Shown piece by piece: positions 1 through 64,000 of a stretch of 64,000 nucleotides of DNA (positions are counted from its first letter, which is position 1; each line of letters begins with the position of its first letter). The position numbers and the translations under genes are program-made. The stretch is taken from positions 614 to 64,613 of the forward strand of contig JBBDJP010000001.1 in assembly GCA_040879805.1 (NCBI GenBank), written 5' to 3'. The notes beneath the pieces were generated by a model, which saw nothing but the letters and a program-made list of their open reading frames with translations, was not told the origin of the DNA and made no database searches. This stretch comes from Candidatus Pacearchaeota archaeon (lineage in GTDB: Archaea > Nanobdellota > Nanobdellia > Pacearchaeales > GW2011-AR1).

Positions 1-2
1 AT

Positions 3-662
3 GTAGCTACATACCCTTTTTCTCCACATACATTAACCCAAACAAATGAATTTCCTCAATTAGAAATCTTAAAAAAACTAAAAGAAAATAATCAAGATTA
101 TTTAATCACTCTTGGAGCAATAGGAATACACAAAGGACAAAAAACTAGTGCAGAATTAGCTTTGGAATCAAAAATTCCTTTAATTATTGCAGGAGAACCT
201 CAGGACAGAACAAGCAACGAAAAAGGAAAATATTTTAACGAAAATATAGTTCCCCTAGTAGATAATGAAAAAATTTTCTATTTTGGGAATGCAAACGAAG
301 AGCAAAAGAAAGAACTTTTAAAATATGCTAAGGGTTTTTTATTTCCTTCAGGATATGAAGATAGAACTTGGGAGGAACCTTTCGGAAGAGCACCTGTGGA
401 GTCTTTAAGTACGGGAACACCAGTAATAGCCTATAAGAAAGGATCAATGAATGAAATTATTTTTGATTCTTTTAATGGATATCTATTTGATTCTTCTGAG
501 GAAGCTATTAAGAGAATAAAATCTCTAGATAACATTGATAGAATTGATTGTAGAAAAACTGTTGAGAAAAAATTCGATAGTAGAAGAGTTATAGATGAAT
601 ATGAAGAATTATTTTATGATATGGTCAAAAGAAATAATAAAAATAATTTCTTTTTCACTTAA
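3..662 (+). CDS. Glycosyltransferase family 1 (GT4-like, GT-B fold), C-terminal part; the 5' end lies outside the window
   Basis: The frame of the listed 162..662 ORF stays open back to base 3. 'EPFGRAPVESLSTGTPVIAYKKGSMNEII...NGYLF' is the typical E-x7-E sugar-nucleotide binding region of GT1/GT4 enzymes. Confidence 0.75.
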   Translation, partial: VATYPFSPHTLTQTNEFPQLEILKKLKENNQDYLITLGAIGIHKGQKTSAELALESKIPLIIAGEPQDRTSNEKGKYFNENIVPLVDNEKIFYFGNANEEQKKELLKYAKGFLFPSGYEDRTWEEPFGRAPVESLSTGTPVIAYKKGSMNEIIFDSFNGYLFDSSEEAIKRIKSLDNIDRIDCRKTVEKKFDSRRVIDEYEELFYDMVKRNNKNNFFFT

Positions 663-1188
663 CCTTCTTCACAAAATCAAAAAAACTTTTCTTCTCAAAA
701 AGTAAAACCTTCTTATCCTTTGGATCAATATTAACTTTAAGTAACCCAAACATTGAAACAAAGATCGTACAAACTAAAAGAGGTCGACCTTTGACATCCT
801 GCAAAGAAACCATAATTTTTTGTAAATCTCCCTTCACTTTATGTTTCTCTATTTCATCCTTAATAAGATCTTCAATATCTTCTAAATCAAAATTAATATC
901 TTCTCTAATTTCTTTTGGTTCCAAAAATTCTTGTTGAATATTTGTTCCAAATTTTCCTTGAGCAGGAATCTTTTTTACCTCGCCATCCAAACTTCCTATC
1001 TCAAAACTAACAACTTCCTTTTTCTTAGGTATGTAAAAATCAATATGTCTTTGATTATCTTTTCCTTGAAAATCTATTGTGAAAAATCCCGAACACAAAA
1101 AAGATTTAGAATTCTCTTTAATAAATTTCTTAAATTCTTCAGAATCTTTAAGCCTTTCAAGATAAAATTGTAAGTTCATTTTAATCAA
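655..1188 (-). CDS. Hypothetical protein (177 aa), downstream partner of the NYN-domain gene
   Basis: Long ORF whose start overlaps the stop of the upstream NYN gene by 8 nt (1181..1188). No family motif recognised. Confidence 0.5.
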   Translation of the reverse strand: MIKMNLQFYLERLKDSEEFKKFIKENSKSFLCSGFFTIDFQGKDNQRHIDFYIPKKKEVVSFEIGSLDGEVKKIPAQGKFGTNIQQEFLEPKEIREDINFDLEDIEDLIKDEIEKHKVKGDLQKIMVSLQDVKGRPLLVCTIFVSMFGLLKVNIDPKDKKVLLFEKKSFFDFVKKVK

Positions 1189-1726
1189 AAAAAGATTTAA
1201 CTGTATTTTTATTTAATTTTGTGAATTTGTCGCATTCCTGTTTCAGATGATATGAAAACTTTGTTTCAAAGCCAATATTTTCAACATTTTTCCCAATTTC
1301 CTTAACTGCCTGGATCGCGGGAACAAAATCACCATCAGAGGAAACCAATAAGGCAGTATCATAAGCATTATTATATGCAAGCTTAACCATATCAACAGCT
1401 AAATGAATATCATCTTCCTTAACTTGATAAATTGTTTTTCCGTCAATTTTAACTTTTTGCATTCTGCAAAGAACAAGGTTAAGTTTTGGTATCCTTTTTA
1501 ATCTATCAAAAAATTTTTGTTGTTTTGCATAAGTCTCTTGATTCTTCTTTCTATCTAAAGGGGCAGTATAATAATAAACTCTAACCAACTTCCTATCTTC
1601 AATAAGATGATTAACAAACTTTTCAAAATTAAAACTAATCAGATTTCTTTTTCCAGAAAACATATCTTTAACAATATGATAATGATTGCTTCCATCAATA
1701 AAAATTGCAATCCTTTCTTGACTCAT
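1181..1726 (-). CDS. NYN-domain (LabA/DUF88-like) predicted ribonuclease
   Basis: N-terminal 'IAIFIDGSNHYH' and distal 'ALLVSSDGDFVPAIQ' match the acidic-residue pattern of PIN-like NYN/LabA domains. Confidence 0.75.
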   Translation of the reverse strand: MSQERIAIFIDGSNHYHIVKDMFSGKRNLISFNFEKFVNHLIEDRKLVRVYYYTAPLDRKKNQETYAKQQKFFDRLKRIPKLNLVLCRMQKVKIDGKTIYQVKEDDIHLAVDMVKLAYNNAYDTALLVSSDGDFVPAIQAVKEIGKNVENIGFETKFSYHLKQECDKFTKLNKNTVKSFFD

Positions 1727-1777
1727 AAATTAAATCTGATTAAACCCTTAATAAAATTAACTAAAAATGAGAATAAA

Positions 1778-1802
1778 CCCAGGGTTGCAGTGCAAACCTG
1801 GG
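1778..1802 (-). terminator. GC-rich near-perfect palindrome/hairpin followed by a T-rich tract on the minus strand; candidate thrS terminator
   Basis: CCCAGG-g-TTGCA-g-TGCAA-a-CCTGGG lies about 45 nt downstream of the thrS stop. On the minus strand it is followed by TTTATTCTCATTTTT. Confidence 0.35.
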
Positions 1803-1844
1803 GGGTATATATCTACGATAGACATCTCAACTTTTTAAGGCTTT

Positions 1845-3545
1845 CTATATCCTACCCTTAATTTCTTTCTTTAAAGATTTAACAAAATCACTAACTTTCA
1901 TCTTTTCTATTTTTTTATCTCCTCGAGTCCTAACTGCAATCTCTCCCGATTTCTCTTCTTTATCTCCAACAACAATTATATAAGGTACTTTAGAAAGTTC
2001 AGCATCTTTAACCTTAGAAGGAATTGTAGTGCTCCTAAAATCAGCATCAACTCTTAAATTCGGAATTTCTTCTCCAAGTTTCTTTATAACTTCTTTCCCA
2101 TATTTCTCATTCCTGTCTGTGAAACTCAAAACTCGAACCTGTATTGGAGCAATCCATGTTGGAAGACGGCCTTTAGTATGTTCAAGCAAAACACCAATAA
2201 ATCTCTCAAGACTTCCAAAAATTGCCCTATGAATCATCACAGGTATTTTCCTTTTGTTATCTTTGTCTGTGTACTCTAATTCAAATCTCTGAGGCATAGA
2301 AAAATCAAGCTGAATTGTTCCTAACTGCCAGCTTCTTCCTAAAGCATCCTTTATATGAAAATCAATCTTCGGACCATAAAAAGCACCATCACCTTTGTTA
2401 ATTTTATATTTTATTTTATCATTTTTAAGAACTGATTCCAATGCTTTCTCAGCCTTGTCCCACCTCTTATCTCCACCAATCCTTTTTTCAGGACGTGTTG
2501 ATAGTTCAACTTTATATGAAAATCCAAACTTTTTGTAAATTGAATCTGTAAGTTCAATAATATTTCTTATCTCGTCTTCCATCTGCTTCTCTGAACAAAA
2601 AATATGGGCGTCATCTTGAGTGAATTCAACAACTCTAAACAATCCCGCTAAAACTCCTGAAAGTTCTTGCCTATGCACAATTCCAAACTCTGCAACTCTT
2701 AAAGGAAGATCTTTGTATGACTTTGGCTCATTTTTAAAAACTATTAATCCTCCAGGACAATTCATTGGTTTTGATGCAAACTCCCTATCTTCATACTTTG
2801 AAAGAAAAATATTCTCTCTGTATTTTTCCCAATGCCCCGATATCTGCCAAAGTTTTTTATCTAAAATCTCAGGCGTTCTTATTTCTTTATACTCTCTCTT
2901 TCTCAATTCTTCTTTCATAAAATTTACAAGCTCATTATAAACTATTAACCCATTATTATGCCAAAAAGCCATTCCTGGAGCAACATCATTAAAACTAAAC
3001 AAATCCATTTCTTGTCCTAAAATTCTATGATCATAATCTTTTAACTTTGATCTATCAAGAATTGTTTTCCCTATACTTCTAAGCAAATTTACAGTGTCAA
3101 TATTTTCACTATCAGTCTCATCAACCTTTACAACAATCTCTCTGCTTAACTCCGAAAGGGGATGTCCTTTAACTTTTAATTCAAATTCTTTATAATAGCC
3201 AAAAGGCGCTTTTGAAACTTTGAAATCTTTCTTTAGTTTTTTTTCTGCTTCATCTAGAACAGAAACAGCAACATCTGGCTTTGAGAGGTTACTTGACAAA
3301 TGAGCATAAGGATATAAAACAATTTCTTTGGCTTTCACTTGCTTGGCAATATCCTTAACATTATTTATTAACTCTTTAACAGATTCATCCACAGAATCTC
3401 CTTTTTCAACTGCAGTTAAAACAACTAGGCTTTCACCGACTTTCTTCCCTTCCTTTTCTTTTTCAGATAAATCTTCGATGCTCTTCAAAGCCTTCTTCAG
3501 GGGTTTAAAATTAATGTAATCAACGTGTAATGTTAAGAGTTTCAT
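1845..3545 (-). CDS. thrS: Threonyl-tRNA synthetase, archaeal type with N-terminal archaeal editing domain
   Basis: N-terminus 'MKLLTLHVDYINFKP...YPYAHLSSNLSKP...KAPFGYYKEFELKVKGHPLSELSR' is the archaea-specific ThrRS editing domain. It is followed by a class II core ('FRVVEFTQDDAHIF', 'GPKIDFHIKDALGRSWQLGTIQLDF') and an anticodon-binding domain. Confidence 0.95.
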   Translation of the reverse strand: MKLLTLHVDYINFKPLKKALKSIEDLSEKEKEGKKVGESLVVLTAVEKGDSVDESVKELINNVKDIAKQVKAKEIVLYPYAHLSSNLSKPDVAVSVLDEAEKKLKKDFKVSKAPFGYYKEFELKVKGHPLSELSREIVVKVDETDSENIDTVNLLRSIGKTILDRSKLKDYDHRILGQEMDLFSFNDVAPGMAFWHNNGLIVYNELVNFMKEELRKREYKEIRTPEILDKKLWQISGHWEKYRENIFLSKYEDREFASKPMNCPGGLIVFKNEPKSYKDLPLRVAEFGIVHRQELSGVLAGLFRVVEFTQDDAHIFCSEKQMEDEIRNIIELTDSIYKKFGFSYKVELSTRPEKRIGGDKRWDKAEKALESVLKNDKIKYKINKGDGAFYGPKIDFHIKDALGRSWQLGTIQLDFSMPQRFELEYTDKDNKRKIPVMIHRAIFGSLERFIGVLLEHTKGRLPTWIAPIQVRVLSFTDRNEKYGKEVIKKLGEEIPNLRVDADFRSTTIPSKVKDAELSKVPYIIVVGDKEEKSGEIAVRTRGDKKIEKMKVSDFVKSLKKEIKGRI

Positions 3546-3574
3546 ACTTGTAAATAGATTCTTATTTTATAAAT

Positions 3575-4534
3575 TTACTTCTTAGGGAAATGTGTTAATT
3601 TGTAATATTCAATAGCCCTCATACTTTTAATTTCCCTTATTGAAGAAAATTCATTCCTCAATGAGTTAATTATCTTATGATATTCTCCAGTATTCCTTAA
3701 CTCCAAATCAAACTCTATATCATAACCTCCAACATGATACAAAACCGCAGTCATTTCTTTCATTGAATAAATTTTGTTCAAAATCTTCTCCTTCTCTGAA
3801 TAATCTGAAAGATTCACCTTTACTCCATAATAGTCTCTTCCCAGTGCAAGAACATTTATATCTGCTTTATAACCAAGGATAATTCTTTTTTCTTCTAATT
3901 TTTTTATTCTTTGGTGGATAGCCATACTGCTAAAGTTTAACTCTCCTGCAATATCTACAAGCCTCATTCTTGAGTTTTGAGAAATTAATTTTAATATTTT
4001 CAGATCTATTTCATCAACATTAACTTTTTCAAAATTTAGATTTAATTTTTCTCTTGGAACTGGTTTTTTATCTATTAAATAACTCCGATTCCTTTCATCA
4101 TATTTGACTAACTGGGAAATTAGTTTAGTTCCAAGGTATTTTCTAAAAAAACTCATAAATCTTTCATAAAAGTGATAGAATTCACTAACGGATTTTGCAA
4201 AATATCCAAAAGCAAAATCCCATTCTCCCTCATTCTTTCCAATGAGCCAGACTCCTTCTTCCTTCATAAGAAAGGATATTAATTTTTTCAAAGTATTTTC
4301 ATTGATATCTACTAAATTTAACAAAATTCGATTCATAGTAAATCCTAATCTAGAGAAATCAATCACAGTCCTATATCCTGATAAAACTTTCTTTTCCTCA
4401 AGCTTCTTTATTCTGTAACCAACCGCATCTTTACTCAGCCCAACTTTTTTTGCAATTTGAGAGTTTGACTGCCTTGCATTTCTATCTAATTCAAAAAGTA
4501 TCTTTCTATCCTTTAAATCAAATTTCTCCCCCAT
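3575..4534 (-). CDS. Fused tandem Lrp/AsnC-family transcriptional regulator (two HTH plus ligand-domain modules in one chain)
   Basis: Two copies of the Lrp pattern are present. The first is 'LKDRKILFELDRNARQSNSQIAKKVGLSKDAVGYRIKKLEEKKVLSGY'. The second is 'LKILKLISQNSRMRLVDIAGELNFSSMAIHQRIKKLEEKRIILGY'. Each is followed by an alpha/beta module. Confidence 0.8.
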   Translation of the reverse strand: MGEKFDLKDRKILFELDRNARQSNSQIAKKVGLSKDAVGYRIKKLEEKKVLSGYRTVIDFSRLGFTMNRILLNLVDINENTLKKLISFLMKEEGVWLIGKNEGEWDFAFGYFAKSVSEFYHFYERFMSFFRKYLGTKLISQLVKYDERNRSYLIDKKPVPREKLNLNFEKVNVDEIDLKILKLISQNSRMRLVDIAGELNFSSMAIHQRIKKLEEKRIILGYKADINVLALGRDYYGVKVNLSDYSEKEKILNKIYSMKEMTAVLYHVGGYDIEFDLELRNTGEYHKIINSLRNEFSSIREIKSMRAIEYYKLTHFPKK

Positions 4535-4651
4535 AATTAGACATATTAAAGAATATTATATAAATCTTTTTATTTTGTGGTAATTTTAAACCATAAGTTT
4601 CTTATATATCTATTTCTATATATTACTACTTAAACATTAAGACAAGAGAAA

Positions 4652-5002
4652 ATGAAAATTCACAAAAATGATGTAAAATTAATTGGAGATGTCCAGAAAG
4701 GAGACCTATTAACAATAAGTCCAGATGAAGCAACAGAAAAGAGAAGAAACCCAGTGGGCCTTGTATCTAGAGTAAACAAAGATTCGAAGGATATCTTCAT
4801 ATATACAAAACATGAAATTCCAGAAAAGGAAAAAGGAAGATCTTTAGGAGGACTCTTAGAAATTCATTACAAACTGAAAGAAAAAGGTTTGGAAGAAATT
4901 GATTTACAAAGCTTCTTCATTTTCGACCATAGGTATAATAAAATTAGAGGCACGCTTGAAAAAAATAATTTACTTTATCAGACATCTGGGGGTGGAAAAT
5001 GA
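4652..5002 (+). CDS. Hypothetical small protein (116 aa) ending ...QTSGGGK; first gene of a three-gene cassette
   Basis: ORF with ATGA stop/start overlap to the next gene. No family recognised. Confidence 0.5.
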   Translation: MKIHKNDVKLIGDVQKGDLLTISPDEATEKRRNPVGLVSRVNKDSKDIFIYTKHEIPEKEKGRSLGGLLEIHYKLKEKGLEEIDLQSFFIFDHRYNKIRGTLEKNNLLYQTSGGGK

Positions 5003-5619
5003 TAGAAAATAAATTTGACCAACATATCAAAGACAGAAAAACTGAGACTATAAATATAGATCTATCTGAAATTGGAAAAGGTATTAAGGAATTTCTAAAA
5101 CAAACACTCAAAAGCAAGGAAATTGCTAAATTAGCTCCAACTGATAATGGGTGGGGAAGCTACAGAGGTCCCTTGTTTTATGCTTCTAAAAAAGAAATAT
5201 TAAATGAGATTCTTAAAGACAAATCTAACTTCCATAATTTCGGGAAGAAGGGAATTTTATATTCTGGTTACCTATTTGAACCTTTTTCAGGAATACTTCC
5301 AGGAGGGCATAACTGTTCTTATAATAGGGGTGCATTAAAATTTAGATTAGATAAATTTAAAGTTAACAGAGAAGAACATATTTCCGTAAGTGAAGTTGGA
5401 ATCAATTCAGCAAAAATATTCTCTAAAGAAATGAATTCAGATTTAGAAAAAGTTTCAAAAATACTCCAACCCCTGTACATGGTTGATGCGGGAGACACTT
5501 ACAATCCCAAATTGAATAAATTAGAGAGAAATATTGGAAACAAAATAAAAAAAATTGATAAAACTTCTTTAGAAAACTGCCTCGTGAATTATTTTATCAA
5601 TCCTCTTCTAAAAACCTAA
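4999..5619 (+). CDS. Hypothetical protein, paralogue A of the cassette
   Basis: Shares 'M-x-ENKFDQ-x-I', 'PLFY', 'xAGxxYNxxLxKxE' and C-terminal 'INPLxK' with the next ORF. Confidence 0.55.
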   Translation: MIENKFDQHIKDRKTETINIDLSEIGKGIKEFLKQTLKSKEIAKLAPTDNGWGSYRGPLFYASKKEILNEILKDKSNFHNFGKKGILYSGYLFEPFSGILPGGHNCSYNRGALKFRLDKFKVNREEHISVSEVGINSAKIFSKEMNSDLEKVSKILQPLYMVDAGDTYNPKLNKLERNIGNKIKKIDKTSLENCLVNYFINPLLKT

Positions 5620-5625
5620 AAGAAA

Positions 5626-6333
5626 ATGACAGAAAACAAGTTCGATCAATATATAGAAGAAAACGAAGAAAAACTCTTCACATTATCAAATAACGGAAAA
5701 GAAATTAAAGAAATTTTAACAAATGTATCTCAATCAAGATCAATTCCAAAAGTTCTAGACTTTCCTCTGTTTTATGTTATTTCCAAAAAAGACATCACTA
5801 AAGACGAATTGGAAAATCAAGATAAAATACGGCAATCAAATGCTCTTACAATTCCTTCAAATTACGATTCTGGTGGAAATAGGCATAACTTTGAGAATCT
5901 TCTCTACATAGATTACGATGAAAACTATTCAAGAAAGTTAACAGGAAGAGATTTCCACAAACCATTGTTTTTCTTTCATGAAAAAAGTAAAATCAAACTG
6001 AGGATAAAAGTAAATGAATTCAGAGTAGAAAAAGATCCTGAAACAAATATATCAAAAGTAAGTTATAATCTCTCTGAACATACAAACTGGGGATTGCCCT
6101 ATACCCAGTATTCTAAACTAAATAAAACTGACCTATCAAAAGTTGACTTAAATAAAATTTCAGAGATTATAGATTCAGGATATATTATTGGGGCAGGAGT
6201 AAAATACAATCTTAATCTGGAAAAGATTGAATATCAAATTCCTAAGTTTTTTAAAGATTTACAGGACTCAAAAGGTTTAGAAAAAATAATAAAAGAAAGA
6301 TGGATAAATCCTTTAATGAAGTTTGTAAAGTAA
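5626..6333 (+). CDS. Hypothetical protein, paralogue B of the cassette
   Basis: Collinear similarity to 4999..5619, with the same N- and C-terminal motifs. Confidence 0.55.
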   Translation: MTENKFDQYIEENEEKLFTLSNNGKEIKEILTNVSQSRSIPKVLDFPLFYVISKKDITKDELENQDKIRQSNALTIPSNYDSGGNRHNFENLLYIDYDENYSRKLTGRDFHKPLFFFHEKSKIKLRIKVNEFRVEKDPETNISKVSYNLSEHTNWGLPYTQYSKLNKTDLSKVDLNKISEIIDSGYIIGAGVKYNLNLEKIEYQIPKFFKDLQDSKGLEKIIKERWINPLMKFVK

Positions 6334-6345
6334 TCCATCTAAAAA

Positions 6346-7482
6346 TCAATCCCTATAAACAAACTTCCCAACAATCTTTTTAGCCTTTTCCCTATTTTTC
6401 TGGTGCTCTTTAAGAAAGGCATTTATTTTTTCAATCAGATATTCTTTAAGTTCAGAAGTTAACATTTTACCACTCCGATAATCTTCCTCAATTTCCTTTA
6501 ACTTATCATCATTAGGCTCAAAAAACATCCTCAAATACTGGAAAGAAACATCAACATCAGGATTCCCGCCTTTCTTTCTATGTTCTTCAACAGTCTCTCG
6601 TCCTCCTGAAAAAGCATATTTCTTTATCTTTCTCTCAACTTCTTTTGGAGAATCTGTCATTGCAATAAAAGAATTCTCATCACTTGAAGACATCTTACCA
6701 CCACCTTTTAAACTTGGAAGGAAAAAATGATATGTTGAGGAAATTGGAATAAACTTATGGTCTTTATTTCTCTTAGCCATTCCTCTTGCTATTCTTATAT
6801 GAGGGTCCTGATCAACTCCTACCGGAATAAAAGTTGGGATTGGCTTTCCTTCAAATTCAGGAAGCTGAGGATGATACATGTCTGCAGCCTGCAAAAGAGA
6901 AGCATTCATTTTCCCTGGACTTATTTCTCCATAAACACCCTTAAATTCATTAAAAGTTGCATACCTTGAAAAATTTGAAGCAAGCCGATAATAAGAATTT
7001 GATTTCTTTGGTTCATGGGAACGATCACTCTGAAAATAAAATTCAACATTTTTTGGTTTTAATCCTAATGCAATATAATTTACTAAATACTGATCTATAG
7101 CAGTCTTTCTTAATTCTTCAATAGATTTCTGACGTGCATTATAGGCCTCCAAATCTGCAACTGCGATATACAACTTTGCACCTAATTTTTGATAAAAGAT
7201 CATCTGTTGAGCGAGAATCATATGTCCAAGATGAAATTTTCCCGTAGGCATCAAACCAGTCATCATAACAAACTCCTTTTTACTTTCAACGCATTCAAGA
7301 ATTCTTTTAAAATCACGATGTGCAAAAACAATTCCACGTCTAAAAAGAACATTTTCGTTAAAAACTCTAGGCAACTTTGAAATTTTATTTATTCCAAAAT
7401 CTTTCATCAATCTTTTATAATTAATATCTCCTGAAACTTCCCAAGGATCCACTTTTACTCTAGAAATCTTCTCCTTTTTCAT
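6346..7482 (-). CDS. trpS: Tryptophanyl-tRNA synthetase (archaeal/eukaryotic type)
   Basis: Class I motifs 'PTGKFHLGHM' (HIGH-like) and 'KMSSSD' (KMSKS-like). The N-terminal 'VDPWEVSGDINYKRLMKDFGI' and the about 380 aa length are typical of archaeal TrpRS. Confidence 0.85.
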   Translation of the reverse strand: MKKEKISRVKVDPWEVSGDINYKRLMKDFGINKISKLPRVFNENVLFRRGIVFAHRDFKRILECVESKKEFVMMTGLMPTGKFHLGHMILAQQMIFYQKLGAKLYIAVADLEAYNARQKSIEELRKTAIDQYLVNYIALGLKPKNVEFYFQSDRSHEPKKSNSYYRLASNFSRYATFNEFKGVYGEISPGKMNASLLQAADMYHPQLPEFEGKPIPTFIPVGVDQDPHIRIARGMAKRNKDHKFIPISSTYHFFLPSLKGGGKMSSSDENSFIAMTDSPKEVERKIKKYAFSGGRETVEEHRKKGGNPDVDVSFQYLRMFFEPNDDKLKEIEEDYRSGKMLTSELKEYLIEKINAFLKEHQKNREKAKKIVGKFVYRD

Positions 7483-7540
7483 AACTTCCTAAGACTAACC
7501 ATATTTTTAAACTTTACACAACTCATTCAAAAAGGCATAA

Positions 7541-7554
7541 ATATTTATAAATAT
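7541..7554 (+). promoter_or_regulatory. TATA-box-like element upstream of 7573 ORF
   Basis: 'ATATTTATAAATAT' is centred about 26 nt upstream of the ATG. The same motif recurs at the same spacing before many genes in the window. Confidence 0.4.
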
Positions 7555-7572
7555 CTCAACACTCCATTCCCT

Positions 7573-9603
7573 ATGAGAAAAATACTATTATCTTTAATAC
7601 TAATCTTAATTATTTTACCTTTTGCATCTGCAGAAATTATAATCAACCAACAGCCAAAAGAAATCTACAATCTTGGAGATGTTCTCTCAATTCCTGTAAC
7701 AATAAAAACTTCTTCTGGAATCTCTGGAAATTTTAATATGGATTTAATCTGTAATGGTATGGAAGAAAATTTTTATAGAAATGGTGTAGATTTGGGTCCT
7801 GGGGAAGAAATTAGATTTCAATCTTCACTAATTTTAACAAAAGGAATTATTGGAGACTTAAAAGGAAACTGTATAATCAAGGCACACATAGAAGACCAAT
7901 CTAAAACAACAAATGAATTTAAAATTTCTAACTTAATTAACCTTAACGTTGAATTTGTAAATACTTCTTTTAAGCCAGGAGATATAATATCTATTGAAGG
8001 AGATGCCATCAAAGAAAATGGAAATTCTGCAGATGGATTTATAGAACTAGGTCTTTTTGAAGGGAACAATTCATTAATTAGTCAATTGGAAACAATCAAT
8101 AATGGTTTTTTTTCTGGATCACTCTCACTATCTGAAGATATGAAAGCAGGAACATTTCTCCTTAAACTAACTGCCTATGAACAAGACACTCAACAAAGAA
8201 GAACAAATGAAGGAACAACAAGTAAAAGCATAGAGATAAATCAAGTTCCTACAAGTGTTGAAATAATTTTTGAATCTAAAAATGTAGATCCAGGATCAAA
8301 CCTAAACGCAGAATCTGTCCTTTATGATCAAACTGGAGAAAAAATAAATGGATCTTCAACAATAACTATCAAAAACTCTAAAGATGAAATTGTAAGTCAA
8401 TTTGAAACAAATAATAATGAAGAATTTAATTATTCAATTCCTAAAAGGGAGCTACCTTCAGATTGGAAAATAATGGTTGAATCTAACGGGCTTGAAAGAG
8501 AATTCATTTTTAGAATTAATGAAAAAGAGAGTATTGATATGGAATTTGTTAATAGAACAATCACAATTGTTAATACTGGAAATATTCCTTACAATAAAAC
8601 CACTTTAGTTAAAATAGGGAATGAAACTCTTAATGTAGATGTATATCTTGAGGTGGGGCAAAGCAAAAGATATTTGATAACTGCGCCTGATGGAGAATAT
8701 AATGTTGAGGTAATTTCTGGAGAAAACATGATTTCTGGAAATGCAGTACTTACTGGAAATGCAATTGAAATAAGGGAGGCTTCTGAAAGAACATGGAGTC
8801 TTGTGAAATCTCCTACTGTATGGATATTCATGATATTAATACTTGGATTCATTACTTTTGTAATTTTCAAAAGAGGATACCAAAGAACATTTGTAGGATA
8901 TATCTCTTCAAGAATGGGCAGAAAAAGAAAACAAAAAAAGGATAAAACAAAAAGGGTTCAGACCTATCAAGAAACTCCTATTTCAAAAGGATCTATTGTA
9001 AAAACAAAAAATCCTGCAGAACTTTCATTGTCTATAAAGGGGAGTAAACAGGAAGCAAGTATAATCAATGTTCACATAAAAAATCTTAAAGAAATCCAAT
9101 CAAAGAAAAATAATGCTGGAGAAACAATACAAAACCTTGTTGAAATAGCAGAAGGAAAAAAGGCATATGTTTATGAAAATTATAGTAACCTATTCTTTAT
9201 ATTAGCCCCTATAAAAACAAAAACTTACAAAAATGAAAAGAGTGTTTTAGACATTTCTAAAAAATTCATAGAAATTCTTGAAAAACATAACAAACTATTC
9301 AAACAAAAAATTGATTATGGGCTTTCATTAACTCATGGAACAATAATAGCTAAAGAAGAAGGAAGCTATCTTAAATTTATGAGCCTTGGTAAACTAATGT
9401 CAACATCCAAAAAGATTGCCTCAATCTCAGAAGGAAAAATTCTCCTTGATGAATTTATGAATGAAAAACTAAGATCACACTTAAAAACAGAAAAACATGA
9501 AAAGAACAAAATTAATTTCTATTCGATAAAAGAAATGAAAAACCCTAAAGAACATGAAAAATTTATTAGAGGCTTTCTGGAAAGAATGAACAAAGATGAT
9601 TAA
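7573..9603 (+). CDS. Type I membrane protein with signal peptide, large N-glycosylation-sequon-rich ectodomain, one TM helix and a cytoplasmic domain resembling a degenerate class III nucleotide cyclase fold
   Basis: The N-terminal 'ILLSLILILIILPFASA' is a signal peptide. A TM helix 'VWIFMILILGFITFVIF' is followed by a basic stretch. See the findings for the C-terminal domain. Confidence 0.65.
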   Translation: MRKILLSLILILIILPFASAEIIINQQPKEIYNLGDVLSIPVTIKTSSGISGNFNMDLICNGMEENFYRNGVDLGPGEEIRFQSSLILTKGIIGDLKGNCIIKAHIEDQSKTTNEFKISNLINLNVEFVNTSFKPGDIISIEGDAIKENGNSADGFIELGLFEGNNSLISQLETINNGFFSGSLSLSEDMKAGTFLLKLTAYEQDTQQRRTNEGTTSKSIEINQVPTSVEIIFESKNVDPGSNLNAESVLYDQTGEKINGSSTITIKNSKDEIVSQFETNNNEEFNYSIPKRELPSDWKIMVESNGLEREFIFRINEKESIDMEFVNRTITIVNTGNIPYNKTTLVKIGNETLNVDVYLEVGQSKRYLITAPDGEYNVEVISGENMISGNAVLTGNAIEIREASERTWSLVKSPTVWIFMILILGFITFVIFKRGYQRTFVGYISSRMGRKRKQKKDKTKRVQTYQETPISKGSIVKTKNPAELSLSIKGSKQEASIINVHIKNLKEIQSKKNNAGETIQNLVEIAEGKKAYVYENYSNLFFILAPIKTKTYKNEKSVLDISKKFIEILEKHNKLFKQKIDYGLSLTHGTIIAKEEGSYLKFMSLGKLMSTSKKIASISEGKILLDEFMNEKLRSHLKTEKHEKNKINFYSIKEMKNPKEHEKFIRGFLERMNKDD

Positions 9604-10475
9604 TCTTTCTCCTTAACCTCTTTCTTAGACTTTCCTTTACCTTTAACCTCAGAACTAATCATTTTCCTAATATCTGCCAAAGAAAATTTCTTTTTTATGA
9701 AATCTCCCGAAATTATTCTTAAGGCAATTCCTGATAAAATCAAAATTATACCTATGATCATTATAGTCCAGAAAACAACTCCTACCCTACTAAAAAGCAT
9801 TCTAATAAAAGGAGAAAATATTTTACCAGATGCAGAAGTAACAATGCTCTCAATTTTTAGTAAAGGTAATACTGAAATGGCCATAAAAGATCCTGTAAAT
9901 ACAAGAGTGTTATGTTTCTGTTCAACTAAGAAAAAAGTTAAAACTATTGCAATTAAAAAAATCAAAAGAGAAAAATAAAATCTTCCTTGCCAGTAATCTT
10001 TAGCATCCTTTGAAACAAGAAAGAAAGGTATTCCTGTCTCTTTAAAGCATTTCCAAAATTCACACCCATAATCCTTAAAATAAACACTTTCTGTGAAACT
10101 ATCAAAAGATTCTTCTAATAAAGATTCATTACCTTCTTCAAAAGTTGAACAATTCAAAACAATAACATGCCCTTCATAAACAAAAACATAATCTTCATAT
10201 TCTTGACAATGTTCTGGCATATTTTCTGAAGCTTCTTCAGTTGCCTGAGTAAGATTAAAATTTAAGATATCAAACTCTCCAAAAATCCACGAAAACCTTC
10301 CTGAAGAATCTCCAATAACCCCTCTATCCAAATCACTAATTAGAATGGGCATCTCTTCTTGCACATTTTCATAATTCAAGGAAAGAGACATTGTCAAAGA
10401 AATTGTGCCTAAAAAAAGAACTGCAAAAAGAACAATTCCTGTAAGAATTAACAATAAACCTCTAAACATCCCCAT
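9600..10475 (-). CDS. Multi-pass membrane protein with Cys-containing extracytoplasmic loop and Lys-rich C-terminal tail (hypothetical)
   Basis: Hydrophobic helices at the N-terminus and in the C-terminal third. Its stop codon overlaps that of the convergent 7573..9603 gene (TTAA). Confidence 0.6.
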   Translation of the reverse strand: MGMFRGLLLILTGIVLFAVLFLGTISLTMSLSLNYENVQEEMPILISDLDRGVIGDSSGRFSWIFGEFDILNFNLTQATEEASENMPEHCQEYEDYVFVYEGHVIVLNCSTFEEGNESLLEESFDSFTESVYFKDYGCEFWKCFKETGIPFFLVSKDAKDYWQGRFYFSLLIFLIAIVLTFFLVEQKHNTLVFTGSFMAISVLPLLKIESIVTSASGKIFSPFIRMLFSRVGVVFWTIMIIGIILILSGIALRIISGDFIKKKFSLADIRKMISSEVKGKGKSKKEVKEKD

Positions 10476-10494
10476 AAAAAATATATGCTAATTG

Positions 10495-10508
10495 TATTTA
10501 TAAATTTT
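10495..10508 (-). promoter_or_regulatory. TATA-box-like element for the minus-strand gene starting at 10475
   Basis: 'TATTTATAAATTTT' (palindromic-like A/T box) lies about 25 nt from the start codon. A second A/T box (10543..10554) sits about 26 nt before ppsA on the other strand. Confidence 0.4.
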
Positions 10509-10573
10509 GATAAAGAAGGACTGAAATAAAATCTAACAAAAACCTTTATTAATTGTATTGATTTTGAAAGTTT

Positions 10574-13255
10574 ATGCAAAAAGAGGTTGAAAAGAATAAG
10601 GAAACATCCGAATCCGAAAAACAAGATTTTATTAAATGGTTTTCAGAATTAAGTAAAGATTCTGGAAAAATTGTAGGAGGAAAAGGAGCTAATCTTGGAG
10701 AAATTTATAATCTTAAAATTTCTGTTCCTCCTGGATTTGTAGTTACTGCGCAAGCTTATAGTTATTTTATAAAAAAAGCAGATATTGATGACAAGATAAA
10801 AACTCTTCTTGAGAAAATAGATTATGAAAATACAAATCAATTAAGTCAGGTTACAAAAGAAATCAGAGAAATTATAGAAAAATCTAACTTTCCAAAAGAA
10901 CTTGAAGAAGAAATTGTGGAAGCTTATGAAACTCTTGGAGTTGAAGACAGTGCAAAAAACCTTCCCGCACATGATATTCTAAAAACAACTTCAGAAGAAT
11001 TCGTTGCTGTCAGAAGCAGTGCAACAACTGAAGATCTAGCCGAAGCAAGTTTTGCTGGACAACAAGATACTTATCTTAATGTTAAAGGAAAAAGGGAACT
11101 TCTAAATTCAATAAAAAAATGTTTTGCATCTCTATTTACAACAAGGGCAACATATTACAGAAACAAAAAAGGATTCAAACATGAAAATGCTCAACTTGCA
11201 GTAATAGTTCAAAAAATGGTTGATTCAAAGAAATCAGGAGTTATTTTCTCTAAAGATCCTTCAATGAATCGAGATCAAGTAATAATAGAAGCAGTATGGG
11301 GTTTGGGAGAAGGAATAGTTTCAGGGAAAATCTCTCCAGACAGATATATCTTAGAGAAAAAATCTGAAAATCCTGAAGATTCTGATGACCTTAAGCTTAT
11401 AAAAAAAGAAATTGGAAATAAGAAGATTGCGATCACAAGAGACTCCTCAGGAGAAAAAGAAATAGTTAAACTTAAAGAGGAAATTTCCAATAGACAAGTT
11501 CTAAAGGAATATGAAATAATCAAACTTTCTGAAATAGCTCTAAAACTAGAAAACCATTACAATAAACCTCAAGATATAGAATTCGCAATTGAAAATGATG
11601 ATATTTATATCGTTCAAACCAGGCCAATAACAACCATGAAAGGCAGAGGAGAGGTAGGAGCCAATAAAGAACTTAAAGGAGAAATTATCTTGAAAGGTCT
11701 TGCGGCCTCACCAGGAATTGGTTCTGGAAAAGTAAGAATAGTTAACGAAATTTCCGATCTGGAAAAAATAGAAAGTGGAGATATCCTTGTTACAGAAATG
11801 ACAAATCCAGATATGGTTGTAACAATGCAAAAATCTGCTGCAATTATAACAAATGAAGGGGGTCTTACTGCACATGCCTCAATAGTTTCTAGAGAAATGG
11901 GAATTCCTGCAGTTGTAGGAACTCAAGAAGCCACAACCAAATTAAAAGATGGAGATATTGTGACTGTTGATGGTTTTACAGGAAATATTTACAAAGGAAA
12001 GGTGGCAGAAAGTGTTCAAAAAGAAGTGAAACCAATAGAGTCTGAAACAAAAACAAAAATAAAGGTTATTGTGGATCTTCCAAGTTTTGCAGAAAGAGCT
12101 TCCAAAAGCAATTCAAAAGAAGTTGGGCTTGCAAGAATAGAAGGAATAATTGCAGAATCTGGAAAACATCCAAACTACTTTCTTGAAAAAAACCAGATAA
12201 ATGAATATGAAAAAATAATATATAAGGGAATAAATGAAATATCAAAATATTTTGAAGAAATTTGGGTAAGGACCTCAGATATAAGAAGTGATGAATTTCA
12301 TGAATTAGAAGGATCTTCAAAAGAAAAAGAGGCAAACCCTATGCTTGGAATGCACGGAATAAGATACAGTCTAAAAAAACCTAAGATACTTGAAGCAGAA
12401 CTTACTGCTATGAAAAAAGTTTCAGATGAAGGGAAAAAAATTGGTGTTTTAATTCCTCAAGTTATTTCTGTTGAAGAGGTAAAAAAAGTAAAAGAAACTC
12501 TTAAAAAAATTCAATTTTTCAAGGCAAAAGTAGGAGTAATGATTGAAACTCCTGCCTCTGTTCAAATTATTGAAGAAATCTGTAATGAAGGTATTGATTT
12601 TGTTTCATTTGGAACTAATGATCTCACACAATATACCCTTGCAATAGATAGAGGAAATGAACAAGTCCAAGAACTTTACAAAGAAACTCATCCTGCAATT
12701 CTTAAACAAATAAAACATGTAATTAAAATTTGTAAAGAAAAAGGGGTGGAAACAAGCATTTGTGGACAAGCAGGAAGCAAAAAAGAAATGGCAAAATTCC
12801 TTGTTGAACAAAAGATAGACAGTATAAGTACAAATGCAGATATGGCGGCAACAATTGCAGAATATGTTTCAAAACTTGAAAAAGGAGAAAATACTGAAGA
12901 CGTTGAAGAAAAAATGCCTGAAGAAAAAATACAACCGAAATTTAAAGAAGAAAATGAAAAAAAAGAACACTCTAAAAATAAAGAAAATGAGACTCCTGTA
13001 GAAAATAAAGATTTTGAAAAGGAACTGGAAAAATCTTCTGAAGGAAATCCTCAAAAAAAGAATGGGGAAGAAGAAAATGAAATTAATGAAAAAAGAACTC
13101 ACAATGATGGCGAACGTCAACTTGAAGAAGAAAATGATAATCTTAAAACCTCTGATGAAAAACTTGAGGGTCCTGAAATAAATGGGGTAAATCCTTCTTT
13201 AGAAAATAAAGATTTCGAAGATGAAGAAGAAAATGAAATTCTCGATATTTTCTAA
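10574..13255 (+). CDS. ppsA: Phosphoenolpyruvate synthase (pyruvate, water dikinase) with a long Glu/Lys-rich low-complexity C-terminal tail
   Basis: 'GGKGANLGE' marks the ATP-grasp N-domain. 'TNEGGLTAHASIVSREMGIPAVVG' marks the phospho-His swivel domain. 'FVSFGTNDLTQYTLAIDRGN' marks the PEP-utilising TIM barrel. The tail begins at about 12880. Confidence 0.9.
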   Translation: MQKEVEKNKETSESEKQDFIKWFSELSKDSGKIVGGKGANLGEIYNLKISVPPGFVVTAQAYSYFIKKADIDDKIKTLLEKIDYENTNQLSQVTKEIREIIEKSNFPKELEEEIVEAYETLGVEDSAKNLPAHDILKTTSEEFVAVRSSATTEDLAEASFAGQQDTYLNVKGKRELLNSIKKCFASLFTTRATYYRNKKGFKHENAQLAVIVQKMVDSKKSGVIFSKDPSMNRDQVIIEAVWGLGEGIVSGKISPDRYILEKKSENPEDSDDLKLIKKEIGNKKIAITRDSSGEKEIVKLKEEISNRQVLKEYEIIKLSEIALKLENHYNKPQDIEFAIENDDIYIVQTRPITTMKGRGEVGANKELKGEIILKGLAASPGIGSGKVRIVNEISDLEKIESGDILVTEMTNPDMVVTMQKSAAIITNEGGLTAHASIVSREMGIPAVVGTQEATTKLKDGDIVTVDGFTGNIYKGKVAESVQKEVKPIESETKTKIKVIVDLPSFAERASKSNSKEVGLARIEGIIAESGKHPNYFLEKNQINEYEKIIYKGINEISKYFEEIWVRTSDIRSDEFHELEGSSKEKEANPMLGMHGIRYSLKKPKILEAELTAMKKVSDEGKKIGVLIPQVISVEEVKKVKETLKKIQFFKAKVGVMIETPASVQIIEEICNEGIDFVSFGTNDLTQYTLAIDRGNEQVQELYKETHPAILKQIKHVIKICKEKGVETSICGQAGSKKEMAKFLVEQKIDSISTNADMAATIAEYVSKLEKGENTEDVEEKMPEEKIQPKFKEENEKKEHSKNKENETPVENKDFEKELEKSSEGNPQKKNGEEENEINEKRTHNDGERQLEEENDNLKTSDEKLEGPEINGVNPSLENKDFEDEEENEILDIF

Positions 13256-13291
13256 TCTAAAACAATAGATAAACAAAATTCTGATTTGACA

Positions 13292-13304
13292 ATATTTATA
13301 AATT
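13292..13304 (+). promoter_or_regulatory. TATA-box-like element upstream of 13324 ORF
   Basis: 'ATATTTATAAATT' lies about 26 nt upstream of the ATG. Confidence 0.4.
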
Positions 13305-13323
13305 AAAGATGCCCTTATAATAT

Positions 13324-14022
13324 ATGGTTAAGACTTCAAAAAAAGGTGTAAAGAAAAAGTCAAAAAAGAAAGTAAGAAAACCTACTAAAAAAAATACTCA
13401 GAAAAAAACATCTCTGGAAAAAAAATATAATTCTGTGAAACAAAAAAAGACTGAAAAGATACTTGTAGATAATTTTGTTGCTCTTCAAAAAGTAATGGTA
13501 AATCTTTCTTCAAAGTTTGATAATCTTTCAACGCAAATTTCAAAATTGCTTGAACTCTTTGAAATTTCAGCCAAATCTCTTGCACAAAAAGATTTTGAAA
13601 AAGATAGAGATAAAAAGGAATCTAAAGAAATCCTTAAAAAATTGGACAATATTTCACAACAGGCTGGTTTAATTGGAAAGGGCCTAGTACTTATACATGA
13701 AAATAGTTCTGGAAAAGGATTTTCAACTCATGGAATGGGTTCTGAAAACAAATTTGAAAATATGGAAAAATCAAAAATGGTGAGGAGACCAATTAATATG
13801 CCAGGTCCTTCAAAATTCCCTCTTCCAAAAACAAATAAAAATCTTTCTCAACAAGATGGAAAAATATCCTCTAGACCTAAGGAATCCCCTAAATCTCAAG
13901 GAGAACCTAAACAAGGCTCGGAAGGTGTGACTCAAGAAATTGGGCAAAATCCAGAACAACAGAATAATTCCCAAAATCAAGAACAAATGTCACAGAAATC
14001 TCCGGGAACTCAAGAAATCTAG
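13324..14022 (+). CDS. Hypothetical protein with a Lys-rich N-terminus, a central helical region and a Gln/Pro/Ser-rich tail
   Basis: ORF 11 nt upstream of the next gene (probable operon). Low-complexity composition, no recognised domain. Confidence 0.5.
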   Translation: MVKTSKKGVKKKSKKKVRKPTKKNTQKKTSLEKKYNSVKQKKTEKILVDNFVALQKVMVNLSSKFDNLSTQISKLLELFEISAKSLAQKDFEKDRDKKESKEILKKLDNISQQAGLIGKGLVLIHENSSGKGFSTHGMGSENKFENMEKSKMVRRPINMPGPSKFPLPKTNKNLSQQDGKISSRPKESPKSQGEPKQGSEGVTQEIGQNPEQQNNSQNQEQMSQKSPGTQEI

Positions 14023-14033
14023 AGATAATTAAA

Positions 14034-14771
14034 ATGCTTAAAAAAACTTCTGAAAATCTTAGAGAATTCTTTATTTTAGAATTTACAAAAGAAATTATAA
14101 GAGGTACTGAAAAATATAGAGAAATTTTAATAAAAAAAGAAGTTCAAGAAGTCTTATCACACCATGAGTTTCTAAAAAAATTAGAAACTGAAAGAAAAAA
14201 TAAAAAGACAGAGAAGATTGGAAAGATTGTTCAAGAAAAAATAAAAGAAGAAAGAAAAAGAATTTCTAATCTAAGAGATGGAGGATTTGTACCAAAGCCA
14301 AAACCTCTGATAAAAAGAAAACTGAAAGAAAAAAGTCCCTTCAAAAATTCTTTTTTTAAAAAAAGCCATGATTCTTATTTTCATCCAAAAGTTATTAATT
14401 TGCCGCTACCTGAAACTGTTCGTGACATAAGACCTATTCCTGGAAAAGAAACTCTAAATCTTGAAAAACTAAATCCCTTGGTGCAAGATCCTTTAGTAAA
14501 ATCAATAGAATGTAATGGCCCTGGCCAAAAAATTGTTGTAAAAGGTGCTATGGGAATAAAAAATACAAGCATAACCCTCACAGAAGAAGATATAGATGAT
14601 GTTATAAATAAGTTTTCTAAAGCATCTAAAATTCCCGTTAGTACGGGTGTATTCAAGGTTGTTTATGGTAGATTAGTCTTATCTGCAATAATTTCTGAAG
14701 TGGTTGATTCAAAATTTATTATTAAAAAAATGTCTGAACCTGTATTGAAAGTTCCTTTGCCTTCAAGGTAA
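14034..14771 (+). CDS. Stand-alone protein resembling the N-terminal domain of FlaI/PilB/VirB11-type secretion ATPases; no ATPase core
   Basis: 'LNPLVQDPLVKSIECNGPGQKIVVKGAMGIKNTSITLTEEDIDDVINKFSKASKIPVSTG...GRLVLSAIISEVVDSKFIIKKM' follows the T2SSE N-domain pattern (DP-x-ED-I-x-NG ... IRKF). The ORF stops where Walker A would begin. Confidence 0.5.
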   Translation: MLKKTSENLREFFILEFTKEIIRGTEKYREILIKKEVQEVLSHHEFLKKLETERKNKKTEKIGKIVQEKIKEERKRISNLRDGGFVPKPKPLIKRKLKEKSPFKNSFFKKSHDSYFHPKVINLPLPETVRDIRPIPGKETLNLEKLNPLVQDPLVKSIECNGPGQKIVVKGAMGIKNTSITLTEEDIDDVINKFSKASKIPVSTGVFKVVYGRLVLSAIISEVVDSKFIIKKMSEPVLKVPLPSR

Positions 14772-14792
14772 TTAAATAACTAATTAAATCTT

Positions 14793-16055
14793 TTAAAAAT
14801 TATCATCACTTAAATTATTAGACAGACTTTTTGCAATATCTTTAAGCCACCCTATCCTATCTCTCTCAATAAAAAGGTTCAAAGATTCGTTGCTAAGATC
14901 TGAATCATAAGCAAACTCTGAATAATAATTTCCCAATTCATATCTTAATACTATAAATCCATTTCTTTCAACTGCGCTATCTACTTCTACAGAGTCTTTT
15001 CCAAAACTCTCTAATAAAATTGAACTTTCATTTTCATTAAGCTCTAAATTATATTTCTCTTCATTCAAAAAAACATCTTCTTCTTGATTGATATCTGGAT
15101 TAGAAAAATCTATGTTATCTTCTCTTTCAACATCACTCTCTGAATCTTCAAAAGAGATAGAAGTATCATTAAGAAAATTTCCTTCAGAATCAATAAAAGT
15201 TTCAAAAGAAACTATGTCATCTCCTAAATGGACAATTTTTACAATAAATGTGCCTTCACTCAAACTTAAATTAAAATCAGAAAGATTAACTTCAAAGATT
15301 CCACCTCCCTCAACTCCTTCTATTTTTTCAGAATAATCTGTAGAAAAAATCACATTATTTTCTTTAGAAATATCTATTCCTATTATGTCACTCTGATTCA
15401 AAAAATTCCCTGAACTAGTCCTTATGCTTTCTGGAACGATCCGAACTTCTTTCAAGATATATTCTTTCCCACCTCTAATAATAAATTCTCCACTCATATT
15501 TTCACTTAAATTATGAGTATATTCTCTGTTTCTTGAGATTGTTGCACTAAAATTAATTGTACTTATATTCTCTGATCCGTTAATAATTTCTCCTGTTTCA
15601 TTAGAATAAGTTACCTCTTCTAAAACTATGCTTGAATTAAAATAAACTGTTGGATAAATAGTTTTATTTGTAAATTCTATATTGTTAAAAGTATTTTCAA
15701 GACTATACTCTTTCTGGGATCCTTCGTTTTCAAAAACAATTACTGAAGAAGAAGGAACAAAATCTCCTTCCTCTAAAGACAAATTCAAAATTCCTGTTAT
15801 CATGTTCCCTTCCCTAAAATCAGATTCCAAATCTAATGAAACCATGCCTGTGGGACTCTTATCAGAAAATGAAAAAAACACAATTGCCACCAAAATTAAA
15901 ATACCAAAAACTGCTAAAGAAATTTTTTTATAACTCAACCTCTCTTGACCCCTATATTCTGAAACAACTTTACCATCAACTCTTTTACTATGATAGATAT
16001 AAGGCCCATATACTTTTCCGCCTCTCTTTATATATTTTTTATAAGCCATCTTCAA
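14793..16055 (-). CDS. Membrane-anchored surface protein, sequon-rich and acidic (hypothetical)
   Basis: A basic N-terminal motif 'YKKYIKRGGKVYGPYIYHSKRVDGKVVSEYRG' precedes the TM helix 'ISLAVFGILILVAIVFFSF'. The ectodomain carries many N-x-S/T sites. Confidence 0.6.
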   Translation of the reverse strand: MKMAYKKYIKRGGKVYGPYIYHSKRVDGKVVSEYRGQERLSYKKISLAVFGILILVAIVFFSFSDKSPTGMVSLDLESDFREGNMITGILNLSLEEGDFVPSSSVIVFENEGSQKEYSLENTFNNIEFTNKTIYPTVYFNSSIVLEEVTYSNETGEIINGSENISTINFSATISRNREYTHNLSENMSGEFIIRGGKEYILKEVRIVPESIRTSSGNFLNQSDIIGIDISKENNVIFSTDYSEKIEGVEGGGIFEVNLSDFNLSLSEGTFIVKIVHLGDDIVSFETFIDSEGNFLNDTSISFEDSESDVEREDNIDFSNPDINQEEDVFLNEEKYNLELNENESSILLESFGKDSVEVDSAVERNGFIVLRYELGNYYSEFAYDSDLSNESLNLFIERDRIGWLKDIAKSLSNNLSDDNF

Positions 16056-16123
16056 ATTAAACCAAGCATTAAAAACAACTTAAGAATGTATTTAAATTTT
16101 TCTGGAAGAAGAGATAGTTAAAA

Positions 16124-17239
16124 CTACTGTCCGCAATTACTTGCTTCCCATACGGAGTATCCTTCACTAGATGTTATATTTGCGAGATTATCTCCTACAG
16201 GAATATTTAATCCCAATTCAGAACGATTCAAATCTTCATAATAAAGTGCTGAAGATATCCCAAAACATCTTGTTTCGGAAGAACTTGTAAAGTTAATTGA
16301 ATAAGAAGTATATCCTGTAAGATTTGACTGGCTTTTTGGAAGATCTTCACTTTGGAACCTATTTGCATCTCCTGATTCAGGCCAAACAGAGAAAATTGTT
16401 CCTTCATTTACAGGATCATTCAGAGTACAATCTCCGCTTTCATCAGGAGTAAACCCTGTTTCACATGTACATTGATTGAGGTCACATCCAGCTCCTCCTG
16501 TATCTTCATCACACTCATAAACATCTTCTTCATAATATACCTGTTCCCAAGTTCCATCACAAAGTGCTACACATTCTCCAGACTCACACTTGAATCCATC
16601 ATTACACTCAGTATCATCTACACACTGATCACCTTCACCAGTTTCATTGCCTTCTTCTCCTCCTTCACCACTCTCGCCATCACCATCATCACCTATAGGG
16701 TTAGCAGAACCTGAAGAACCTAAAGTATAAGAAAATGATCTTGGACAAAGTTGTTCATTTCCATTATCATCTAAAAAATAAGGTGCAATATCAAAACGAT
16801 TAGCATTGATTACTATATTTCCTTGGGACGTATCGACAGTTTCTGTTTTAGATTCAAGGGGCTCAAGAGATCCTCCAAATTCCAAAGGTCCACTAGCAAT
16901 GTTGGATGAATTAAAGAAAAGAACTTTGGCTCCATTAATCTCCTCACCTGTAGAGCTTCTTTCTAAAGTAACTGAATAATTTCCATCCTGGCCTTCAACA
17001 GGGGAAACCCTCACAGTTTCAAAACCAATTTGGTTACAAAGAGAACTCAACTCAACTTGTTCAGCCCCGCCTTCAATCACATTACTTATCACAGCCCAGA
17101 TAATTCCTACTGCCACGAGAACTAAAAGAATTATTACCAATGTCGCCACAACGGTCGACAAACCTCTTTTGTTTTCATTTAAAATAGAATATTTCAATTT
17201 TAAATTATGTTGAAAAAACTTTAACCCCTCTTTTTTCAT
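16124..17239 (-). CDS. Archaeal type IV pilin-like protein (class III signal peptide) with an acidic Gly/Glu linker and a Cys-rich module
   Basis: 'KRGLSTVVATLVIILLVLVAVGIIWAVISN' matches the archaeal pilin/archaellin N-terminal signature. The protein also contains 'GDDGDGESGEGGEEGNETGEGD' and 'CVDDTECNDGFKCESGECVALCDG...CDLNQCTCETGF...GDC'. Confidence 0.65.
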   Translation of the reverse strand: MKKEGLKFFQHNLKLKYSILNENKRGLSTVVATLVIILLVLVAVGIIWAVISNVIEGGAEQVELSSLCNQIGFETVRVSPVEGQDGNYSVTLERSSTGEEINGAKVLFFNSSNIASGPLEFGGSLEPLESKTETVDTSQGNIVINANRFDIAPYFLDDNGNEQLCPRSFSYTLGSSGSANPIGDDGDGESGEGGEEGNETGEGDQCVDDTECNDGFKCESGECVALCDGTWEQVYYEEDVYECDEDTGGAGCDLNQCTCETGFTPDESGDCTLNDPVNEGTIFSVWPESGDANRFQSEDLPKSQSNLTGYTSYSINFTSSSETRCFGISSALYYEDLNRSELGLNIPVGDNLANITSSEGYSVWEASNCGQ

Positions 17240-17302
17240 GAAAAACTTAACACAATATACTTTAAAAAGATAACGGAAAAAATAAAAAAAGAATTCTTAA
17301 AT

Positions 17303-17641
17303 TTATTCAGATCCCTCAATAACCTGGCTTCCATCAGTACTCTGCTGCTGATTCAATTCAGGGAACCTATCAGGAAAACATTCCATCGCAACAAGATTAA
17401 TTGTCTGTGTCTGATTCTCTCCAGTCTCTAACGGAACTGGGATTGGCTGACACTGAGCTGCAAGCTGTCCTATTTGGATAATGGCAATATTAAATCCTTC
17501 TTGTTGTCTTTCAATAGCATTTCCTGTAATAGTTGGTTGTAACACAAAAACATAAACAACAATCAATGCTAAAATTACAACTGCTATAGAAAGACCAGTT
17601 ATTATCGCCTTATTTTTATCAACCATAAAACATTTAGACAA
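17303..17641 (-). CDS. Small N-terminally membrane-anchored protein (hypothetical)
   Basis: TM helix 'ITGLSIAVVILALIVVYVFVL' followed by a short ectodomain with two Cys residues. Confidence 0.45.
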   Translation of the reverse strand: MSKCFMVDKNKAIITGLSIAVVILALIVVYVFVLQPTITGNAIERQQEGFNIAIIQIGQLAAQCQPIPVPLETGENQTQTINLVAMECFPDRFPELNQQQSTDGSQVIEGSE

Positions 17642-17690
17642 AACCCCTTTAAAAACTTTTTGTCAATTGAATATAAGAATAATAAAACAA

Positions 17691-18485
17691 TCAGTTCTCA
17701 GTCGTTATCTCAATCAATGTAGTGATATCACCCCATGAAGAGCTTGTAGAGCCTTCAACTTCAACAGAGATTACATCTCCTTCATTGAAAGTAACTACTC
17801 CTTTTGACATAGAGTCATAGTCTTTTTTCACTCCAGAAGATTCAGTACTTAACCTGTTACCAAAACTAACTTCTTTTCCATTTACATAAACAATTATCTT
17901 TATCTCTCCCTGACTCGTTGAATCTATAATTTCAAGATTTGTTGAAACTGCAGTTATACTTCCTTTCCTCATCATTACATATCCTTTCTCAAGACTTGTC
18001 TCAACATCACTAGCAGTCTTAAGGAATCCTGAACTAGGCATCTCTCCAGAGAATCCAAAGTTAAGGAAATTCCTCTTATCTTGAGAAACAATCAAATCTC
18101 CTTGTTTTCTTATCTTTTCTGTTGAATATGAAACAACATAAACTTGATCTTCTTTTCCATTTTCATCATAGGATATTTCATAAATTGCAAGATTATGATC
18201 TCCAACACCCTTTATGTTTACATCCTTTGGCAAAGATTCAAAATCAACCTCTCTAACAAGTGAAACTTCTGAAGGACTAACTCCTCTTTTTTGAACAAAC
18301 CCTAAAACATAGTCTGAAACTCTTTCTGGAACTTCTTGAGTCCCTTCAAAAACATTACCTAAAACTTCTTGAGTCCCATCAGAAGAATTTTCAGAACCAT
18401 TTACCTGGGCAGAAACAACTAATCCAACAAATGCTAATATGAATAAAGAAACCAATACTCCAAAAATAAAAAATACTTTTTTCAT
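17691..18485 (-). CDS. Secreted protein with signal peptide (hypothetical)
   Basis: 'MKKVFFIFGVLVSLFILAFVGLVVSA' is a signal peptide. The remainder looks beta-rich. Confidence 0.55.
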   Translation of the reverse strand: MKKVFFIFGVLVSLFILAFVGLVVSAQVNGSENSSDGTQEVLGNVFEGTQEVPERVSDYVLGFVQKRGVSPSEVSLVREVDFESLPKDVNIKGVGDHNLAIYEISYDENGKEDQVYVVSYSTEKIRKQGDLIVSQDKRNFLNFGFSGEMPSSGFLKTASDVETSLEKGYVMMRKGSITAVSTNLEIIDSTSQGEIKIIVYVNGKEVSFGNRLSTESSGVKKDYDSMSKGVVTFNEGDVISVEVEGSTSSSWGDITTLIEITTEN

Positions 18486-18568
18486 CCTCTTTTTACCTTT
18501 AATATCAACAAGCTATTATTTTTAAATATTTCCGAAATATTTAATATATAGAAAAATCTAGAAAGGAC

Positions 18569-18850
18569 ATGGAAGACAAGATAACTAAAGAAAAACTAGA
18601 GAAATACTATAAACTAACTTCAAACGCGCTAAAAGTTGTGAAAAAATCTATGGCCAATGGGAAAGAAAATGAAGCAAAAGAAATAATTGATATGGTCTCA
18701 AACTATCTTTCTGATTCTAAATACTTTGAAGAAAAAAATGACTTCGTGAATTCCTTCGCAGCCCTGAACTACGCACACGGTTGGCTTGACTCTGGCGTGC
18801 GACTTGGGATTTTCGATGTAGATGACGACTCGCTTTTTACTGTTAAGTAA
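18569..18850 (+). CDS. Small archaeal helical protein, DUF357-like
   Basis: 'AALNYAHGWLDSGVRLG' resembles the conserved core of the archaeal DUF357 family. It lies 32 nt upstream of pyrH. Confidence 0.45.
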   Translation: MEDKITKEKLEKYYKLTSNALKVVKKSMANGKENEAKEIIDMVSNYLSDSKYFEEKNDFVNSFAALNYAHGWLDSGVRLGIFDVDDDSLFTVK

Positions 18851-18882
18851 AACTATAAAAATCCTTTTTTCTTCTCAACATA

Positions 18883-19572
18883 ATGAAAAAGAAGGTGATA
18901 GTATTAAGTCTCGGAGGAAGTTTAATAATTCCTGATAAGGTTGATGTTAATTTTCTTAGAAAATTCAAAAAAACAATTCTAAAAAATTCTAAAAAATACA
19001 AATTCATTGTAGCATGCGGAGGAGGATCAATAGCTAGAAAATATATCTCTGCTTTACGAAAAACAGGCGCGAAAGAAAAACTCCAAAGCTTCTCAGGAAT
19101 TTCGGCAACAAGAATGAATGCACGTTTTATGTCTTACTTCTTCGGGTTTGATCCTGAAAAAGGAATTCCTCACAAAATGAAAGAGATAAAAAAATATCTA
19201 AGGAAACAGGACATAGTCTTCTGTGGAGCTCTTGACTACAAACCTAAACAGACATCAGATTCTACTTCAGCACAAATTGCGAAAAAGTATAAAACAATTT
19301 TCATAAACTTAACAAACGTTCCTGGACTTTACGATAAGAATCCAAAGAAATATAAAAATGCTAAATTTATTCCTAAAATATCTTGGAAAGAATTCGACAA
19401 AATGGCTAATGCAAGCAAATACGAACCTGGACAACATTTCGTTCTAGACCAAACTGCTTCAAAAATAATCCTAAAACATAAAATTCAAACCTATATTCTC
19501 GGGCAAGATATGAAACAACTTGAGACAGTTTTGGAGGGAAAAAAGTTTAAAGGGACTTTAATTGAAGGTTAA
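18883..19572 (+). CDS. pyrH: UMP kinase (archaeal type)
   Basis: Amino-acid-kinase fold motifs 'VIVLSLGGSLI' and 'VACGGGSIARKYI', with the length typical of archaeal PyrH. Confidence 0.85.
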   Translation: MKKKVIVLSLGGSLIIPDKVDVNFLRKFKKTILKNSKKYKFIVACGGGSIARKYISALRKTGAKEKLQSFSGISATRMNARFMSYFFGFDPEKGIPHKMKEIKKYLRKQDIVFCGALDYKPKQTSDSTSAQIAKKYKTIFINLTNVPGLYDKNPKKYKNAKFIPKISWKEFDKMANASKYEPGQHFVLDQTASKIILKHKIQTYILGQDMKQLETVLEGKKFKGTLIEG

Positions 19573-19971
19573 TTATTTATTTAAATCATAAACCAATTTC
19601 TTTATTCTTCGCTCAATTTTATCTCTAACATTTCTGTATTCCTCTATGGACTTTCCTGCAGGATCTTTAAATTTCCATTCTTTGGTTTTTTCAGGCGGTG
19701 TAACAGGACAGCCCTTAGTGCACCCCATCGCATAAATAATATGTGCATCGTTTACCATACTCCAAGTAATAACTTTAGGTTGCTGATTTCCCATATCTAT
19801 CCCTTTCTCATTCATGACCTTAACTGCATATGGCTTTATCGACTTAGAAGGATGCGTTCCTGCACTCACTCCAACGTATTTTGGATTTTTGTTATAAAAA
19901 TTGAAAAAACCTTCAGCCATCTGGCTTCTCGCAGAATTCCCTGTGCAAACAAACAAAACATATCTACCCAT
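19573..19971 (-). CDS. arsC: Arsenate reductase / low-molecular-weight phosphatase family (thioredoxin-coupled ArsC type)
   Basis: P-loop 'CTGNSARSQMAEG' is present. The two downstream Cys in 'AMGCTKGCPV' are collinear with Bacillus-type ArsC Cys82/Cys89. Confidence 0.85.
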   Translation of the reverse strand: MGRYVLFVCTGNSARSQMAEGFFNFYNKNPKYVGVSAGTHPSKSIKPYAVKVMNEKGIDMGNQQPKVITWSMVNDAHIIYAMGCTKGCPVTPPEKTKEWKFKDPAGKSIEEYRNVRDKIERRIKKLVYDLNK

Positions 19972-20073
19972 AAAATAACATAAACCTCAAGACTTTAAAA
20001 TTTATCTAAAATCAAATATTTCAAGAATTGCTATTCTCATCAATTTTAAAAACATCTCTATCCTAGTTTTTTC

Positions 20074-20529
20074 ATGAAACAAATACTAATCCAAGAATCA
20101 GATTTCCAGGAAGCTAGGAAACAAATTAAAAAAAATAAGTCTAAAGAAATTATATTCTCTGGAAAAACTGATGACTTAAACAGAAAAGTCCTTGAAAAAG
20201 AAAATATAGATATTCTTCTTCTAAACTTGAAAAGTAGAAAAGACAGAATGAAACAAAGAGATTCTGGATTCAACCATATTCTCGCAAAGCTCGCTAAAAA
20301 GAAATATATAATAATTGGAATAAATCTGGATGAGATTCTTGAAGAAAAATCAAAAAAAGAGAAATCTGAAATTCTTGCTCGCATCAGACAAAATATAAAA
20401 CTCTGTAACAAAAACAAACTAAAAATGAAATTTATTTCGCCTTCAGGAAAGAGTAAAAAAGACCCTCATGATCTGAAATCTCTTGGGCTTGTTCTTGGCA
20501 TGCCAACTTGGATGGTGAAATTCAACTAA
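20074..20529 (+). CDS. rnp3: RNase P protein component 3 (Rpp30), N-terminally shortened
   Basis: 'GFNHILAKLAKKKYIIIGINL...' and C-terminal 'PHDLKSLGLVLGM' are collinear with archaeal Rpp30 ('GIDHVLAKL...', 'PRDLISLGVVIGM'). It is only 151 aa. Confidence 0.7.
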   Translation: MKQILIQESDFQEARKQIKKNKSKEIIFSGKTDDLNRKVLEKENIDILLLNLKSRKDRMKQRDSGFNHILAKLAKKKYIIIGINLDEILEEKSKKEKSEILARIRQNIKLCNKNKLKMKFISPSGKSKKDPHDLKSLGLVLGMPTWMVKFN

Positions 20530-20569
20530 AAAGCAAAACCCTTTTAACCTTTAATATATTGAATCTATT

Positions 20570-22090
20570 ATGGAAAAAAATATTGAAAAAACTCTTGAAT
20601 CTTTAAGTCCTAATGAAAAAAAAGTTCTTCCACATTTAGAAAAGAATGACCTTGTTGAAATCTGTAAAAGATCTAATTTGAATAAAGTTTCAGTCTTAAG
20701 GTCTCTTGAATATTTAAAAAATAAAAAAATTGTTGAAATTGAGGTAAATAAAAAAAAATTAGTTGAAGTTGGAGTAAATGGCGCTCTTTACAAAAAAAAA
20801 GGTCTTCCTGAAAGACGACTTTTGAATGTTCTAGGAAAAAGAAGGATATTGAAACTTCCTGACGCAAAAAAAGAATCTAATCTATCTAATGATGAATTTA
20901 AAGCATCTATAGGAGTTTTAAAAAGAAGGAATATTATTGATTTAAATAAAGGGAAAATTATTTTCAATGCAAACAAGGAAGAAATTTCAAAAAAAAGTCC
21001 AGAAGAAATTTTTCTTGAAAGGCTCCCTATAGAATATGAAAAACTTGACCCAGAACAACTAGAAATCTTAAAAAATTTAGGAAAAAGAAAGGACATAGTC
21101 CAAATAAATGAAAATAAAATTATTGATATAAAAATAACTCCTTTTGGAAAAGAGGTTATGAAATCTGAGATTGAAGGGGGAGAACTAATTGAACAAATAA
21201 CTCCTGAAATATTAAAAAAAGAATCTCTTTGGAAAGGGAAAAAGTTTAGGAGATATGATGTTACACTTCCTGTTTCCCAAATTAACGGAGGTAAAAGACA
21301 TTTCGTAAATCAAACTACAGATTATATGAGAAAAGTTTGGACAGATATGGGATTTAAAGAAATGACTGGAAAATTAGTTGTAAGTTCATTCTGGAACTTT
21401 GATGCACTCTTTACTGCCCAAGACCATTCTGTAAGAGATATGCAAGATACATTCTTTCTTGATAAAAAATCTGAACTCCCAGATAAAGATCTTTTAAAAA
21501 AAGTTAAACAAAGTCATGAATCTGGAGTAGATGGAAGTACTGGTTGGAATTATAAATGGGATGAAGAAAAAGCCAAGAAAATGGTTTTGAGAACTCACAC
21601 AACCTGTCTTTCTGCACAAACTCTAGCAAAACTAAAATTAGAGGAACTTCCAAAAAAATTCTTTGCTGTTGGAAAATGTTTTAGAAATGAAACTTTAGAT
21701 TGGAGTCATGGATTTGAATTTAATCAAACTGAGGGAATAGTTGTGGATAAAAATGCAAATTTCAAACACTTGCTGGGATATTTGAAAGCTTTCTTCCAAA
21801 AGATGGGTTTTGAAAAAATCAGATTCAGACCGGCATATTTCCCTTATACTGAACCAAGTGTTGAAGTTGATGTTTGGCATCCTGAAAAAAAAATCTGGCT
21901 TGAACTTGGAGGTGCAGGAATTTTAAGGCCTGAAGTCGTAATCCCCTTACTTGGTGAAAATATCCCTGTTCTTGCATGGGGTCCTGGAGCAGACAGAATG
22001 CTCATGGATTATTATCAAATAAAAGATCTTAGAGAACTTTACAAAAACGATATAACTCAATTAAGAAAAATGAAATTCTGGATGAAATAA
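20570..22090 (+). CDS. pheS: Phenylalanyl-tRNA synthetase alpha subunit (archaeal)
   Basis: Class II core 'LRTHTTCLSAQTL', 'GKCFRNETLDWSHGFEFNQTEG' and 'FPYTEPSVEVDV'. It has an archaeal winged-helix N-terminal extension. Confidence 0.95.
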   Translation: MEKNIEKTLESLSPNEKKVLPHLEKNDLVEICKRSNLNKVSVLRSLEYLKNKKIVEIEVNKKKLVEVGVNGALYKKKGLPERRLLNVLGKRRILKLPDAKKESNLSNDEFKASIGVLKRRNIIDLNKGKIIFNANKEEISKKSPEEIFLERLPIEYEKLDPEQLEILKNLGKRKDIVQINENKIIDIKITPFGKEVMKSEIEGGELIEQITPEILKKESLWKGKKFRRYDVTLPVSQINGGKRHFVNQTTDYMRKVWTDMGFKEMTGKLVVSSFWNFDALFTAQDHSVRDMQDTFFLDKKSELPDKDLLKKVKQSHESGVDGSTGWNYKWDEEKAKKMVLRTHTTCLSAQTLAKLKLEELPKKFFAVGKCFRNETLDWSHGFEFNQTEGIVVDKNANFKHLLGYLKAFFQKMGFEKIRFRPAYFPYTEPSVEVDVWHPEKKIWLELGGAGILRPEVVIPLLGENIPVLAWGPGADRMLMDYYQIKDLRELYKNDITQLRKMKFWMK

Positions 22091-22091
22091 G

Positions 22092-23756
22092 ATGGCAACA
22101 ATAACAATAAATCGGAAACAATTTGAGAAAGAAATTGGAAAGTTGACGGATGACATGCAAAATAAGATTGCAATGTTTGGAACTCCTGTTGAAAATCTAA
22201 ATTCTGAAGAACTCCAAATTGAAATCTTTCCTAATAGACCAGATTTGCTTTCTTATCATGGATTCAAGAGAGCTTTCACAGCATTCCTCGGGAAAAAAAC
22301 AGGTCTGAAAAAATACAAGTTATACAAACCTGAAAAAAATTATAATGTCCTTATAGACTCTTCAATTAAAGATGTTAGGCCCTACACTGTCTGTGCAATT
22401 GTTAAAGGATTAAAACTCAATGATGAAAAAATTAAGGAATTAGTTGAAATTCAAGAAAAACTTCACATCACAATTGGAAGAAAAAGGGAAAAAGTTGCGA
22501 TTGGGATCTACCCTCTTGAAAAAATAACTCTTCCTATAAATTTTAAGGCTATTGAGCCAGATAAAATAAAATTCACTCCACTGGAATCAAACAAAGAAAT
22601 GTCTGGATTTGAAATACTTGAAAAACATCCTACAGGTAAGGAATATTCTCGTCTTCTGGCAGGGAAAGCAAAATTCCCAATATTTGTAGATTCAAAAAAT
22701 GAAATTCTTAGTATGCCTCCAATTATAAACTCTAAAAAAACAGGAAAAATAGATGAAAAAACTAGAAGTGTTTTTGTTGAATGTTCTGGAACAAAATTTG
22801 ATGTGCTAAAAAAGTGTCTAAATATCCTTACAACCACTCTTGCAGAAATGGGAGGGAAAATCTACCAAATGAACCTTTATTACAAAAAAAAGAAAGTAAC
22901 CCCTGATTTAGAACCAAAAAACATAAAAATTTCATTAAAAAACACAAACAAACTTCTTGGTCTTGAATTGAAAGAAAAAGAATTGAAAAAACTTATTGAA
23001 AAAATGGGTCATGATTATGATTTAAAAAACAAAGTTGTAGAAGTTCCTGCATGGAGAACAGATATTTTGCATGAAGTTGATATTATTGAAGATGTTGCAA
23101 TCGCTTATGGTTATGAAAATCTAACTCCTGAGATACCTCCAATATCTACAATTGGAGAAGAAGATAAGAAAGAAACAATAAAGAGAAAAATTTCAGACAT
23201 ACTCTCTGGACTTGGAATGGTTGAAGTTTCAAACTATCACCTTACTACAAAAAATGACCAAATAGAAAAAATGAATCTGCCAAAGCAAGAGGAATTCATA
23301 AAAGTTGAAGCATCTAAAACTGAAAATGATGTGCTAAGAAATAATCTTTCTCACTTTATGATTAAAAATCTTTCTGAAAATATAGATTCAGAATATCCTC
23401 AAGAAATTTTTGAAATTGGAAAAATATTCTATTTAGAAGATAAAAAAATAAGAGAAAAAGAATCTTTAGCTGTAGCAATCTCTTCAGGAAATTTCACAAA
23501 GATTAAACAAACTCTAGATTACTTCTCAAGGATGATTGATGAAAAAATAATTCTTAAAAATCCTGAGAAAATAGAAAACTTCCCTCCATACTTTATTGAA
23601 GGCCGAACGGCAGAGATATATTTCTTAGATAAAAAAATAGGATTCATTGGAGAAATTCATCCAAAGATTTTAAAGAACTGGAAAACAAAAATGCCTGTTG
23701 CACTTTTTGAAATTGAACTTGATGACATCCTCGAAAAAATTATTAAATCTATTTAA
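22092..23756 (+). CDS. pheT: Phenylalanyl-tRNA synthetase beta subunit (archaeal)
   Basis: Begins 1 nt after pheS. 'EIEIFPNRPDLLSYHG' and 'WRTDILHEVDIIEDVAIAYGYEN' are B3/4 and B5 domain signatures. Confidence 0.9.
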   Translation: MATITINRKQFEKEIGKLTDDMQNKIAMFGTPVENLNSEELQIEIFPNRPDLLSYHGFKRAFTAFLGKKTGLKKYKLYKPEKNYNVLIDSSIKDVRPYTVCAIVKGLKLNDEKIKELVEIQEKLHITIGRKREKVAIGIYPLEKITLPINFKAIEPDKIKFTPLESNKEMSGFEILEKHPTGKEYSRLLAGKAKFPIFVDSKNEILSMPPIINSKKTGKIDEKTRSVFVECSGTKFDVLKKCLNILTTTLAEMGGKIYQMNLYYKKKKVTPDLEPKNIKISLKNTNKLLGLELKEKELKKLIEKMGHDYDLKNKVVEVPAWRTDILHEVDIIEDVAIAYGYENLTPEIPPISTIGEEDKKETIKRKISDILSGLGMVEVSNYHLTTKNDQIEKMNLPKQEEFIKVEASKTENDVLRNNLSHFMIKNLSENIDSEYPQEIFEIGKIFYLEDKKIREKESLAVAISSGNFTKIKQTLDYFSRMIDEKIILKNPEKIENFPPYFIEGRTAEIYFLDKKIGFIGEIHPKILKNWKTKMPVALFEIELDDILEKIIKSI

Positions 23757-23761
23757 TAATA

Positions 23762-24256
23762 TTATCCAAAATAACCTTTAGAATTATCAACTATTTTTCG
23801 GTCCCACTTTTTATCAATTTTATTCAAGATATTCTGTAAATCTTTTTTCATTTTTTGCCAAAATTTAAAAGAACTTATTATAAACTTTGCATCCTCTTTT
23901 TCTTCAAAATCTAAATCCCTCTGAATAAATTTTACTTCAACCTTAACAAGATCTTTATAAATTTCAGAAAGTCTTTTTTTGTCATCAGAATCCATAACTT
24001 TGACAATTGTAAATACAAACATTGGAACATTAACAGGATTCAATAGATTTTCAACAAACCTCATATAATTCATAATTTTCTCACCAACAAATTTCCTAAT
24101 TTCCCGTATTATTACTTCCGTCTCCACTTCAGCTATCTTTTCTATATGAAATTCGTTATTCATTTCTTCAAAAGTTGGTAAGTCATAATTTTTTTGTAAA
24201 ACTGAATAACTTTTCTTGAATTTTTCAAGTTTTGAGTTTTTATCTTTTTTATCCAT
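23762..24256 (-). CDS. Hypothetical helical protein (164 aa)
   Basis: ORF with normal composition. No family recognised. Confidence 0.45.
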   Translation of the reverse strand: MDKKDKNSKLEKFKKSYSVLQKNYDLPTFEEMNNEFHIEKIAEVETEVIIREIRKFVGEKIMNYMRFVENLLNPVNVPMFVFTIVKVMDSDDKKRLSEIYKDLVKVEVKFIQRDLDFEEKEDAKFIISSFKFWQKMKKDLQNILNKIDKKWDRKIVDNSKGYFG

Positions 24257-24294
24257 TAATCTAAAAATTTAATTTATTTTATAAAGTTATTGAA

Positions 24295-24370
24295 AGCCTG
24301 TGCTGGGAGTCGAACCCAGGACCTCGTCATTACCAATGACGCGCTCTAACCTGATCTGAGCTACACAGGC
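24295..24370 (-). tRNA. tRNA-Thr (anticodon GGU)
   Basis: The reverse complement folds as a cloverleaf. Acceptor GCCTGTG/CACAGGC, D-stem GCTC/GAGC, anticodon stem CGTCA/TGACG with loop TT-GGT-AA, T-arm CTGGG-TTCGACT-CCCAG. No intron and no encoded CCA. Confidence 0.9.
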
Positions 24371-24435
24371 ACATTTTCAAAATAAATAAGTTAATAAGAA
24401 ATAGGCAAAACCAGGATATAAAAGTTTATCGTAAA

Positions 24436-24768
24436 TTATTTTTTCTTTTTCTTCAGTTTCTTCTGTTTTACAGGTTCTCTTGATTTTCTAACAACAATCA
24501 AAACAAGGAATACTATTAGAAATGCAAATGCTATAAATCCTGTTAAAATTGAAAGAACTCCAAAGAAGTTGATAAATAACTCATTTGTAGAAAACTTTAA
24601 CAAAACAAATGAAAAGATAAATGCTATAAGGAATGTTAAAAAATTGCCCCAGGCAACATTAATTTTCTTAATAAGAGCTCCTTCACTTTTTGGTAAAATA
24701 CTAGAGGATCTTATCTTCTTAGATTTTTTAGTACTTTTTTTACGTGCCATATTCCTCTTTTTAACCAT
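24436..24768 (-). CDS. Small membrane protein with Lys-rich termini (hypothetical)
   Basis: Two hydrophobic helices flanked by K-rich tails. Confidence 0.45.
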   Translation of the reverse strand: MVKKRNMARKKSTKKSKKIRSSSILPKSEGALIKKINVAWGNFLTFLIAFIFSFVLLKFSTNELFINFFGVLSILTGFIAFAFLIVFLVLIVVRKSREPVKQKKLKKKKK

Positions 24769-24799
24769 ATTTATAGTAAGATAGAGTATTTAAATATTT

Positions 24800-25030
24800 T
24801 CACGAATTAATTTCCAAATAAGAAAAGTTATTTTCAGGGAGCCATTGAGAATTTACTACATTCCCTGCAACTTCTACACCTTGACCAAAAATATCTCCTA
24901 GCCATTCTGAATAAATATCAAAAAACACTTGTCTATCTAATGAATCCGTCATATATAAATTACCATTACTTATTACAAAAAGTGCAGATATAAAAAAGAA
25001 CTTTATTACTAAAAGGGCAATAATTTTCAT
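24800..25030 (-). CDS. Small secreted/membrane protein (hypothetical)
   Basis: N-terminal hydrophobic segment. Co-oriented with neighbouring small membrane ORFs. Confidence 0.35.
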   Translation of the reverse strand: MKIIALLVIKFFFISALFVISNGNLYMTDSLDRQVFFDIYSEWLGDIFGQGVEVAGNVVNSQWLPENNFSYLEINS

Positions 25031-25035
25031 TTTAT

Positions 25036-25365
25036 CTAATTATTAATACCTGTTTCATTTAAGACCTCTTCAGCTTTCCATTCTTGACTCAAGGCATAAG
25101 TAGTTACCTCAATTATGTTTGATCCAGCATTCACAATCCATGAAAAGTAAGTTTTTGTTGCTGAGGAAACTCCTTCAATAGTATCAGTATTTATTTTTCC
25201 ATCAGAGAAAAAAATAAGCCCAGTAACTAAAAGAAATCCAATTCCTAAAACTATGAAGAGGTATGCAAGTTTAGTTCTATAATTGTTCCACTTGAAAAAA
25301 AGGAATACTATAACAAGGATCAACAAGGTTAATATTAAAAAGTTCACCATATTAATAATAATCAA
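25036..25365 (-). CDS. Small two-TM membrane protein (hypothetical)
   Basis: Two predicted helices ('FLILTLLILVIVFLFF', 'YLFIVLGIGFLLVTGLIFF'). Confidence 0.45.
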   Translation of the reverse strand: MIIINMVNFLILTLLILVIVFLFFKWNNYRTKLAYLFIVLGIGFLLVTGLIFFSDGKINTDTIEGVSSATKTYFSWIVNAGSNIIEVTTYALSQEWKAEEVLNETGINN

Positions 25366-25393
25366 ATCCTCAGAATATAAAAACCTTTTGAAT

Positions 25394-25849
25394 TTAACCT
25401 ATTATGAATAAATACCTAAAGGCTAAAAGCAATATGAAGATTCCAAAAAGATACTCTATAAATTTCTCGGTTTTTCCTCCTGGAACTATAAATCCTTTAG
25501 TTTTTATTTTGAATGGCCAGAATGGATTTGTTCCATAAACAGTAATACTATCAAAAAATAGGTGAAAAGAATATCCTAGGAAGAAGGGTAAAGCAATTAT
25601 GGGATATAAAATGGCTAAAATTGCAGATAAAAATATACACAAAGTGTAACTATGCATAAAATCCTTGTATGATTGAGATTTTAGTGCTTTAAAAATTTTG
25701 TAATCTTTTTTAGGTGCAATTAAAGAATCTATATCCGGAATAAGGCTAGCAATTATAACTACTGGAAAAAATACAAGTTTATTATTCATATATGGAAGAA
25801 AATACATCGCTACAAAAACCCCAATAATAATGTGCGTTCTTTTAAGCAT
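25394..25849 (-). CDS. Membrane-bound metal-dependent hydrolase, YdjM/DUF457-like
   Basis: 'RTHIIIG', 'LIPDIDS', 'HSYTL' and 'GYSFHLFFDSITVYG' follow the His/Asp pattern of the family. The start is taken at 'MLKRTH'; the ORF is open to 25888. Confidence 0.6.
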   Translation of the reverse strand: MLKRTHIIIGVFVAMYFLPYMNNKLVFFPVVIIASLIPDIDSLIAPKKDYKIFKALKSQSYKDFMHSYTLCIFLSAILAILYPIIALPFFLGYSFHLFFDSITVYGTNPFWPFKIKTKGFIVPGGKTEKFIEYLFGIFILLLAFRYLFIIG

Positions 25850-25976
25850 GAAATTATTAAAAAAACAAGTAAATTTAAACTTATCCATTCTTTAGGAAAA
25901 ATTTTTAACTAACTGTTTTCTTTTTCCTTTTAGAATAAAAACATAATTTGATAGACTCTAAATTAAAATTAATAAA

Positions 25977-26049
25977 AGCCCCATAGTACAGCGGTCAAGT
26001 ATGCTTGGTTCTGGGCCAAGTGACCCAGGTTCGAATCCTGGTGGGGCTA
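25977..26049 (+). tRNA. tRNA-Gln (anticodon CUG)
   Basis: Acceptor AGCCCCA/TGGGGCT (A1:U72), anticodon stem CTTGG/CCAAG with loop TT-CTG-GG, T-arm CCAGG-TTCGAAT-CCTGG. Confidence 0.9.
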
Positions 26050-26089
26050 TTTCCAACAAATTTAAATAACCTTGATTCCTATATAAAAT

Positions 26090-26350
26090 ATGGCAGAAGA
26101 AGCCAGAAAAAAGATTGGAGTTGTTTCTAGCTATTTTGGCAAGGCAGATGTAGCTGCAATAAAGCTTTCAGACAATCTAAGTGTTGGAGATAAAATTCAC
26201 ATAAAAGGACACACAACAAATTTTGAGACTCTTGTAAAAAGTATACAAATAGAAAAGGAAGATATTAAGAAAGCAAAAAAGGGTGACCACATAGGGATAA
26301 AAGTTCCTGACAAAGTGAGGCCCAATGACAAAATTTTCTTGATTGAATAA
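26090..26350 (+). CDS. Small beta-barrel protein resembling EF-Tu domain 2
   Basis: 'VGDKIHIKGHTTNFETLVKSIQIEKEDIKKAKKGDHIGIKV' resembles the translation-factor domain-2 barrel pattern. The assignment is tentative. Confidence 0.4.
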   Translation: MAEEARKKIGVVSSYFGKADVAAIKLSDNLSVGDKIHIKGHTTNFETLVKSIQIEKEDIKKAKKGDHIGIKVPDKVRPNDKIFLIE

Positions 26351-26395
26351 TTCTATAGGCAAATTTAAAAACAAATTCATCCCAGATTATTTACT

Positions 26396-26468
26396 GCCCC
26401 TGTAGTTCAGAGGCCAAGAATGCGGCCCTCTCACGGCCGTGACCCGAGTTCGAATCTCGGCAGGGGCG
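26396..26468 (+). tRNA. tRNA-Glu (anticodon CUC)
   Basis: Acceptor GCCCCTG/CAGGGGC, anticodon stem CGGCC/GGCCG with loop CT-CTC-AC, T-arm CCGAG-TTCGAAT-CTCGG. Confidence 0.9.
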
Positions 26469-26491
26469 TATTCAAAACAATGTTTCTACAG

Positions 26492-26505
26492 ATAAATTTA
26501 AAAAT
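26492..26505 (+). promoter_or_regulatory. TATA-box-like element upstream of the L41e micro-ORF
   Basis: 'ATAAATTTAAAAAT' lies about 28 nt upstream of ATG 26526. Confidence 0.35.
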
Positions 26506-26525
26506 GAATTCTTCTGAACTTTAAC

Positions 26526-26642
26526 ATGAAAAGATCATCAAGACGTTGGAAAAAGAAAAGACAAATGAGATGGAAATGGCAAAGAAAACGTCTAAGAAAA
26601 GAAAAGCGTAAGAGAAAGATCAAAAGGGCTAGAAGCAAATAA
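26526..26642 (+). CDS. rpl41e: Ribosomal protein L41e (eL41), 38 aa; absent from the ORF track
   Basis: Manual translation gives MKRSSRRWKKKRQMRWKWQRKRLRKEKRKRKIKRARSK. This carries the RRWKKK..MRWKW..KR.RR signature of archaeal/eukaryotic L41e. Confidence 0.75.
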   Translation: MKRSSRRWKKKRQMRWKWQRKRLRKEKRKRKIKRARSK

Positions 26643-26726
26643 TTTTTTAACCTATTTTTAAGAACAATAACTAATCATCTTTTTAACTCCCACAATGTTT
26701 ATAAGTTTCCATAAAGATAGATTTAT

Positions 26727-27686
26727 ATGATATCAGAAATCTGGACTGAAAAATATAGACCTAAAAATTTCTCCGAATTAGTTGGTCAAGATGAAATAAT
26801 AAAAAAGGTAAAGTCTCTTACAAATTCTTTGAATATTCCCCACTTACTCTTTGCAGGACCTGCAGGAACAGGAAAGTCTACACTTGCACTAATCGTTGTA
26901 AAAGAACTTTTTGGACAAAACTGGAAAGATAATTATCTTGAATTGAACGCAAGCGATGAAAGAGGAATACAAATTGTTAGAGATAAAGTTAAAAACTTTG
27001 CAAGAACAAAATCTCTTGGAGATGTACCTTTTAAAATAATCTTTCTTGACGAAGCAGATGCACTAACTCCTGAAGCCCAACAAGCACTAAGGAGAACCAT
27101 GGAAAACTACTCTGCCACTTGTCGATTCATACTTTCATGTAATTATTCAAGCAAAATAATTGATCCTATACAATCTAGGTGTGCAATCTTCAGGTTTAAA
27201 CTTCTTGAAAATAAAGATATTGAAAAAATTATAAAGAAAATTGAAGAAAATGAAAAACTTGAAATTAATGATGAAGCAATAGAACTGCTCTATGAAGGAA
27301 GTGAGGGCGATTGTAGGAGAGTTATAAACATACTTCAATCAACTGCATCAATCTCTCCAAATATTTCTCCAGAACTCGTTTCAACAGTTATATCTAGTGC
27401 AAAACCAAAAGATATTCGTACAGTTTTGGATTATGCTCTTTCAGGAGACTTTCAAAAATCGCGGGAAAAACTTCTTGATGTAATGTTAAGAGAAGGTATT
27501 TCTGGACAAGATGTTGTAAAAGCTATCCAAAAAGAAATCTGGGAACTTCCTGTAGAACCTGAAATAAAAGTAAAACTTACTGAAAAAACTGGAGAATCAG
27601 AATTTAGAATTGTCGAGGGAAGTGACCCTTTTATACAACTCCAATCACTTTTAGCAAGTTTTGTTCTAGCTGGTTTAGGAAAATAA
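26727..27686 (+). CDS. rfcS: Replication factor C small subunit
   Basis: 'WTEKYRPKNFSELVGQ', Walker A 'GPAGTGKST', 'IIFLDEADALT' and 'SRCAIFRF' (SRC motif). Confidence 0.95.
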   Translation: MISEIWTEKYRPKNFSELVGQDEIIKKVKSLTNSLNIPHLLFAGPAGTGKSTLALIVVKELFGQNWKDNYLELNASDERGIQIVRDKVKNFARTKSLGDVPFKIIFLDEADALTPEAQQALRRTMENYSATCRFILSCNYSSKIIDPIQSRCAIFRFKLLENKDIEKIIKKIEENEKLEINDEAIELLYEGSEGDCRRVINILQSTASISPNISPELVSTVISSAKPKDIRTVLDYALSGDFQKSREKLLDVMLREGISGQDVVKAIQKEIWELPVEPEIKVKLTEKTGESEFRIVEGSDPFIQLQSLLASFVLAGLGK

Positions 27687-27873
27687 AATGGTAATCTCTA
27701 ATGAAAAAAACGTGAGAAACTATTTAGAAAATTTGTTAGCAAAAATAGACGTGTTTGGGAAGATATAGAAATTAGAAACAAACTTAGTGAAGAATTTCAA
27801 GAGGTTATAAACTTCTATAAAGATGAATATAATATACTAGAAGAATATAAGGAAAAAGGAAATCAAATCTTAA

Positions 27874-29079
27874 ATGAATACAAAAACAACAAACTGGGTA
27901 GAAAAGTATAGGCCAAAATATTTTGGAGATGTTAGAGGCCAGGATCTAGCAGTTGAAAAACTAAGAGAGTTTGTTAAAAATTTTAAAAGAAAAGGTAGAG
28001 GTAAAAAAGCTATTATTTTACATGGTCCTCCTGGAACTGGAAAAACAACTCTTGCCTATGTTTCTGCGAATGAATCTGATGCCGAAATTTTTGAGTTGAA
28101 CGCATCAGATCTAAGAAATAAACAAAACCTTAAAGAAATTTTGAAACCTGCAATTGAACAGCAATCACTTACAAAAAAGAGAAAAATAATTCTTGTTGAT
28201 GAGGTTGATGGAATCTCTGGAGTTGATAGGGGAGGTGTTTCTGAACTAAAAAGACTAATAGACTCAACATCTTATCCAATAATAATAACTGCAAATGATA
28301 TATGGGATAAAAAATTCACCCCCATAAGAAAAAAATCTGAAGTGATAAAATTAAAAGAAATTGACTATAAAACAATAAAAAGCGTTATGATTAATACCTT
28401 GAAAAAGGAGAATAAGTTCCTTGATGGAGATCTCCTTACCAATCTTGCTATAAAATCTAAGGGAGATTTAAGAGCGGCAATTAACGATCTACAAATAGCA
28501 GCAGATTTAGAAGAACCTGAAAAGATTCTGTTTGATGAAAGAAATAAAGAGACAGATATATTTAACGCATTACGAATGATTTTCAAAGGCAAACCAAACA
28601 AAGCCATATTGAGAATTTTTGATTCTGTTAATAAACCTCTTGATGAAATAATCCTCTGGATTGAAGAAAATATTCCTTCAGAATATCAAGGAGAAGAGTT
28701 GGCAAAAGCGTATGAATTATTAAGTAAAGTAGACATATTCAAAAGGAGAATTTACAAACAACAATATTGGAGGTTTCTTGTTTACGAAAATGCTCTTCTT
28801 AGTTATGGAATTTCAAGCTCGAAAAAAACTGAGAAATATGGGTTTACTAGCTATAAAAAACCTTCAAGAATTTTAAAAATGTGGATAAACAATCAAAAAA
28901 TAAGGCATAAGAAATCCATTGTTAAAAAATACTCAAAATTTGTTCATGTTGGTGAAAAAAGGGCTCTTAAGGAATTTCCAATGATAAAAAAATTCTTGAT
29001 TAAACCTGAAGTTCAAAAAGAATTAAGACTCTCCGAAGATGAAGTTGGCTATCTTAAAAAGGTGTTGTCTAAAAATTAA
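27874..29079 (+). CDS. rfcL: Replication factor C large subunit
   Basis: 'WVEKYRPKYFGDVRGQ', 'GPPGTGKTT', 'ILVDEVDGISG', with a longer C-terminal helical domain. Confidence 0.9.
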   Translation: MNTKTTNWVEKYRPKYFGDVRGQDLAVEKLREFVKNFKRKGRGKKAIILHGPPGTGKTTLAYVSANESDAEIFELNASDLRNKQNLKEILKPAIEQQSLTKKRKIILVDEVDGISGVDRGGVSELKRLIDSTSYPIIITANDIWDKKFTPIRKKSEVIKLKEIDYKTIKSVMINTLKKENKFLDGDLLTNLAIKSKGDLRAAINDLQIAADLEEPEKILFDERNKETDIFNALRMIFKGKPNKAILRIFDSVNKPLDEIILWIEENIPSEYQGEELAKAYELLSKVDIFKRRIYKQQYWRFLVYENALLSYGISSSKKTEKYGFTSYKKPSRILKMWINNQKIRHKKSIVKKYSKFVHVGEKRALKEFPMIKKFLIKPEVQKELRLSEDEVGYLKKVLSKN

Positions 29080-30623
29080 GAAATTCTTTTGTAAGCGTCT
29101 ATAATTTTCCTTGGAATTGAAGGAAAATTATTTTCAAATTTAGAATTTATCTCTTTCAAGAAAGTAAATCCTTCCATTCTTGATTTAATATTTGAATCTA
29201 CTAACTCAATATTTTCTCCATCAACATTTACTCTTACAGGACCTAAATTTTTTGCTAGCCAACGAGTTGCCTGAAAATCTTCAGAAATTCTATCCCCATT
29301 ACGATCTAAATTCATCGAAAAATTCTCCTGAACTTTTAAACAATCTCCAAAGGGTCTACCACTTCTAAGAAGAACATTCTCTGTATCAACATAATTATAA
29401 TTTTCTACCACCTTTCCAGTTATATCTGATTGATCCTCAAAAACTATTTTTGATTCTGTTCTAAAATTTCTCCCTTTTTTTATTTTATTATCTCCAAATT
29501 CAAGAGCAGGATCAAAAAATACATTTCCTAATTCTGGGAAATTGAATCCATAATAGTTTAATGAGTTTCCTTTAAACCCAAAATACTCTTCAAGACCATT
29601 AATATTCTCAACAACAGCCAAATATTCTCCTTTAACTCTTCTCTTCCCTGTAACCCTTAAAGTTAAATTATGTCTACCATAATTATAAGTCCAGGAATTT
29701 CCTTCATTTATTGGAAATAAATCTCTCACATCCACTTCAGAGTCCTTGTCAGACATTGAGGAGGGAAAAAAGACTAATTTTGGACCATTTAGAAGAGGAG
29801 TATATATTGAATATCTTTGGTGTTTATCAATTAAATCTAGGTCTTTTCTCTCTCTAAATTTATTGATCATGTCAATAGCCTCATCAACAACCTCTAAAAT
29901 TTTTCCATTTGTCTCAAAAACAGAATAAGCTGAAGCAGTTGCAGGATTTGGGAATAAAAGAGTAGCTCCGGCAAAAGCATTTTTCAAGATTGTATTAAGA
30001 TTTTTCAAATTGTCAAAAGATGAATCTCCAAGATAAAGATATCCCGGAAGATCATCAAAATCTTTCAAATCCCAAATTGGGATTGAATCTTTAATTTCAT
30101 CAATAAAAAGATTAAAGTCAGATTGTTTGGCTTTTTGAAAATTCCATGAAAAATATCCTGTATTAGTATTCATTCTTAAATCAGCATTTTCCAACCTCTT
30201 AACAAGAGAAAATCTTGAGCTATTATCAGGAATAGAAATTAGTTTTGGCATATATCTCCCTTGAGGATCTGAAGCAAGCAAAAATCCCTTATTTCCATAA
30301 CGATATTCTCTAAAGAAATTGATATCTAAACCTGGCGCCTCTCCTCCTGAAAAACCTTCTGTGAAAAATTTTACGAAAATTTCATCATCATACATATCAT
30401 GAAAACTAACAAATCCAGAATCATTAGTTACATCCTTTGCAGCAGAATAATCTGGCTTATTATATGCATTATCTACAAGTATCTCAAGACTTTCCCAAGG
30501 ATCCTTATCTTCTGAACCACCAATCAAACCCCCATTCTTCCCACAACCATACATTAAAGGAGTTCCTAATGCAACACCTCCTGTAGCCAATGCAGTTTTT
30601 CTTAGGAAACTCTTCCTATCCAT
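29076..30623 (-). CDS. Predicted secreted lipoprotein with a Tat-like/lipobox signal (hypothetical)
   Basis: The N-terminus 'MDRKSFLRKTALATGGVALGTPLMYGCGKNGG' has an R-K-x-F-L-x-K motif, a hydrophobic region and a Cys. No catalytic motif recognised. Confidence 0.55.
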   Translation of the reverse strand: MDRKSFLRKTALATGGVALGTPLMYGCGKNGGLIGGSEDKDPWESLEILVDNAYNKPDYSAAKDVTNDSGFVSFHDMYDDEIFVKFFTEGFSGGEAPGLDINFFREYRYGNKGFLLASDPQGRYMPKLISIPDNSSRFSLVKRLENADLRMNTNTGYFSWNFQKAKQSDFNLFIDEIKDSIPIWDLKDFDDLPGYLYLGDSSFDNLKNLNTILKNAFAGATLLFPNPATASAYSVFETNGKILEVVDEAIDMINKFRERKDLDLIDKHQRYSIYTPLLNGPKLVFFPSSMSDKDSEVDVRDLFPINEGNSWTYNYGRHNLTLRVTGKRRVKGEYLAVVENINGLEEYFGFKGNSLNYYGFNFPELGNVFFDPALEFGDNKIKKGRNFRTESKIVFEDQSDITGKVVENYNYVDTENVLLRSGRPFGDCLKVQENFSMNLDRNGDRISEDFQATRWLAKNLGPVRVNVDGENIELVDSNIKSRMEGFTFLKEINSKFENNFPSIPRKIIDAYKRIS

Positions 30624-30673
30624 AAAAATTGAATGGAAAAATATATTTTAAACTTTGTTATTTAAAAAATGAA

Positions 30674-31021
30674 TTAATAGTCTGGCATTCTCCCTGAAAC
30701 GCCAAAATCTCCAGTAAAATAATTTCCTAAAATAATCATAAAATTCTCAAAAATCCCTGACTTTCTTAAAAAATAATGATTATCTTCATCTTTAGAGAAA
30801 ACATATAATGAACCATCTAACTCTTGAAAAGAATATTTTCTTTTAGCCATTAATTCTGCCTGTTCTTTCATAATTTTTGCAGTTTTAGAATTTGGATCAA
30901 CTTCACTCTCCTGCAAAATTTCAGTTAAAGGTTTTTTTATTCCATTTTGTTCTAAGGGAAAACTATTTTTTATTCTTTCACGCACAATCTCTTCTTCTGT
31001 CAAACCATTATATATTTCCAT
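30674..31021 (-). CDS. Hypothetical protein (115 aa)
   Basis: ORF with its own TATA-like box (31041..31056). No family recognised. Confidence 0.4.
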   Translation of the reverse strand: MEIYNGLTEEEIVRERIKNSFPLEQNGIKKPLTEILQESEVDPNSKTAKIMKEQAELMAKRKYSFQELDGSLYVFSKDEDNHYFLRKSGIFENFMIILGNYFTGDFGVSGRMPDY

Positions 31022-31107
31022 AATAAAAAGACTTGTAAATAATTTTTAAATATTTATATTATAAATCAAACATAAACAATTAAAAATATACTTAACTAAT
31101 TCTATTT

Positions 31108-32418
31108 ATGGCTTATGAGATAACTATTGGAAGGGATGCTGCAGATAAAAAATCTTTTTCAGATAAGGGACTTGTATTTATTGGAAAAAGTTATGTTAAA
31201 ATGGGTCAGTACACTTCTCTAAGCAATAAGCTTTTTATGGATGTAGCAAGAAGCCATGTTGTATTAGTTGCAGGAAAACGTGGAAGTGGAAAATCATATA
31301 CTCTTGGAGTCATTGCAGAAGAACTTGCAAACCTTCCAAAAGAAGTTAGCCAAAATATTGGTTCCTTAATTTTTGATACCATGGGAATTTATTGGACAAT
31401 GAAATATCAAAACGAAAAGGACAAAGAACTCTTAGAAGAATGGGACCTTAAACCAAAAAATCTCCCTGTTAAGATTTTTGTACCCTTCGGCCATTATGAT
31501 AAATATGTTGAAAAAGGCATACCTGTTGATGAATCTTTTGCTCTTGACGTTTCAGAATTAGGTCCTGAAGACTGGATACTGACATTTGGACTAGATATAA
31601 TAAACCCTGTTTCAGTCCTTATTCAAAGAATTCTTACAAAACTTAGGGAAAAAGGAAAATATGATGTTGATGAAATAATTGAAAATATTGAAAAAGAAAA
31701 AAGGGCCTCTCCAGAAAATCGAGATGCAGCTATAGGTCTTTTTGAAGCTGCTAACACTTGGGGAATCTTTGCAAAAAAAGATGATGAAGCAACTAAGATT
31801 CGTGATTTGATTTCTGGAGGTACTACAACAATACTTGACTTAAGTGTCTATAACGCTGTTGGGGCATTCAATATAAGGGCATTGGCAATAAGTCTCCTTT
31901 CAAGAAAAATTTTCAATCAAAGAATGGATGCTAGAAAAAGGGAAGAAGTAGAATCTATATCTAAAGGACTTAATTTAATTTCTGGAGTTGAAAAAAAAGA
32001 TTACCCTTTAACCTGGATTTTTATTGATGAAGCTCATGAGTTTCTCCCCTTAGATGGAAAAACCGTTGCTACAGACGCGCTCATACAACTTTTACGTGAA
32101 GGAAGACAACCTGGAATTTCTCTTGTTCTCGCAACCCAACAGCCCGGACAAATCCATAGAGATGTGATGACTCAATCAGATATTGTAATAAGTCACAGAG
32201 TTACTTCTCGCCCGGATTTAGAGGCACTAAATTATATAATGCAATCTTATGTTCTTGAAAGTATAAAAAAGCACATGAATGATCTTCCTTCTTTTAAAGG
32301 TTCAACAATAATTCTTGATGACAACTCAGAGAGAATTTATCCTGCCAGAATCCGGCCCAGATTTACTTGGCACGGAGGGGAAGCTCCAACTGCAATCAAA
32401 AAAGAAAAAAGGCTTTAA
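31108..32418 (+). CDS. HerA/FtsK-like P-loop ATPase (DUF87-type)
   Basis: Walker A 'VAGKRGSGKSYT', Walker B 'WIFIDEAHEFLP' and 'LREGRQPGISLVLATQQP', typical of HerA-like ATPases. Confidence 0.7.
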   Translation: MAYEITIGRDAADKKSFSDKGLVFIGKSYVKMGQYTSLSNKLFMDVARSHVVLVAGKRGSGKSYTLGVIAEELANLPKEVSQNIGSLIFDTMGIYWTMKYQNEKDKELLEEWDLKPKNLPVKIFVPFGHYDKYVEKGIPVDESFALDVSELGPEDWILTFGLDIINPVSVLIQRILTKLREKGKYDVDEIIENIEKEKRASPENRDAAIGLFEAANTWGIFAKKDDEATKIRDLISGGTTTILDLSVYNAVGAFNIRALAISLLSRKIFNQRMDARKREEVESISKGLNLISGVEKKDYPLTWIFIDEAHEFLPLDGKTVATDALIQLLREGRQPGISLVLATQQPGQIHRDVMTQSDIVISHRVTSRPDLEALNYIMQSYVLESIKKHMNDLPSFKGSTIILDDNSERIYPARIRPRFTWHGGEAPTAIKKEKRL

Positions 32419-32420
32419 TC

Positions 32421-33230
32421 TTAAACAACTTTAAAATCAACTCTTATTCTAAATTTATATGGAGCAATTTCGCCTGCTTTTTTCACATCTAAAATTTTAA
32501 CTTTCTTCCCTGACTTCTCTGCTTCCATTTTGATTTTTTCTTGAATTTCTTCAATTTTATCTTCATCACAAAAATCATAATAAAATATCTTTGTGCCTTT
32601 TCTTCTTCCTTCTTTTGAGAGTGTGAACGCCTGCCTCAAAAAACTATCCTTTAATTGTGGGCGTGGCATAACTATGACATCAAAAGTCTTATCTTCTTTT
32701 TCTAATTTTTTTGTAACCTTTTTTATGTCTCCCGGTAACAGAAAAACTTTTTCTTGAACTTTATTTCTTTCAATATTCAACGCAGCATACTCATTTGCCT
32801 TACGATTTATCTCATTTGAATAAACTTTTTTTGCTCTCGAATTTTTGGCAATAACTATTGAAAAAGGGGCAACACCTGCAAACATAACCAAAACATTATC
32901 TCCTCTTTTTATTTTCTTAGAAATTTCTTTTCTCTCATTACTCAATCTTGGAGAAAAATAAGTATCATCAACATTAAAACGAAAAATACATCCATTCTCT
33001 TTGTAAAGAACTTCTTTAGTTTTTTCACCTGAAACATGCTTAGTTTCTTGTTTTCTCAACCTACCCTTAAATTTTCCCGTTTTCTCCAAAACAGTTTCTA
33101 CAGGTTTATGTCTTTTCATAAGTCTCTCTGCAAAATCTTTCTTCTTTTTTTTAGGAGTTCTGTCTGGAAACTTCACAACAGCAATATTTCCAATTATATC
33201 AAAACCTCCAGGATATTTTGACTTTATCAT
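32421..33230 (-). CDS. trm5: tRNA (guanine37-N1)-methyltransferase Trm5 / Taw-like (Met-10+ family)
   Basis: 'FDIIGNIAVVKF', 'FRFNVDDTYFSPRLSNER', SAM motif 'VLVMFAGVAPFSI' and 'NEINRKA...PGD...IVMPRP'. Confidence 0.8.
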   Translation of the reverse strand: MIKSKYPGGFDIIGNIAVVKFPDRTPKKKKKDFAERLMKRHKPVETVLEKTGKFKGRLRKQETKHVSGEKTKEVLYKENGCIFRFNVDDTYFSPRLSNERKEISKKIKRGDNVLVMFAGVAPFSIVIAKNSRAKKVYSNEINRKANEYAALNIERNKVQEKVFLLPGDIKKVTKKLEKEDKTFDVIVMPRPQLKDSFLRQAFTLSKEGRRKGTKIFYYDFCDEDKIEEIQEKIKMEAEKSGKKVKILDVKKAGEIAPYKFRIRVDFKVV

Positions 33231-33248
33231 AAAAAACCTAAACTATCA

Positions 33249-33263
33249 ATATTTATAAATATT
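33249..33263 (+). promoter_or_regulatory. TATA-box-like element upstream of 33281 ORF
   Basis: 'ATATTTATAAATATT' lies about 25 nt upstream of the ATG. Confidence 0.4.
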
Positions 33264-33280
33264 AAATTATTAAAAGAAAC

Positions 33281-34003
33281 ATGAAAAGAGGTTTATTAGG
33301 GTTCTCTATCTTCACATTAATGATTGATTTAGTGGGTGCTCAATTTTATTCAGGATATAGTAGACTTTCATTTAGAAACTTTTTTTCTAGTCTTGATCCT
33401 ACCTTTGTTACTTATCTCTTAGTATTTCTTCTTAGTCTCTGGTTATTGGCAATAATTCTTTCAAGAATTCCTATCTTTAAAGGTCCAGATGGAAAAGGAA
33501 CCCAGGCAAAAGTAGGTGCTCTTCTTATTGCTTTGGGAATAACCTATGGAACATACAGGAGCAACTTTGATTTAGGAAATATCTTTTTTAACCTGGGATT
33601 CTCTGCAAATTTTTTCAACTTAATAATTCCTTTTTTGCTCATAATATCTGCAGCATTGCTAATATGGAGATTTAATTTCAGGACATTTTTAATGTCTTTT
33701 GGGGGATTCCTAATAGCCCTTACAATCTTAACTGATGTTATTTACGAAGAAGGTGTTGCACTTATATCTGGAATTATTTTTCTTCTTATAGGATTATTTT
33801 TATTGTGGAGAGCTCGAAAAAAAGAGAATGAATATCCTCAGAGCCCAAGGAACTCCAATAATTACAGTTCAGGAATTTATAATAAAAATATGAGGCGAGG
33901 AGGTCAAAAATCAACAAGAGGTCGGTTCGTATCAGAAGCCTCAGTTGATAGATATGAAAGAAGATTTGGAAAAAGGGCCGCAAGAAGAAGATTTGGGAGA
34001 TGA
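33281..34003 (+). CDS. Multi-pass membrane protein with an Arg-rich cytoplasmic tail (hypothetical)
   Basis: About 6 hydrophobic helices followed by 'RRGGQKSTRGRF...RRFGKRAARRRFGR'. Confidence 0.55.
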   Translation: MKRGLLGFSIFTLMIDLVGAQFYSGYSRLSFRNFFSSLDPTFVTYLLVFLLSLWLLAIILSRIPIFKGPDGKGTQAKVGALLIALGITYGTYRSNFDLGNIFFNLGFSANFFNLIIPFLLIISAALLIWRFNFRTFLMSFGGFLIALTILTDVIYEEGVALISGIIFLLIGLFLLWRARKKENEYPQSPRNSNNYSSGIYNKNMRRGGQKSTRGRFVSEASVDRYERRFGKRAARRRFGR

Positions 34004-34084
34004 AAAAGTTTAGATAATTTTAGTTACTATTTTTTAATTACTACAAATAGAAAGATTTAAAAACTATTGCTCTTTTTTTATAAT

Positions 34085-34519
34085 ATGTTCTTAAAACCAA
34101 AAGAAAAATTACATATCAGGGAAAGAAATGATGAAACTTATTTAGAAATAAAACTACCAATTAAACACACTGATGCTGAAAAATTTAGAGAAAAAACATT
34201 AGATAAATATGATATTTCAAATGCTGGACCCCTTTATAATCATTGCATAAATAACTCTTTCTCAAGATTTAGAAAATCTATAGCAGATAAATTAAATAAT
34301 CAATTCTCATGGTTTCCAGATCCAAATATAAATGAAAATATAAATGAAAAACTCATTGATATTGAAACAAGAAGAATTATTCTCCACACTGAAGAAGGAT
34401 ATATGAATGCTAAATGTAAGGAAGACAAAAAAGGGACCCCTAGGATTAATATTAAATCTCAAGGTAAGCCAGATTTTGTCGAAACTTTCTATCAGTTCTT
34501 AAGAAAAACTCAAAAATAA
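34085..34519 (+). CDS. Hypothetical protein
   Basis: The track ORF begins at a TTG (34067); the first ATG is at 34085. It overlaps the 3' end of the convergent fen gene by 10 nt. Confidence 0.4.
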   Translation: MFLKPKEKLHIRERNDETYLEIKLPIKHTDAEKFREKTLDKYDISNAGPLYNHCINNSFSRFRKSIADKLNNQFSWFPDPNINENINEKLIDIETRRIILHTEEGYMNAKCKEDKKGTPRINIKSQGKPDFVETFYQFLRKTQK

Positions 34520-35550
34520 TCACTTAAATCTTTTTGCTTTTTTTCTTCTTGAACTTTTCTTAACTTCTCAAGCTGCTTTTCAACCCTTGTTTCTGAAAAA
34601 TCATGATTTTCAACAAGAATTTTTTTTATCTTTTCCTCAGCAATTTCTGGAAACTCAATTTCAAAATTCTTTACAGCAGGTTTATGAAACAATTCAAAAA
34701 TTTCTTTCCAATTAAATCTATCTTTTTCAGACAAACTCATTAACCTTTCTTCTACATGTTTAAATATTAAAACAGGTTGCTTATATTTTTTAACTATTTC
34801 TAATGCCCTCTTTTGACCAATTCCAGGAATACCTTTAGGATTATAATCTGTTCCAATCAAAATTCCAAGACAAATAAGTTGATCGAGATTTATTTCCAAC
34901 TGATTAAGAATTTTATATAAATCAATCAACTCAGGTCTTACTTCAACCCACCCTGAAAAAGTTTTTCTCCTAGTTGAAAGCCCAAGATTCCTTATAAGTA
35001 TTGGAGCTCCAAAAAGAAGCGAGTCATAATCTTGACTTACAGTTCCATATATATCTCCATTAACTTTATTCAAATAAGCTGCTTCTGCTTCTCCCTCTCC
35101 TGGAGCTTGTATAACACTAATTCCCATTGCATTAAGAAGTTCCTTACTTTCAGAAATCATCTCATCATCTAATCTTATCAACTGAGAACTATATCTCTTC
35201 ATTTTAGATAAATCTTCATCTTGTTTAGCTTTTTCATATTTATTTTTTGCCAAATCTCTAGCCTCAGACCTAATTTTATGTGTTCCTCCTTTAAGACTTG
35301 GAGCATTACCATCAAAAACATAAATTGGCTTAATCCCTTCAAACAGAAGATTCACATTCCTGTAAAAAATCCCTGAAAGATGTGAAGTTACTCTGCGCTT
35401 GTTATCCATTAATGGAGTTCCGTCTCTCTGCCGTATTGTAGAAAGAAATTGATAAAGAATATTAAAGGCATCCACACAAACTGTTTTTCCTTTCAAATCA
35501 GAAATTTCTATTTCCTTCTTTGGAATAATTTCTCTTATATTAAGTCCCAT
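34510..35550 (-). CDS. fen: Flap endonuclease 1
   Basis: XPG-N/I motifs 'VCVDAFNILYQF' and 'IQAPGEGEAEAAYL', H3TH 'GTDYNPKGIPGIGQKRA', and a canonical C-terminal PIP box 'QKDLSDYF'. Confidence 0.95.
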   Translation of the reverse strand: MGLNIREIIPKKEIEISDLKGKTVCVDAFNILYQFLSTIRQRDGTPLMDNKRRVTSHLSGIFYRNVNLLFEGIKPIYVFDGNAPSLKGGTHKIRSEARDLAKNKYEKAKQDEDLSKMKRYSSQLIRLDDEMISESKELLNAMGISVIQAPGEGEAEAAYLNKVNGDIYGTVSQDYDSLLFGAPILIRNLGLSTRRKTFSGWVEVRPELIDLYKILNQLEINLDQLICLGILIGTDYNPKGIPGIGQKRALEIVKKYKQPVLIFKHVEERLMSLSEKDRFNWKEIFELFHKPAVKNFEIEFPEIAEEKIKKILVENHDFSETRVEKQLEKLRKVQEEKKQKDLSDYF

Positions 35551-35590
35551 AACTAATTAAAGAATTAAAGTTATAAATAATTATCTAAAA

Positions 35591-35992
35591 CTAAAAATCA
35601 TCAAAATCCACAATTTCTCTTAGATTATATTCAATTTCTATGTTTTGTTTAATTTCTGAAAAATAATTTTTGACTTCTTTAGCATTAAGCTTGCTATAGG
35701 GCTTAACAGAAATTCCCAATTCTCTTAGTCTACTCAGGCTTCTTTTCACTTCTTTGGAATCATGTATTCCCCATTTATTCATAAAATGTGAATTCACAAG
35801 AGCATAAGCTTCTTCTATTTTTTTGTCAGGAACCTTATATAAAATGTTAGAGATATCTTCAGTTTTTTCAGAATTCTCTTTAACTTTATGTTCAAGAGCC
35901 CCTATCAAACCTGTATTGTATCCTACTTCTTCTGCAGCTTTTCTTGAAGGGAAAACAGAACTTCCGATCCTTATTAAACCGTCACTTTCCAT
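35591..35992 (-). CDS. Hypothetical protein (133 aa) between fen and polB
   Basis: ORF with a TATA-like box at 36012..36025. Acidic/aromatic C-terminus 'EIVDFDDF'. Confidence 0.45.
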   Translation of the reverse strand: MESDGLIRIGSSVFPSRKAAEEVGYNTGLIGALEHKVKENSEKTEDISNILYKVPDKKIEEAYALVNSHFMNKWGIHDSKEVKRSLSRLRELGISVKPYSKLNAKEVKNYFSEIKQNIEIEYNLREIVDFDDF

Positions 35993-36011
35993 ATTGTAAC
36001 TACTTAATAAG

Positions 36012-36025
36012 AGTATATAAATATT
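36012..36025 (-). promoter_or_regulatory. TATA-box-like element for the minus-strand gene starting at 35992
   Basis: 'AGTATATAAATATT' lies about 26 nt from the start. A separate A/T box (36055..36067) lies about 28 nt before polB. Confidence 0.4.
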
Positions 36026-36088
36026 GTGGTTCTACCACTTTAATTATAACTCGTTAAAATTTAAATAACTCTCATTCCTATTAAAAGG

Positions 36089-38551
36089 ATGTTAAAAACA
36101 AATTTTATTCCTATAGACTATGGATATTTTGATTACAAAGGGAAAAATTATATAAAAATAATTGGAAGAGATGATAAAGGGAAGAGAGTTTGTGTTATTG
36201 ATACTTGTTCCATATACCTTTGGGCTGTTTTGAAAAAAAATCTTAAAAATGCAGATATTGATTCTCTAGTAAAAAAAATTGAAGGAATAAAGTTAGATAC
36301 TAAAGGAAGAAAAACAAAGGTTGAAAAGGTTAAACTCTGTGATAAAAAATTCTTGGGAAACCCTGTAAAAGCCCTAAAAATTTTTGCTACAAATCATAAA
36401 GATCTTCATGATATTGCAAACCAATTAGACTTTCCTGAAATTGAATGTAGGAGAGGATATGACATAGGTTTTACCACCCATTATATAATCGAAAAAAAAA
36501 TAAATCCTTTAAAGTGGTATGAAATTTCTGGAGAATTTGCAGGATCTGAATTTCAAGGCATAGAAAATCTTGATGTTGATCTTTGTATAAAATTAGAAGA
36601 TGTAAAAAAAATTGAAGAAGAAAAATTTGTTCCTAAAATTCTTGCATACGATATTGAAACAGATGAATTGAAAGTTGGTGCAGGAAAAATACTAATGATA
36701 TCTCTCGTTTCAAAAAACTATAAAAAAGTAATCTCTTGGAAAAAAACCACAAAGAAAAAGGCAGACTATGTTGAATATGTAAAAAATGAGTCAGAGCTTT
36801 TAGAGAGATTTATTGAAGAAGTTAGAGAAGTTTCTCCAGACATTCTTGTGGGCTACAACTCTGATGGGTTTGACCTCCCTTATTTAAAATCTAGATCAGA
36901 AAAACATAACATAAAATTAAGCCTTGGACTAGATGACAGCCAGCCACGATTCACAAGAGGTTCGGTACTCTCAGGAAGAATAAATGGGATAGTCCATTTA
37001 GACATTTTAAAATTCATAAGAACAACTTACTCTCAGTACATGAAATCTGAAACATTGTCCTTAAATGAAGTTTCAAAGGAATTTCTAGATAACAAAAAAA
37101 AGGAATTTAAACCACATGAAATAAATAATGATGAAATAAATTGGGCTAAATTTTTTGAATATAATCTCCACGATTCTGTTCTGACCCTTGGACTCGCTGA
37201 AAAATTCTGGCCAGACCTCCTTGAATTTTCAAGAGTTATAAAAGAACCTTTGTTTAAAATATCAAGAAATGGACTTTCAAAACAAGTCGAATCCTACATT
37301 CTCCACAATTTAGAAAATTTTGATGAAATTCCTGAGAGAAGGCCTAGCTATAATGAAATTGGAAAAAGAAGACAAAGAGAAAAGGTTGAAGGGGCATTCG
37401 TATTTGAACCTAAACCAGGACTTTACGAAAATATAGCTCTTTTTGATTTTACCTCAATGCATACAAGCATAATAATCTCGATGAATATCTCCAAGGAAAC
37501 TTTTCTTGAAAGAAAAGAAAAAAATTCAATTGAATCTCCTGAAATTAATTACCAGGGTAAAAAAACAAAATATTATTTCACAAAAAAACCAGGATTCATA
37601 CCCTTACTTCTAAGAGATATCCTTGAAAAAAGAAAGGAATACAAAAAAAAGTATCAAAAGGATCCTAATCCTATCACTAAAGCAAGAAGTAATGCATTTA
37701 AACTTCTTTCAGCTTCAGTTCATGGATATATAGGTTTCTTTGGAGCAAGATACCACTCTATTGAATCTTCTGCAACAATACTTGCATTTGTAAGAAAGTT
37801 CAACAAAGAAATAATAGAAAAGGTTCAAAAATTGGGTCATGAGGTTATATTTGGAGACACAGACTCTATAGGATTTTTGAGAAACGGAAAATCGAAAAAA
37901 GAAATTATTCAATTACTAGAAAATCTTAATGAAGAATTGCCAGGAGTTATGAAACTTGAACTTGAGGGATTTTTCAAAAGAGGTCTTTGGGTTGCAAAGC
38001 GAACAGGAAAAATAGGTGCAAAGAAAAAATATGCTCTTCTGAGAGAAGATGGAAAATTAAAAATTCGTGGTTTTGAAACAGTAAGAAGAGATTGGTGCAA
38101 TCTGGCAAGAAAAGTTCAAAATAAAATAATCAAAAAAGTTCTTGAAGATGGAGAGGAAAAAAGTGCTTTGAAATATTTAAAATCAATCATAAAAAAAGTA
38201 AAAAATAGGGAAGTTGAATTAGAAGATCTCATAATAAGAACAAAACTAAAAAAATCAATTTCTGCATACAAATCAATTTCACCTCATGTTGTAGCTGCAA
38301 AAAGAATGAAAGAATTAGAAATTCCAATAAGTGAAGGAGGAATTGTCTCTTACTATCTTGCAGAAACCAACAATAAAAGTAAATTAGTCCGTGATAAGGT
38401 GAAACTTCCTGAAGAAAAAGGGAAATATGAAATTGAATACTATTTGAAAAAACAAGTTCTTCCTGCCGTAGAAAATATCTTTGAAGTGTTTGGAATTTCA
38501 ACAAAAGAACTCATAGAAGGAAAAAGGCAGACTCAGTTAGGAGATTTTTAA
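36089..38551 (+). CDS. polB: Family B DNA polymerase
   Basis: Exo motifs 'AYDIETD' and 'YNSDGFDLPYL'. Pol motif A 'DFTSMHTSIII', motif B 'KLLSASVHGYIG', motif C 'FGDTDS'. C-terminal PIP-like 'QTQLGDF'. No intein. Confidence 0.95.
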   Translation: MLKTNFIPIDYGYFDYKGKNYIKIIGRDDKGKRVCVIDTCSIYLWAVLKKNLKNADIDSLVKKIEGIKLDTKGRKTKVEKVKLCDKKFLGNPVKALKIFATNHKDLHDIANQLDFPEIECRRGYDIGFTTHYIIEKKINPLKWYEISGEFAGSEFQGIENLDVDLCIKLEDVKKIEEEKFVPKILAYDIETDELKVGAGKILMISLVSKNYKKVISWKKTTKKKADYVEYVKNESELLERFIEEVREVSPDILVGYNSDGFDLPYLKSRSEKHNIKLSLGLDDSQPRFTRGSVLSGRINGIVHLDILKFIRTTYSQYMKSETLSLNEVSKEFLDNKKKEFKPHEINNDEINWAKFFEYNLHDSVLTLGLAEKFWPDLLEFSRVIKEPLFKISRNGLSKQVESYILHNLENFDEIPERRPSYNEIGKRRQREKVEGAFVFEPKPGLYENIALFDFTSMHTSIIISMNISKETFLERKEKNSIESPEINYQGKKTKYYFTKKPGFIPLLLRDILEKRKEYKKKYQKDPNPITKARSNAFKLLSASVHGYIGFFGARYHSIESSATILAFVRKFNKEIIEKVQKLGHEVIFGDTDSIGFLRNGKSKKEIIQLLENLNEELPGVMKLELEGFFKRGLWVAKRTGKIGAKKKYALLREDGKLKIRGFETVRRDWCNLARKVQNKIIKKVLEDGEEKSALKYLKSIIKKVKNREVELEDLIIRTKLKKSISAYKSISPHVVAAKRMKELEIPISEGGIVSYYLAETNNKSKLVRDKVKLPEEKGKYEIEYYLKKQVLPAVENIFEVFGISTKELIEGKRQTQLGDF

Positions 38552-38553
38552 AA

Positions 38554-39318
38554 TCACTCAAGAAGCAACAAAGCAGCCATTATCAAAATTCCTATGATGA
38601 AAAATAACAATTGAAGAACAGAGGTTTTAAATTTAGGATGTTTATTCAACTCCGGAATCAAATCGCTTCCTGCGATATAAATGAATCCTCCAATTGCAAA
38701 AGGAACAATAAAGAATTCTATATTTTCAACATAACCCTCCATCAAAAGAGCAAAAATAAGTCCGACAAAAGCTGTTAAAGCTGAGGCAAAATTAAATGTT
38801 AATGCTTTTACCTTTGAAAATCCACCATGAAGCAAAATCCCAAAATCTCCGATTTCCTGAGGGATCTCATGTAAAGCTACAGCGATTGTCGTTGCGATTC
38901 CTACAGGTATGCTAAAAAGATAGGCTGCCCCTATAATCATTCCATCAATAAGATTGTGAACTCCGTCTCCAATCAAAATCATAATTGAAAACGGTTCAGT
39001 GTGTTCTTCTCCAACAGCTATATGATGATGGTGCCAATGAATAACCTTCTCAAGAATGAAAAATAAAACTATTCCTGATAAAATCATCACTGAGACATTC
39101 ATTCCAAATCCGTGCTCCTCAACCAATTCGGGAAGCAAATGTAAAAAGGCTCCAGCAAGTAAAGCTCCTGCAGCAAAGCTAACTAAGTAAATAAGTCCCT
39201 TTTTTAATTTTTTATATTTTATTGAAAGTGTAAAAATGCCTATGAAAGAAATTAAGCTGACTACTAAGACGCTAAGTAACGAATAAACCCAAATATCAAT
39301 TCCAACCATACTAAACAA
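38554..39318 (-). CDS. ZIP-family divalent metal (zinc) transporter
   Basis: 'HEIPQEIGDFGILL', a His-rich loop 'HWHHHH' and about 8 TM helices. Confidence 0.85.
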   Translation of the reverse strand: MFSMVGIDIWVYSLLSVLVVSLISFIGIFTLSIKYKKLKKGLIYLVSFAAGALLAGAFLHLLPELVEEHGFGMNVSVMILSGIVLFFILEKVIHWHHHHIAVGEEHTEPFSIMILIGDGVHNLIDGMIIGAAYLFSIPVGIATTIAVALHEIPQEIGDFGILLHGGFSKVKALTFNFASALTAFVGLIFALLMEGYVENIEFFIVPFAIGGFIYIAGSDLIPELNKHPKFKTSVLQLLFFIIGILIMAALLLLE

Positions 39319-39357
39319 AACAAATAATAATTTAAAAGCTTATTCTTTTATAATTTT

Positions 39358-40320
39358 ATGAAGCAAAATCCAAAAATGAAACCTCTTCTTTTTGAAAGAA
39401 TGAAAAAACTTCTTGGAGATGACTTTGAAAACTACTTAAAAATTCTTGAAGAAAAGTCACCTAAGTCTATAAGATGTAATACACTTAAAATTTCTCCAGA
39501 AGAACTTAAAAAAAGACTTATCAAAAAGGGTTGGAAAATTGAACAGCCTTTCAAAGATTATCTTGAAGTCATGATAGTCAAAAACAAACTTGAACCAGGG
39601 GAACTTGGAAGAAGTCTCGAGCACCTTTTAGGATATTATTATGTTCAAGAGATTGCTAGTATGATTCCTGTTCTTGTACTTAAACCAGAAAAAGATCAAA
39701 TGGTGCTTGATCTCTGTGCAGCCCCTGGAAGTAAAACAACTCAAACTGCAGCAAAAATGGAAAACACTGGAACAATAATTGCAAATGAAGTAAGCCTTGG
39801 AAGAGTTAAAATTTTAGCCTCAAACACTGAAAGGTGTGGAGTGACTAATATGATAATAACAAAAAAAGAAGGTTCTTTTTTATGTAGAAAATTGAAAGAT
39901 CTAGAAATAAAATTTGATAAGATACTTATAGATGCACCTTGTTCTGGAGAGGGAACTTTAAGAAGTTCAAAGATGACTTACAAAATGTGGAATATTCACA
40001 CTGTAAAAAAACTTTCAAAAGTTCAAAAAAATCTCTTGGCTTTTGCAATTGAAATTATAAAACCTGGCGGAGAAATTGTTTATAGTACTTGCACTCATGC
40101 TCCTGAGGAAAATGAAGAAATAGTTAACTTCATATTAAAGAAATTCAAAAATATGGAGGTTGTAAAAATTAATATTCCATTAAAAACTAGACCTGGAATA
40201 CAAAGATGGGAAGACAAAGAATATCATGAAGATGTGAAATATTCTTGTAGAATCTATCCTCAAGACAATAATACGGACGGATTTTTTATAGCCAAACTGA
40301 AGAAAAAAAATGAAAACTAA
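39358..40320 (+). CDS. NOL1/NOP2/Sun-family RNA cytosine-C5 methyltransferase
   Basis: SAM motif 'VLDLCAAPGSKTTQ' and the catalytic Cys motifs 'DAPCSGEGTLR' and 'VYSTCT'. Confidence 0.85.
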   Translation: MKQNPKMKPLLFERMKKLLGDDFENYLKILEEKSPKSIRCNTLKISPEELKKRLIKKGWKIEQPFKDYLEVMIVKNKLEPGELGRSLEHLLGYYYVQEIASMIPVLVLKPEKDQMVLDLCAAPGSKTTQTAAKMENTGTIIANEVSLGRVKILASNTERCGVTNMIITKKEGSFLCRKLKDLEIKFDKILIDAPCSGEGTLRSSKMTYKMWNIHTVKKLSKVQKNLLAFAIEIIKPGGEIVYSTCTHAPEENEEIVNFILKKFKNMEVVKINIPLKTRPGIQRWEDKEYHEDVKYSCRIYPQDNNTDGFFIAKLKKKNEN

Positions 40321-40987
40321 AATAATTGCTACGATTGGTCCTGCAAGTTACAAAGAAAGAATACTGGAAAAGATGAAAAAAGAAGGGATGAATATAATGA
40401 GAATAAATATGAAACATATATCTGAAAAAAAATTGATGAAAATTTATCCCATCATGAAAAAACTAGATTTAAAAATAATGATCGATATAAAAAATCTTAA
40501 AGAACTTCAATTTGTTAAAGATTATGAATATGATTACTTAGCAATTTCTTTTGCATCTTCAGTTTCTCAAATAGAAAAAATAGAAAATCTGGCTAAGAAA
40601 GGAGTAAAAATAATTTCTAAAATAGAAAATAAAAAAGGTGTTGATAACTTCAAAAATATTTTGAATAAAAGTTATGGAATTATGATTGCTCGTGGAGACT
40701 TAGCAAAGAACATCTCTTTTGAAAAAGTCCCTGCAGTGCAAAAAAGAATGATAAAAGAATGTAACAAAAAGGGAAAATTTTCTATAACTGCTACAGAAAT
40801 GCTACATTCCATGACCCAAAACAAAACTCCAAAAAGATCTGAAGTGTCAGATATAGCTAATGCCATTTTTGAAAAATCTAAGGCTTTAATGCTTTCAGAA
40901 GAAACCGCCATAGGAAAATATCCTGCCCTTACAATTAAAGTTATGAAAAAAATAATTATGGAGGCTGAAAAAGAAACAAAAAGATGA
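40310..40987 (+). CDS. Pyruvate-kinase-like protein consisting only of the A (TIM-barrel) domain; no B lid and no C domain
   Basis: 'TKIIATIGPAS', 'MNIMRINMKH', 'IMIDIK', 'ISKIENKKG', 'IMIARGDLA', 'ITATEMLHSM', 'PKRSEVSDIANAI' and 'ALMLSEETAIGKYP' are collinear with PK motifs. The protein is only 225 aa. Confidence 0.7.
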   Translation: MKTKIIATIGPASYKERILEKMKKEGMNIMRINMKHISEKKLMKIYPIMKKLDLKIMIDIKNLKELQFVKDYEYDYLAISFASSVSQIEKIENLAKKGVKIISKIENKKGVDNFKNILNKSYGIMIARGDLAKNISFEKVPAVQKRMIKECNKKGKFSITATEMLHSMTQNKTPKRSEVSDIANAIFEKSKALMLSEETAIGKYPALTIKVMKKIIMEAEKETKR

Positions 40988-41484
40988 CTTCACAAAAATC
41001 AGGTCCAAAATTTACGCCGCTAAAAATCTTAAATACTCGTGAAAAGACTGAAATTGAAGAAAAATTAAGGGAACAATTTGGAATTGAAGAAATTCCAGGA
41101 ACACTTATTAAAAGAGGAAAAGAAAGGATTTTTCTTTACAATGGATTTTTAGAAAAAAGAGATATAAAAAGACTTGAAAAATTAGTTATTATTGAAAGAG
41201 CAGGAATTTACTTTGCAAAGATAGTTTTTGGGGAAGATGGTGAAATAAGACTTAGTCTTGAGGGAACTCAAATATTAAAAGATAAAATAAAAAGAAATGT
41301 TTATAATTTAAACAAAAAGCAGGCGGAAGAATGGATGAAGGGTGGTGAACTTAGAATTAAAACAGGAAGACGGGGATTTCTAGTTATGAAATATGGAGAG
41401 GATTTTCTTGGTTGTGGAAAGGCTTCTGCAGAAAAAATTGGAAACTTTATTCCAAAGAACAGAAGACTTAAGAGAAAAGGTTAG
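40984..41484 (+). CDS. Nip7-like / PUA-domain RNA-binding protein (tentative)
   Basis: At 166 aa it shows a two-module layout. The C-terminal 'GFLVMKYGEDFLGCGKASAEKIGNFIPKNRRL' resembles the PUA end of archaeal Nip7. ATGA overlap with the preceding gene. Confidence 0.45.
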   Translation: MTSQKSGPKFTPLKILNTREKTEIEEKLREQFGIEEIPGTLIKRGKERIFLYNGFLEKRDIKRLEKLVIIERAGIYFAKIVFGEDGEIRLSLEGTQILKDKIKRNVYNLNKKQAEEWMKGGELRIKTGRRGFLVMKYGEDFLGCGKASAEKIGNFIPKNRRLKRKG

Positions 41485-41537
41485 TGTAGTTACTTTAAAA
41501 AAGTAAAACTTAAAAATAATGAAATCAGACTTTCTTT

Positions 41538-42425
41538 ATGGATTTAGAGAAAATTTGCAAAAATATCGAAGAAAGATTATGTAAAGAAAATTTTGAAACT
41601 CTTTCTGCAATGGCACTTGTAGGGTCAAGAGTAAATGGATATTTTGATAAAAACAGCGATTATGATTTCTCAGCAATATTTAAAGATGAAATTGAAGAAA
41701 GGCATATTAATTTTAATATGGATGGAACACCCATCTCTGTAAAAGTAGAAAGTGAAAAAATGTTTGAAGATTATCTTAAATTTTCTGGAGATAATGGTGA
41801 AAAATCAAAATTTGTTTACCTTCCATATCTAGCAATAAAAAACAAGGATTATTTTTTTCATAAAGAAAAGATTTCTAGAAAAATATTACTTGATGAATTT
41901 GTAGAAATATTACCTCAAAATAAAAACATTAAAACAAATATAGATAATTTGATAGAATTTCCTTTAATAAGACGTTCAATCTTTTCTCCAGATTATTGGC
42001 CAAGAATAAGAAGATTGGTGGAATCTGGATCTAATTTCAAAGAAAAGATGAAGCCAAAATATATTGAATCGTTAAAAGAGATTGGATATTTTATCTCAAA
42101 TAAGGGCGAAGTTGTTTTCAAAAATGAAAATACTGAAAAAATACTGAAAATAAATTTGCCAAAATATATTAAACAAAAATATCAATTTGCCAAAAAATTT
42201 GGTGTTAGAAATAAAGACTATTTTTATGGTGGATTATGCATGGCAATCCATCTATCTATGGCATACAATAATGAAAAATTTCCTATAATTGAAAAAAGGA
42301 GGGGTGAATTTTACTACGCAGGACCTACATTGAATCAACTTTTAGATAAAAGAAAAAGTTTTGTCATTCTTGAGAATTTTTCTAAAAAATTAAAAGACAA
42401 AATAGTCAAAAACTCATGTCCATAA
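41538..42425 (+). CDS. Pol-beta-superfamily nucleotidyltransferase domain protein
   Basis: 'ALVGSRVNGYFDKNSDYDFSAIF' matches the GS-x(n)-D-x-D NTase signature. The C-terminal roughly 200 aa are unassigned. Confidence 0.55.
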   Translation: MDLEKICKNIEERLCKENFETLSAMALVGSRVNGYFDKNSDYDFSAIFKDEIEERHINFNMDGTPISVKVESEKMFEDYLKFSGDNGEKSKFVYLPYLAIKNKDYFFHKEKISRKILLDEFVEILPQNKNIKTNIDNLIEFPLIRRSIFSPDYWPRIRRLVESGSNFKEKMKPKYIESLKEIGYFISNKGEVVFKNENTEKILKINLPKYIKQKYQFAKKFGVRNKDYFYGGLCMAIHLSMAYNNEKFPIIEKRRGEFYYAGPTLNQLLDKRKSFVILENFSKKLKDKIVKNSCP

Positions 42426-42428
42426 AAA

Positions 42429-42908
42429 TTAAACAAATTTCATAACTATCTTTGCAAAAAACAATTTTACTTTATTCCCAAAACCAACTGCTTTCAATTT
42501 TATATTTCCTCTATCATAATTCAATAAAATCTCAGAACTCTTATCTTCAGATTCTAAAATAGATTCAATTGTTTTTTCATCAGTTAAAATAATATAATTT
42601 ATCTCTTCAGGAGTTCCTTGAAAAATTCCTTCAATCTTTTTATCTTCAACTTCTACATAAAATTCTATTTCTGAAATTTCATTAGTTATATTGACTAATA
42701 AGTTCCCTTCCTTCATAAGAAAACTCGCCGAGTCTGGCAATTCAAAATCTCTAGACTGGATCTCTTCATTTATTATAGGTATTTGATCATAAAATTCTTC
42801 AAAGCTATCATAAACAAAATCTTGCTGACCATTTTCCACCTGAGCTAAAACAATAAAAGTCATTAATATGCTAACCAACAAAAATAAAATATCTAATCTC
42901 TTTTTCAT
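42429..42908 (-). CDS. Secreted acidic protein with signal peptide (hypothetical)
   Basis: 'MKKRLDILFLLVSILMTFIVLAQV' is a signal peptide. Confidence 0.45.
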   Translation of the reverse strand: MKKRLDILFLLVSILMTFIVLAQVENGQQDFVYDSFEEFYDQIPIINEEIQSRDFELPDSASFLMKEGNLLVNITNEISEIEFYVEVEDKKIEGIFQGTPEEINYIILTDEKTIESILESEDKSSEILLNYDRGNIKLKAVGFGNKVKLFFAKIVMKFV

Positions 42909-43026
42909 AGGATAAAAAAAGACTATAGCTTATTTAAATCTTACTTAAATTTTTAAAAAATAAGGGTATTAAATTAAACATTGTCTCAATAAACACACTT
43001 AAAAAACATCTATCTTTAATAAAAAA

Positions 43027-44061
43027 ATGACTGAAAAACAATATGGTGGAGAAACGGGAAGAGGTACTGGAGAAAAATCAGTTACCACAAAAATAAAGAA
43101 ATTAAGACCAGGTCCCGTAAAACAACAAGATAATAAAAAAGATCATTCTCTATTTGAAAGTTCTGAAAAAATGGAAAAAGAAAAAATAATAAATGCAGGA
43201 AAAATAGCTTCGAAAATTAAAAAATGGATAAAGCCCAAAATTAAGAAAGGCATGCCATTAATTGAAATTGCAGAAAAGATAGAAGATAAAATAATTGCAT
43301 TTGGAGGAAAACCTGCTTTTCCTGTAAATTTAAGCATAAACAACGTTGCAGCACACTACACTCCCAGCCACGATGATAAAACTCTTGCACACGGTCTCTT
43401 AAAAGTTGATTTTGGAGTTCACATAGATGGCTGGGCTGCAGACAACGCTTTTTCAATAGATCTTGAAAATAACGAAGAAAATACGAAACTCATAGAAGCG
43501 TCTGAAAAAGCACTTGAAAATGCAATAGAAAATGTGAAAAAGGCACATGTTGAAATCTCAACAGATAAAATTGGAGAGACAATCCAGAAAACAATCGAAT
43601 CAAAAGGCTTCCTTCCAGTTGTAAATCTCTCAGGTCATAGCATGGACAAATACCAACTACATTCTGGAATAACAATCTCAAACATTAATGATGGAAGAAA
43701 TGTAAAACTTTCAAAAGGGCTTTATGCAATTGAACCTTTTTCTACAAATGGCAGTGGAAAAATAAAAGAAGGAAAACCTTCGGGAATTTATGAACTACAA
43801 TCTGAAAAAAATGTTAGAAGTTCTATTGCTAGAGATGTTCTAGATTTAATAAAAGAAGAATACAACACTCTTCCATTCTGTTCTAGGTGGATAATCGATA
43901 AAATAGGAACAAAGGCTCTTTTTGGATTAAAACAACTTGAAAAAAATGGGAATCTTCATCATTTTTCACAACTAGTTGAAATTGATCAAAATTCAAAAGT
44001 AAGTCAATCGGAAGAAACAATCTTAATTGAAAAAGACAATGTCATCATAACAACTATTTAA
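43027..44061 (+). CDS. map: Methionine aminopeptidase, type 2 (archaeal), with a Lys-rich N-terminal extension
   Basis: Metal ligand contexts 'DFGVHIDGWAADNAF', 'NLSGHSM', 'YAIEPF' and 'SQSEETIL'. An internal Met at 43171 ('MEKEKIINAGKIA') is an alternative start. Confidence 0.9.
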   Translation: MTEKQYGGETGRGTGEKSVTTKIKKLRPGPVKQQDNKKDHSLFESSEKMEKEKIINAGKIASKIKKWIKPKIKKGMPLIEIAEKIEDKIIAFGGKPAFPVNLSINNVAAHYTPSHDDKTLAHGLLKVDFGVHIDGWAADNAFSIDLENNEENTKLIEASEKALENAIENVKKAHVEISTDKIGETIQKTIESKGFLPVVNLSGHSMDKYQLHSGITISNINDGRNVKLSKGLYAIEPFSTNGSGKIKEGKPSGIYELQSEKNVRSSIARDVLDLIKEEYNTLPFCSRWIIDKIGTKALFGLKQLEKNGNLHHFSQLVEIDQNSKVSQSEETILIEKDNVIITTI

Positions 44062-44072
44062 GAATTAATTTA

Positions 44073-44462
44073 TTATTTCTTTGAAAAATATCTAAGTGCC
44101 TTATCTATATTATTAAAATATTCTTTACGAGTTACTGGTTTTTCCATAGATGCAAGGGCCCCATATTCTTTAACAGCCTTTCTTCCTTCATGAAGTCCTA
44201 ATGCATTATGAAGGATATAAGGAATCTTAAGAGAATTCAATTTATCTCCTTGATTTTTATTCACAATATATTCCTTAAAACTAGGATTATCCAAAACCAA
44301 TGTAGCAACATTTTCAAATCCCTTATTTGAAATTCTCTGTTCAAGATCTTTTGAAGTAGGGAAACTTTCAAAACCGATATTAGGGAAATCTTTTTTATTG
44401 AATTTCTTAAAAGTTAAGGATATTATAAAATCCTCTTCAATAACTAAAACTTTATTTTTCAT
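44073..44462 (-). CDS. Stand-alone CheY-like receiver (REC) domain protein
   Basis: 'KVLVIEED' (acidic pocket), 'TLVLD' (candidate phospho-acceptor Asp) and 'MEKP' (conserved Lys-Pro) occur at REC-like spacing. The start is taken at 'MKNKVL'; the ORF is open to 44486. Confidence 0.5.
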   Translation of the reverse strand: MKNKVLVIEEDFIISLTFKKFNKKDFPNIGFESFPTSKDLEQRISNKGFENVATLVLDNPSFKEYIVNKNQGDKLNSLKIPYILHNALGLHEGRKAVKEYGALASMEKPVTRKEYFNNIDKALRYFSKK

Positions 44463-44463
44463 T

Positions 44464-44742
44464 TTAAATTCCAGCCTCTTTTGCAATTATTTCTAAATGG
44501 TTTTTAATAGTAACATGAGGATTCTTAGTTTCAAAATTATTTATTTGTAAATTTTCTCCTTCAAACAAATAATCATTTATTACATAAGTTTCAATCTCTT
44601 CAGTTTTTTTATTCCTTGAAATTATTGTAGGTTTTAAATAAAGAATCTCTCCTATAGAAACTCCTTTAAAAAACTTATCTTCAATTTTGCAATTATATAG
44701 TTCCCCTTTTATCAACTTACGTTCATCTTTATTCAGCGCCAT
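44464..44742 (-). CDS. Hypothetical small protein (92 aa) immediately upstream of the REC gene
   Basis: The ORF abuts the REC gene. No family recognised. Confidence 0.4.
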   Translation of the reverse strand: MALNKDERKLIKGELYNCKIEDKFFKGVSIGEILYLKPTIISRNKKTEEIETYVINDYLFEGENLQINNFETKNPHVTIKNHLEIIAKEAGI

Positions 44743-44856
44743 TTTAATTTTATCTCCTTTGTAAAAATATTTGTTAAAACCTTATTTTTCATGATAAAGG
44801 CAATATTCTAAGATTTATAAAGGTTTCTAATATGTTGTCTTTTTAAAAAGGTAACA

Positions 44857-47160
44857 TTATCCAAAATAAGAACTTTCAAGAGGAAGTGCAGATTTTGCGG
44901 ATTTTACAAAATTATTCTCTATCTTTTTATATACATCAAGAAGTGGCTTACTTACACTTGGCGTTACTTTTTTCATTGCTTCTTCAAAATGTTTGTTTTT
45001 AACAACTTTAGCATCTTTAGATTTTCTCAAAGCGATCATTGCTGCTTCTCTAGTTAAAGCCTCGAGATCTGCACCTGTATAACCTTCTGTTTTCTTTGCA
45101 AGACTCTTTATGTCAACTTTTTTATCAAGAGGCATTTTTTTGCCTTCAGTATGAATTCTCAATATGTTTTCCCTTCCTTTTTCATCTGGAGCTCCTACTA
45201 AAAGAACTTTATCAAACCGTCCAGGTCTTAAAACTGCAGGATCAAGCATATCAGGCCTATTTGTAGCTCCAATAACAAGAACATCATTAAGATCTTCCAA
45301 ACCATCCATTTCTGCAAGCATTTGATTCAAAACCCTTTCTACAACTTTATCACCTGAAGAACTTCCTCCTCTTTTACCTGCGAGAGAATCTATCTCATCA
45401 AAGAATATTACACATGGAGAAACTTGTCTTGCCCTTTCAAAAACTTTCCTCATCCCTTCCTCAGATTTTCCAACCCACATGCTTAATAAACTAGGCCCTT
45501 TAACTTGAATAAAATTCGCTTCAGCCTCTTTTGCAACTGCTTTTGCAAGCAATGTTTTTCCAGTTCCTGGAGGTCCATAAAGCAAGATTCCTCTTGAAGG
45601 CCTTATTCCCATTCTTTTAAATCTCTCCGGATATTTCAAAGGCCATTCAACAGCTTCATTAAGCTCTTGTTTAATATTTTTCAGTCCACCTATGTCTTTC
45701 CACCCTATATTTGGAGATTCAACAAGAACTTCTCTCATGGCACTAGGCCTCACAACTTTAAGAGCTTCTGTAAAATCCTTATGATTAATCACAAGACCTT
45801 CTAAATCTTCTCTAGAAATTTCCTCATCTCCATCAAGTTTTATATCTGGAAGAATTTTTCTTAAAACATTCATTGCAGACTCTTTAACAAGTGATTCAAG
45901 ATCCGCTCCTACAAAACCATGTGTTGATGCGGCAATTTTATCCAAATTAACATCCTTTGTAAGAGGCATTCCTCTTGTATGGATTTTAAGAATTGCTAAC
46001 CTTCCTTCCTTACTTGGAACATTTATTTCAATCTCTCGATCAAATCTTCCTGGCCTTCTCAAGGCAGGATCTATAGAATTAACTCTATTTGTAGCTCCAA
46101 TAACTATGACTTTTCCTCTTGATTTAAGGCCATCCATCATCGTCAAAAGCTGTGAAACAACACGCCTCTCAACTTCTCCTTGAACATCTTCTCTTTTTGG
46201 AGCAATTGCATCAATTTCATCAATAAAAATAATTGTTGGAGAAGTCTTTTCTGCTTCCTCAAAAATATTCCTTATTTTTTTCTCAGACTCTCCATAAAAT
46301 TTACTCATTATCTCAGGACCATTCAACAAAATAAAGTTGGACTCTGACTCATTTGCAACTGCTTTTGCAAGCAATGTTTTTCCAGTTCCTGGAGGTCCAT
46401 GAAGTAAAACTCCTTTTGGAGGGTCGATACCTAACTTATGAAAAATTTCAGGATGTTTCAAAGGAATTTCAACCATCTCTCTTATCTTTTTTATCTCTTC
46501 ACTCAGTCCACCAATATCTTCATAATTTATTTCAGGAATATTTTCTTCAGTAATTTCAACAGCTTTTGGATTCAAAGTAACCTTAGTATTTTCAGTAATT
46601 TTAACTGGCTGATTAGGACTTGCATTTACTACTAGGAACTTTATTTGTGTTATTCCTCCGACTCTTCCAAATCCCATATTTCCAAGCATGTCTCCAAGAA
46701 CATCTCCAAAATCAGAACCAAATTCATCTGAAAGAAGATCTTTTCTTCTTTGAACTCCTCCCAAAACAACAACATCTCCTTTTACCACTGCTCTTGCAAG
46801 TAAGCCTCTTCTCAAACTTGAAGGATCAGCCTGAACCATTATATTTTTCTGAGTTGGTGCAATGATTATCTTCTTAGCCTCCTTAATATCTGCTTTAGAA
46901 ATCTTGACAATTTCTCCTATCCCTGTCTTAGCATTCCTTCTTATTATTCCATCTACTCTTATTATATTCTCACCAACATCTGCAGGATAAGCCCTATCAA
47001 CAATAGCAACAGTCTCCCTATTTCCTTTAATAGAAACATAATCTCCTCTTCGAACTCCAAGCTCTCTCATAATTTCTCCATCTATTCTTGCAATGCCTTT
47101 ATATGCATCATCTTGCTGTGCTTCTACTATTTTAAGCTGAACTTCTTTTTTTTCCGCCAT
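44857..47160 (-). CDS. cdc48: Cdc48/VCP/VAT-type AAA+ ATPase (double AAA)
   Basis: N-domain '[25 protein letters not shown]'. Two Walker A motifs '[15 protein letters not shown]', two Walker B motifs 'IIFIDEIDA' and 'VIFFDEIDS', and the SRH. Confidence 0.95.
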
Positions 47161-47520
47161 TTATTTTTTACTCCTCAATTTTACTTTATTAAAACTCAAT
47201 GAAAGCCTACCAAAATCTTCAAAACAAAGTCTTACCATGTCATCCATTATCCTCTCCTGTTCACGAATAAAAGAAACAATCTCTTTTGGTATTGAAACAG
47301 CATAACTATTTCCAACAAGCCTCATCTTTACTTTATATTCTTTATTCTTCAAATTTATAAATTTGTTGTATTCTTGTTTATCATAAGGATGAATTATCTG
47401 CTGCCCACAATTAGGACATGAAACTACTCTCAATATAAATCCATTTTTAGCTACTTCATTTTTAGCCATTTTCTTATTACACTTATTGCAAAGTATGGTG
47501 TTATCAAATATGTCAGCCAT
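47161..47520 (-). CDS. Zinc-ribbon plus SpoVT/AbrB-like domain protein, abutting cdc48
   Basis: 'CNKCNKK...CPNCGQQ' is a four-Cys ribbon. 'VKMRLVGNSYAVSIPKEIVSFI' is AbrB/MazE-like. Its stop is directly adjacent to the cdc48 ATG. The ORF is open to 47553. Confidence 0.55.
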   Translation of the reverse strand: MADIFDNTILCNKCNKKMAKNEVAKNGFILRVVSCPNCGQQIIHPYDKQEYNKFINLKNKEYKVKMRLVGNSYAVSIPKEIVSFIREQERIMDDMVRLCFEDFGRLSLSFNKVKLRSKK

Positions 47521-47850
47521 TTTATTATGATTATCAACCGTGCCAAACGACACGGCTGGGGTTGAAAAGAGGTTATGAGGATATACCTCTTGTGTATACG
47601 AACAAAGATATACTATTTAAATATTTCGGTAGGAAAGTCTTTTACAGAAAATTGCTTAAGTAATTTTTTGTTCAAGTTTTACATGAGTTTAATCAAAAGA
47701 ATTCTTAGAAAGTCAAGAGAAAAAATCCGAACTATTTAATTATTCTTTAAATGAATTTTCAAAACATATAAAGAGTGAGGGAAACGTATTTATTAAGTAT
47801 GATTTAAACCACTAACAAAAACTTAAAAACTTCTCCCAACTAAAAGTTTA

Positions 47851-48462
47851 ATGGAATTGAAAGAGGCTTTCAAAAAATTCTGGTATCTTCTCTGGGAAGA
47901 TGATAGCTTCAAAGGATGGCTACTTTCAATTATTTTTATTTTTGTATTCATAAAATTTATTTTCTTTCCAGTTCTTACATTAGTAACAGGAACATCTCTC
48001 CCTTTAGCAATTGTTGAATCATGTAGCATGTATCATGAAGGAAACCTCTTTTCAGATATTGATTCATGGTGGGAAAAAAATAGAAATAAATATTCTGAAT
48101 TTTCAATAAACGAATCTAACTTCCAAAATTTTCCTATGAAAAAAGGATTTAATAAAGGAGATATTCTCTTTATAGTTGGTACGGACCCAAATAAGCTTGA
48201 TGTAGGTGATGTGATTGTCTTCAATGCAAATCAACAGCACCCTGTAATTCATAGAATAGTAAAAATAGATGATTCAGAAAATGAAAAAATCTTCTCAACT
48301 TTTGGTGACAACAACAATGGCCAATTATCTTTTGAAAAAGAAATAACTGAAGAAAAAGTTATTGGAAAGGCCTTATTCAGGGCTGCACCTTATTTGGGAT
48401 GGGTAAAGCTTTCTTTTTTTGAGTGGAAAAAGAATCCAAATGAAAAAGGATTTTGTAATTAA
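47851..48462 (+). CDS. Signal peptidase I, archaeal/eukaryotic Sec11 type (S26B)
   Basis: 'VESCSMYHEGN' (catalytic Ser box), 'GDILFIV', 'PVIHRIV' (His box) and 'TFGDNN'. Confidence 0.8.
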   Translation: MELKEAFKKFWYLLWEDDSFKGWLLSIIFIFVFIKFIFFPVLTLVTGTSLPLAIVESCSMYHEGNLFSDIDSWWEKNRNKYSEFSINESNFQNFPMKKGFNKGDILFIVGTDPNKLDVGDVIVFNANQQHPVIHRIVKIDDSENEKIFSTFGDNNNGQLSFEKEITEEKVIGKALFRAAPYLGWVKLSFFEWKKNPNEKGFCN

Positions 48463-48505
48463 TCGGAACCTTTTTAAAAGAAGTTGAGTAGGAATTAAAG
48501 TTAAA

Positions 48506-48814
48506 ATGGAATTTTGTCCTAAATGTGGTGCTGTTCTTATTCAAAAGAAGAAAGGAGACGGTTGTCCTAGATGCAATTATTCTTCAAAGAAAAAAGTTAA
48601 ACTAAAAACTTCTGAAAAAATAGGTGAGAAGAAAAAAATTGATGTGGTTTCTGAAAAAGATTCAGAAGTCCACCCTGAAATAGAACAAGAATGTAAAAAA
48701 TGTGGGAACAAAAAGGCTTACTTCTGGACAATGCAGACAAGATCTTCAGATGAAACTGAAACAAAATTTTTCAAGTGTACAAAATGCAACCATACTTGGA
48801 GAGATTATAGGTAA
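48506..48814 (+). CDS. tfs: Transcription factor S / RNA polymerase subunit M-like
   Basis: N-terminal Zn ribbon 'FCPKCGAVL...CPRC'. C-terminal TFIIS ribbon 'CKKCGNKKAYFWTMQTRSSDETETKFFKCTKCNHTW' with an acidic loop. Confidence 0.9.
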   Translation: MEFCPKCGAVLIQKKKGDGCPRCNYSSKKKVKLKTSEKIGEKKKIDVVSEKDSEVHPEIEQECKKCGNKKAYFWTMQTRSSDETETKFFKCTKCNHTWRDYR

Positions 48815-48844
48815 TTTTTTAATCTCTCTTAACTATTAGTTCTA

Positions 48845-49270
48845 ATGATAAATAGATTATTTAAAAGAAAAAAACCTTCACCCTGTGTTGTAGGAATCAT
48901 AACCAAAGAAGAAAAAATTCTTCTGACAAAAAGAGGAAAAATTATTCCTGAAAAAGATAAATGGTGCCTCCCTGGAGGCCATATGAACATTGGAGAAAAA
49001 GTAGAAGACACAATCAAAAGAGAATTAAAAGAAGAAACCGGTCTTAAAACAAAAAAACTTAAATTTTTATTCTATCATGATGAAATTATACCTAGGCTTA
49101 AGCTCCATTCAGTTGTTCTAGTTTTCAGTTTAAAAGTTTCAGGAAAATTTAATCCAAATTTTGAAGTTTCTGAAATAAAATGGTTTAGTAAAGAAGAGAT
49201 TAAAAAATTAAAATTAGCATTTACTCATAAAGAGATAATAAAAAGATTTTTTAAGGAAAGAAAATCTTGA
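48845..49270 (+). CDS. NUDIX hydrolase
   Basis: Nudix box 'GGHMNIGEKVEDTIKRELKEETGL'. Confidence 0.8.
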   Translation: MINRLFKRKKPSPCVVGIITKEEKILLTKRGKIIPEKDKWCLPGGHMNIGEKVEDTIKRELKEETGLKTKKLKFLFYHDEIIPRLKLHSVVLVFSLKVSGKFNPNFEVSEIKWFSKEEIKKLKLAFTHKEIIKRFFKERKS

Positions 49271-49282
49271 ATGTAAATATTA

Positions 49283-49357
49283 GGCTCCGTAGCTCAGTCT
49301 GGTTAGAGCACTGGACTCTTAATCCAGGTGTCGAGGGTTCAAATCCCTCCGGGGCCA
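49283..49357 (+). tRNA. tRNA-Lys (anticodon CUU)
   Basis: Acceptor GGCTCCG/CGGGGCC, D-stem GCTC/GAGC, anticodon stem CTGGA/TCCAG with loop CT-CTT-AA, T-arm GAGGG-TTCAAAT-CCCTC. Confidence 0.9.
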
Positions 49358-49364
49358 TTTTAAA

Positions 49365-49844
49365 ATGCAATTAGGAAAAAAAACATATTGGATAACAGTC
49401 TTAGGTTTCATTTTGTTTTTTTCTGGACTAATATATCTTACAGGAAATATTACTGGAAAATTCAGTTTGAACGAAGATATTGAAATGAGTGCTATCCAAG
49501 AATGTATTGAAACATGTAATGACATGGTCTCTCAACTTCCTAAATTAAACCCTGAATCAGATAGTTATTCGCGCCAAATTGATAAAATAAACTTGAAGAA
49601 ATATGAATGTATTGAGTTGAATAAACTTGAAGAAAACCCTTTAAATGAAAATGATCTTTTAGATGAATGTGATTATGTTGTTTCTGAATCAAAAACTCAA
49701 CCAGGCCAATGTATTGAATCTGGAAAAACAATATCTCTTGAAAAGGGAGAAAATTGTACTGATGGAATCAAGAAATGCTGCTCCGGAATAGGCTTATGTC
49801 AGGAAGATAATTATGGAATTCCTCAAGTTTCTTGTGTCAATTAA
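49365..49844 (+). CDS. Membrane-anchored Cys-rich extracytoplasmic protein (hypothetical)
   Basis: TM 'YWITVLGFILFFSGLIYL' followed by an ectodomain with 12 Cys (e.g. 'CTDGIKKCCSGIGLC'). The ATG lies 7 nt after the tRNA-Lys 3' end. Confidence 0.5.
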   Translation: MQLGKKTYWITVLGFILFFSGLIYLTGNITGKFSLNEDIEMSAIQECIETCNDMVSQLPKLNPESDSYSRQIDKINLKKYECIELNKLEENPLNENDLLDECDYVVSESKTQPGQCIESGKTISLEKGENCTDGIKKCCSGIGLCQEDNYGIPQVSCVN

Positions 49845-49872
49845 ATTCATCTAGGTTTTTTAGAATAAAAAA

Positions 49873-50139
49873 TTATTTTATTAATTTTTGAATATTTTCA
49901 ATAGCATCGGCAACTTCTCTTCCTTTCTTAGTCAATTTTATTATCTTTATTCTACCTTTTTTCTCAAAATCAACCAATTTCAATGAATTTAATGTTTGTA
50001 AAATTTTCACTGCATGACTATACGTACAGTCAATTTCCTTAGCCAAAATGCTTCCATATCTTGGTCTTTTATTCTTCTTTAAGGAAACTAGCATCAAGGC
50101 CGGCTTCCTCCGAAAAAATATATCAAAATTGTCTTTCAT
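49873..50139 (-). CDS. Small winged-helix transcriptional regulator (ArsR/PadR-like)
   Basis: 'RYGSILAKEIDCTYSHAVKILQTLNSLKLVDFEKKGRIKIIKLTKKGREVA' fits an HTH plus wing. Confidence 0.6.
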   Translation of the reverse strand: MKDNFDIFFRRKPALMLVSLKKNKRPRYGSILAKEIDCTYSHAVKILQTLNSLKLVDFEKKGRIKIIKLTKKGREVADAIENIQKLIK

Positions 50140-50319
50140 TTTCTTTTGTAGATTTGTATTTATTTTTAATGTTTTCTAAACATTATTTTGTAATATATGT
50201 ATTCAATAAGTCTTTTTAAATCTTTACATTTATTAATTATAAAATAGTAACATAAACTCTTTGTCGAGGAATTTTTATAGTAAAATCTTTATAATCCTAA
50301 AAATACAAAATATTAGAAA

Positions 50320-50610
50320 ATGTCTCATCACAAAAAATCTTTGTTTTCAATATTCTTACTTGGGTTAGCAATTTATCTCCTCTTTCCTACACCTGATGAG
50401 ATATTCTTTTACCCCACCTTAGGATTTATAATTTCTGAATTATTTTCAACATCCCAATTGAAAGGTCAAATAATATCTGCAATTATTTATAGAACAATCG
50501 GAATAATATCTTTAATACTTGCTATATTGATTGGAGGTAAATCAATTTACAAAAAATTTGAGAAGAAAATAAAATCTAAATTCAATACATATAAAAATTA
50601 CATTGATTAA
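50320..50610 (+). CDS. Small three-TM membrane protein (hypothetical)
   Basis: Hydrophobic helices. Lies 8 nt upstream of topA. Confidence 0.4.
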   Translation: MSHHKKSLFSIFLLGLAIYLLFPTPDEIFFYPTLGFIISELFSTSQLKGQIISAIIYRTIGIISLILAILIGGKSIYKKFEKKIKSKFNTYKNYID

Positions 50611-50618
50611 ATTATAAA

Positions 50619-52937
50619 ATGCCCCGTAAACCTCAAAAATCAAGAGAACAAAAAATTGTTGAAGAATTTTTCCCTATAAGCCCCTCTGATATAAAATATT
50701 CTGTAGAAAAAAAATACAATTCTTATAATCAAAGTCCTGTTTTAAACGATAAAAATTTCTCTAAAAATCTGAAAACTAGAGTTAAAAAATCTGCTAAAAA
50801 GTCTCTTAAATCCAAAAAAAAGAAAAAAAGTGCTAAAAAGAAAACTATTGAATTTAAACCACCAAAAATAAAATTAAAAAAAGATGGTTATGAATTAATT
50901 ATAACTGAAAAACCCCAAGCCGCAGCAAAAATTTCTAGTGCACTTGGAAAGTCAACTAAAAAATCTGTAAAAGGAGTTCCATATTATGAGGTTGATAGGG
51001 ATGGGGAAAAATTAATTGTTGCCTGTGCAGTAGGACATCTCTTTACATTAAAACAAAAAACAAGAATGCCTGCAGATAAACCTATTTTTGATCTGTTATG
51101 GGTTCCAAACTATCTTGTAAGAAAAAATGATTTTAGTAAAAAATATCTCGATGTTTTAACAAAATTAGCAAAAAACGCGGGAACAATCACTGTTGCAACA
51201 GATTATGATGTAGAAGGAGAAGTTATAGGACTTAATATAATCAGATTTGCTGCAGGGCAGAAAGATGCAAAAAGAATGAAATTCTCAAGTTTAACTGAAA
51301 AAGAACTTAATGAATCTTATGAATCCAAATTCAAAAGCATTGATTGGGGCCAAGCCATTGCGGGCGAAACTAGGCATTACTTAGATTGGTTTTATGGTGT
51401 AAATCTTTCAAGATCTCTTATGAATTCATTGAAATCTATTGGAAAATTCAAACTAATGTCAATTGGCAGGGTACAAGGTCCAACACTAAAACTAATAGCA
51501 AAAAAAGAAAAAGAAATTCAAAAATTTGAGCCAAAACCATATTGGCAGGCCTTTATAAAAATAAATAAACCTAAAATTACACTTCAATATTATAAAGATA
51601 TTTTTGAAAAGTCAAAACTAGATGAATTTCAAGATTTAATTGGAAAAAATGGGGAAGCTAAAACAGAGAAAAGAAAACGACAAATTCCACCCTATCCTCC
51701 TTTTAATCTGACAGGACTCCAAACAGAATCTTATAGAGTTTTTGGAATAAGTCCTTCAAAAACACTAAAAATTGCCCAAAGCCTATATCTTAATGGTTTT
51801 ATCTCATACCCAAGAACTTCTAGCCAAAAACTTCCGCCATCTATAAACTACAAAGAAATTTTGAAAAAACTTTCTAAAAAATACAATGTAGAGAATTTAA
51901 TTAAAAAAAATAAACCAACAGAAGGAAAGAAAACAGATCCTGCACACCCTTCCATCTATCCTACAGGAGAATCTGAAAATTTGTCAGCATTGTCAAAAGA
52001 AGAAAAGAAAATATATGACTTAATTGTGAAAAGATTTTTATGTCTCTTCATGGAGAATGCCGTTATTGAGAATAAAAAAATGACTGTAAATGTCGAAGGC
52101 CATAAATTCCATAAAAAAGGGAATGAAATACAAAGAAAATCTTGGCTTGAAATTTATCCGAAAAAGATTAAGGAAGAGAAAATACCTGATGCAAATGGAA
52201 ATGTAAAAATTTCAGATTTCATGACTGAAGAAAAAGAAACAAAACCTCCAAAAAGATACACTCCCGCATCACTAATCTCAAAATTAGAAAAAAGAAATCT
52301 TGGAACAAAAGCCACTAGATCAAACATACTTGAAACTTTATTTAATAGAGGATATATCAAAGGTCAAAGTATAGAAACAACTCCCTTAGGAATGTCTTTG
52401 ATTGATACACTTGAAAAGAATTCTCCAATAATAATTGATGAAGATCTTACAAGAGATTTTGAAAAAGAAATGGAATCTATAAGAAATACAAAAAAAGATC
52501 CCGAAAAAAAACAAAAAAAAGTTATGGAAAAAGCAAAAAAGTCAATTACAGAAATATCTAAACAGTTCAACAAAAAAAAGGAAGGCATAGGAAAAGAAAT
52601 ATCTAAGGCGAATGAAAAACTTAGAAAACAACAAAAAAAAGAAAACAGACTCATTATATGTCCAAAATGTGGGGAAGGCCATCTTGGAATTACATACTCT
52701 AAAAAAACAAAAAGATATTTTGTTGCATGTGATGCATACCCTAATTGTAAAAATACTTATTCATTACCTCCTAATGGCCTTATTAAAAAAACAGATAAGA
52801 TCTGTGAAGATTGTGAATTCCCTATTTTAATGCGTCTTAGTAAGGGAAAACGTCCATGGCAATTTTGCTTTAACCCAGAATGTCCCAAAAACAAGGAAAG
52901 AATTGAAGCTTACAAAAGAAAAAAGGATTCTTCTTAA
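50619..52937 (+). CDS. topA: Type IA DNA topoisomerase with a Lys-rich N-terminal extension and two C-terminal zinc ribbons
   Basis: Toprim 'LIITEKPQAA' and 'ATDYDVEGEVIG'. Active-site 'FISYPRTSSQ'. Ribbons 'CPKCGEG...CDAYPNC' and 'CEDCEF...CFNPECP'. Confidence 0.9.
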   Translation: MPRKPQKSREQKIVEEFFPISPSDIKYSVEKKYNSYNQSPVLNDKNFSKNLKTRVKKSAKKSLKSKKKKKSAKKKTIEFKPPKIKLKKDGYELIITEKPQAAAKISSALGKSTKKSVKGVPYYEVDRDGEKLIVACAVGHLFTLKQKTRMPADKPIFDLLWVPNYLVRKNDFSKKYLDVLTKLAKNAGTITVATDYDVEGEVIGLNIIRFAAGQKDAKRMKFSSLTEKELNESYESKFKSIDWGQAIAGETRHYLDWFYGVNLSRSLMNSLKSIGKFKLMSIGRVQGPTLKLIAKKEKEIQKFEPKPYWQAFIKINKPKITLQYYKDIFEKSKLDEFQDLIGKNGEAKTEKRKRQIPPYPPFNLTGLQTESYRVFGISPSKTLKIAQSLYLNGFISYPRTSSQKLPPSINYKEILKKLSKKYNVENLIKKNKPTEGKKTDPAHPSIYPTGESENLSALSKEEKKIYDLIVKRFLCLFMENAVIENKKMTVNVEGHKFHKKGNEIQRKSWLEIYPKKIKEEKIPDANGNVKISDFMTEEKETKPPKRYTPASLISKLEKRNLGTKATRSNILETLFNRGYIKGQSIETTPLGMSLIDTLEKNSPIIIDEDLTRDFEKEMESIRNTKKDPEKKQKKVMEKAKKSITEISKQFNKKKEGIGKEISKANEKLRKQQKKENRLIICPKCGEGHLGITYSKKTKRYFVACDAYPNCKNTYSLPPNGLIKKTDKICEDCEFPILMRLSKGKRPWQFCFNPECPKNKERIEAYKRKKDSS

Positions 52938-54148
52938 AACCATTTACCAAGAGTCATTTGAGTTTTCATCTGTTCCAAAAGACGACTCTTTCTTAAAACT
53001 TTATCTGGATCAAAACCAAATTTTATCATTCCTATTTTTTTGGCACTTTCAGTCATTTCATTCATTGATGTAAATTCAAATTTTTTATGGGCAAGAGCTT
53101 TTCTTACAGACTCACGAACAACCCAAACTCCTAAAGAAGCCCAATAACTAGGAAGTTCAATTCTAACTGCCAAAACAGACGCCTGTTTTTTTATCTTATT
53201 CAGATATTCAATAATTGGAAGCCTCGAAGCATAATAACCTCCAGAAGTATTTGAAGCATAATTTTTTCTACCCGAAAAAGGCTCAAAATCTGTAGCGGCT
53301 TTTATCTGATTACTTGGATTCCAAGAACTTCCAGGAAGATAAAGTTCAAAAAGCTCATAACTCCATACTCCTGGAAAAAGCATTATAAGATAAGCATTTC
53401 CCATAAACTCTCCAAAGAATAATTCATGATTTTCAATCCATTTGTAATCTCTAACCTTCTCTAAAATTTTCTTCCCAATCATATCATCTGTTGCCGTAAT
53501 AGACCAACGTGTAGGAACAAGTTTTTTATTTTTTTTTAATCCTAAAACACCTACACTCAATATTTTACTCAAAGTATATTCATCAAACTGATTCTTATAA
53601 AGGTACTCAATACCTTCAGAAGCCTTTAAATCATCATTAACAACCTTATCAAGTTTCCTTTTAACCTTAACATTCCCAATTATCTTTGCCCTCTTTAACT
53701 GAGCTGCTCTTCCTTGAGGTGAAAGAATTTTGTCTTTATTTGATTTATTTTCAATCTTTCTTTGAAGTTCCAATTCAACATCAACAGGTTTTGATGAAAG
53801 AGCAAGTTCTTGAGCTATTTTTAGAAAGCGATCTTTTTCTGATTCTGAAACAACACTCTTGACTTTGGTCTTGAATCTTGAATTTAAAAGACCTTCTCTC
53901 AGTGCCAAAACATCTTTTATCTTAAAATTATTTTCTGCCCAATATTTTTCTTTGTCATAAATCCATGCATTTTTGTCTCTTTGAAAAGGACTTAAGATAC
54001 CTACATTAACTGAAGGATATTTTAAACCAGAACCTACAAAAACGCTAGGAGGAGAATTTGTATCTAAATTAGAAATTTTGTCCAAATTTTTATACTTAAA
54101 CCTAACCTCTGCTATTTTTTTTATAGTCTCAAACCGTAAATCTTTCAT
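52934..54148 (-). CDS. nreA: NreA-like archaeal DNA repair protein (Nre_N/Nre_C, DUF650/651)
   Basis: 'PPSVFVGSGLKYPSVNVGILSP', 'LVPTRWSITATDD', 'SGGYYASRLPIIEYL' and 'LGVWVVRESVRKAL' fit the Nre family as I recall it. Confidence 0.65.
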   Translation of the reverse strand: MKDLRFETIKKIAEVRFKYKNLDKISNLDTNSPPSVFVGSGLKYPSVNVGILSPFQRDKNAWIYDKEKYWAENNFKIKDVLALREGLLNSRFKTKVKSVVSESEKDRFLKIAQELALSSKPVDVELELQRKIENKSNKDKILSPQGRAAQLKRAKIIGNVKVKRKLDKVVNDDLKASEGIEYLYKNQFDEYTLSKILSVGVLGLKKNKKLVPTRWSITATDDMIGKKILEKVRDYKWIENHELFFGEFMGNAYLIMLFPGVWSYELFELYLPGSSWNPSNQIKAATDFEPFSGRKNYASNTSGGYYASRLPIIEYLNKIKKQASVLAVRIELPSYWASLGVWVVRESVRKALAHKKFEFTSMNEMTESAKKIGMIKFGFDPDKVLRKSRLLEQMKTQMTLGKWF

Positions 54149-54170
54149 AAAAAAACTTAATTAAAATCAT

Positions 54171-54947
54171 TTATATTCTTTGATAATTACTAGAGAGTTG
54201 CTTAGACTTATAATTCTTTGAAGATCTTTCCTTAAATTTAAAGAAATCTTTTCTATTAAAAAACTTCAAGTTATCTTTATCTACATTCTCGAGTTTCAAA
54301 AAATCTTCTCGTGCCCTGAATATTCCCCCATCATTTGAAACTAAAATAACTTTATTCTTTGCTTCAGCAAGAGATGCTCCTGTTAAAAGGAAATCAGAAT
54401 CAGCTTTTGAAAGATCATGAAAATTAAAAAGATTTTCATACTTATCTAAAAAATAATGGTAGTATATTCCTTCGGCCTTATCTTTTATTTTTAATACTTT
54501 ATCATTCTTTCTTAATGTTATTATCAAATCTTTTTTTTCTTTTTCTCTATCTTTTATCGCCCTCTTCAATCTAATAATTTCTCTATCAAAATAACCCTTT
54601 AACCTTGTAAAATCTTTGTAAAAATCCCTGTTCATACACTCAAACTCTTCTAAAACTAAATCTGTAACATTAAAATTTTTACCTTCCTTTATATGTTTAT
54701 TCAACTCCTCTAAAAAAATCTTGTTTTTAAGGAAAGTGTATCTTTTGTCCTTAACCCTACCTTCATTTAGGTTATAAATATCCACTCCAATTGGGCTCAT
54801 TAAAGTACAAGTATCTAGAATAACAAAATGATCTTCAGAGCAAAGAGCGAGGTCTTCTAAATTTAACAACTTTTTATCTGACATTAAATAACAAACAAAA
54901 ATATCTTTTAAAATTTTTATTTGTTGGATAATATAAGTCATATCCAC
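54171..54947 (-). CDS. PIN-domain-like nuclease with a helical insertion (tentative)
   Basis: Ordered acidic motifs 'FVILDTCTL', 'LVLEEFE', 'ADSDFLLTGASLA' and 'LVSNDGGIF'. An alternative start 'MSDKK' is at 54884. Confidence 0.45.
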   Translation of the reverse strand: MDMTYIIQQIKILKDIFVCYLMSDKKLLNLEDLALCSEDHFVILDTCTLMSPIGVDIYNLNEGRVKDKRYTFLKNKIFLEELNKHIKEGKNFNVTDLVLEEFECMNRDFYKDFTRLKGYFDREIIRLKRAIKDREKEKKDLIITLRKNDKVLKIKDKAEGIYYHYFLDKYENLFNFHDLSKADSDFLLTGASLAEAKNKVILVSNDGGIFRAREDFLKLENVDKDNLKFFNRKDFFKFKERSSKNYKSKQLSSNYQRI

Positions 54948-55672
54948 CTTTTCCTAAAAATTCCCTCATCCCTTATCTCAAAACTCATCTCTTTTATAGG
55001 TAAACTTCGATGTTTTAACAAAATTGCTTTTCTTTTTCCTCTCTCGTTTTTCAATTCAATTATAGTCTTACTCCAATATTTAAACAAATCCCCTCCAACT
55101 ATGTTTGACTCTGGTTTAACTCCTTTTTTCCATTCTTCTTCCGATAAAAAATCATTATAAACTTGGTTGGTTATCAATATTGGAAGATTCTGTTTTCTTG
55201 AAATTTCCGAAAGAATCCTCATTTGCTTTGCAACCTCACGATTTATTTCCCTGACTTTTTCTCCATCTTTTAATTTATGTGCTTCTCCAAGTTCAAGCCT
55301 ATAAAGCATTGCCATGCCATCAACGACAATCATTCCAACATCCTCTTTTTTTACTTTGTCAAGAAGATTAACAAAAACTTTTTTTTGTTCTTCAAAGTTA
55401 GTCGGATTTAATAAAAGAATATTCTCTAGTATTTTTTCATATTCTCCTCCTGCTATTTGTTTCACTCTCTCAGGAGAAAATCCTCCTTCAGTATCAATAA
55501 AAATTACTTTTTGATTTTTTTTTGCTCTACTACAAGCGGCCAATATAACAAAATTTGTCTTTCCACTCGCAGGAGGTCCTGCAAGCATAGAAATTACTCC
55601 TTTTTCATACCCTCCATAAAGCCATTTATTCAAATCAAAACTTCCTGTCGAGATTTTTGAATCGCTTGTCAT
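54938..55672 (-). CDS. radB: RadB-type RecA-superfamily recombinase paralogue
   Basis: 'LYGGYEKGVISMLAGPPASGKTNF' (Walker A), 'VIFIDTEGGFSPERVKQI' and 'MIVVDGMAMLYR' (Walker B). The start is taken at 'MTSDSK'; the ORF is open to 55705. Confidence 0.8.
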   Translation of the reverse strand: MTSDSKISTGSFDLNKWLYGGYEKGVISMLAGPPASGKTNFVILAACSRAKKNQKVIFIDTEGGFSPERVKQIAGGEYEKILENILLLNPTNFEEQKKVFVNLLDKVKKEDVGMIVVDGMAMLYRLELGEAHKLKDGEKVREINREVAKQMRILSEISRKQNLPILITNQVYNDFLSEEEWKKGVKPESNIVGGDLFKYWSKTIIELKNERGKRKAILLKHRSLPIKEMSFEIRDEGIFRKRWI

Positions 55673-55673
55673 T

Positions 55674-56069
55674 TTACAAATAATCTTTTTTAACCAAAGA
55701 TTCAATAACTTTTAAATTAACATTTGATATTTTATAATTTACAGCCTCTTCTTTTCCTAACCATGCAATCTCAGATATTTCTTCAGAAGGCTCTCCAACC
55801 TCATCCTTTAATCTACAAATGTATGTCTTTGCTATAAACTCTTTTTTGGAATTTGGATCCCTATCCATAAAAATTCCATAAAAACTTTCAACAACAATTT
55901 CAGTATTAGAAAGTTCTTCCTTAAACTCTCTCTTGAGAGTATTTTCTTCAGAAAAATCTTCCTTATCAGGTTTTCCTCCTGGAAGAATAAAATGCGTCTT
56001 ATTTTTAACTAATAAAATTTTCTTATCCTTTATAATGATCCCATAAATTCCAATTTTTTTATTTTTCAT
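55674..56069 (-). CDS. NUDIX hydrolase
   Basis: Nudix box 'PGGKPDKEDFSEENTLKREFKEELS'. Confidence 0.75.
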   Translation of the reverse strand: MKNKKIGIYGIIIKDKKILLVKNKTHFILPGGKPDKEDFSEENTLKREFKEELSNTEIVVESFYGIFMDRDPNSKKEFIAKTYICRLKDEVGEPSEEISEIAWLGKEEAVNYKISNVNLKVIESLVKKDYL

Positions 56070-56120
56070 TTATAATTCTAGAAACTACAATTAATAAGGA
56101 TTGTTGTATGAAAGACAATA

Positions 56121-56384
56121 CTACTTTAATTTAGAAAAATTTTTTTCAACACTTTCAAGTTCTTTAACTGCTAAGGAAATTGCATTCTCAATGACTTTTT
56201 TAACGTCTTTACTTTTAGTTTCTACTTTAACGATTGGATTCTCAGAAGGGTGTTCCCTTTTCCATGCTGCAAATTCAACCGAAGAATCTTTATTTAAAAA
56301 AACCCTCAAAAGTTCAGCAAGAGTTACATTCTCTACACGAAACTCAATCTCATTTTTCGATTTATTTAAAATTTCTATTTCCAT
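56121..56384 (-). CDS. rpoL: DNA-directed RNA polymerase subunit L (Rpo11)
   Basis: 'IEFRVENVTLAELLRVFLNKDSSVEFAAWKREHPSENPIVKVET' matches the RpoL/Rpb11 dimerisation fold pattern. Confidence 0.8.
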   Translation of the reverse strand: MEIEILNKSKNEIEFRVENVTLAELLRVFLNKDSSVEFAAWKREHPSENPIVKVETKSKDVKKVIENAISLAVKELESVEKNFSKLK

Positions 56385-56430
56385 ATTGAGAATTCGCCAT
56401 CTTTATTTATAAAACTTTCCGAAAATATCT

Positions 56431-57150
56431 TTAGGATCTTTTAACATCTTCTTCGAAGTTTTCTGATTCATCAGAATTTTCCTGCGGAATTTTCCTCATT
56501 TCTTTAAGTCTCCTCAAATCATCAATGGTCAAATTTTTCATAGAAACAGGGTCAAATTTTATGATTTTTGCGGGCTGTCCATCATCACTCTGTTTCCAGG
56601 ATCTCTTAAGATCTCCTTTGGAAAGTTTAATTCCAAGAAAACTCTCAAGTTTATTCACAAGAACATAATCATCATCAGGGAGAATTCCTTTTTCAGCCAT
56701 TTTTATTGCAGAAACAGATTCTGAAATTTCTTTTGCAAGTTGTTCACGAGTAAGTTTCTTTGATTGTCTTGCCCTCATAATTGTCCAATGAAAGTTATAA
56801 ACAAGTTCAGGCCTAGGCTTTTTATCTTGAGAAACTTTCTGTTCATAATTCCTATTCGCAATTTCATTTAAATTAACCTTGGAATCTTGTCCCTTATCCT
56901 GCCTAAAAATATTCTGGTTTTTAAGTAATCTTTTTTCTTGTTTATTTTCTTTAGGACGATTATAAATTCTTTGCTCTTTTTCAGACTCCTTAAGCTGAAA
57001 TGTTGTTGGTCTTCTTATAACTGGAATTCCTTCATTCTGAGCACACAAGTCACAAACCTTTACAATCCCCTTACCTTCTAATGAAACGGCTTCTAGAAGC
57101 CTCTCCTTCTCTCCAGAAACTCCACAAACAGAACATTCATCTAAAACCAT
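56431..57150 (-). CDS. aMBF1-like protein with an N-terminal zinc ribbon and a Xre-type HTH
   Basis: 'CSVCGVSGE...VCDLCAQ' is followed by HTH 'LTREQLAKEISESVSAIKMAEKG'. It is longer than typical aMBF1. Confidence 0.6.
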   Translation of the reverse strand: MVLDECSVCGVSGEKERLLEAVSLEGKGIVKVCDLCAQNEGIPVIRRPTTFQLKESEKEQRIYNRPKENKQEKRLLKNQNIFRQDKGQDSKVNLNEIANRNYEQKVSQDKKPRPELVYNFHWTIMRARQSKKLTREQLAKEISESVSAIKMAEKGILPDDDYVLVNKLESFLGIKLSKGDLKRSWKQSDDGQPAKIIKFDPVSMKNLTIDDLRRLKEMRKIPQENSDESENFEEDVKRS

Positions 57151-57200
57151 AATAAAAAAACAAAAACAGAGTTTTTTAAGATTTGTGTGGGAAAGTAGTA

Positions 57201-57872
57201 TTATTTAAGATATCCTTTAAGTTCATTAATGGACACCAATTCATCAACAACATGTTCATTATCTATAATAACTACCGGATACTCTGAAATCTCATATTCT
57301 GAAATTAAAGTATTAAGTGAAATTAAATCTTCATTAACACCTATTGGAATTAAGATAATTTTTTCACCTTCATCCTGCTTAAGTTCAAAAAGAATCCTTT
57401 CCCAAACCTTATTTTCGGATTTGACTCTTGTATCTTCTTTATCTCTATCAAACAAGTAAACAATAACTGAAGTTTTTTCCATACACTCATCAGAAATCTC
57501 CATTGTATTCACCCAAAGCAAAGTCCTCAGAAGATCATACCTCTTAAGAACCATTTTTACATTTTCGGTTAATTTCTCAGATTCTCCATACTCTTCAAAT
57601 AAAATAGCTTCAGAATAAATCCTGTCTGCAAAATTTAAATTTGCATCTATTAAAGTTTCACAATCCAATTCGGCACTTTCTGAAATTGAGATGATCTTTC
57701 CAAGAGCAAAAGAGTCCATAAGAGACATTTCTGAAACAATAAATCTTTCATTTGCTTCTGCTGCTCTTTTTCCTTCAATAGAAATTCCTAAAAAAAGTCC
57801 TATAATAAAAATAGCAATAGTTACAATAAGTGCCTGCCAAAAAGCATGTTTAGAATTTATTTTACTAACCAT
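57201..57872 (-). CDS. N-terminally membrane-anchored protein (hypothetical)
   Basis: TM 'ALIVTIAIFIIGLFLGISI' followed by a soluble domain of unknown family. Confidence 0.5.
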   Translation of the reverse strand: MVSKINSKHAFWQALIVTIAIFIIGLFLGISIEGKRAAEANERFIVSEMSLMDSFALGKIISISESAELDCETLIDANLNFADRIYSEAILFEEYGESEKLTENVKMVLKRYDLLRTLLWVNTMEISDECMEKTSVIVYLFDRDKEDTRVKSENKVWERILFELKQDEGEKIILIPIGVNEDLISLNTLISEYEISEYPVVIIDNEHVVDELVSINELKGYLK

Positions 57873-57909
57873 ATTAAATCCATATTATTTTGTTTTATAT
57901 TGTTTTCTG

Positions 57910-59148
57910 TCACCATGAATAATTTCTTCTTGCCATTTTTACAAAAGAATGAATTAAATTCAATGGAAATACTGTCAAATAAATTGTTAAAAAAGCTGTC
58001 ATTGAATAAAAATCAATATACTCTGCTCTAAGTTCCTTCATTGTTGATATCCCAAATATAATATATAGTGTTCCTAATATAAATAAAGAAAATCCAAAAA
58101 AGTTCACAATTGAAGGATTAATAGAAATACCCTGAAAAACCAATATTGGAACCTCTGCACCTGAAAGAGATGTTGTTGTAAAATAAGTTGACAAAAATCT
58201 TTGGGCAGTTAAATAAGTTAAAATTCCGACTCCAAAAATTCCAACGAATGCGGAAAAACTAAAAAAAGGTATAACAAATAAGCCAAGCATACTTTTTCTG
58301 AATGTCCATCCCCTATATTTCCACAATGTTTGCATTCCACCAATATTCCATCTTATTCTTTGTTTCCACCATGATTTTTTATTTTTTGGAGAATCTACAT
58401 AAGTTCTTGCATCAAGAGACATTCTTGCTTTATATCCATATGACATTAACTTCCAAACAATCTCAATATCCTGGGTCATATTTTCTTCATCAAAAAGTCC
58501 AACTTCCATCAAAGCTTTCTTTTCATAAAGAGCAAAAGGCCCTGGAGTAACATAAACAGCATCAACAAAATCTAGTAATTTTCTTGCAAAAGCAATAACA
58601 ACATATTCTATTGCCTGAAGTTTTTCAATAAATTTTTTTGGATTTCTAACTAAAACAGAACTTGTAACTCCTTTGATATCTTTATCTTCTTGAATAAAAC
58701 CAATCATCTTTTTTAAGGCATCTCTATCAGGATCAGAATCATCATCACAAACAACAATATAGTCATATTTTGCAATCTTTATTCCTTGATTTAAAGGTCC
58801 TGCTGCCCTCCCGAAATTTTTCTCTCTTAAAATGTACCTTATGTTATCATACTTTTTTGCATATTTTTTGATGATTTCTTGAGATCCATCAGTTGAACAA
58901 TCATCAACAATTATTATTTCAATCATGTCTTTAGGCCAATCTAAATTTTGAAGTCTTTTAACGAGGTTCCCGATGTTAGATGCTGCATTATAACAAGAAA
59001 CAACTATGCTCACCGGACAAGGCTTTCCTTTAGGATGATAAAACATCTCTTTCCTATTTGGAAAATATACTAAAATCATCAAAGAAATCATATAAAGTCC
59101 TATAAAAGTATAGAATAAAAAGACATAATCAATAAAACTAAGCACCAT
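57910..59148 (-). CDS. Processive family-2 glycosyltransferase (NodC/PgaC/chitin- or cellulose-synthase-like)
   Basis: 'VSIVVSCYNAASNI', 'IIVDDCSTDGS', 'VVCDDDSDPD' (DxD), 'TQDIEI' and 'QRIRWNIGG' (QxxRW), flanked by TM helices. The ORF is open to 59220 and overlaps the scpB 3' end. Confidence 0.8.
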   Translation of the reverse strand: MVLSFIDYVFLFYTFIGLYMISLMILVYFPNRKEMFYHPKGKPCPVSIVVSCYNAASNIGNLVKRLQNLDWPKDMIEIIIVDDCSTDGSQEIIKKYAKKYDNIRYILREKNFGRAAGPLNQGIKIAKYDYIVVCDDDSDPDRDALKKMIGFIQEDKDIKGVTSSVLVRNPKKFIEKLQAIEYVVIAFARKLLDFVDAVYVTPGPFALYEKKALMEVGLFDEENMTQDIEIVWKLMSYGYKARMSLDARTYVDSPKNKKSWWKQRIRWNIGGMQTLWKYRGWTFRKSMLGLFVIPFFSFSAFVGIFGVGILTYLTAQRFLSTYFTTTSLSGAEVPILVFQGISINPSIVNFFGFSLFILGTLYIIFGISTMKELRAEYIDFYSMTAFLTIYLTVFPLNLIHSFVKMARRNYSW

Positions 59149-59731
59149 CTTCTTCCTCCGAATTTTTCCTGTCCTTAATATTTCCTTCTGAAACATTAAA
59201 ATAATCGTAAAATTCATCACTCAAATTTAGCTCGTAAGTATGTCCTGACTTTTTCTTTCTGACAAGGCCAAGTTCTACGAATTTTTTAATGTCATCATAG
59301 GATTTATTTCCCCTAATTTTTACAAGAACACTCTGTTTAATTGGTTGCTTGAATGCTATTATTGCAAGAGTTTCTTGTTCTGCTTTAGTGAATTCACTAC
59401 TTCCTGTAGCAAGCCGATTAACAAGATATGTATACTCTGGCTTAACATCCATCTTCCACATTTCTCTTCCCTGATCTTTCCCTTTAGCCACAATTCTGAA
59501 AGCAGAATCATCTTTCTCATGCTTTTTGCTAAGATTATCAATCACCTCTCTGATCATTATTGGATTCAGATCAGAATAAGTTACTAAATCACTCATATCT
59601 AGAAATCTTCCTGAAACAAAAAGAATCGCTTCAATAAGTCTTATTGCCTCATTCTCCTTTTCTTCATCTATATCTTCTACTGTTTTTGAAGATATTCCAG
59701 GTCTTTGCTCATCAACACTCTCTTTTGACAT
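59138..59731 (-). CDS. scpB: Segregation and condensation protein B-like (ScpB)
   Basis: 'LIEAILFVSGRFLDMSDL' and 'TKAEQETLAIIAFKQPIKQSVLVKIRG' follow the tandem winged-helix ScpB pattern. Confidence 0.7.
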   Translation of the reverse strand: MSKESVDEQRPGISSKTVEDIDEEKENEAIRLIEAILFVSGRFLDMSDLVTYSDLNPIMIREVIDNLSKKHEKDDSAFRIVAKGKDQGREMWKMDVKPEYTYLVNRLATGSSEFTKAEQETLAIIAFKQPIKQSVLVKIRGNKSYDDIKKFVELGLVRKKKSGHTYELNLSDEFYDYFNVSEGNIKDRKNSEEEDGA

Positions 59732-59782
59732 ATTTGATATATATTTCTCAGCGTTTTAAAGTTTTTGAGAAATATCTGTAAA

Positions 59783-60871
59783 TTATATTCTAAACCGCAA
59801 AACAGCTCCTATCCCTCCCATGTTCCAAAACTGCTCGCCTTCCGAAATTTCAGTAGAAATAATTTTCACTTTAGATCCAATATTCTCTGCTTCTTTAGTT
59901 AATTCTTTAATCAAAGACTTATCCAAATTGCTTGATAAATAAAGTGTTTCGATTGCACCCATTTTTATTGCCTTTCTCACTGCTTGTTCTCCAAGTGAAG
60001 TTTTCTCTGGGCTTTCTCCAAGACTTTGTAAGAATTTTTCAATATCTTTCTTTTCAAGAGTTCTTTCATGATTAACCAATAAATCTTGTGATTTTTCTAC
60101 AAGTTCCTGTAAACCAGATTCGGAAGTATCTCCTATATCAATTCTCCCGATAACTTTTTCTCTCAATTGTGTTGTAAGATAATCTCCATCAAGAAATTCA
60201 TCTTTAGTGGGAACTGGGCCTCCAACTATTATTCCTTTTAGTTTAGGCATTTTGAAAAAAATCTTCTTAGTTTCTTCAGCAATTCTTTTATAAAAATCTC
60301 TAGTCAAACCCTCAGTAATTCTATGGAATCTTTGAGAACTCTGACCCCCTGCACGAACTTTACTGGGAATTCCAGAAGTCATGTTTTGATATGCTTCAAT
60401 TCTTTTTCCTTCAAGCAATCCTATTGTTGCCTCTTTCCTATCCATCACTAATAATCCAAAAACCTCCGAAGGCTCAAGCATTTCTTCTAAAGGTTCAAGA
60501 ACAAATTCCTTGTCACATCTATAAAGTCTGCTATTCAAAGGTATGGGGGGAATAATTGTCCAAATCTGTAAATCTTGTTGACCTTCACTTTCAGAAACAT
60601 TGCCTGAAAACAATGCAAGTCCATTCTCGGGAGTTTTCTTCATACTCTTAAGTTCACGCACAAGTTTATCTAATGCATCAATAACATTTTTCCTTGTAGA
60701 AGTAGATTTTATGTTCTTAGCCGTTGACTTTTCTGCTTCAAGCTGTTTTTGCACAGAATTTATATCATATCCTGCAGGAATATAAACCGTAATCAGCTCT
60801 GTTTGTCTTCCTTTATAATCCTTTAATTCTTCAAGAACTTCATCTAATTCATGTTTTAATAAACTCTTCAT
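59783..60871 (-). CDS. prf1: Peptide chain release factor aRF1
   Basis: 'NIKS' stop-codon recognition motif (aa 53-56) and 'GGQ' (aa 175-177) in 'RAGGQSSQRFHR'. Confidence 0.9.
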   Translation of the reverse strand: MKSLLKHELDEVLEELKDYKGRQTELITVYIPAGYDINSVQKQLEAEKSTAKNIKSTSTRKNVIDALDKLVRELKSMKKTPENGLALFSGNVSESEGQQDLQIWTIIPPIPLNSRLYRCDKEFVLEPLEEMLEPSEVFGLLVMDRKEATIGLLEGKRIEAYQNMTSGIPSKVRAGGQSSQRFHRITEGLTRDFYKRIAEETKKIFFKMPKLKGIIVGGPVPTKDEFLDGDYLTTQLREKVIGRIDIGDTSESGLQELVEKSQDLLVNHERTLEKKDIEKFLQSLGESPEKTSLGEQAVRKAIKMGAIETLYLSSNLDKSLIKELTKEAENIGSKVKIISTEISEGEQFWNMGGIGAVLRFRI

Positions 60872-60872
60872 T

Positions 60873-63263
60873 TTAAACTAAATTATGTGTCGCTTTTAAA
60901 TCTCTCTCAAAAAATTTTAATTCTTTTGGAATTTTAATTCCTGAAATTTCATCTCTTAAACTAATTCCTTTATCATTTTTCTTCTTCCAAACTTCACGAT
61001 TAAATCCGCTTATCTTACCTACAATATCTTTTGAAATCCACTCCCCTTTAACTTTCGATCTTGGAAACCCTGAGTTCATTAAATCAATTCCTTTTTCTCT
61101 TGCAATAGTTTCTGTTATCTGCGGTATGATTGGATAAAGCAAACGTAACAATTTCTCAAGCATATAGTGGAGGGAATATTTTGCAGAATCACTTTCTTCC
61201 TTAGTAAATTTTTTATCTTTGTTGTAAGCCCTTGATTTTACAAGCTCAATATAGTGCGAGGCAAAAACATCCCAGATAAAATATCTTAAATTTAATGTTG
61301 ATTTGTGAAAATCATAATTTTCATACCTCTCTCCTGCAAACTCTGCCTGATGTTCAAGCCAGTTTATGAAAACTTTATCAGTCTCCATCAGTTTTGGCTT
61401 ATTCTTAGGTTTCTCAAAAAGCATAACAAATTTAGAAATATTCAACAATTTATTTAAAGTTTTTAATTCTCCTTTTATTCTTTCCTCAGAACACCTCAAA
61501 TCATTTTCAGCTAAATCTCCTTCTGTTGCAGCCCAAAATCTAATTGCCTCTCCCCCATAAAGATCCAATAATTTTTGAGGGTCAATAACATTTCCCTTAG
61601 ACTTTGACATCTTATGGCCTCTGTCATCAACTATATGTTGATTAATCCATACATCCTTAAATGCAGGCCTTCCTGTTTCCAAATATCCTCTAAGAAGAGT
61701 GTAATAAAGCCACGTTCGAACTATTTCCTTCCCTTGTGGTCTGAGACTGCAAGGATATGCTTTATCAAAAAATTTCTCGTCTTTTCCGTATTTCAGCAAA
61801 ACCAGCTCCGAAATAGAAGAATCCATCCACGTATCAAAAACTCTCTCTTCCCCCTTCCATTTAACTTTAAAATCCTTCACCAATCCAATCTTTTTTCCTT
61901 TTTCCCATACCTCAAAATCTTTTTTTGGTTTTTCTCTCCAAGGCTCATGATATTCTCCCGATTTTCCAAGTGCATAGATCTTTTTTCCTTCTTTTTCAGC
62001 AACCCATAATGGAATTGGAGTCGCATAAAATCTTCTCCTAGAAATCGGCCAGTCAATACTAATCGAATTAATCCAATCTTTGAGAAGTTTTTTTCCTGAT
62101 TTAGGATAAAAATTAATTTTGTTTGAGATTTTTTTGATTTCATTTTTGAATTCAAACTGCTTCAAATAATACTCCGGCATTTCAATAAACTCAATTTCGG
62201 CACCACTCCTTTCTGAGACTGGAGTCCTGTGAATTATCTTATCTTGCTTTACCAACAAATCTTTTTCCTTCAACAAATCTATAATTTTTTTCCTTGCTTC
62301 TCTAACTTTTAATCCTTCAAGAGGTCCTGCAACTTTATTCATAGTTCCATCTTTTTCAATCGCAATTTTTGGTTTCAAACTTTCTTCTCTGAAAAACTGA
62401 ATATCTGATAAATCTCCAGCAGAACACATCATAGCAATTCCTGTCCCTTTTTCAATATCTGCAAGAGGGTGTGCTTTTATTTGAACTTCCTTTCCAAAAA
62501 TGGGTGAAATCGCAGTCTTTCCCTCAAGGTGCTGATACCTTTCATCTTTCGGATTAAAAATAACCATGCCACAAGTACAAATCAATTCGGGCCTTGTTGT
62601 TCCAATAATAATTTCTTCACCAGTCTCTTTAACTTTCCACTTCACTTCATTGAAAAAAGTCTCTTTCTCTTTATAATCAATTTCAGAATCTGCAAGAGTT
62701 GTTCTTAATTTAGGGTCCCAATTGTTTATCCTAGCATCTTCATAAATAAGACCTTTCTTAAATAATTCAATAAATGTCGCCTGAGTTACACTTCTATATT
62801 CTGGAGAATCTGTTTTATATATTGCACCAATATGATTTCCTTCTTTATACGAAGTAAATGAAATTCCTAGTCTTGAAAAAGTGTCCATAGTTTCATCTGA
62901 TGAATTCTCCAAGAGCTTTCTACAAGCTTCTATAAACTTTTCCCGACCATCTTTAAAAGGAGAAATTTTGAATTTTTTTTCAGCAGCCATTTCAATCGGA
63001 AGACCATTCCTATCAAGACCAAGAGGAAATAAAACTTCAAATCCTTTCATCCTTTTATATCTAGCAAAAAAATCCATATAACAATAAGTTACTGCCTGAC
63101 CAATATGAATTGGAGCATTAACATATGGCGGAGGCGTATCTATCGAATAAATTTTCTCTTTTTTTGGATTGAACTTAAACTTTTCAGAATTTTTCCATTT
63201 TTCAGTTATCTCTTTTTCAATATTTGTGTTCCATGTCTTTATTTTTTTTAAATTATAAACCAT
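60873..63263 (-). CDS. valS: Valyl-tRNA synthetase (class Ia)
   Basis: 'IDTPPPYVNAPIHIGQA' (HIGH region), 'DWPISRRRFYATPIPLW', 'VFDTWMDSS' and 'KMSKSKGNVIDP'. The roughly 800 aa size fits archaeal ValRS better than LeuRS or IleRS. Confidence 0.75.
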   Translation of the reverse strand: MVYNLKKIKTWNTNIEKEITEKWKNSEKFKFNPKKEKIYSIDTPPPYVNAPIHIGQAVTYCYMDFFARYKRMKGFEVLFPLGLDRNGLPIEMAAEKKFKISPFKDGREKFIEACRKLLENSSDETMDTFSRLGISFTSYKEGNHIGAIYKTDSPEYRSVTQATFIELFKKGLIYEDARINNWDPKLRTTLADSEIDYKEKETFFNEVKWKVKETGEEIIIGTTRPELICTCGMVIFNPKDERYQHLEGKTAISPIFGKEVQIKAHPLADIEKGTGIAMMCSAGDLSDIQFFREESLKPKIAIEKDGTMNKVAGPLEGLKVREARKKIIDLLKEKDLLVKQDKIIHRTPVSERSGAEIEFIEMPEYYLKQFEFKNEIKKISNKINFYPKSGKKLLKDWINSISIDWPISRRRFYATPIPLWVAEKEGKKIYALGKSGEYHEPWREKPKKDFEVWEKGKKIGLVKDFKVKWKGEERVFDTWMDSSISELVLLKYGKDEKFFDKAYPCSLRPQGKEIVRTWLYYTLLRGYLETGRPAFKDVWINQHIVDDRGHKMSKSKGNVIDPQKLLDLYGGEAIRFWAATEGDLAENDLRCSEERIKGELKTLNKLLNISKFVMLFEKPKNKPKLMETDKVFINWLEHQAEFAGERYENYDFHKSTLNLRYFIWDVFASHYIELVKSRAYNKDKKFTKEESDSAKYSLHYMLEKLLRLLYPIIPQITETIAREKGIDLMNSGFPRSKVKGEWISKDIVGKISGFNREVWKKKNDKGISLRDEISGIKIPKELKFFERDLKATHNLV

Positions 63264-63314
63264 ACTACAAGATACTCAAGAAACTTTTAAAAACTATCCC
63301 TCTCTTTTCTAAAT

Positions 63315-63473
63315 ATGGCAAAAGATAACAGAATCCACATGCCTGCCGGTTTCGGTGGACTAATGAGGTTTGACGAAGAATATTCAAGCAAAATAATGCT
63401 TAAACCATCACATATTGTTGTATTTGTAATTCTTATAATTGCTTTCAGGATTTTATTGGAAGTTATTTACTAA
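63315..63473 (+). CDS. Preprotein translocase subunit Sec61-beta (archaeal SecG), 52 aa; absent from the ORF track
   Basis: Manual translation gives MAKDNRIHMPAGFGGLMRFDEEYSSKIMLKPSHIVVFVILIIAFRILLEVIY. This fits the 'aGL-R-y/f-DE...KI..kP.hV' motif plus a C-terminal TM anchor. Confidence 0.75.
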   Translation: MAKDNRIHMPAGFGGLMRFDEEYSSKIMLKPSHIVVFVILIIAFRILLEVIY

Positions 63474-63489
63474 AATATAATTAATTAAA

Positions 63490-63834
63490 ATGTTACCAGG
63501 ACTAGGCGGAGGATTGAATCCAAAGAAGATGCAGGCTATGATGAAACAGCTTGGCATGTCTCAAAAAGAAATTGATGCCTCACGTGTTGTTATAGAAAAA
63601 CCAGATAACTCAAAAATTATAATTGAAAATCCTTCAGTAATGAAAATAAGTATGCAAGGAAATGAAAACTTTCAGATTTCTGGAGAAATAAAAGAAGAGA
63701 AAGGAGAAAAATTCTCTGGGGAAGATATTAAAACTGTTTCCGAGAAAACAGAGAAAACAGAGGAAGAAGCAAAAAAAGCTCTTGAAAAATCGGGTGGAGA
63801 TTTAGCAGAGGCTATTTTAGATCTAAGTTCTTAA
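63490..63834 (+). CDS. nac: Nascent polypeptide-associated complex protein (archaeal NAC)
   Basis: 'NPKKMQAMMKQLGM', a NAC beta-barrel region, and the C-terminal UBA-like 'EEEAKKALEKSGGDLAEAILDL'. Confidence 0.85.
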   Translation: MLPGLGGGLNPKKMQAMMKQLGMSQKEIDASRVVIEKPDNSKIIIENPSVMKISMQGNENFQISGEIKEEKGEKFSGEDIKTVSEKTEKTEEEAKKALEKSGGDLAEAILDLSS

Positions 63835-63911
63835 TATTTTAAATTTCTCTTATTGAATTTAATTTTCCATAAAACCAACAACTATTTTAATTCTAAAAAT
63901 CTTATTATATA

Positions 63912-64000
63912 ATGGAAAAATTTATAGAAAATATTGCTAAAGCTGAGAAAACGATTATGGCTGCAGACCATATGACCTATGTAACTTTCCCTCTAATCAA
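63912..64000 (+). CDS. Start of an ORF truncated by the window end (hypothetical)
   Basis: An ATG at 63912 gives an open frame 'MEKFIENIAKAEKTIMAADHMTYVTFPLI' to the window edge. Confidence 0.3.
   Translation, partial: MEKFIENIAKAEKTIMAADHMTYVTFPLI

What the first reader, a model, noticed from the sequence alone, without database searches (positions are those of the whole stretch)
4535..6333. Three-gene cassette of unrecognisable proteins with tandem paralogues, divergent from a double-Lrp regulator
The cassette is 4652..5002 (116 aa), 4999..5619 (206 aa) and 5626..6333 (235 aa), tightly linked with an ATGA overlap and then a 6-nt gap. The second and third proteins are clear paralogues. Both begin M-x-ENKFDQ-x-I, and both share 'PLFY', an 'xAGxxYNxxLxKxE' block and a C-terminal 'INPL(L/M)K'. 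I cannot tie either to any family. The first protein ends in '...QTSGGGK'. A Gly-Gly(-Gly) followed by one residue resembles unprocessed ubiquitin-like small modifiers, but that link is pure speculation. The cassette is transcribed divergently from a fused tandem Lrp/AsnC regulator across a 117-bp intergenic region with A/T boxes on both sides. This makes it the best candidate in the window for a regulated accessory module of unknown function.
Basis: partly seen in the sequence, partly recalled or inferred. Interest (0 to 1): 0.65.

Follow-up and report, generated by a model that had tools for sequence, protein, structure and literature searches.

The report
New protein family beside tandem-Lrp regulator
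A DPANN (Woesearchaeota-type) archaeon carries a small three-gene operon, including two copies of a previously undescribed protein family, next to a highly conserved double-Lrp regulator whose neighbouring slot holds different enzyme cassettes in related genomes; the operon's function is still unknown, and the ubiquitin-like idea for its first gene is not supported.

Summary
All three ORFs, the ATGA overlap, the 6-nt gap, the 117-bp intergenic region, the ORF2/ORF3 paralogy (BLASTP E=3e-15) and the fused double Lrp/AsnC regulator are as described.

ORF2 and ORF3 belong to a tiny unnamed family ("NKFD family"). An exhaustive search of 1.84 billion representatives found seven true relatives. There is no Pfam, NCBIfam, PHROG, PADLOC or PDB-sequence match. 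The AlphaFold model (pLDDT 71) has no fold match.

Synteny is real for the regulator–NKFD pair but not for the trio. Four independent loci pair a 72–80%-identical regulator with a 29–41%-identical NKFD gene across a strongly conserved ~100-bp bidirectional promoter.

In sister lineages the same slot, sometimes with the same flanks, holds a cyclodipeptide synthase plus methyltransferase. In more distant lineages it holds radical-SAM enzymes, an aminotransferase, methyltransferases or orphan ORFs.

ORF1 has no clear homologue. Its GGGK tail is shared only with one other overlapping upstream ORF, and in both it coincides with a Shine-Dalgarno-like run at −11 to −6 of the NKFD start. That fits translational coupling better than a ubiquitin-like tail.

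Best reading: a lineage-specific, Lrp-controlled accessory operon of unknown biochemistry.

The parts
3575..4534 (-). Fused tandem Lrp/AsnC-type regulator ('Lrp2', 319 aa): two wHTH modules and at least one RAM-like ligand domain.
   Evidence: Pfam HTH_AsnC-type and HTH_24 match twice each, and AsnC_trans_reg matches residues 239-308 at 24.3 bits against a cut-off of 25. NCBIfam AsnC, LrpA and LysM models match both halves. Orthologues are 72-80% identical in L001, L002 and L006, and 71% in L008, which is as conserved as ThrRS (70%) and W/Y-RS (66%).
4535..4651 (.). 117-bp bidirectional control region. It contains a TATA-like box for the regulator (about 4556-4565, read on the minus strand), a conserved core ATCTTTTTATTTTGTGGTAA (4564-4583), and a TATA-like box for the cassette, GTTTCTTATATAT (about 4598-4610), followed by a partial tandem copy TTTCTATATAT (about 4613-4623).
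   Evidence: An alignment of 10 loci with different cargo gives 29 invariant and 20 nearly invariant columns and 71% mean column identity. The TATA and operator assignments are inferred from sequence and position only.
4652..5002 (+). ORF1: 116 aa, soluble, basic, orphan protein ending in GGGK.
   Evidence: Only a self-hit in the indexed protein search. No family match. Weak alpha-crystallin hits only, E about 0.1. Coding-like codon usage. Possible remote relative L005:545-982, Smith-Waterman z=2.8, empirical p about 0.013.
4988..5002 (+). Shine-Dalgarno-like run GGGGGTGG (4988-4995) and the ATGA stop/start overlap (4999-5002) that couples ORF1 to ORF2.
   Evidence: This is the only match of 6 nt or more to the SD consensus among 67 gene starts in the window; the background rate for an 8-nt match is 4 in 5000. 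L005 has GGAGGA in the same register, -11 to -6, before its NKFD gene.
4999..5619 (+). ORF2: 206 aa, the canonical member of the new 'NKFD' family.
   Evidence: 29-35% identical to P0004, P0005, P0006, P0010 and P0011. Family alignment A2. AlphaFold2 model with pLDDT 70.9 and pTM 0.71. No fold match in the PDB or BFVD.
5626..6333 (+). ORF3: 235 aa, a divergent tandem paralogue of ORF2 with insertions. It lacks the family's conserved Cys.
   Evidence: BLASTP against ORF2 gives E=3e-15. The family HMM scores it at 163.6 bits, against 227.4 for ORF2. Its best hit outside the window is only E about 3e-5, to P0004.
1845..3545 (-). Left flank (context only): threonyl-tRNA synthetase with the archaeal editing domain.
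   Evidence: Pfam tRNA-Thr_ED, tRNA-synt_2b and HGTP_anticodon. The same flank occurs in L008 and L017.
6346..7482 (-). Right flank (context only): class-I Trp/Tyr-type aminoacyl-tRNA synthetase, convergent with ORF3 and 12 nt away.
   Evidence: Pfam tRNA-synt_1b. The same flank occurs in L008 and L007.

Best explanation
ORF1-ORF2-ORF3 is a lineage-specific accessory operon. It sits in the cargo slot of a conserved unit made of a fused tandem Lrp/AsnC regulator plus a roughly 100-bp bidirectional promoter. Inferred mechanism, step 1: the regulator senses an amino acid or related metabolite through its RAM-type domain, binds the conserved core between the two TATA-like boxes, autoregulates, and controls the divergent promoter. 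Step 2: the three genes are made from one short-leader mRNA. ORF2 translation is coupled to ORF1 through the ATGA overlap and an embedded Shine-Dalgarno-like run, and that run also accounts for ORF1's GGGK tail. Step 3: ORF2 and ORF3 are soluble, basic alpha/beta proteins of a new, very narrowly distributed family with no recognisable fold relatives, and they may act as a hetero-pair. Their biochemical role is not shown. Related genomes carry a cyclodipeptide synthase plus methyltransferase, radical-SAM enzymes, an aminotransferase or methyltransferases in the same slot. By that analogy, the most likely role is some amino-acid-derived small-molecule or modification chemistry that is switched with nutrient state. 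Shown here: gene structure, paralogy, family membership, conserved regulator-cargo adjacency, the conserved promoter, and cargo variability. Inferred: regulation, ligand sensing, co-transcription, translational coupling and the biochemical role.
For: Anatomy and paralogy. Family: the exhaustive HMMER search found 7 true relatives (alignment). Adjacency: the regulator-NKFD pairing occurs in L001, L002 (with duplicates L003, L004 and L016) and L006 as well as the window. The four NKFD-linked regulators form one clade. Control region: it is conserved across 10 loci whatever the cargo. Generality: a divergent neighbour at about 95-120 bp is present in most of the 56 tandem-Lrp loci examined (48 have one within 400 bp). 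Variable cargo: L008 has identical flanks (ThrRS, regulator, slot, W/Y-RS, surface protein), but the slot holds a CDPS plus a SAM methyltransferase. More distant loci carry B12-binding radical-SAM enzymes, other radical-SAM enzymes, Aminotran_3, methyltransferases or a SET-domain protein. Coupling: the SD-like run sits in the same register in the window and L005, and L058 shows an unrelated GG tail over GGAGGGGTATGA. Background: archaeal Lrp regulators commonly sit next to their targets, often divergently, and usually autoregulate (PMC2995911).
Against: There are no expression data; only DNA runs from sediment metagenomes hold the locus. No binding site has been demonstrated, and the palindromic arms in the conserved core are trivial in a 70% A+T genome. 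This genome otherwise hardly uses SD motifs, so the function of the SD-like run is uncertain. L007's overlapping upstream ORF has no such run. The family has few invariant polar residues: 5 invariant columns, namely G, Y, L, E and P. That is not strongly enzyme-like. The analogy with other cargo types is guilt by association across non-homologous genes. In L005 an NKFD gene sits behind a different (HTH_10) regulator, with no tandem Lrp seen on the 2.5-kb contig.
Confidence: 0.5

Rival explanations
1. The NKFD proteins are not enzymes. They are fast-evolving binding or antagonist proteins involved in conflict or in host-symbiont interaction (defence, anti-defence, or modulation of a partner cell), and they sit in a hypervariable islet.
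For: Distribution is very narrow. L007 comes from the same sample and shares a 91%-identical W/Y-RS C-terminus, but its NKFD gene is only 29% identical to ORF2 and has no BLAST hit to ORF3 at E<=0.1. This genome has a tandem duplication with an asymmetrically diverged copy. The slot content differs between close relatives; L008 and L019 have 92%-identical regulators but different cargo. Few polar residues are invariant.
Against: No PADLOC hit for the window proteins, and only two single-member weak hits (E about 0.004-0.006) across the family. No PHROG hit. No occurrence on viral contigs or in phage records. No signal peptide or transmembrane segment. No flanking repeats or mobility genes. At the same phylogenetic distance, other non-core proteins are also only 40-45% identical, so the divergence rate is high but not unique.
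Confidence: 0.2
2. ORF1 is a small carrier, precursor or modifier protein whose conserved C-terminal GGGK is functional at the protein level (processed, conjugated or modified), and the NKFD proteins are the enzymes that act on it.
For: Of 5,511 open frames in all fetched loci, only ORF1 and L005:545-982 end in GGGK, and both overlap the start of an NKFD gene by ATGA. The two ORFs show weak colinear similarity (z=2.8, or 2.2 without the tail). Alternative cargo in this slot includes enzymes typical of peptide and amino-acid modification, such as radical-SAM enzymes and a CDPS.
Against: L001, L002 and L006 have an NKFD gene directly behind the promoter with no upstream ORF. L007's upstream ORF ends in KRKW. 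ORF1 has no Ubl, ThiS, MoaD or Urm1 profile hit. The window has no E1 or JAMM motif. The Gly codons form an SD-like run in the same register in both loci, which explains the tail without any protein-level function.
Confidence: 0.1
3. The adjacency is not regulatory. The tandem Lrp is a core, possibly global, regulator, and the conserved intergenic sequence reflects only its own promoter and autoregulation. Whatever lands next to it is expressed from a generic divergent promoter without a specific functional link.
For: The regulator is as conserved as the aminoacyl-tRNA synthetases, while its neighbours are unrelated across lineages. The regulator's sequence stays nearly the same while the cargo changes (92% identity between L008 and L019). 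In L005 an NKFD gene occurs without a tandem Lrp on the contig.
Against: The second TATA-like box that drives the cargo (GTTTCTTATATAT) is itself conserved in 9 of 10 aligned loci, and the cargo start follows it at a fixed short distance. The regulator and NKFD gene stay together when the genomic context changes: ThrRS and W/Y-RS flanks in the window, TGT and a class-II synthetase in L006, and different neighbours in L001 and L002. The cargo is enriched for enzymes of amino-acid and SAM chemistry, which fits Lrp-type ligands.
Confidence: 0.15

Closest known systems
Archaeal Lrp-type local regulators transcribed next to or divergently from their targets (e.g. BarR, LysM, Ss-LrpB; reviewed in PMC2995911, see also PMC10201364)
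   Same: An HTH_AsnC-type DNA-binding module plus a RAM-type ligand domain. The regulator is encoded adjacent to and divergent from a target operon with a shared control region, and autoregulation is likely.
   Different: Here two complete Lrp modules are fused into one 319-aa chain. All solved relatives are single modules of about 150 aa. The cargo is not a recognisable amino-acid metabolism gene, and it is exchanged between lineages while the regulator and promoter stay constant. No binding or ligand data exist.
Cyclodipeptide synthase plus tailoring-enzyme clusters
   Same: In L008, L017, L042 and L055 the same regulator and promoter drive a CDPS (E=8e-21 to solved CDPSs). In L008 a SAM methyltransferase follows it. 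This is a two-gene specialised-metabolism cassette of similar size and layout. L055 even has a small ORF followed by the CDPS with a 4-nt overlap.
   Different: The NKFD family shows no sequence or profile similarity to CDPS (hhalign probability 0.2%; Pfam). The link is positional analogy only.
Ubiquitin-like small modifiers and sulfur carriers (SAMPs, Urm1, ThiS/MoaD)
   Same: A small protein with Gly-Gly close to the C-terminus, encoded directly upstream of genes of unknown function.
   Different: No profile match, no E1 or JAMM partner in the window, and no conservation of ORF1. The tail is GGGK, and it overlaps an SD-like run and the next gene's start codon. The fold was not tested.
Fused Lrp-like proteins of siroheme decarboxylase (AhbA/AhbB, NirDL)
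   Same: Two Lrp/AsnC-like modules act together, and in NirDL they are fused. NCBIfam AhbA and AhbB and Pfam NirdL-like_HTH give weak hits.
   Different: Those hits are far weaker (E=2e-6 to 3e-3) than the hits to genuine regulators such as AsnC, LrpA and LysM (E=1e-20 to 1e-23). No haem-pathway genes are nearby. A regulator is the better reading.

Membership tests
Lrp/AsnC (FFRP) transcription regulators (gene 3575-4534) | N-terminal AsnC-type winged helix-turn-helix | tested here: met
   PF13404 E=8.1e-26 and PF13412 E=3.3e-26, two stretches each (residues about 6-49 and about 177-219).
Lrp/AsnC (FFRP) transcription regulators (gene 3575-4534) | C-terminal RAM (AsnC_trans_reg) ligand-binding domain | tested here: inconclusive
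   PF01037 matches only the second module, at 24.3 bits against a gathering score of 25. The NCBIfam AsnC model aligns across residues 169-306. The first module's C-terminal half has no domain call.
Lrp/AsnC (FFRP) transcription regulators (gene 3575-4534) | Single-module subunit of about 150 aa that assembles into dimers or octamers | tested here: not met
   The protein is a 319-aa fusion of two modules. All 13 PDB sequence relatives are chains of 141-178 aa that match only one half.
Lrp-type local regulator with a divergent target operon | Regulator-target adjacency conserved across genomes | tested here: met
   The regulator-NKFD pairing occurs in the window, L001, L002 and L006 despite different outer flanks. 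A divergent neighbour at about 100 bp is present in most tandem-Lrp loci.
Lrp-type local regulator with a divergent target operon | Conserved shared control region or operator | tested here: met
   In the 10-locus alignment, 49 of about 100 columns are invariant or nearly so, including both TATA-like boxes and the core between them.
Lrp-type local regulator with a divergent target operon | Demonstrated binding and ligand-dependent regulation of the target | not testable with these tools
   No RNA runs hold the locus. Biochemistry is needed.
Ubiquitin-like modifiers / sulfur carriers (ORF1) | Beta-grasp fold | not tested
Ubiquitin-like modifiers / sulfur carriers (ORF1) | Sequence or profile match to ubiquitin, Urm1, ThiS or MoaD families | tested here: not met
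   No such hit in Pfam or NCBIfam at E<=1. The PDB sequence search gives only alpha-crystallin hits at E about 0.1.
Ubiquitin-like modifiers / sulfur carriers (ORF1) | Functional C-terminal Gly-Gly | tested here: inconclusive
   The GGGK tail is present and is shared with L005:545-982. However, the codons form an SD-like run at -11 to -6 of the overlapping downstream start in both loci.
Ubiquitin-like modifiers / sulfur carriers (ORF1) | E1-like activating enzyme and/or JAMM protease encoded nearby | tested here: not met
   No H[ST]Hx7SxxD or GxGGxG motif in any of the 96 window ORFs of 80 aa or more. This is a motif-level test limited to 64 kb.
Cyclodipeptide synthases (ORF2/ORF3) | Profile similarity to the CDPS fold family | tested here: not met
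   hhalign of A2 against the CDPS-like alignment A4 gives probability 0.2%. No member of the family has a Pfam CDPS hit.
Known anti-phage defence or phage protein families (ORF1-3) | Match to PADLOC or PHROG models, or presence on viral contigs | tested here: not met
   Only two weak single-member PADLOC hits appear across the family (E=0.004-0.006).
'NKFD' family (defined here from alignment A2) | About 190-aa soluble protein with an N-terminal NKFD motif, PxFY, a G(G/A)xxY(D/N) hairpin and a C-terminal LExC(L/I)xxYxIxP helix | tested here: met
   ORF2 has all the motifs and scores 227 bits. ORF3 scores 164 bits, keeps the invariant G, Y, L, E and P, lacks the Cys and carries insertions.

The most novel reading that the evidence does not exclude
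The tandem-Lrp gene and its invariant bidirectional promoter form a conserved 'expression socket' in Woesearchaeota and other Nanoarchaeota. Small biosynthetic cassettes are exchanged in this socket: CDPS plus methyltransferase, radical-SAM enzymes, or the NKFD genes. On this reading the NKFD proteins are enzymes of a new fold that act together with the GGGK-tailed ORF1 as carrier or precursor, which would be a new route to an amino-acid- or peptide-derived metabolite in a genome-reduced symbiont.
Probability: 0.12. Interest if true: 0.75.

Novelty: new variant of a known kind. Interest (0 to 1): 0.5.

Why it matters
DPANN archaea have tiny genomes full of unannotated genes, and almost nothing is known about how they regulate accessory functions. 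This locus links an orphan protein family to a specific, very conserved regulator and promoter. In sister lineages the same regulator and promoter drive recognisable specialised-metabolism genes, including a cyclodipeptide synthase and radical-SAM enzymes. That provides a concrete experimental handle: one regulator, one 117-bp control region, and swappable cargo. It can be used to study nutrient-responsive accessory functions in uncultivated symbiotic archaea, and it gives a short list of candidates for new chemistry or a new fold. If the proteins turn out to be ordinary lineage-specific orphans, the lasting result is the conserved tandem-Lrp and promoter unit with its variable cargo.

Tried and rejected
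1. The word-indexed protein searches with ORF3, ORF1 and the family alignment returned essentially only self-hits plus P0007 and P0010. Only the exhaustive profile search found relatives. P0008 from that search is a repeat-protein false positive.
2. AlphaFold2 on ORF3 with a 2-sequence alignment failed (pLDDT 30). The 9-sequence alignment gave a usable ORF2 model.
3. Foldseek against the PDB and BFVD found nothing significant. The best hits were E=0.67 (TM<=0.2) and AFV1 ORF150 at E=0.06 (TM about 0.27). Low-ranking nucleic-acid-binding and GNAT hits were not interpreted.
4. PDB sequence searches with profiles A1 and A2 gave 0 hits.
5. A hidden CDPS homology for the NKFD family was rejected.
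6. A defence, phage or mobile-element origin was rejected: no PADLOC or PHROG match, no viral contigs, no phage tblastn hit, and no flanking direct or inverted repeats beyond chance.
7. The scan of GTDB genomes with NKFD patterns found no relative. The metagenome scan with A2 failed for lack of a conserved stretch. The regulator was used as the handle instead, and that recovered no new NKFD genes.
8. ORF1 shows no BLAST similarity to the small upstream ORFs of L007 or L055.
9. A second copy of the operator-like core elsewhere in the window: one 2-mismatch match lies inside a gene at 41910-41929 and is not significant.
10. The window has no regulator paralogues.
11. The 260-aa ORF downstream of the NKFD gene in L002 is not an ORF3 equivalent (no BLAST, HMM or Pfam signal).
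Full report
**1. The observation**

There is an ATGA overlap and then a 6-nt gap, and the cassette is divergent from a 319-aa gene at 3575-4534 across 117 bp. That gene has two AsnC-type HTH modules and a borderline RAM domain, so 'fused tandem Lrp/AsnC' is correct.

ORF2 and ORF3 are real paralogues. BLASTP gives E=3e-15 and 29% identity over the full length, and all quoted motifs are present. All three ORFs have in-frame, host-like codon usage and are far longer than chance allows at 30% GC. All three are hydrophilic and basic, with no hydrophobic segment. The flanks are a threonyl-tRNA synthetase and a class-I Trp/Tyr-type synthetase.

**2. What ORF2 and ORF3 are**

They match nothing in Pfam, NCBIfam, PHROGs or PADLOC, and nothing among PDB sequences, whether searched singly or as a profile. 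The word-indexed search found only the proteins themselves.

The exhaustive HMMER search of 1.84 billion cluster representatives, using a profile of the two paralogues, found ten hits. Seven are true relatives of about 190 aa (P0004-P0007 and P0009-P0011), and one is a repeat-protein false positive.

The family shares these motifs:
- an N-terminal NKFD motif
- a PxFY motif
- a G-G/A-x-x-Y-D/N hairpin
- a C-terminal LExCLxxYxIxP helix

I call it the NKFD family for convenience. Public sources give no member a name, and each member is a singleton cluster. ORF2 is the canonical copy (227 bits to the family HMM). ORF3 is the diverged copy (164 bits), with insertions and without the conserved Cys.

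With two sequences AlphaFold2 failed (pLDDT 30). With nine it produced a model of ORF2 with pLDDT 70.9 and pTM 0.71, and the C-terminal 60 residues are at about 90. The model has an N-terminal helical segment followed by a six-stranded alpha/beta domain. Foldseek found no significant neighbour in the PDB (best E=0.67, TM<=0.2) or among viral models (best E=0.06, TM about 0.27). The family therefore remains unplaced by both sequence and structure.

**3. Synteny**

Look-ups of the relatives' contigs showed that P0010 (L001), P0004 (L002, with duplicates L003, L004 and L016) and P0006 (L006) each lie divergent from a tandem-Lrp gene of about 320 aa. Those regulators are 72-80% identical to the window's, while the adjacent NKFD genes are only 29-41% identical.

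The outer flanks differ. L006 has TGT and a class-II synthetase, and L001 and L002 have other genes. The regulator and the NKFD gene therefore travel together. The four NKFD-linked regulators form one clade in a distance tree.

The trio is not conserved. In L001, L002 and L006 the NKFD gene follows the promoter directly with no ORF1, and none of them has a second paralogue.

**4. A conserved regulator and promoter with variable cargo**

L008 (Woesearchaeota) has the same arrangement as the window: ThrRS, the regulator, a slot, the W/Y synthetase, then a surface-type protein of about 670 aa. Protein identities to the window are 70%, 71%, 66% and 45% respectively. Its slot holds a 233-aa cyclodipeptide synthase and a SAM methyltransferase instead. 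The CDPS scores just above the Pfam gathering threshold, and its profile reaches E=8e-21 over the full length against solved CDPSs.

L017, L042 and L055 repeat the CDPS arrangement. L019 has a 92%-identical regulator but an unrelated 87-aa neighbour.

Of the 56 tandem-Lrp loci examined, 48 have a divergently transcribed gene within 400 bp, and in most of these the gap is about 95-120 bp. Clustering and Pfam show these neighbours to be:
- B12-binding radical-SAM enzymes
- other radical-SAM enzymes
- a class-III aminotransferase
- SAM methyltransferases
- a SET-domain protein
- CDPS
- the NKFD family
- a repeat protein
- many orphan ORFs

The intergenic region is strongly conserved in ten loci whatever the cargo. 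It contains a TATA-like box about 26 nt from the regulator's start, an invariant core (ATCTTTTTATTTTGTGGTAA, window 4564-4583), and a second TATA-like box (GTTTCTTATATAT) that faces the cargo. In L001, L002 and L006 the NKFD start codon lies roughly 20-30 nt after that box, which suggests leaderless or near-leaderless mRNAs. In the window the box is partly duplicated, and ORF1 intervenes between it and the NKFD genes.

The literature on archaeal Lrp regulators supports local, often divergent, target control and autoregulation (PMC2995911). Every solved relative is a single-module protein.

**5. ORF1 and the GGGK tail**

ORF1 has no homologue in the indexed search, no family hit, and only alpha-crystallin hits at noise level. 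It shows no BLAST similarity to the small ORFs that overlap NKFD or CDPS genes in L005, L007 and L055.

A shuffle-calibrated local alignment does give a weak, colinear signal with the 145-aa ORF of L005: z=2.8 (p about 0.013), or z=2.2 without the tail.

Those two ORFs are the only ones among 5,511 open frames in all fetched DNA that end in GGGK. Both overlap the downstream NKFD start by ATGA.

At the DNA level the Gly codons read GGGGGT (window) and GGAGGA (L005), at positions -11 to -6 of the NKFD start codon. This is a Shine-Dalgarno-like run in the same register in both loci. In the window it is the only strong SD-like match among 67 gene starts. An unrelated gene pair in L058 shows the same coincidence of a GG tail, GGAGGGG and an overlapping ATG.

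The simplest reading is that the tail is a by-product of a translational-coupling signal. The caveat is that this genome otherwise hardly uses SD motifs, so a protein-level role for the tail cannot be excluded.

The window has no JAMM or E1 motif.

**6. Population context**

Only sediment-metagenome DNA runs hold the locus, so there is no expression evidence. Laying contigs from the source sample on the region shows two further arrangements:
- A co-occurring relative at about 80% nucleotide identity is colinear with ThrRS, the W/Y synthetase and the surface-protein gene. It has only 279 nt where the window has 3,080 nt. That is just enough for the ThrRS N-terminus, so the regulator-plus-cargo block appears to be absent from that site.
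- L007, from the same run, shares a 91%-identical synthetase C-terminus. It carries a different small ORF plus a 29%-identical NKFD gene abutting the synthetase.

The cassette boundaries have no repeats, and the family is absent from viral contigs and phage records.

**7. Interpretation**

What is shown:
- a new, narrowly distributed protein family, duplicated in tandem here
- a conserved pairing of that family with a highly conserved fused tandem-Lrp gene and its bidirectional promoter
- exchange of the cargo in that slot between lineages, with a strong representation of enzymes of amino-acid and SAM chemistry

What is inferred:
- the regulator senses a metabolite and controls the divergent promoter
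- ORF1-3 form one transcript
- ORF2 translation is coupled to ORF1
- by analogy with the alternative cargo, the NKFD proteins carry out or assist some accessory small-molecule chemistry

The rival readings, with my confidence in each, are:
- a fast-evolving conflict or interaction protein (0.2)
- ORF1 as a functional GGGK-tailed carrier or precursor (0.1)
- mere co-location beside a core regulator (0.15)

None is excluded.

**8. Verdict**

The 'regulated accessory module' reading is supported and sharpened. The conserved trio and the ubiquitin-like speculation are not supported.

This is a new variant of a known kind: an Lrp-type regulator with a divergent target. The new aspects are the fused tandem regulator, the swappable cargo, and a cargo family without known relatives. 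Interest is moderate, at 0.5. Orphan families are common in DPANN genomes, but the conserved regulator-and-promoter unit with CDPS, radical-SAM or NKFD cargo is a useful and testable organising feature.

Noticed in passing
L008:5179-5880 (-) and L008:4467-5177 (-); also L017:3-224, L042:29-730, L055:1-450: A cyclodipeptide synthase occupies the same regulator-linked slot in sister Woesearchaeota, followed in L008 by a SAM methyltransferase. Its profile reaches E=8e-21 over the full length against solved CDPSs. In the printed alignment the Ser of the solved enzyme's ISLGN motif is a Cys (ICLKN), while YIL(D/E)E is kept. From my own knowledge, that Ser is the catalytic nucleophile. No paper in the library links CDPS to DPANN.
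   Followed up: partly
window 3275-6356, contig 'record 2' of run X1: A co-occurring relative at about 80% nucleotide identity and depth 37 joins ThrRS to the W/Y synthetase with only 279 nt in between. The 2.8-kb regulator-plus-cargo block therefore seems absent from that site, which suggests the block is inserted or relocated as a unit. I could not retrieve the contig sequence.
   Followed up: partly
L007 (1431 nt; the same contig as record 4 of run X1): This is a third arrangement in the same sample: a partial ORF of at least 64 aa, a 92-aa ORF, a 200-aa NKFD gene, then a W/Y synthetase C-terminus 91% identical to the window's. The NKFD gene is only 29% identical to ORF2 and has no BLAST hit to ORF3 at E<=0.1.
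   Followed up: partly
L013, L023, L030-L032, L034, L039, L040, L043, L046, L047, L049, L037, L048, L059, L056 (divergent neighbours of tandem-Lrp genes): Across more distant Nanoarchaeota-type contigs, the tandem-Lrp gene is typically divergent from one of these: a B12-binding radical-SAM enzyme, another radical-SAM enzyme, a class-III aminotransferase, a SAM methyltransferase or a SET-domain gene. The gap is about 100 bp.
   Followed up: partly
window, all gene starts: The genome is essentially free of SD motifs. Match lengths upstream of 67 gene starts look like background, which fits leaderless or SD-independent initiation. The ORF2 start is the single exception. Start codons were taken naively, so some starts may be wrong.
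   Followed up: partly
window 4598-4623: The cargo-side TATA-like box is partly duplicated in tandem in this genome only (TTTCTTATATAT, CTA, TTTCTATATAT), just upstream of the lineage-specific ORF1.
   Followed up: no
window 41910-41929 (-): A 2-mismatch copy of the 20-nt conserved core (ATGTTTTTATTTTGAGGTAA) lies inside the ORF at 41538-42425. It is probably chance: 0.11 matches are expected, and 1 of 100 shuffles gave two or more.
   Followed up: no
L018:1245-2309 (-) and L020:1-783 (-): Two tandem-Lrp loci carry a related cargo protein built from repeats of about 35 aa (...TG[IV]xPxxxxxL[VI]Qxx Y...). It has no annotation.
   Followed up: no
L058:7075-7929 (-): A 284-aa ORF ends in ...VYGGV over GGAGGGGTATGA, with an overlapping downstream ATG. 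This is an independent case of a Gly-Gly tail that coincides with an SD-like run.
   Followed up: no
L062 (698 nt): The contig that carries the truncated family member P0009 looks chimeric. Its 5' part is GC-rich and unrelated, and it joins onto the AT-rich C-terminal half of an NKFD gene.
   Followed up: no
L005:1-492 (+) and L005:1598-2443 (+): Here an NKFD gene and its GGGK-tailed upstream ORF lie behind an HTH_10 (Bat-type) regulator gene and in front of an MMR_HSR1/FeoB_N-type GTPase gene. No tandem Lrp is present on the 2.5-kb contig.
   Followed up: no
window 7573-9603 (+) and 1181-1726 (-): The 676-aa protein next to the W/Y synthetase has a hydrophobic N-terminus and a sub-threshold MG2-domain hit. 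It is 45% identical to its L008 counterpart, so it is probably a surface protein. The 181-aa gene left of ThrRS is an NYN-domain protein.
   Followed up: no

What the first reader, a model, noticed from the sequence alone, without database searches (positions are those of the whole stretch)
40310..40987. A-domain-only mini pyruvate kinase
This 225-aa ORF carries, in order, essentially all pyruvate-kinase A-domain motifs. They are 'TKIIATIGPAS', 'RINMKH', 'IMIDIK', 'SKIENKKG', 'ARGDLA', 'ATEMLHSM', 'PKRSEVSDIANAI' and 'LMLSEETAIGKYP'. The sequence jumps directly from the 'IDIK' strand to the strand after the B domain, and it terminates right after the last barrel helix. It therefore lacks the B (lid) domain and the whole C (allosteric/tetramerisation) domain, making it about half the size of any canonical PK. 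The catalytic Arg, Asn, Asp, Lys, Glu, Asp and Thr positions appear retained. Either this is a minimal PK, or the barrel has been repurposed, for example as another PEP/pyruvate-family enzyme.
Basis: partly seen in the sequence, partly recalled or inferred. Interest (0 to 1): 0.7.

Follow-up and report, generated by a model that had tools for sequence, protein, structure and literature searches.

The report
Lidless mini pyruvate kinase barrel
This tiny-celled archaeon encodes a real, widely conserved pyruvate-kinase relative that keeps only the catalytic barrel and has lost both the lid and the regulatory domain, so it is unclear whether the "pyruvate kinase" called in thousands of such genomes can still make ATP.

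Summary
ORF 40310-40987 (+) encodes 225 aa that match only the pyruvate kinase (PK) barrel: Pfam PF00224, E=5.7e-57, in two stretches. The roughly 105-residue B (lid) domain is replaced by a two-residue link, and the protein stops after barrel helix 8, so there is no C domain. AlphaFold gives a complete eight-stranded barrel (pLDDT 95.3). Its best structural matches are all PKs (TM 0.90-0.95).

It is not an assembly artefact. No B- or C-domain coding sequence occurs anywhere in the window. More than 2,500 homologues exist, and the best 120 are all 222-277 aa, from Nanoarchaeota, Woesearchaeota and Pacearchaeota assemblies.

The PEP, Mg2+ and proton-transfer residues are invariant. The nucleotide-phosphate ligands Arg119 and Lys206 went with the lid. 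The K+ ligand Ser76 is an invariant lysine (K35).

Related lidless forms occur in CPR bacteria (barrel only, barrel plus C domain, barrel plus LOG domain) and, apparently independently, in Chloroflexota. No conserved partner gene was found. The window also encodes PEP synthase.

My best reading is a minimal, unregulated PEP-to-pyruvate enzyme, probably still a kinase, with K35 acting as a built-in cation. Activity is untested, and I found no published description. It is a new variant of a known kind, of moderate to high interest.

The parts
40310..40987 (+). Mini pyruvate kinase gene: 225 aa, A-domain (beta/alpha)8 barrel only
   Evidence: ORF. Pfam PF00224 E=5.7e-57. AlphaFold pLDDT 95.3 with eight strands. 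Foldseek best 50 matches are all PKs, TMq 0.90-0.95. 2,533 homologues at E<=1e-10.
40400..40417 (+). Motif R31-I-N33-M-K35-H36, equivalent to rabbit-muscle PK R72-L-N74-F-S76-H77. The PEP-phosphate Arg and the Asn are kept. The K+ ligand Ser76 is replaced by Lys35.
   Evidence: R31, N33 and K35 are invariant in 117/117 mini homologues. In the sample, Lys at this position occurs in all lidless forms except P0127 and P0128, and in only one lid-bearing PK (P0231).
40484..40495 (+). D59-I60-K61-N62: the end of strand beta3 (D59 = Asp112, I60 = Thr113 position) and the two-residue link that replaces the whole B domain
   Evidence: DSSP of the model shows strand 55-60 followed directly by helix 63-69. 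Only 18 residues lie between D59 and A78, against 105-132 in lid-bearing PKs. D59 is invariant.
40619..40627 (+). K104-I-E106 (rabbit K269, E271): the catalytic Lys and a Mg2+ ligand
   Evidence: Invariant in 117/117. Aligned to SKIEN of PKs.
40691..40699 (+). R128-G129-D130 (rabbit R293-G294-D295): a Mg2+ ligand and PEP binding
   Evidence: Invariant in 117/117.
40793..40798 (+). T162-E163 (rabbit T327, Q328): the proton-donor Thr. Gln328 is Glu in this protein.
   Evidence: Invariant in 117/117. Glu at this position also occurs in some lid-bearing PKs.
40895..40906 (+). S196-E197-E198-T199 (rabbit S361-G362-E363-T364)
   Evidence: S196, E197 and E198 are invariant in 117/117, T199 in 115/117.
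39358..40320 (+). Context: the upstream, overlapping gene, which is the methyltransferase core of an RsmF/NOL1-NOP2-Sun-type RNA m5C methyltransferase
   Evidence: Pfam PF01189 and PF17125. Matches RsmF model PRK11933 positions 14-312 of 480.
40984..41484 (+). Context: the downstream, overlapping gene, which is the C-terminal (PUA-like) part of the same RsmF-type protein
   Evidence: Pfam PF13636. Matches RsmF model PRK11933 positions 325-468 of 480. The same three-gene order occurs in L001. In L010 the methyltransferase-PK order recurs, but the contig ends inside the PK gene.
10574..13255 (+). Context: PEP synthase (pyruvate, water dikinase), the other PEP/pyruvate enzyme in the window
   Evidence: TIGR01418 scores 785.7 bits (cut-off 739.75) and NF005057 scores 821.7 bits (cut-off 598). 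Pfam PPDK_N, PEP-utilizers and PEP-utilizers_C.

Best explanation
The gene encodes a genuine, functional member of the pyruvate kinase family reduced to its catalytic (beta/alpha)8 barrel. It belongs to a large clade of such proteins in DPANN archaea (Nanoarchaeota, Woesearchaeota, Pacearchaeota).

Shown:
- The barrel is complete.
- The B lid is replaced by a two-residue link between strand beta3 and helix alpha3.
- The chain ends after helix alpha8, so there is no C domain.
- All residues that bind PEP and Mg2+ and protonate enolpyruvate are invariant: R31, K104, E106, G129/D130, T162, S196 and E198.

Inferred:
- The enzyme still converts PEP to pyruvate at the canonical site, most probably still passing the phosphate to ADP or another NDP, so it would be a minimal PK.
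- The invariant Lys35 sits at the position of the K+ ligand Ser76. Its ammonium group would supply the positive charge that K+ (or Lys117 in K+-independent PKs) supplies in ordinary PKs. It may also partly substitute for the lost lid residues Arg119 and Lys206 in holding the nucleotide phosphates.
- Without the C domain there can be no allosteric control and no C-C tetramer contact. The enzyme would then be constitutive, probably a monomer or an A-A dimer.
- Catalysis in an open active site should be slower and more prone to hydrolysis than in a lidded PK.
For: Family assignment:
- Pfam PK barrel E=5.7e-57, with no other family at E<=0.01.
- 45-48% identity to full-length PKs over the barrel.
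- AlphaFold pLDDT 95.3, pTM 0.91, eight strands.
- Foldseek best 50 matches are all PKs, TMq 0.90-0.95. They include 7QDN, an engineered human liver PK with the B domain deleted, which shows that the fold survives without the lid.

Purifying selection on the active site:
- R31, N33, K35, D59, K104, E106, R128, G129, D130, T162, E163, S196, E197 and E198 are invariant in 117 homologues that are only 50-65% identical overall.
- Position 36 (His77, next to the nucleotide site) is always aromatic: Y, H, W or F.

The Lys at the Ser76 position goes with loss of the lid in this clade. Established knowledge says a built-in Lys (E117K) makes PKs K+-independent (abstract of PMC4374775).

Not an artefact:
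- No B or C remnants in the window or in 26 other lidless loci.
- Native base composition, 27.3% against 30.6% GC.
- The N-terminus and length are shared by the best 120 homologues.

The metabolic setting is plausible. The Nanobdellota preprint reports enolase, PGK and GAPDH in nearly all Woesearchaeales, but a threshold-passing PK in only 39 of 123.
Against: - Arg119 and Lys206 were lost with the lid. UniProt lists these as ATP-binding residues of PKM, which I cite from my own knowledge.
- In studied PKs, closure of the lid is considered part of nucleotide binding and catalysis (PMC4374775). Phosphoryl transfer to ADP may therefore be poor or absent.
- All full-length PK equivalog models score below their cut-offs, for example TIGR01064 at 250 bits against 306.4.
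- The window encodes PEP synthase. That enzyme can itself interconvert PEP and pyruvate. Together with an unregulated PK it would risk a futile cycle.
- I found no activity data for any natural or engineered lidless PK.
- Whether this genome also has a full-length PK is unknown, since only 64 kb was visible.
Confidence: 0.5

Rival explanations
1. Nucleotide-independent enzyme at the old PK site. Without the lid, the barrel hydrolyses PEP to pyruvate and phosphate (a PEP phosphatase). Alternatively, it uses known nucleotide-independent side reactions of PK, namely oxaloacetate decarboxylation or enolpyruvate ketonisation. It would then supply pyruvate without making ATP.
For: - The nucleotide-phosphate ligands Arg119 and Lys206 are gone, and the active site is open to water.
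- The PEP, Mg2+ and proton-donor residues are invariant.
- An acylphosphatase gene, another hydrolase of energy-rich phosphates, lies immediately upstream in L005, L015 and L091.
- PEP synthase in the window already provides a nucleotide-linked PEP/pyruvate route.
- Oxaloacetate decarboxylation by PK needs only a divalent cation. This comes from my own knowledge of the classical PK literature and was not checked here.
Against: - Discarding the energy of PEP is costly for organisms that the Nanobdellota preprint describes as having almost no other ATP source.
- The acylphosphatase neighbourhood is confined to one syntenic lineage, at least for L005 and L091, and sits among unrelated housekeeping genes.
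- A-domain positions next to the nucleotide site stay conserved: T8, G10, P11, N33 and an aromatic residue at 36.
Confidence: 0.25
2. PEP-dependent phosphotransferase with a different acceptor, or one that needs a partner. The barrel keeps PEP as donor, but the lid's role in positioning the acceptor is taken by another protein or domain, or the acceptor is not a nucleotide.
For: - In CPR bacteria the same barrel-only form is fused to a LOG/SLOG nucleotide-binding domain (P0127 and L016). This is a possible 'Rosetta stone' for a partner that handles nucleotides.
- Lys35 is an invariant new residue in the active site.
Against: - Across the different genomic contexts examined, no neighbouring gene is conserved beyond single lineages.
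- The LOG fusion is seen only in a small CPR subgroup that has Ser rather than Lys at position 35.
- No separately encoded B domain occurs near any lidless locus.
Confidence: 0.15
3. Non-catalytic remnant. The gene is a decaying or regulatory leftover of a PK in a shrinking genome.
For: - DPANN genomes are reduced.
- The protein fails the full-length PK model cut-offs.
Against: - Every catalytic residue is invariant in 117 homologues at only 50-65% overall identity.
- The link replacing the lid has a fixed 18-residue spacing in all members.
- The predicted fold has very high confidence.
- The family has thousands of members across two domains of life.
Confidence: 0.05
4. Artefact. A frameshift, misassembly or wrong gene call has cut a normal PK.
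For: An A9 run lies just upstream of the start codon.
Against: - No B- or C-domain coding sequence occurs in any frame of the 64 kb.
- The same gene length and the same neighbours occur in independent assemblies (L001, L002, L010).
- The best 120 homologues are all 222-277 aa.
Confidence: 0.01

Closest known systems
Canonical pyruvate kinase (EC 2.7.1.40; Pfam PF00224 + PF02887; for example Bathyarchaeia PKs of about 460 aa, E. coli PykF, rabbit muscle PK)
   Same: It has the same (beta/alpha)8 A domain, at 45-50% identity to archaeal full-length PKs. It has the same PEP, Mg2+ and proton-donor residues. The predicted structure superposes on PK A domains at TM 0.90-0.95.
   Different: - There is no B (lid) domain, so no Arg119 or Lys206.
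- There is no C domain, so no effector site and no C-C interface.
- The K+ ligands are changed: Ser76 to Lys and Thr113 to Ile.
- It is half the usual size.
K+-independent PKs with an internal lysine at position 117 (E117K type)
   Same: A built-in positive charge is proposed to replace the monovalent cation.
   Different: In this protein the lysine sits at the Ser76 position on strand beta2 of the barrel. It is not at position 117 in the hinge, which has been deleted. The equivalence is an inference and is not demonstrated (abstract of PMC4374775).
Engineered human liver PK with the B domain deleted (PDB 7QDN and the 5SC8-5SDT series)
   Same: The A domain folds stably without the lid. These chains are among the best structural matches.
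   Different: That protein is man-made and keeps the C domain and the tetramer. I could find no activity data for it. The protein here is natural, conserved, and lacks the C domain as well.
Natural lidless PK homologues that keep the C domain (CPR bacteria, 344-401 aa; Chloroflexota, Solirubrobacterales and Desulfobacterales, about 380-390 aa)
   Same: The B domain is replaced by a short link (16-32 residues between the D59 and A78 equivalents). The CPR forms share the Lys at the Ser76 position and cluster with the mini forms.
   Different: - They retain PK_C, PF02887.
- The Chloroflexota type keeps Ser or Ala at position 76 and the 'DLPG' hinge start.
- The Chloroflexota type clusters apart, which suggests an independent loss.
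- All of these are uncharacterised too.
C-domain-less PKs of about 330-350 aa (A+B only; NCBIfam NF005234/PRK06739 type)
   Same: They have lost the allosteric C domain.
   Different: They keep the lid.
HpcH/HpaI aldolase and other PEP/pyruvate-superfamily barrels
   Same: They share a distantly related TIM-barrel fold with a divalent-metal site.
   Different: The window protein does not match PF03328 at E<=0.01. A few homologues give only weak, sub-threshold hits. The active-site motifs are those of PK.

Membership tests
Pyruvate kinase family (PF00224 barrel) | Significant match to the PK barrel profile above the curated cut-off | tested here: met
   193.7 bits against a cut-off of 30, E=5.7e-57, in two stretches that flank the missing lid.
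Pyruvate kinase family (PF00224 barrel) | Catalytic and ligand residues of the A domain: Arg72, Asn74, Asp112, Lys269, Glu271, Gly294/Asp295, Thr327, Ser361, Glu363 (rabbit numbering) | tested here: met
   R31, N33, D59, K104, E106, G129/D130, T162, S196 and E198 are present, and invariant in 117 homologues.
Canonical pyruvate kinase, EC 2.7.1.40 (full-length equivalog) | Score above the curated cut-off of the full-length PK models (TIGR01064, PRK05826 and others) | tested here: not met
   TIGR01064 scores 250.0 against 306.4. NF004491 scores 252.4 against 432. All seven models score below their cut-offs.
Canonical pyruvate kinase, EC 2.7.1.40 (full-length equivalog) | B (lid) domain inserted between beta3 and alpha3, carrying the nucleotide-phosphate ligands Arg119 and Lys206 | tested here: not met
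   Only 18 residues lie between D59 and A78, against 105-132 in lid-bearing PKs. In the model, strand 55-60 runs straight into helix 63-69. No B-domain sequence occurs anywhere in the window.
Canonical pyruvate kinase, EC 2.7.1.40 (full-length equivalog) | C-terminal alpha/beta domain (PF02887): effector site and tetramer contact | tested here: not met
   There is no PF02887 hit. The chain ends about 10 residues after the barrel's last helix. No C-domain match occurs in the window.
Canonical pyruvate kinase, EC 2.7.1.40 (full-length equivalog) | Monovalent-cation site (Asn74, Ser76, Asp112, Thr113 carbonyl) | tested here: inconclusive
   Asn and Asp are kept. Ser76 is Lys35 and Thr113 is Ile60. 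Bona fide archaeal PKs also lack Ser76, for example Ala50 in the P. aerophilum PK (PMC4374775). This feature is therefore not strictly defining.
Canonical pyruvate kinase, EC 2.7.1.40 (full-length equivalog) | Catalyses PEP + ADP -> pyruvate + ATP | not testable with these tools
   This needs an enzyme assay. I found no published assay of any lidless PK.
HpcH/HpaI aldolase / citrate lyase beta (PF03328) | Profile match above the cut-off | tested here: not met
   The window protein gives no hit at E<=0.01. Relatives give at best 18-20 bits against a cut-off of 25.
DPANN/CPR lidless PK clade (defined here) | Barrel-only length of about 220-240 aa, a fixed two-residue beta3-alpha3 link, and Lys at the Ser76 position | tested here: met
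   The best 120 homologues are 222-277 aa. The spacing is 18 residues in all sampled members, and K35 is invariant.

The most novel reading that the evidence does not exclude
The lidless barrel is no longer a kinase. With Lys35 in the old K+ site and no nucleotide-clamping lid, it would carry out a nucleotide-independent or new-acceptor reaction on PEP, such as hydrolysis or transfer to something other than ADP.

If so, the automatic 'pyruvate kinase' label on thousands of DPANN and CPR proteins, and on the larger lidless family in Chloroflexota, would be wrong. The last ATP-yielding step of glycolysis would be missing from the energy budgets drawn for these organisms.

The opposite outcome would be almost as notable. 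If the protein is a fully competent 225-aa kinase, the lid domain would be shown to be dispensable for phosphoryl transfer.
Probability: 0.35. Interest if true: 0.75.

Novelty: new variant of a known kind. Interest (0 to 1): 0.58.

Why it matters
- **Textbook model.** PK is a standard example of an enzyme in which a mobile lid closes over the active site and a separate domain provides allosteric control. A natural barrel-only form under strong purifying selection, half the normal size, tests directly what the lid and the K+ ion are needed for. It could also define the minimal catalytic unit.

- Metabolic reconstructions of DPANN archaea and CPR bacteria hinge on whether PEP can be turned into ATP. 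The Nanobdellota preprint treats PK as the only substrate-level phosphorylation enzyme it detects in Pacearchaeales. These mini proteins score below the full-length NCBIfam model cut-offs. Yet NCBI and JGI label them 'pyruvate kinase'. They may therefore be counted inconsistently, and their real activity is unknown.

- **Easy to test.** The protein is small and predicted with very high confidence, so expression and assay should be straightforward.

Tried and rejected
**Ideas rejected**
- **Frameshift or split gene.** tblastn with PKs that carry the B and/or C domains against the whole window, and with seven B-domain sequences against the window plus 26 lidless loci, found nothing. Rejected.
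- **HpcH/HpaI or another barrel family.** No Pfam hit. Rejected.
- **A conserved partner gene that could act as a lid.** I clustered the neighbours of 27 loci and examined further contexts. Only lineage-specific synteny appeared: RsmF halves in WIN, L001 and L010, and acylphosphatase-PK-RNase H in L005 and L091. Rejected as a general feature.
- **Functional link to the flanking RNA methyltransferase.** The arrangement is confined to one lineage. Rejected as a clue to function.

**Searches and look-ups that led nowhere**
- **Literature.** Eight full-text searches and several papers gave no description of a natural lidless PK and no activity data for the engineered B-deleted human PKL of PDB 7QDN.
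- **Extending the view beyond the window.** I wanted to look for a second PK or glycolytic genes. One look-up returned only a 5.6-kb duplicate contig, and the other found nothing.
- **Halobacterial hits in the genome scan.** They looked lidless from their short match spans, but they are full-length PKs of 567-600 aa.
- **Measuring where Lys35 points in the model.** Coordinates are not exposed to the scripting environment.
Full report
**1. The observation**

It overlaps the upstream gene by 11 nt (that gene's stop is at 40318-40320). It overlaps the downstream gene by the ATGA at 40984-40987.

Against Pfam it matches only the pyruvate kinase barrel, PF00224, at 193.7 bits and E=5.7e-57. The match falls in two stretches. 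Against solved structures the best hit is S. aureus PK 3t05. Residues 2-55 align to 24-81 and residues 59-221 align to 192-357, so about 110 residues of the PK, the B domain, are skipped. The query ends where the A domain ends.

All seven full-length PK models of NCBIfam match the protein, but all score below their curated cut-offs. TIGR01064, for example, scores 250.0 against 306.4. This is what a protein missing two of three domains should do.

**2. Not an artefact**

- tblastn with six PKs (four full-length, two lidless forms with a C domain) against all 64 kb finds only the barrel at 40307-40981. Nothing else reaches E<1.
- Seven B-domain sequences searched against the window and 26 other lidless loci give only noise, E>0.2.
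- The gene's GC content (27.3%) is close to the window's (30.6%).
- A search of 5.8 billion proteins finds 2,533 homologues at E<=1e-10. The best 120 are all 222-277 aa, carry only PF00224, and are 50-65% identical to the query. Where they are named, they come from Nanoarchaeota, Woesearchaeota and Pacearchaeota assemblies and are labelled 'pyruvate kinase' or 'hypothetical'.

**3. Anatomy**

AlphaFold2 with an 86-sequence alignment gives mean pLDDT 95.3 and pTM 0.91. The model has eight strands, at residues 4-8, 29-33, 55-60, 76-79, 100-105, 123-127, 157-161 and 192-195, alternating with helices. This is a complete (beta/alpha)8 barrel. Strand beta3 (55-60) runs through K61-N62 straight into helix alpha3 (63-69). 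In ordinary PKs the B domain is inserted at exactly this point.

Foldseek against the PDB returns only pyruvate kinases among the best 50 matches: TM-score on the query 0.90-0.95, rmsd 1.1-3.1 A. They include 7QDN, an engineered human liver PK 'from which the B domain has been deleted'.

Key positions in 117 mini homologues, in rabbit-muscle numbering mapped by motif:

| Rabbit PK residue | Window residue | Conservation in 117 homologues |
|---|---|---|
| Arg72 | R31 | invariant |
| Asn74 | N33 | invariant |
| Ser76 (K+ ligand) | K35 | Lys in 117/117 |
| His77 | H36 | always aromatic: Y 79, H 34, W 3, F 1 |
| Asp112 | D59 | invariant |
| Thr113 | I60 | I, V or L |
| Lys269 | K104 | invariant |
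| Glu271 | E106 | invariant |
| Arg293-Gly294-Asp295 | R128-G129-D130 | invariant |
| Thr327 | T162 | invariant |
| Gln328 | E163 | invariant Glu |
| Ser361-Gly362-Glu363 | S196-E197-E198 | invariant |

Glu at the Gln328 and Gly362 positions also occurs in some lid-bearing PKs. The hinge residues, including position 117, and the lid residues Arg119 and Lys206 are deleted.

**4. Relatives and evolution**

An exhaustive HMMER search of 1.84 billion cluster representatives, followed by alignment, shows a graded series of architectures:

- canonical A+B+C forms of about 450-480 aa;
- A+B forms of about 330-350 aa;
- lidless A+C forms of 344-387 aa (P0124, P0134, P0148, P0216, P0224, P0227);
- lidless barrel-only forms of 221-259 aa;
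- a lidless barrel fused to a LOG/SLOG domain (P0127 and L016; Pfam PF03641 and PF18306).

Where these carry source names, the lidless A+C form P0124 and the barrel-only P0128 come from Parcubacteria or Patescibacteria, that is, CPR bacteria.

In that sample, Lys at the Ser76 position is found in all lidless forms except P0127 and P0128. Among lid-bearing PKs only one, P0231, has it.

A scan of one genome per GTDB species adds more:

- barrel-only forms in Woesearchaeota and Nanoarchaeota (L008-L011, L015, L044) and in CPR (L012-L014, L018);
- forms with only a stub of the lid that keep 'DLSGPR' (L024, L049);
- a separate lidless A+C type in Dehalococcoidales, Chloroflexia, Solirubrobacterales and Desulfobacterales (L017, L019, L022, L023, L025, L028).

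That last type is itself a large family. The best 120 hits are 352-421 aa, carry PF00224 and PF02887, and the named ones are all labelled 'pyruvate kinase'.

In neighbour-joining trees of the barrel columns the DPANN mini forms make one clade. Its sister is the CPR barrel-only group, and the CPR A+C forms with Lys lie nearby. The Chloroflexota type and the stub forms cluster elsewhere, with Ser or Ala at position 76. These trees carry no support values. They suggest at least two independent losses of the lid, with the C domain lost after the lid in the DPANN/CPR line.

The closest full-length relatives are Bathyarchaeia PKs, at 42-50% identity. They already have Ala at position 76 ('RINTAYG') and 'TATEML'.

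**5. Surroundings**

The window is from a DPANN-type archaeon. It encodes family-B DNA polymerase, RFC, FEN1, an eRF1-type protein, Nre, CDC48, ThrRS with the archaeal editing domain, archaeal UMP kinase and several other aminoacyl-tRNA synthetases.

The only other central-carbon enzyme seen is PEP synthase at 10574..13255, which passes both equivalog cut-offs.

The mini-PK gene lies between the two halves of a split RsmF-type RNA methyltransferase. The upstream ORF matches RsmF model positions 14-312 of 480, and the downstream ORF matches positions 325-468. This order recurs in L001/L002. In L010 the upstream half is also present, but the contig ends inside the PK gene.

Other members sit in unrelated contexts. 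One Pacearchaeota-type synteny is acylphosphatase-PK-RNase H, seen in L005 and L091. L015 also has an acylphosphatase gene directly upstream. Clustering the neighbours of 27 loci found no gene family shared by more than three loci. There is therefore no conserved partner that could stand in for the lid.

**6. Mechanism**

Shown: the barrel and its PEP, Mg2+ and proton-relay residues are under strong purifying selection. This is a working enzyme that acts on PEP, pyruvate or a close analogue.

Inferred: it most likely still converts PEP to pyruvate. Whether ADP is the acceptor is the open question.

For a kinase:
- The protein is very close to bona fide PKs.
- Barrel positions next to the nucleotide site are retained: T8, G10, P11, N33 and the aromatic residue at 36.
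- The relatives' genomes generally hold enolase, PGK and GAPDH, while a threshold-passing PK is reported in only 39 of 123 Woesearchaeales (preprint 10.64898/2026.05.13.725050).

Against a kinase:
- Arg119 and Lys206 are lost, and so is lid closure, which the PK literature treats as part of forming the nucleotide site (PMC4374775).
- PEP synthase in the same genome offers an alternative route.

The invariant Lys35 sits at a K+-ligand position. It is best explained as a built-in cation, by analogy with Lys117 of K+-independent PKs (abstract of PMC4374775). This is an inference. I could not measure the geometry.

Loss of the C domain implies no allosteric regulation.

My probabilities: minimal kinase about 0.5, nucleotide-independent PEP/oxaloacetate enzyme about 0.25, other acceptor or partner-dependent about 0.15, non-catalytic about 0.05, artefact about 0.01.

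**7. Comparison with what is known, and novelty**

The protein is a member of the PK barrel family. It fails three defining features of canonical PK: the lid, the C domain and the full-length model cut-offs. I therefore file it as a PK-family variant, not as an established EC 2.7.1.40 enzyme.

C-less PKs (A+B) are known to NCBIfam (NF005234). An engineered B-deleted human PKL exists as a crystallographic tool (7QDN). I found no paper that describes natural lidless PKs or reports the activity of any lidless PK. My search covers open-access full text only.

The sequences are already in public databases under automatic names. What is new here is the recognition of the architecture and its signature Lys. 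Hence 'new variant of a known kind'.

**8. Verdict**

Interest is moderate to high, 0.58. The protein is a clean natural experiment on what the PK lid and the K+ ion are for. It also bears on the ATP budgets inferred for DPANN and CPR organisms. Its activity is untested, and the family, though undescribed, is a reduction of a very well-known enzyme rather than a new kind of system.

Noticed in passing
window 39358-40320 and 40984-41484: An RsmF-type RNA m5C methyltransferase is split into two genes exactly at a domain boundary. The upstream ORF matches RsmF model PRK11933 positions 14-312 of 480, and the downstream ORF matches positions 325-468 (the PUA-like end). The mini-PK gene sits between them. 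Both halves are in the same reading frame and the PK gene is in another. The same order occurs in L001/L002. In L010 the methyltransferase half lies upstream, but the contig ends inside the PK gene.
   Followed up: partly
window 10574-13255: PEP synthase (pyruvate, water dikinase) of 893 aa, about 100 aa longer than the family models. The models end near residue 773, which leaves an unexplained C-terminal extension of about 120 aa.
   Followed up: partly
L016 5989-7335 (Candidatus Parcubacteria) and P0127: A lidless PK barrel is fused to a LOG/SLOG ('possible lysine decarboxylase', PF03641/PF18306) nucleotide-binding domain. The protein is 448 aa.
   Followed up: partly
L017, L019, L022, L023, L025, L028 (Dehalococcoidales, Chloroflexia, Desulfobacterales, Solirubrobacterales): A second, apparently independent and large family of lidless PKs that keep the C domain. 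They are about 380-390 aa and have Ser or Ala at position 76. All the named ones are labelled 'pyruvate kinase' and all come from uncultured organisms.
   Followed up: partly
L024 5992-6795 and L049 4374-5312 (Paceibacterota, Yanofskybacteria): PKs whose lid is reduced to a stub of about 20 residues, with no C domain. They keep 'DLSGPR', so an Arg falls at the position 117 that governs K+ dependence.
   Followed up: no
L005 5713-5988, L015 2561-2845, L091 3714-4001: An acylphosphatase gene lies immediately upstream of the mini-PK gene. In L005 and L091 it is part of a conserved run: radical SAM, DNA alkylation repair, TruB, RNA methyltransferase, acylphosphatase, PK, RNase H.
   Followed up: partly
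L018 (contig CAZDOJ010000001.1, 1.32 Mb): A record titled 'uncultured Gammaproteobacteria bacterium' carries a barrel-only PK that clusters with the CPR forms. The taxonomic label may be wrong.
   Followed up: no
window 14793-17239, 29076-30623, 13324-14771, 4999-6333: Several sizeable ORFs (206-515 aa) have no Pfam match at E<=1e-4.
   Followed up: no
P0231 (471 aa, from the representative search): This is the only lid-bearing PK in the sample with Lys at the Ser76 position. It clusters next to the lidless CPR forms, which hints that the Lys substitution came before the loss of the lid.
   Followed up: no
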